From positions 1 through 11,690 of the forward strand of contig JANOTL010000101.1 of assembly GCA_031416315.1 (NCBI GenBank): a DNA stretch of 11,690 bases. The letters are read 5' to 3'. The stretch's first letter is position 1. Each line of letters starts with the position of its first letter. Below the pieces are notes generated by a model that was not told where the DNA came from, ran no database searches, and saw nothing but the letters and a program-made list of their open reading frames with translations. Shown here one piece after another: positions 1 through 11,690 of the stretch. The translations under genes were made by a program, and so were the position numbers. This DNA comes from Pseudomonadota bacterium (GTDB lineage Bacteria > Bdellovibrionota_B > Oligoflexia > Oligoflexales > CAIYRB01).

Positions 1-15
1 CGCTTTCGCGCCAGG

Positions 16-42
16 GTCTATCCCGAGCGGAGCGAGGGATCT
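16..42. repeat. Single REP-like palindromic element (ATCCC-GAGCGGAGCGA-GGGAT)
   Basis: ATCCC (20-24) pairs with GGGAT (36-40) around GAGCGGAGCGA. It resembles, from memory, the GTCATCCYGAGCG-AGCGA-GGATCT class of small intergenic repeats. Only one copy is in the window. Confidence 0.4.
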
Positions 43-212
43 CGGCGATTACACCTGCGCCGCCGCTTCCCGGCACCATCATGGGGGGCAGCTCGGAAGA
101 AGTCGCATGAAGAGCGACGCGGCAACACTGGCCGCCGGGTACGGCTCTGTCCTCGGCTTCAATCTGCGGCAACTGACCAGGGCGCAGCGAGAAGGGAAGC
201 CCCACCCTGTGG

Positions 213-719
213 CTAGCCCGTTTACCCTCACGTCTGCTTCATCGTCCGCGGCGCTGGATGAAGAGCAGGGGTACGGCGGAGGGTGAAGCTCATGGATCGA
301 GCGACAGCGAGGCATGCGTTATCTGATCGGCAGTGGAAACTGATCAAGGAACTGCTGCCGGCAAATGGCCGCTTCGGCAGGCCATGGAAAGATCACCGCC
401 GCGTCGTCGATGGCATTTTGTGGATCCTGCGCACGGGCTCGCCGTGGCGCGATCTCCCAGAGCGTTTCCAACCATGGAAGACGGTCTATGAGCGGTCTCG
501 GCGATGGGATGAACTTCAAGCTTTTCGTGGCTGAGCTGTCGCACAGGTGGACCTCAAAGGCGACGTGAGGGGGGAGACGGGCTACCCATAGGGGAGGGCG
601 CACGCGCACGCACAAGCGATAGGCCAACGCACACGATGAGGTCTACGACAGCAGAGAGCCGCGGGCCAGTGACATCGCACGTCCGAGACGGACGTCGGCA
701 CTTGCCGGACACACCCTAG
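213..719 (+). mobile_element. Decayed IS5-family (IS427-like) element; boundaries approximate
   Basis: Transposase fragment plus a right-end-like sequence CCGGACACACCCTAG (705-719), which reads RRHLPDTP* like IS427-group C-termini ending in the TIR. The left end is uncertain: CTAG at 213-216, or CCAGGGTCTATCCCG at 11-25, which partly matches the reverse complement of the right end. Confidence 0.5.
292..534 (+). pseudogene. IS5-family transposase, N-terminal (DUF4096-like) fragment, truncated
   Basis: RHALSDRQWKLIKELLP...GRPWKDHRRVVDGILWILRTGSPWRDLPERFQPWKTVYERSRRW is the typical IS5 N-terminal HTH region. GGAGG at 278-282 precedes ATG 292 (alternative GTG 283). Similarity stops after RRW and I saw no DDE domain in any frame downstream. 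Confidence 0.85.
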
Positions 720-746
720 TCGAATTTATTCGATTACCGCCGCGGT

Positions 747-780
747 CGCGGGATCCGGCGCCCCCCTGCTGGATTCCGCG
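747..780 (+). other. GC-rich stem-loop (14 bp including G-U pairs) next to the stop of the 790-951 gene
   Basis: CGCGGGATCCGGCG (747-760) pairs with TGCTGGATTCCGCG (767-780), loop CCCCCC. It has no adjacent U-tract, so a terminator role is uncertain. Confidence 0.35.
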
Positions 781-789
781 CTCCCAGGC

Positions 790-951
790 TCAGCCCGGCA
801 AGAGCGCGTTGCTGAAGGCGAAGGTCCAGATCAACCACGCCGCTACGAAGACGACGGCGCCGATAGCGATCAGGATATAGGGGCGACGGCGATGAACGCC
901 GCCGCCGCTATGATGCGAGGTCTCCCGCTTGGGTGCGGTCGTAGCCGACAT
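790..951 (-). CDS. Small single-pass membrane protein, 53 aa (not in ORF track)
   Basis: Hand translation: MSATTAPKRETSHHSGGGVHRRRPYILIAIGAVVFVAAWLIWTFAFSNALLPG*. The ATG overlaps the upstream stop (TGATG at 953-949). RRR is followed by a ~22-residue hydrophobic segment. Confidence 0.75.
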   Translation of the reverse strand: MSATTAPKRETSHHSGGGVHRRRPYILIAIGAVVFVAAWLIWTFAFSNALLPG

Positions 952-1094
952 CAGTTACCCCGCAGAAAGTAAAAGACGAGGAGGAGCGGCAGCGGAATGC
1001 CAAGCATCCAAAGCAAGGCGTAGCCGATTTTGCCTTGCGCCTTTTGCTGCGCGAACGGCGCGAGCCAGAGATCCTTGAGCTGGGATATTTTCAT
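951..1094 (-). CDS. Small membrane protein, 47 aa (GYALLWMLGIPLPLLLVFYFL motif)
   Basis: MKISQLKDLWLAPFAQQKAQGKIGYALLWMLGIPLPLLLVFYFLRGN. GGGAG SD lies 7 nt upstream of ATG 1094, and there is a C-terminal hydrophobic helix. The longer 100-aa track version probably starts too far upstream. Confidence 0.75.
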   Translation of the reverse strand: MKISQLKDLWLAPFAQQKAQGKIGYALLWMLGIPLPLLLVFYFLRGN

Positions 1095-1185
1095 GGTGCG
1101 ACTCCCGATTCCCGGTGAACGATCCGTCGCCTTCTTGCAAAGCGCAGGCCAGGCGTTGGCGACGCGACAAAACGGGAGAAAGACG

Positions 1186-1287
1186 ATGAAATCAGAGAAA
1201 AGTGCGGGCGACGAAACCCGGCTGGAACACTTGGCGCATCGAATCCGCGACATGCTTGCGCGCGACCAGCGCGCTCGCAGTCACTAG
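1186..1287 (+). CDS. Putative small protein, 33 aa
   Basis: GGGAG (1174-1178) 7 nt before ATG 1186; MKSEKSAGDETRLEHLAHRIRDMLARDQRARSH; tandem TAG TAA stops. Confidence 0.45.
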   Translation: MKSEKSAGDETRLEHLAHRIRDMLARDQRARSH

Positions 1288-1334
1288 TAAATTATGGGGG
1301 CGCGGCGGGCGGTGGGGAGGCTTATGATGGGCCC

Positions 1335-2177
1335 ATGAGCCTGCCCTCGTCGAAATCGGCGTTTCATTACAAACACTATGCGTCCTTTCTCGCGGCTTAC
1401 ATCGGCACGCGGAAGCGGAAGACGCCGGCCTATTCGTACCAGGCATTGAGTCGCGCGGCGGGGCTCAGGTCGCAGTCGCTCGTGGCGATGGTGGCCAGCG
1501 GCAAGCGGCTGCCGACGCGGAGCACGCTCCGAAAGCTCAATGCGGCGATGAAGGCGAGCGCGGCGGAGGGCGAGTATCTCGAGACGCTCGTCGACTTCTT
1601 GAAGACGAAGGATGCCGACGAGCGCGAAGTCTTGAACCGAAAGCTCAAAGAGCTTTGCTTGGAGTTCGAGCCGCTGGCGGTCGAGGTCGACGAGTTCGCG
1701 GTGATCTCCGACTGGTGGCACGTCGCGATCCTGGAGACGCTGTGCCTGGCCGATTTCCGCGAGGAGCCCGCATGGATCGCGGCGCGCCTCGGCGGGCGTG
1801 TCGAGGTCGCGACCGTCCGGGAGGCCCTAGCGCGACTCGAGCGCGTCGGGCTCGTGCGGCGCGACGCGGCGGGGCGTCTCATGCAGGGTGCGCCCGAGTT
1901 CGTGACGCGCGACGCGACGAAAAACGCGGCGGTGCGGAAGTACCACGAGCAGATGGCGGCGCTCGGCGTCGCGGCGTTTGCCGGTGCGGCGGCGGTGCAA
2001 CGCACGGTCTCCGGCTCGACCTTGGCGGTCGAGGCGCTCCGCGTGCCGGAGGCGATCAAGGCGCTCGAGGAGTTTCGCCGGCGCTTCATCAAGCAGTTCG
2101 GCTCCGAGCGCGGCGACGAGATCTTCCAGCTGAACCTGCACTTCTTCGCCTTGTCGGGGAAAGGAGAGACGCATTGA
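1335..2177 (+). CDS. TIGR02147-family protein (N-terminal HTH plus DUF4423-like domain), putative DNA-binding regulator
   Basis: YSYQALSRAAGLRSQSLVAMVASGKR HTH; F-x-x-ISDWWHVAILE; WIAARLG...REALARLERVGLV; VRKYHEQM; C-terminal IFQLNLHFFALS. All are hallmark motifs of this family. Confidence 0.88.
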   Translation: MSLPSSKSAFHYKHYASFLAAYIGTRKRKTPAYSYQALSRAAGLRSQSLVAMVASGKRLPTRSTLRKLNAAMKASAAEGEYLETLVDFLKTKDADEREVLNRKLKELCLEFEPLAVEVDEFAVISDWWHVAILETLCLADFREEPAWIAARLGGRVEVATVREALARLERVGLVRRDAAGRLMQGAPEFVTRDATKNAAVRKYHEQMAALGVAAFAGAAAVQRTVSGSTLAVEALRVPEAIKALEEFRRRFIKQFGSERGDEIFQLNLHFFALSGKGETH

Positions 2178-2746
2178 GGTGGCTCACGCTCGCTTTCGTC
2201 GCGCTGCCCATCGGGTGCGCGCTCTTCGGCAACGCCTACGAGCGTGCGGACGAGGCGGAGCGTATGACCTGGAAGCACATCGGCTTGCCGCTGCGCACGA
2301 CGACGCCCTTCGCCGTGAAACAGGGCGCCTTCGGCTCGAGCTCGCATCGGGAAAAGGGGCTGGAGTTCAGCTGGGATTTGGCCGTGCCGCTCGGGACCGA
2401 GGTGATCGCCGCCGAGAGCGGACGGGTGAGCGACGTTCATACGCCGAAAGGTCTAGGCGGCGCGGTGGGCGGCTGCGATCCGAAATTCGCGCCGGTCGCG
2501 CGCAACGTGAAGGTCGAGCATTTCGACGGTACGGTCGCGCAATACGTGCACGTCGACGCGCGTGTCGGAGTGGGCGCGAAAGTGCGGCGCGGCGACGTGA
2601 TCGCGGTGACGGCGATGAACGGGTGGCTGTGCTATCCGCACCTGCATTTCGGCGTCTATCGCGGGAAGCAGACGGTACCGCTTTATTTTGACGACGTGCC
2701 GGGTGGGATTTTGCGGGAGGGGTTCGAGTTTACGGACAAGTTGTAA
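2174..2746 (+). CDS. M23-family Zn metallopeptidase, probable lipoprotein (190 aa)
   Basis: TTG start overlaps the upstream stop (TTGA), with AAGGAG SD at 2161-2166. Signal MRWLTLAFVALPIGC has a lipobox-like Cys. Motifs: SH...WD, GTEVIAAESGRV, EHFDGTVAQYVH, VRRGDVIA, PHLHFGV (HxH). Confidence 0.88.
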   Translation: MRWLTLAFVALPIGCALFGNAYERADEAERMTWKHIGLPLRTTTPFAVKQGAFGSSSHREKGLEFSWDLAVPLGTEVIAAESGRVSDVHTPKGLGGAVGGCDPKFAPVARNVKVEHFDGTVAQYVHVDARVGVGAKVRRGDVIAVTAMNGWLCYPHLHFGVYRGKQTVPLYFDDVPGGILREGFEFTDKL

Positions 2747-2781
2747 GGCTAGGCGGATGGTTTGGCTCAAACTGCCTAACC
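2747..2781 (+). terminator. Possible stem-loop after the M23 gene
   Basis: TAGGCG (2750-2755)/TGCCTA (2773-2778) and inner GTTTG/CAAAC, directly after the stop. No clear U-tract. Confidence 0.25.
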
Positions 2782-2832
2782 ACAATCTTCACGGCTAAAC
2801 GCCTCCACCCCCCGCAACCCTTCTGAACTTTT

Positions 2833-2846
2833 TTGAACACGTTCAA
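2833..2846. promoter_or_regulatory. Palindromic operator O1, TTGAAC-AC-GTTCAA (probable TetR site)
   Basis: Perfect 6-2-6 inverted repeat just upstream of the predicted -35 of the TetR gene. Confidence 0.7.
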
Positions 2847-2853
2847 GTTCCTC

Positions 2854-2882
2854 TCGACTTCGCCCGAAGAGGACCTTATATT
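2854..2882 (+). promoter_or_regulatory. Sigma70-type promoter TCGACT-N17-TATATT for the TetR gene
   Basis: -35 TCGACT at 2854-2859, 17-nt spacer, -10 TATATT at 2877-2882, in an AT-rich island. Confidence 0.6.
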
Positions 2883-2895
2883 TGAACACGTTCAG
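2882..2895. promoter_or_regulatory. Palindromic operator O2, TTGAAC-AC-GTTCAG
   Basis: 13/14 match to O1, 49 bp downstream, covering the end of the -10 and the predicted transcription start. Confidence 0.7.
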
Positions 2896-2922
2896 TTCCA
2901 CGTTCATCCGGAAGCCCCCAAC

Positions 2923-3594
2923 ATGACGAAGAAATCCGAAGTCACCAAGTCGAAGATCCTCGACGCAGCCCTGGGCCTCTTCCGGCAAAGAGGCTTCGCC
3001 TCGACGACCATGCGGGAGATCGCCGACGCCGCCGGCGTCGCGACCGGAGCGAGCTATTACCACTTCAGCACCAAAGACGAGATCGTCATGCACTTCTACG
3101 GAGTGCTCGCCGAGGATTTCACCGAGGCGTGCCGGAAGATCGCGGCGCAGACGGACGACCTCTGGCAGCGCCTCGAGAAGGCCATGCAATTCCGCTTCAC
3201 GCAGCTCGCGCCCTACCGCGAAAGTCTGCCGATCCTCGTGCGCAACGCGGTGGATCCGAGCTCGCCGCTCTCCGCCTTCAGCCGCGAGACTTCGGAGATG
3301 CGGGACGCCGCGGTGCGCGCGTTCACCATCTTGATCGAGGGCAGCGGCGTGAATTTCCCGAGCGTCGTGCGCTCGGAGCTGCCGTTCCTGCTCTGGCTCT
3401 GGCACATGATGGGCCTCTACTTCTGGCTCCTCGACGAATCGCCGGCTCAGGCGAGCTCCTCGAAGATGCTGAAGACCTCGATCGGCCTGATGCCGAACGG
3501 GCTCCACCTCCTCGCGTTTCCCGGTGCCGCCGATCTCGTGCGGCCGTTTTTCGAGCTTCTGCGCCAACTCGATCCACGTCCCGCCAACAAATAG
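2923..3594 (+). CDS. TetR/AcrR-family transcriptional regulator (TetR_C_23-like C-terminal domain), 223 aa
   Basis: TKSKILDAALGLFRQRGFASTTMREIADAAGVATGASYYHFSTKDEIV is a canonical TetR HTH; C-terminal DPSSPLSAFS and LPFLLWLWHMMGLYFWLLDESPAQ. Start set to ATG 2923 because the track's upstream extension is promoter/operator DNA. Confidence 0.93.
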   Translation: MTKKSEVTKSKILDAALGLFRQRGFASTTMREIADAAGVATGASYYHFSTKDEIVMHFYGVLAEDFTEACRKIAAQTDDLWQRLEKAMQFRFTQLAPYRESLPILVRNAVDPSSPLSAFSRETSEMRDAAVRAFTILIEGSGVNFPSVVRSELPFLLWLWHMMGLYFWLLDESPAQASSSKMLKTSIGLMPNGLHLLAFPGAADLVRPFFELLRQLDPRPANK

Positions 3595-3603
3595 GGATGA
3601 TCC

Positions 3604-3911
3604 ATGCACAGCGCGAAACGTGACGATCGTCAAAGCCTTCAGCACGAAGGCCCCGGCCAGTGCCCCTGGCGCGAGCGCATCCGCGAGCATTACGCGGAGG
3701 CCGGTGACGACTACCGGACCTGGAGCCCCGCCTACAACATGCATTTCGGCTTCTGGCGGCTCGGCCTCGGCCCGCTCGACCGCGAAGCGCTGCTGGTGGA
3801 GATGACGCGGCAGGTGATTTACCTGCGGCGAGCTTCGACGCGGCGCTGGCGATGGAGTCGGCCTGTCACGACGAGGGCCTCGCAAAGGCGGGCTTCGTGA
3901 AGGAGGCGGCG
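3604..3911 (+). pseudogene. Class I SAM-dependent methyltransferase pseudogene (internal deletion with frameshift, 3' truncation)
   Basis: Frame +1 (3604-~3815): IREHYAEAGDDYRTWSPAYNMHFGFW...REALLVEMTRQV, an N-terminus of the sterol/tocopherol-type MTases. Frame +3 from ~3816: DLPAASFDAALAMESACHDEGLAKAGFVKEAA, the motif II region. Motif I (LDxGCG) is missing between them, and LKPGG and the C-terminus are missing after 3911. Confidence 0.8.
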
Positions 3912-3977
3912 TCACCGCAGAGGACGCAGAGGGTCGCTTTAGAAAAGCGTCTGCGTCCTCTGCGACCTTTGCCGTAA
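3912..3977. repeat. REP-like palindromic element with a 15-bp perfect stem
   Basis: CGCAGAGGACGCAGA (3916-3930) is the exact reverse complement of TCTGCGTCCTCTGCG (3950-3964). Inner stem CGCTTT/AAAGCG (3935-3940/3944-3949). The arms carry a 9-nt periodic CGCAGA(G) unit. Confidence 0.75.
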
Positions 3978-3984
3978 AAAAATT

Positions 3985-4539
3985 TCAGCCCGCACACGCC
4001 CGCTTCCGCTCGAAGATCGGCGCCCCACCCGTCGCCGACCTCATCACGCCTTCGCCGATCGACCTGCGGGTCACGGGCGTGGCGGCGACGGCGCTCTCCA
4101 AGGTGAACGCCCCGCCTTCGAGATCCTGCAGCCAGACGCGCTCGGCGCCCTGTTCCCGGGCCATGGTCGCGAAGACGGCGAAGCCGCGGATTTCCTCGAA
4201 GCGGGGACCGTCGCCCTGCCGCTCGAAACTGTAGCGAAAGCGATACGTATCGGAGCCGGAAGGCGTCGCCGGAACGAAGGCGCGGCGCTCGACGATGCGC
4301 AGGCGAGGCTCTCCGTCGTCTCCGAGCTGCGCCGTGATCTCGCGCAGGTCGAGCGCGACGCCGACCTCGAGGGCGTTGGCGGCGCCTACGCGGATCTCCA
4401 GGTCGAGGACGCGCTGCAAGGTTCCGCGCACGTTGAGGTCGCCGATGGCGAACTGCTCGACCCAATACTCGCAGGGCGAGCCCGATGCCGCCGCGAAGGC
4501 GGGGGACGAAAGTAGGGCCGCTAGAGCAATGATTTTCAT
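3985..4539 (-). CDS. Secreted hypothetical protein, 184 aa
   Basis: Sec-type signal MKIIALAALLSSPAFA; GAGGAGG SD upstream; two Cys near the termini of the mature chain; GC-rich third codon positions. Confidence 0.85.
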   Translation of the reverse strand: MKIIALAALLSSPAFAAASGSPCEYWVEQFAIGDLNVRGTLQRVLDLEIRVGAANALEVGVALDLREITAQLGDDGEPRLRIVERRAFVPATPSGSDTYRFRYSFERQGDGPRFEEIRGFAVFATMAREQGAERVWLQDLEGGAFTLESAVAATPVTRRSIGEGVMRSATGGAPIFERKRACAG

Positions 4540-4543
4540 GAGG

Positions 4544-4569
4544 CGCCTCCTCGGGTTGCCGAGGAGGCG
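4544..4569 (-). promoter_or_regulatory. 11-bp perfect hairpin sequestering the SD of the 184-aa gene
   Basis: CGCCTCCTCGG (4544-4554) / CCGAGGAGGCG (4559-4569), 4-nt loop. On the minus-strand mRNA the 3' arm contains GAGGAGG just before ATG 4539. Confidence 0.55.
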
Positions 4570-4582
4570 TGCAAGAAACGAT

Positions 4583-5191
4583 TCAGTTCGCGCTGCAGTT
4601 CAAGCTGGCGCTGAGGCCGCTGCGCTGCTGCGTGCAGAGGTAGGAAAGCTCGGCGCCGGAGGCGAGGCCGATGAAGACCTGCACTTGCGTTGCGTTGAGA
4701 AGCTCGCTCGACGCGCCCGTCGCGCTCGCGGCGACCTTCGCGTCGGCGAGGAAGGCGAGGCGCAGCGCGTGCTCGAGGCCTTCGACGACGGCCCAGGCTT
4801 GCGAGCCGCGAGGCGCTTCGACGCGCTCGGCGTTGCCGACGCCGTCGCAGTAGACTTCCTTCTTCAGCACCGTGTTGGAGCGCGACCACTCGTCGACCAT
4901 GCGGCAATCATCGGTGGCGAGGCTGCCGCCGGCCGTGAAGGCGACGGTCGAGGTGGAGGCAGAGGTCAAGGCGACCTCGGCCTTCGTCAAGGAGCCGGTG
5001 CCGAGCGTGCCGGCGGCGAGGAGGCCGCGCAGCTCGTGCTCGGCCGACTCGGCGATGAACCAGGCGGCGGTGCCGCGCGCCGGGCGGTCGGTGCGCTCGT
5101 CCGAGCCGCCGCGGCGGGCGAAGCTGGCGCTGGAGGCGGCGATGGTGGCGGAGAGGATGAGGGCGTTGGCGATGGTTTGCTTGCGAATCAT
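4583..5191 (-). CDS. Secreted hypothetical protein with two internal repeats, 202 aa
   Basis: ATG 5191 with GAGGT 8 nt upstream; signal MIRKQTIANALILSATIAASSASFA. Repeats PARGTAAWFIAESAEHELR and APRGSQAWAVVEGLEHALR, each repeat unit ending in a Cys pair. Confidence 0.85.
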   Translation of the reverse strand: MIRKQTIANALILSATIAASSASFARRGGSDERTDRPARGTAAWFIAESAEHELRGLLAAGTLGTGSLTKAEVALTSASTSTVAFTAGGSLATDDCRMVDEWSRSNTVLKKEVYCDGVGNAERVEAPRGSQAWAVVEGLEHALRLAFLADAKVAASATGASSELLNATQVQVFIGLASGAELSYLCTQQRSGLSASLNCSAN

Positions 5192-5232
5192 AGGAGTAGA
5201 CCTCGTGGGTTTCGGTTTGGGTACGAACGGTT

Positions 5233-5409
5233 TGTAGCGCCTCGCCGTCGCGGAAAACACTGAGCCTGGCTGTGCGGCGTGACCCAAATACGCCGTGATC
5301 ATCGCTGCGCCTCGCAATCGCCTCACGGGAGTGAGGGAGGCTGCGTGGTGACGCGCGCCGTGACGGAATAAAGTCCTCTCAGTCCCGGGAAAACCGCCGG
5401 GCTCCTACA
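5233..5409. promoter_or_regulatory. Divergent control region with mirrored CTCAGT-N21-CTACA motifs
   Basis: Plus strand: CTCAGT 5378-5383, 21 nt, CTACA 5405-5409. Minus strand: CTCAGT 5264-5259, 21 nt, CTACA 5237-5233. GTGAY pairs at 5279/5295 and 5348/5360, and a central CCTCAC-GGGA-GTGAGG hairpin at 5321-5336. Confidence 0.45.
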
Positions 5410-5437
5410 CAAGCTCTCGAAAACAGGGTGAATTTTC

Positions 5438-7684
5438 ATGATCTACGTCACCGGCCTCTACTCCGGCCCCAGCCCCTCGGCCGGCCTCGGCGTCGCCCGC
5501 TGCCTCCGCGAAGGTCTGGCAAAGGTCGAGCTCGTCGGCGTCGACTTCTGGTCGGGAAGCTCGGGCCTGCATGATCCGATATTCGACCGCGTCCTGTTGA
5601 AGCCCTCCTGGGATTTGATCGAGGTCGACCTTCATGCCGAGGAGCTGTCGCAAGCGCTGGCGCAGGGCGGCGCCTGGCTGTCGACGCTCGACGTCGAGAT
5701 CGCTTGGCTCTCTCGCACCTTCGAGAGCGCGCCGGGGATGCTGACGCCCGGCTCGCGCGCCCTGGCGCAGACGGTGAAGCCGCACGCTTCCATCGGCTCG
5801 GTCCTGCCCCTGCGCGAGGCGAAGGTCATGCTCTTGAGCGACGAGCTCGCCGACGCGGACGTGCACGAGTTCTGCCGCCGCCACTCCTGGCGCGTCTGGC
5901 TGAAGGGGCCTTATCACGAGGCGCTTTACATCCGCAGCTGGCGGGATCTGGAGAATGCGCGCCGTTTTCTGGCCTTGCGCTGGAAGACGGAGGAGCTCTT
6001 CCTGCAAGCGCACGTGCGCGGGCTCGAGGAATCGGTGGCGTTCTGCGCCGTGAACGGCAAGCTCGTCGACGCCGTCGCCATGCACAAGCGCGTGACGACG
6101 CCCGACGGCAAGACCTGGGCCGGTCGCATCAGCGACGTGGCGCCCGCGATGCTGGCGGCCGTCGAGACCGCGGTGGCCAAGATGAATTGGACCGGCGGCG
6201 CCGAGATCGAGATCCTGCGCGACGCCGACGAGACGGCCTGGCTCCTTGAGATCAACCCGCGCTTTCCCGCGTGGATCTACGGCGCCGCGATCGCCGGCCG
6301 CAACTTGCCGGCGAAGCTCGCGAGCGCGGCCCTCGGGATCCCGCTGGCGCCGCTGCGCCGCCTCCAGGCGCAGGAGTTCACCCGCGTCGTCAGCGAGATT
6401 CCCGTGACGCCCGCCTATCCGCTGCCGGTGCCGGCTCAGCCCGATTACGCGACGATCGGCGCCGTCGGCAAGTACGGCGCGGCGCTTTCGAGCATCGTCG
6501 AGCTGCTCGGCGCGGCCGATGCGGCAGCGGCGAAGACGACCGATACCCCGAAAAAAGCCGCACCCGTGCGCCCCCTGGCGCCCGAGCTGGCCCGCGAGCT
6601 CGACGCGCTCGGGATCATGGTCGGCGCGACGCCGCAGCGGATGAACCTGGAAGACGTGAGCACGAGGCTCTTCGACGCGGCCCTGACCCGCGTGGTCGGC
6701 GAGTCCGAAGGCGTCGAGCGCCGCGTCGCGCTCAGCATCAAGACGGCGCCGGATCTCGCGCTCCTGCGGCAGGCACGGGTGCGCGGATTCTTTGCCGAGG
6801 CGATCTCCGCCTTGGAGGTGCGGCGTGCGGTCGAGGCCGGCTTTCCGCCGGGGGAGATCGTGCTCAACGGTCCCGGCAAATGGTGGCCGCAGACCGAGGT
6901 CGTGCCCGACGGCTTGCGCGCGGTCTTCTGCGACTCCGTGCCGGAGCTCGAGCGGTTGATCGCCTCGGGACGCCGGGATTTGGCCTGGGGCGTGCGCCTG
7001 CGCCTGCCCGCGTTCGACTCGCGTTTCGGCATTCCGGTGGAGGAGCCCGAAGCTTTCGCGGCGCTCGCCGGCGTGCTGTCGCGCATTCCGAAGGGGATCG
7101 AGCTCGGCGTGCATTTTCACATGGCGAGCAGCGGCATCGGCGTCGGCGTGTGGCTCGATGCGATCGAGTCGGCGCTGGCTTGGGCGGCGGCGCTCGAGGC
7201 GGCAACGGGCCGCGCGATCTCCATCGTCGACATGGGCGGCGGCTATCATCCGGACGATCTGGGGCGCTTGCCTTGGCCCGAGCTCTCGGCGCGCTGCCGC
7301 GAGCGCCTGCCGAAGGTGACGACGGTGATCGTGGAGCCCGGAAAAGCGCTGTCGCAGACGGCGATGGCGCTCGCGACGCGGGTCCTCGACGTCAGGCGGC
7401 GCGACGGCGAGGTCGAGGAGATCGTCGTCGACGCCTCGATCGCGGAGCTGCCCGTGGCGTCGCTGCATCCGCATCGTTTGGTGCGGCGCTCGGCCAACGG
7501 CATCCCCGAGGCGATCGGCCGCGGCAGAGGCCGTGTTTTGGGCAGGATCTGCATGGAAGACGACATCCTCGCGGCGAACGTCAACTTGCCGCCCGAGCTC
7601 GAGGTCGGAGATCTCCTCTGGATTCTCGACGCGGGCGCTTACGATTGGAGCATGTCTTATGGATTTGGACGCGGCGGCTACTGA
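5438..7684 (+). CDS. Fusion of an ATP-grasp carboxylate-amine ligase (N-terminal) and a PLP-dependent Orn/DAP/Arg (group IV) decarboxylase (C-terminal), 748 aa
   Basis: ATP-grasp part: IYVTG, VWLKGP, FLQAHVRGLE, KTWAG, WTGGAEIEIL, LLEINPRFPAW (E271, N273). Ala/Lys/Pro-rich linker near 6505-6580. Decarboxylase part: SIKT (PLP Lys435), AEAISALE, IVLNGPGK, GVHFHMAS, VDMGGGY, EPGK, GRICMEDD (Cys705), DAGAYDWSMS. Confidence 0.9.
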   Translation: MIYVTGLYSGPSPSAGLGVARCLREGLAKVELVGVDFWSGSSGLHDPIFDRVLLKPSWDLIEVDLHAEELSQALAQGGAWLSTLDVEIAWLSRTFESAPGMLTPGSRALAQTVKPHASIGSVLPLREAKVMLLSDELADADVHEFCRRHSWRVWLKGPYHEALYIRSWRDLENARRFLALRWKTEELFLQAHVRGLEESVAFCAVNGKLVDAVAMHKRVTTPDGKTWAGRISDVAPAMLAAVETAVAKMNWTGGAEIEILRDADETAWLLEINPRFPAWIYGAAIAGRNLPAKLASAALGIPLAPLRRLQAQEFTRVVSEIPVTPAYPLPVPAQPDYATIGAVGKYGAALSSIVELLGAADAAAAKTTDTPKKAAPVRPLAPELARELDALGIMVGATPQRMNLEDVSTRLFDAALTRVVGESEGVERRVALSIKTAPDLALLRQARVRGFFAEAISALEVRRAVEAGFPPGEIVLNGPGKWWPQTEVVPDGLRAVFCDSVPELERLIASGRRDLAWGVRLRLPAFDSRFGIPVEEPEAFAALAGVLSRIPKGIELGVHFHMASSGIGVGVWLDAIESALAWAAALEAATGRAISIVDMGGGYHPDDLGRLPWPELSARCRERLPKVTTVIVEPGKALSQTAMALATRVLDVRRRDGEVEEIVVDASIAELPVASLHPHRLVRRSANGIPEAIGRGRGRVLGRICMEDDILAANVNLPPELEVGDLLWILDAGAYDWSMSYGFGRGGY

Positions 7685-8288
7685 GCTTTCGCCTGCATGG
7701 CAGGCGGCGGCGACCTCGACCCTCGTCTCGCACGGCGCCTGCTGCGTGCAGGCGCGCGCCTGGCTTCTGGCCAGCGCTCGCTCTTTCGATTTCGCCCGCA
7801 GCGATCGGGCCACCTTCTCGGCACCGCGCTGGCTGACGCGCCGGTACGTGTGGGGCCCGACGCGGTGGCCGATCTCGTGGTGCGAGGCGGTGAAGGCGAA
7901 GACGATCGACTGCGGCGTGTTCGCCGTGTTCGCGCGGGAGATCTTTCGCGCCAAGGGCATCGAGGCTTACGGCGGGCAGGTGATCCGCAGCTACGACGCC
8001 GCCTCGCTCGCGCACTGGCGGGCGAAGTGGGCGCGCCATCCCGAGGCGTTCCCGTGGATCGGCGAAGACCAGGTATTTCACGAAATCGTCGTGGTCCGTA
8101 GCGGACGCGACACTGCGAGGATTTATGATCCGACCGACGGCATTTGGCTCGACTCCGGCACCTTCTCCGGCCACTACGGCCACGTCGCGATACGCGGCGA
8201 CAATCCCATCCCGCTCGATTGGGGCGCGACGCGCCTTCGTCGAGGGCAGTGGACGGCTCTGGGCCGGGCTCCGCGCCTCGACGCTTGA
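7659..8288 (+). CDS. Transglutaminase-like (papain-fold) protein with Cys-His-Asp triad, 209 aa
   Basis: ATG 7659 with GGAG SD at 7647-7650, overlapping the upstream gene by 26 nt. TIDCGVFAVFAREIFRAKGIEA (Cys85), VFHEIVVV (His141), IYDPTDG (Asp157) follow the transglutaminase-like core pattern. No signal peptide. Confidence 0.75.
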   Translation: MDLDAAATELSPAWQAAATSTLVSHGACCVQARAWLLASARSFDFARSDRATFSAPRWLTRRYVWGPTRWPISWCEAVKAKTIDCGVFAVFAREIFRAKGIEAYGGQVIRSYDAASLAHWRAKWARHPEAFPWIGEDQVFHEIVVVRSGRDTARIYDPTDGIWLDSGTFSGHYGHVAIRGDNPIPLDWGATRLRRGQWTALGRAPRLDA

Positions 8289-8301
8289 GGCTCTGCGCGC
8301 G

Positions 8302-9192
8302 GTGTCGATGACCGTGTTCGCGTCCGACTGGAAGGTCGGCTTGGGGCTCGCGCTCGGGCTTCTCCTCGTATCGCCGGGGCATGCGCTGGCCGGAGCGTTG
8401 GGGCTCGTCTGCGCGCACGTCGGCGCGAAGCTCGCACGAACGCCGGCGGATCTGGTGCGCGCCGGCTTGGGCGAGCTGAACGGCTGGTTCGCGGGGATTG
8501 CGGTGTTCAGCTGCTTTGCGGGAACGGTGCCGATCATTCTGCTGACGATCGCCGTTGGCGGGCTTTCCGGCGTCGGCGTCGCGCTGGTGAAGCGCGTTTT
8601 GGCGCCCTGGGATTTGCCGGTGCTGGTGGCGGGCTATCTGGCGCCGGTGTGGGTCGCGTTCGCGGCGCTCGGCGGCGTGTACGGCCGCGCCCTGCCCGAA
8701 GTCTCGGCGCTCTCCGAGCTCGGGCCGCTCGCGGCTTGGAGCCAAGGGGCGCTGCGCGGCTTGGGCGAGATCTTCTTCGTCCCGGATGCGCGCCTGGGAC
8801 TCGTGTTTCTCGCGGCGCTTGCGTGGACGTTTCGGCGGCAAGCGCTGTTCGCCGCGGGGGCGGCGGTTCTGGGCGTCGCGGTCGCCGATCTCGCCGGAGC
8901 CCCGGCGTGGTTCACGCAGCAAGGGCTCGGCGCCTTTGTCCCGGCTTTGGTCGCGGCGGCGGCGGCGAAGCGCTGCCAAGGTTTTGGCTGGGGTCTCGTC
9001 GCCGCGGCGGTCGTCCTCGGGCCCTTCGTCGAGTGGGCGGCGATCTCGGTGGCGGGGCGCTTGGGATTGCCCGCGCTTTCCATCGGTTACCTCGGATTCG
9101 TCTGGATCGCGGTGTGCGTGAAGCCGGTCGCCCATGACGGAATGGCATGGAAACCCATGCCGGACTATCAGAAAGACTCGAGTTTTATTTAA
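8302..9192 (+). CDS. Urea transporter (UT)-fold membrane channel, divergent; start uncertain (GTG 8302, ATG 8308 or ATG 8125)
   Basis: Highly hydrophobic, with two homologous halves: LRAVSMTVF...GLGLALGLL...AGLGELNG...LPVLVAGY and LRGLGEIFF...LGLVFLAAL...QGLGAFVP...LPALSIGY. This matches the UT repeat pattern LRGxxQVFF...GLxGxN...LPxLTxPF. Confidence 0.72.
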   Translation: MSMTVFASDWKVGLGLALGLLLVSPGHALAGALGLVCAHVGAKLARTPADLVRAGLGELNGWFAGIAVFSCFAGTVPIILLTIAVGGLSGVGVALVKRVLAPWDLPVLVAGYLAPVWVAFAALGGVYGRALPEVSALSELGPLAAWSQGALRGLGEIFFVPDARLGLVFLAALAWTFRRQALFAAGAAVLGVAVADLAGAPAWFTQQGLGAFVPALVAAAAAKRCQGFGWGLVAAAVVLGPFVEWAAISVAGRLGLPALSIGYLGFVWIAVCVKPVAHDGMAWKPMPDYQKDSSFI

Positions 9193-9225
9193 AATGTCGA
9201 CGATATTTCATGAATCCTATAGGAT
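9183..9225 (+). promoter_or_regulatory. Sigma70-type promoter TCGACG-N17-TAGGAT with AT-rich UP-like tract and overlapping palindrome ATCCTATAGGAT
   Basis: AT tract 9183-9194; -35 at 9197-9202; -10 at 9220-9225; perfect 12-bp palindrome 9214-9225; downstream GGAG (9241-9244) and in-frame GTG 9251. Confidence 0.55.
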
Positions 9226-9250
9226 GATCGGCATCGATCCGGAGAGCTTC

Positions 9251-11116
9251 GTGCCGTCTTCGCCGCTCAGCTCGAAAGCCTTTGCTTCGCCTGCCTTCTC
9301 CGCCTTCGTGCGCGGAGACTACGAGGCCGTGCTCGGGGGGCGGATCGACGTCGCCGAGCCGGTGGGCCGAGACGACGTCGCCTGGGTTATCGGGGCGCTC
9401 GCGTTCGTCGGGCGTATCGACGAGGCGGAGGCGCTGACGACGGCGCGCGGACCGGATCTCGATGCGGAGCCTCGCGCCGGCGCGCGCTTTTTCCTCGCCG
9501 TCGCCTTGGCTCGCGGCGGGCAAGCCGATCGCGCCCGGAAGCTCCTCGACTCGAGCTTCCGCGAAGCGCGCATCGACGGCGGCTGGATCCTCACGTTCTT
9601 CGCGGCGCAGGGTTACGCCTTTTTCCGCCACTACGAAGGCGTGCTCGGCGCGGCCCGGCTTTGGGCGCGGCAGGCGCTGAAGGCGGCGACTGCGGGCGGT
9701 TTCGGCTACGGGCGCGCGCTCGCGAGCGAGATGCTCGGCTTGGCGGAGCTCGACTCCGGGCTTACCCGCAGCGGCCTGCGGCACCTCGGTATCGCGCGGA
9801 AGATCGCCAGCGAGCTCGGCAAGGGCGCTTTGGGCCAGGCCTTCGACGCGAGCGACCTCTTCTATCGCTCGATGTATGGCTTGGCGCCGGCCGCGACGAT
9901 CGAAAAAGAGCTCGAGGCGGCGATCGAGAAATGCCGGTTCGAGGACAGCTACACGAAAGCGGAGCTGACCGTGGAGTTGGCGCGCGTGCACGTCTTGCAG
10001 GGGCGGTTGGCGCGCGCCGAGAAGCGCCTCGGCGAGGCGAGCCAGCTCGTGTATCAGATCGACAATCCCGCGCTCGAGGTCGACTACGCCGTCACCTTCG
10101 GCAACTTGCTGCGCCGGCGCGGCGAGCGGCTGCAAGCGCTTTCGATCGTGCGCGGCGCGAGGCGTCGCGCGGTGCCGCTCGGCGTGACGCGCAACGTTTT
10201 GCGGGCGACGGGACTCGAGTTGGCGCTGGCGCAGGAGCTGGAGCTTTACGACGACGCGGCGTCCCTCACCAGGGGACTGGCGCGTTTGACGCGAAGGTCT
10301 GGGAGCGCGCTGGCGGCTCGGATCGCGGCGCGCGGAGGTCGCGAGCGGCCTTACGTCGGTCGTCCGGGCGAGGACCCGCTCGGCGATCTCATCGACTTCG
10401 TGCATTCGCGCGACGACGCGGCGCTCGACGCCGTGGTGACGAGCGGCTGGCACGGCATCCTGGTCGACGCGTTGCGCGTCGGCGCCGACGAGCGCTGCAT
10501 CTATTTCGACGTCGAGCCGAGCTCGATCACCTTGATCGATCGCGGCGAGGTCCTGCATTTGCCCGGCGCGGGCGTCGGTCTCGTGCGCCGGCTGCTCACT
10601 GGCTTGGCCAGCGGGGCGCGCTCGAAGGAGCAGCTCGCGCAGGCGATCTGGGGACGGTCGTACAATCCGCTGCGGCACGACGGTCCAATTTATACGCTCG
10701 TGGCGAAGGCGCGGAAGACCCTCGGAGGCTTCGGCGAATGGATCGAGGCGTGCGAGATCGGCTATCGCCTGCGCGCGGGCGTGAGCGTGCGGCAACGCAG
10801 CTTGAGCCGCGAGCCCGTCCACGCCGCGGCGCCGCGCGCGAAGGAGCAGGTCGTAGAGGCGAAATCGGGCGTCGAGGCGCGGATCGCCGCGGCTTTGAAC
10901 GCGCGGCAGCAGACGATGCTGATGATGATGCGGGACGGCGAGGTCCTGGACCCGCGCACGGTCATGCAGCGGTTCGACATTTCGGATGCGACGGCGAGCC
11001 GCGATCTCGCGGGACTCGTCGAATTGAAGTTGGCGGAGCGCGTCGGCAAGGCGCGCTCGACCCGTTATTTGGCCCGCCGGAGCGATGCGCTTCCGGCTCG
11101 AGAGGGGATTCAGTGA
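9251..11116 (+). CDS. Transcriptional regulator: TPR-like helical region, OmpR/PhoB-type winged helix, and C-terminal DeoR-like winged helix (~621 aa; alternative starts 9194, 9224)
   Basis: Ala/Leu-rich helical repeats; SKEQLAQAIWGRSYNPLRHDGPIYTLVAKARKTL...GYRL (OmpR-type wHTH); LNARQQTML...FDISDATASRDLAGLVELKLAERVGKARSTRY (DeoR/Fic-tail-type wHTH). Confidence 0.85.
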   Translation: MPSSPLSSKAFASPAFSAFVRGDYEAVLGGRIDVAEPVGRDDVAWVIGALAFVGRIDEAEALTTARGPDLDAEPRAGARFFLAVALARGGQADRARKLLDSSFREARIDGGWILTFFAAQGYAFFRHYEGVLGAARLWARQALKAATAGGFGYGRALASEMLGLAELDSGLTRSGLRHLGIARKIASELGKGALGQAFDASDLFYRSMYGLAPAATIEKELEAAIEKCRFEDSYTKAELTVELARVHVLQGRLARAEKRLGEASQLVYQIDNPALEVDYAVTFGNLLRRRGERLQALSIVRGARRRAVPLGVTRNVLRATGLELALAQELELYDDAASLTRGLARLTRRSGSALAARIAARGGRERPYVGRPGEDPLGDLIDFVHSRDDAALDAVVTSGWHGILVDALRVGADERCIYFDVEPSSITLIDRGEVLHLPGAGVGLVRRLLTGLASGARSKEQLAQAIWGRSYNPLRHDGPIYTLVAKARKTLGGFGEWIEACEIGYRLRAGVSVRQRSLSREPVHAAAPRAKEQVVEAKSGVEARIAAALNARQQTMLMMMRDGEVLDPRTVMQRFDISDATASRDLAGLVELKLAERVGKARSTRYLARRSDALPAREGIQ

Positions 11117-11589
11117 TGAAATTCAATTGGTCGTGTGTCGCGGTGTTGGGATTGGTCGCAGGATCGGCGCTCGCGGATGACGTCGAAGGCTCTTACATGA
11201 TTCCGGCTTCGGACACGCTGTCCGCGCCGCTGGAGCTCGGGACCACGAAAGCCCGCTTCAAGAAGCTCGGCGCGACGGGCGCCGAGATCGTCTACGAGAT
11301 GCCCCGGGAAATCGACGGCGCCGACCCGCAGCGCTTCGTCCTGCGCGGCGAGATCGAAGGTGGTGAGTACCTGCTGAAGGGTAGCGGCGCCACGGGGCAT
11401 TGCCCATTGGAGGGTCAGGAAAGCGGCTGCCGGATCGAGTACGTCGGTCTCGTGCTGCAGGAAGAGGCCGCGGACGAATACGTCGCGAGCCTCGGGTCGT
11501 CTGCGGAGCAGGTGGAGCTGATGAAGACGGCGCGCGCATCGTTGGCGCGGCAAGGAGTGGGGATCTTGCGGCCGCGGGTGCTGGAGTGA
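11116..11589 (+). CDS. Secreted hypothetical protein, 157 aa
   Basis: TGATG overlap with the regulator stop; GAGGGG SD at 11102-11107; signal MKFNWSCVAVLGLVAGSALA; Cys pair in GHCPLEGQESGCRI. Confidence 0.85.
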   Translation: MKFNWSCVAVLGLVAGSALADDVEGSYMIPASDTLSAPLELGTTKARFKKLGATGAEIVYEMPREIDGADPQRFVLRGEIEGGEYLLKGSGATGHCPLEGQESGCRIEYVGLVLQEEAADEYVASLGSSAEQVELMKTARASLARQGVGILRPRVLE

Positions 11590-11633
11590 GCGCTGCTGCC
11601 TAGCAGCGGGGCCGAGTTCGAGAGAATCGAGAT

Positions 11634-11663
11634 GCCCTGCGCTTTCGGCGCGGGGCTTTTCGT
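11634..11663 (+). terminator. Rho-independent terminator
   Basis: GCCCTGCGC-TTTCG-GCGCGGGGC (9-bp stem, one G-U) followed by TTTTCGT. A second hairpin, CGCTGCT/AGCAGCG (11591-11608), sits just after the stop. Confidence 0.7.
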
Positions 11664-11690
11664 CGTTGAGTGGCGGCGGGTCGGCGGGGG

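Follow-up and report, generated by a model that had tools for sequence, protein, structure and literature searches.

The closest known logic to the genes described here is found in closthioamide biosynthesis, which involves CtaD, CtaF, CtaG, CtaJ and the carrier CtaE, and in the butirosin enzymes BtrJ, BtrK and BtrH (PMC7183216, PMC7898593, PMC12865890; excerpts in each case). According to the excerpted text, an ATP-grasp ligase, a PLP decarboxylase of the Orn/DAP/Arg family and Cys-His-Asp enzymes of the papain/transglutaminase-like type are encoded together in the NRPS-free closthioamide cluster. These three enzyme types cooperate on a tethered substrate; CtaF rejects free aspartate (excerpt of PMC7183216) and CtaJ cuts a carrier-bound intermediate (excerpt of PMC7898593). 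For 95% of the CtaD homologues, a carrier is encoded at the locus (excerpt of PMC7183216). In butirosin formation, an acidic amino acid is ligated, decarboxylated while tethered as a thioester to the ACP BtrI, and transferred by a papain-like enzyme (excerpt of PMC7183216).

We analysed a stretch of 11,690 nucleotides (the window) from contig JANOTL010000101.1, on which three overlapping ORFs of one orientation, called genes A, B and C, occupy positions 5438..9192 (Table 1). A preceding sequence-only reading had described three tightly packed co-oriented genes at this site and ORF calling confirmed this arrangement. The residues it had singled out (E271 and K435 of A, C85 of B) were correct when checked in the translations, and its domain calls (ATP-grasp/PLP decarboxylase, transglutaminase-like, UT) were borne out by Pfam for A and C and by the predicted fold for B. 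The divergent upstream region it had postulated corresponds to a real spacer, in which the sigma-70 scan detected no consensus site and Rfam no match, and which contains short two-copy repeats only. When the whole window was scanned, a single sigma-70 site was found at position 2854, and the postulated separate promoter downstream of gene C is thus unsupported. Gene D has a possible ATG one base past the stop of C; its relatives are close to the module in 6 related loci, and three strong paralogues are present at other places in the same genome. For gene E, no family was matched in Pfam or NCBIfam, and tblastn placed matches in the vicinity of the module in 5 related loci, plus L008 by clustering. 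Together, D and E accompany the module in six related loci.

Table 1. Position and assignment of the features at the locus (numbering of the window)
Feature	Position	Strand	Basis
Intergenic spacer, presumed control region	5192..5437	.	between gene A and divergent secreted-protein gene, 246 bp
Gene A (748 aa), fusion of an ATP-grasp ligase and a PLP decarboxylase of fold III (Orn/DAP/Arg family)	5438..7684	+	Pfam/NCBIfam, AlphaFold
ATP-grasp domain of A, aa 1 to about 331	5438..6430	+	conserved residues, structure matches
K345, invariant lysine (G-K-Y-G) of the flexible linker between the domains, candidate built-in carrier site	6470..6472	+	inferred
PLP decarboxylase domain of A, aa 378-740	6569..7657	+	conserved residues, structure matches
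Gene B, transglutaminase/papain-like Cys-His-Asp enzyme, 209 aa	7659..8288	+	predicted fold, triad conservation
Gene C, urea-transporter-family membrane protein, predicted altered cytoplasmic urea pocket	8125..9192, start uncertain	+	Pfam UT
Gene D, TPR/HTH putative regulator, associated, not core	9194..11116	+	Pfam HTH_DeoR
Gene E, probably secreted, 157 aa, associated, not core	11116..11589	+	without family match

For gene A, Pfam yielded ATPgrasp_Ter (30.8 bits, cut-off 29.1), Orn_Arg_deC_N (48.3) and Orn_DAP_Arg_deC (41.1), and the AlphaFold model had a pTM of 0.90. We found 638 homologues among 7995 scored candidates; the best 120 of them share 41-55% identity and are nearly all full length. 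No relatives of A were detected in the viral contigs searched, and one record was retrieved from the plasmid collection. In an alignment of 125 rows, K114, K217, K225, E256, E258, N273 and R275 of the ATP-grasp domain are invariant, and K156 and E271 are conserved at 90% or more. The best structural matches of this domain are tied between 2pn1 (Z 21.5), GAR synthetase (Z 20.9) and PylC (Z 20.6). PylC acylates the epsilon-amine of lysine, and the matched structure is its complex with L-lysine.

The same alignment shows K435, E633, C705 and Y735 of the PLP domain to be invariant and H561 and G600-G602 to be nearly so; K435 and C705 align with the Schiff-base lysine and the catalytic cysteine of solved fold-III decarboxylases. 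Here, the best structural matches are DAP decarboxylase (Z 30.2), FigC (29.8) and BtrK (29.2; E 4.6e-11), tied within about 1, followed by SbnH (28.4). Since the first three are about equally close, the PLP domain cannot tell a tethered from a free substrate. In the rhizoferrin (FigA/FigC, FslA/FslC), SbnH and vibrioferrin (PvsA/PvsE) systems, the fold-III decarboxylase works on a ligation product; unlike those systems, the module loci carry no conserved NIS synthetase or siderophore uptake genes. Against the NCBIfam FslC model, A scored 38.6 bits (cut-off 500), and against the LysA model TIGR01048 89.9 bits, which is below the cut-off of 297.9. Because a separate true lysA (483 bits, above cut-off) is encoded on another contig of the same genome, a role of A in lysine biosynthesis was rejected.

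Between the two domains, outside both solved folds matched by them, lies K345, which is kept in 125/125 rows. It is the sole column conserved at 90% or more between positions 336 and 397, a variable linker of 62 residues with a mean of 0.33, and the residues preceding it (342-344) have pLDDT values under 50 in the AlphaFold model. Two near-identical loci (L096 and L098) have the lysine displaced by one position, and seven loci have two lysines. From its sequence conservation, we consider K345 as candidate built-in carrier site of A, but an invariant loop lysine could equally be a lid or a catalytic residue. Neither this lysine nor the closthioamide parallel had appeared in the sequence-only reading.

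Gene B starts 26 nt inside gene A, and this overlap with the stop of A was found again in most related loci. No Pfam or NCBIfam family matched the protein, and its comparison with the sequences of solved structures gave nothing below E 0.89. The triad C85, H141 and D157 is invariant in 47 rows, and in a wider alignment Cys is found in 144/147, His in 146/147 and Asp in 135/142 aligned positions; the conserved residues H25, C28, C29 and C75 may form a Zn site. In the structure model (pLDDT 90.9), C85 opens helix 85-98, H141 is located on strand 138-147 and D157 on strand 152-157. The 35 top VIA rows were nearly all transglutaminase/NAT/PNGase-like, with Z values from only 8.3 down to 4.7, and included the endo-isopeptidases PeiP (Z 7.5, rmsd 2.9, 117 aligned) and PeiW. 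The Atlas features gave 0.92 to Transglut_core, and Foldseek returned no match reaching E 0.001. Taken together, the model gives B a transglutaminase-like core fold, and an amide/isopeptide acyl-enzyme activity is putative. With its mid-chain cysteine and no helical C-terminal domain in the model, B may differ from the CtaG/BtrH/AsbE family, which has an N-terminal cysteine (Cys11 in CtaG, as given in the excerpts) and a bipartite papain plus helical build; the Foldseek match to CtaG was weak (E 0.12, TM 0.15) and Pfam detected no BtrH_N domain in B. The B family comprises 335 clusters at 50% identity. Apparent A::B (P0388) and B::UT (P0328) fusions were rejected, as they resemble frameshift artefacts.

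Gene C matched Pfam UT with 97 bits (cut-off 25) over profile positions 5-289 of 292, spanning both repeats, and its profile retrieved solved urea transporters with E values of 1e-22 to 1e-48. No in-frame ATG, GTG or TTG is present between 8125 and 8302 and the conserved part starts near 8290; in most relatives the start lies within about 15 nt of the stop of B. Urea recognition in this family is ascribed to a Q-T-T-Q motif with the 3a/3b aromatics, and T5a and the 3a aromatic are both important for urea flux (excerpt of PMC11589576). We mapped the corresponding columns by eye from the profile alignment and found V/I/L at T5a in 33/33 rows (T in 0/33), L/I/V at the 3a aromatic in 33/33 rows, and S (20), A (8) or T (4) at T5b in the same 33 rows. 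In the window's C, T5a is replaced by V, the 3a aromatic by L and Q-Pa by M. By its sequence, C departs from the Q-T-T-Q motif and its aromatics and has a predicted altered cytoplasmic pocket. It shares family and fold with dvUT, UT-A and UT-B but differs in this pocket and in hosts in which no urease was found. Urease above cut-off was absent from 10 module-bearing genomes and urea carboxylase from 5, several of them incomplete, and urea uptake for nitrogen was rejected on this basis.

When we inspected 91 related loci, B followed A in all 77 that were evaluable (A's 3' end plus at least 300 nt beyond), although these loci are not independent and include many near-duplicates. The suggested co-occurrence in other genomes is supported. 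C was present in 32/59 evaluable loci and restricted to the window's clade, so that the core of the proposed three-gene module is A plus B and the channel is not invariant. Since our home-made UT profile had missed UT domains in the related operons described below, the 27 UT-negative loci were re-examined. In 21 of these, every ORF had fewer than four hydrophobic segments; the remaining six contained eight ORFs that reached four or more, all of other families, including one histidine kinase and one ORF clustering with it. The clades without C carry oxygenases or a desaturase, and TauD is among the accessory genes.

Like the closthioamide and butirosin clusters, the locus encodes a ligase, a decarboxylase and a predicted Cys-His-Asp enzyme; unlike them, as far as the excerpts describe these clusters, it has a fused ligase and decarboxylase, an invariant linker lysine and a UT-family channel, and we found no phosphopantetheine carrier or ACP, thioamide synthetase or aminoglycoside genes. 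As had been proposed, no NRPS or carrier is nearby: PP-binding domains had 0 matches among the 128 scanned of 183 small ORFs called in related loci, and the 11 matches in this genome are all on other contigs. A home-made PqqD profile matched neither the 91 fused loci nor this genome, Pfam PqqD was not found among the 128 small ORFs and M23 was not found in the 91 fused loci. Thus, PqqD/RRE and a separate precursor, the constituents of an RRE-dependent RiPP pathway, were not found at the fused loci. In the open-access literature we found no description of the module, and no paper combining ATP-grasp with a urea transporter, PqqD, M23, RRE or DAP decarboxylase, and wider queries mostly brought up work on closthioamide; subscription journals and supplements (e.g., Table S4 of PMC7183216) could list such clusters. 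As far as this literature shows, A/B/C is a genuine, repeatedly occurring and so far undescribed bacterial module.

Sister clusters with PqqD and M23, which the sequence-only reading had mentioned, exist and were found in 8 fetched loci. Their order is PqqD - ATP-grasp - decarboxylase - UT::M23 - outer-membrane barrel/TPR (L027-L034, L139), and no description of this operon was found in the open-access literature searched either. It shares with the fused module a sister ATP-grasp (motifs NPxPG, KxW, NPRFPAW), a homologous decarboxylase (HHalign 99.6%), a UT-family membrane domain and a conserved tail lysine, but is unfused and contains PqqD, M23 and envelope genes, and gene B was not found in the 8 loci scanned. 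The tail of the decarboxylase, whose best NCBIfam model is FslC, carries a YxxP-type motif followed 14-16 residues on by K-x-G in 112/120 homologues. Lasso RREs bind the motif YxxPx[hydrophobic] (excerpts of PMC13381572 and PMC12710340), and the best model for PqqD of this operon is a lasso chaperone. Profile comparison, run from residue 395 onwards, gave no alignment between the tails of the fused and the split form, and their equivalence rests on the short motif and its position. The best reading is that the fusion would replace PqqD and that B would replace M23 as release enzyme. One genome (G133) carries both operon types, which therefore cannot be strict alternatives within a genome; that sets of 6 and 10 out of 131 genomes show 0 overlap agrees with chance expectation, and genome-level exclusivity was rejected. 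We also rejected the idea that the linker of the fused protein retains the remnant of a YxxP leader, as the loose pattern (62/125 rows at one spacing) lies in a Pro-rich stretch and is suggestive only.

We propose, with a probability of about 0.45 for the explanation as a whole, that A and B assemble a small amide-linked amine on K345 without a carrier protein and that C is an altered urea-type channel for product or substrate. An amino acid, with Asp or Glu as the likeliest candidates, would be phosphorylated on its side-chain carboxylate by the ATP-grasp domain and ligated to the epsilon-amine of K345. The linker would then swing to the PLP domain, where removal of the alpha-carboxyl would leave a beta-alanyl- or aminobutyryl-type unit, and by analogy to closthioamide this cycle may repeat. 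C85 of B would attack the lysine-linked amide and free K345 by hydrolysis or by transfer to an acceptor amine, and in the window's clade the small product would pass the membrane via C. This explanation is suggested by the A-B linkage, the conserved catalytic residues, the closthioamide parallel, the lack of a detected carrier, the K345 conservation, the split-operon tail, the PylC and isopeptidase matches, and the separate lysA. The ligation-decarboxylation-transfer logic advanced before is supported as an interpretation. A wider version, which we hold a little more tentatively, is a new kind of non-ribosomal amide synthesis: A would be a self-carrying enzyme that may load, decarboxylate and perhaps polymerise amino acids as isopeptide on its linker lysine without phosphopantetheine, the new transglutaminase family may free the product next to a urea channel put to a new use, and the split operon may work alike, with an RRE docking the decarboxylase tail.

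The genes would also suit a pathway of free small molecules, in which the ATP-grasp domain couples one free metabolite to another, the PLP domain then removes a carboxyl group from the conjugate in the style of FigA/FigC or PvsA/PvsE, B acts on it by trimming or transacylation, and K345 serves as a lid binding substrate or phosphate. FigC is among the tied top folds, FslC is the best model of the sister decarboxylase, the defined packing of A's two domains (pTM as above) suits channelling, and no carrier protein is needed. We regard this scenario as unlikely but as a serious competitor; in the split operon, the corresponding lysine follows an RRE-type motif on the decarboxylase and a dedicated PqqD is encoded alongside, an arrangement more in keeping with a substrate peptide than with a lid. 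The resemblance of B to isopeptidases would alternatively fit a role in which another protein of the cell, or the envelope, receives from A an amino-acid tag that A also decarboxylates and B removes, and pairs of ATP-grasp and transglutaminase genes were reportedly proposed for such tagging/untagging by Iyer in 2009. With no conserved target gene linked to the module across clades of the related loci, with oxygenases, TauD and a desaturase that suit small-molecule tailoring, and with the channel left unexplained, this seems improbable to us.

Even less credible is a thiotemplated pathway of the closthioamide/butirosin type that makes use of an acyl or peptidyl carrier protein encoded elsewhere: the enzyme trio is the same and the genome has PP-binding matches on other contigs, but the carrier usual at the loci of CtaD homologues (excerpt of PMC7183216) was not found here, and K345 is left unexplained. 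As to gene C, its UT membership and its absence from nearly half of the loci would be compatible with an ordinary urea channel hitch-hiking with A and B. We give this hardly any weight, since the T5a and 3a columns are replaced in every row, urease and urea carboxylase were not found in the genomes searched, and of the 12 UT-bearing genomes among 131 six have C next to B and the remaining six carry the split operon.

The A plus B core is also present on a plasmid of a cultured Streptomyces (NZ_CP108525), which would offer a practical host. The characterised pathways we found with this enzyme trio all depend on a phosphopantetheine carrier. If the self-carrying reading is true, a version that dispenses with the carrier and relies on a lysine of its own would represent a new assembly logic that has been overlooked by genome-mining tools, and the unnamed 335-cluster transglutaminase family would acquire a function. 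Among bacterial UT-fold proteins, the product of gene C would be the first with a role unrelated to urea, and the split operon would tie RiPP recognition to closthioamide-type chemistry.

The window represents an entire contig of a 6.4 Mb source genome (93% complete), on which the sequence-only reading had placed a self-contained module of an ATP-grasp/PLP-decarboxylase fusion (A), a transglutaminase-like enzyme (B) and a urea-transporter (UT)-family channel (C). We found the three genes there as co-oriented, overlapping open reading frames; the residues E271 and K435 (A) and C85 (B) are as named, and the divergent spacer upstream of A is real. The separate downstream promoter is unsupported, since a sigma-70 scan detected no site there and the next gene (D) can start one base past the stop codon of C. 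Six related loci (L001, L003, L004, L008, L010, L138) have D and E, the latter coding for a small, probably secreted protein, no more than about 5 kb from the module and in varying orientation; D may be a regulator of the module, or the two genes may constitute a separate unit. The stand-alone M23 peptidase upstream did not match the M23 profile of the sister operon described below and looks unrelated.

Coordinates of the module and of neighboring or related features
Sequence	Feature	Position	Strand	Remarks
Window	Gene A	5438-7684	+	ATP-grasp domain and fold-III decarboxylase (Pfam/NCBIfam)
Window	Gene B	7659-8288	+	No match in family search (Pfam/NCBIfam)
Window	Gene C	ends 9192	+	UT-family protein
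Window	Region of C start	8125-8302		No standard start near B stop, unlike relatives
Window	Genes D and E	9194-11589		D, TPR/HTH; E, small, probably secreted
Window	Transposase remnant	283-534		IS4/5
Window	M23 peptidase gene	2174-2746		Stand-alone; 2.7 kb upstream, behind TIGR02147 gene
Window	Short ORF	3604-3900		After TetR gene; resembles a truncated methyltransferase by eye; no Pfam match
L001 (related locus)	Cys/His protein	7423-7869		Directly upstream of A
L118 (NZ_CP108525.1, plasmid of cultured Streptomyces)	A and B, then fatty-acid-desaturase-family gene	6650-11083		A and B annotated hypothetical

The AlphaFold model of A (125 rows; pLDDT 91.6, pTM 0.90) resembles ATP-grasp folds at residues 1-331 (2pn1, Z 21.5; GAR synthetase, 20.9; PylC, 20.6) and fold-III decarboxylases at residues 378-740 (DAP decarboxylase, Z 30.2; FigC, 29.8; BtrK, 29.2), and the catalytic residues of both domains are conserved. 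A is not LysA: its score of 89.9 bits is far below the cut-off of 297.9, and a separate lysA is present elsewhere in the genome. The linker between the domains is variable (positions 336-397, mean top-residue share 0.33) and its sole column at or above 0.9 is K345, present in 125 of 125 rows; residues 342-344 were modeled with a pLDDT below 50. A linker lysine motif occurs in 84 of 86 loci, the two misses being cut sequences, but this count is descriptive since the pattern was taken from the same data. The lysine is shifted by one position in two loci, and one subclade (L005, L006, L007, L009, L011, L107, L108) has two linker lysines; a BPL_N (glutamine-amidotransferase-like) gene is present in this subclade, in most loci together with a barrel-like protein.

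In B, all 47 rows (drawn from 35 of 50 proteins and from 12 ORFs of the loci, with three duplicates among the latter) keep C85, H141 and D157. Among 150 diverse representatives of the family (335 clusters at 50% identity), Cys was found at 144/147, His at 146/147 and Asp at 135/142 aligned positions. Structures matching the B model (pLDDT 90.9) include factor XIII (Z 8.3) and further transglutaminases, PeiP (Z 7.5, rmsd 2.9), PNGase and NATs; although the Z values are modest, the match list is uniform and in accord with Atlas features. CtaG of the closthioamide pathway gave only a faint match. In protein P0352, a single case, the B-family domain is joined to a RaSEA-like radical SAM domain (TIGR01210, 206.8 bits, just under the cut-off of 212). 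The substrate of RaSEA is a lysine adduct.

Homologues of A numbered 638 among 7995 scored candidates, and the best 120 (41-55% identity) are nearly all full length. Their source names include Methylomirabilota, Polyangiaceae, Pyrinomonadaceae, Caulobacteraceae, Burkholderiaceae and Sphingomonadales, and the genome records are from Oligoflexales, Bdellovibrionia, Bacteriovoracaceae and Methylomirabilota. We examined 91 loci (11 from genomes and 80 from metagenomes, the latter being the best of 577 matches), which are not independent of one another. Co-occurrence with A held for B, which is present in 77 of the 77 loci holding the A 3′ end and at least 300 nt beyond, but C was found in just 32 of the 59 loci with at least 900 nt beyond B. 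In a FastTree phylogeny built from 86 ATP-grasp domains, with the split operon as root and 12 incomplete loci left out, every C-bearing locus, window included, falls inside one clade of 39 (support 0.98). Thus, the invariant core is A plus B, and the three-gene form is a single, patchily distributed clade. Of 131 genomes from the window's phylum, six have B, and C adjoins it in each of these.

Loci outside this clade lack C, and many carry Asp/Asn-hydroxylase-like pairs and TauD upstream. The pairs are tandem proteins of about 250 residues that carry an HxD...H motif and lack any Pfam match (L064, L067, L077, L079, L084, L091, L104, L114), assigned by Atlas features (0.96) and often accompanied by TauD. 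Directly upstream of A, and mostly divergent, several loci (L001, L005, L006, L007, L010, L011, L096, L098, L099, L117, L138) encode a protein of 140-180 residues with conserved Cys and His motifs, which is absent from the window and gave no Pfam or NCBIfam match; it resembles a C39 peptidase.

The C profile matched solved urea transporters. When compared with the urea recognition motif as given in PMC11589576, its cytoplasmic side is altered, T5a being V, I or L and the 3a aromatic residue L, I or V in 33 of 33 rows. Among 10 host genomes none had a urease above cut-off, and among five none had a urea carboxylase; several of the genomes are incomplete. The window C lacks two prolines kept by most relatives, and would either overlap by 164 nt, use a rare start codon or have a shortened first pore helix.

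Among the relatives found with A, we observed a split sister operon in 10 of 131 genomes: PqqD, ATP-grasp, decarboxylase and UT::M23, followed by genes for a barrel-like protein and for TPR or ABC-2 products. The ATP-grasp of this operon has signature motifs in common with A, and the decarboxylases of the two are homologous. PqqD and M23 had no match in fused loci, and B was not found in the eight split loci scanned. The split PqqD scored best with a lasso chaperone model, and the decarboxylase starts with Y-x-K-P-x-hydrophobic, followed 14-16 residues on by K-x-G (112 of 120 homologues). Y-x-x-P-x-hydrophobic is the kind of motif bound by lasso RREs, according to PMC13381572 and PMC12710340. 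The fused and split tails gave no profile alignment, so that their proposed equivalence relies on motif and position.

In closthioamide biosynthesis, aspartate is attached to a carrier by an ATP-grasp enzyme and decarboxylated only in this tethered form, in a cycle that repeats (PMC7183216); the chain is transferred or cleaved by enzymes of the papain/transglutaminase type (PMC7183216, PMC7898593). A carrier is encoded at the locus for 95% of CtaD homologues (PMC7183216), whereas none was found among the small ORFs scanned at related loci or on this contig, where the sequence-only reading had also noted none. K345 itself serving as carrier would most simply account for the failure to find one, for the invariance of a lysine on a flexible arm, for the loss of the RRE on fusion and for an isopeptidase-like partner; we put this at somewhat below even odds. 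Its main rival, a free-metabolite route in which the same invariant lysine would be a lid residue, is less likely in our view. A logic of ligation, decarboxylation and release in general has a higher probability (about 0.75) than either role of K345, and by analogy the substrate may be Asp or Glu.

Our search of the open-access literature retrieved no description of the module or its sister operon. Since it would work like the closthioamide and butirosin systems but no counterpart of their defining carrier was found, the module is best regarded as a variant of their logic; that it would constitute a categorically new, self-carrier mode is a tentative proposal, which we hold a little less firmly than the carrier role of K345.
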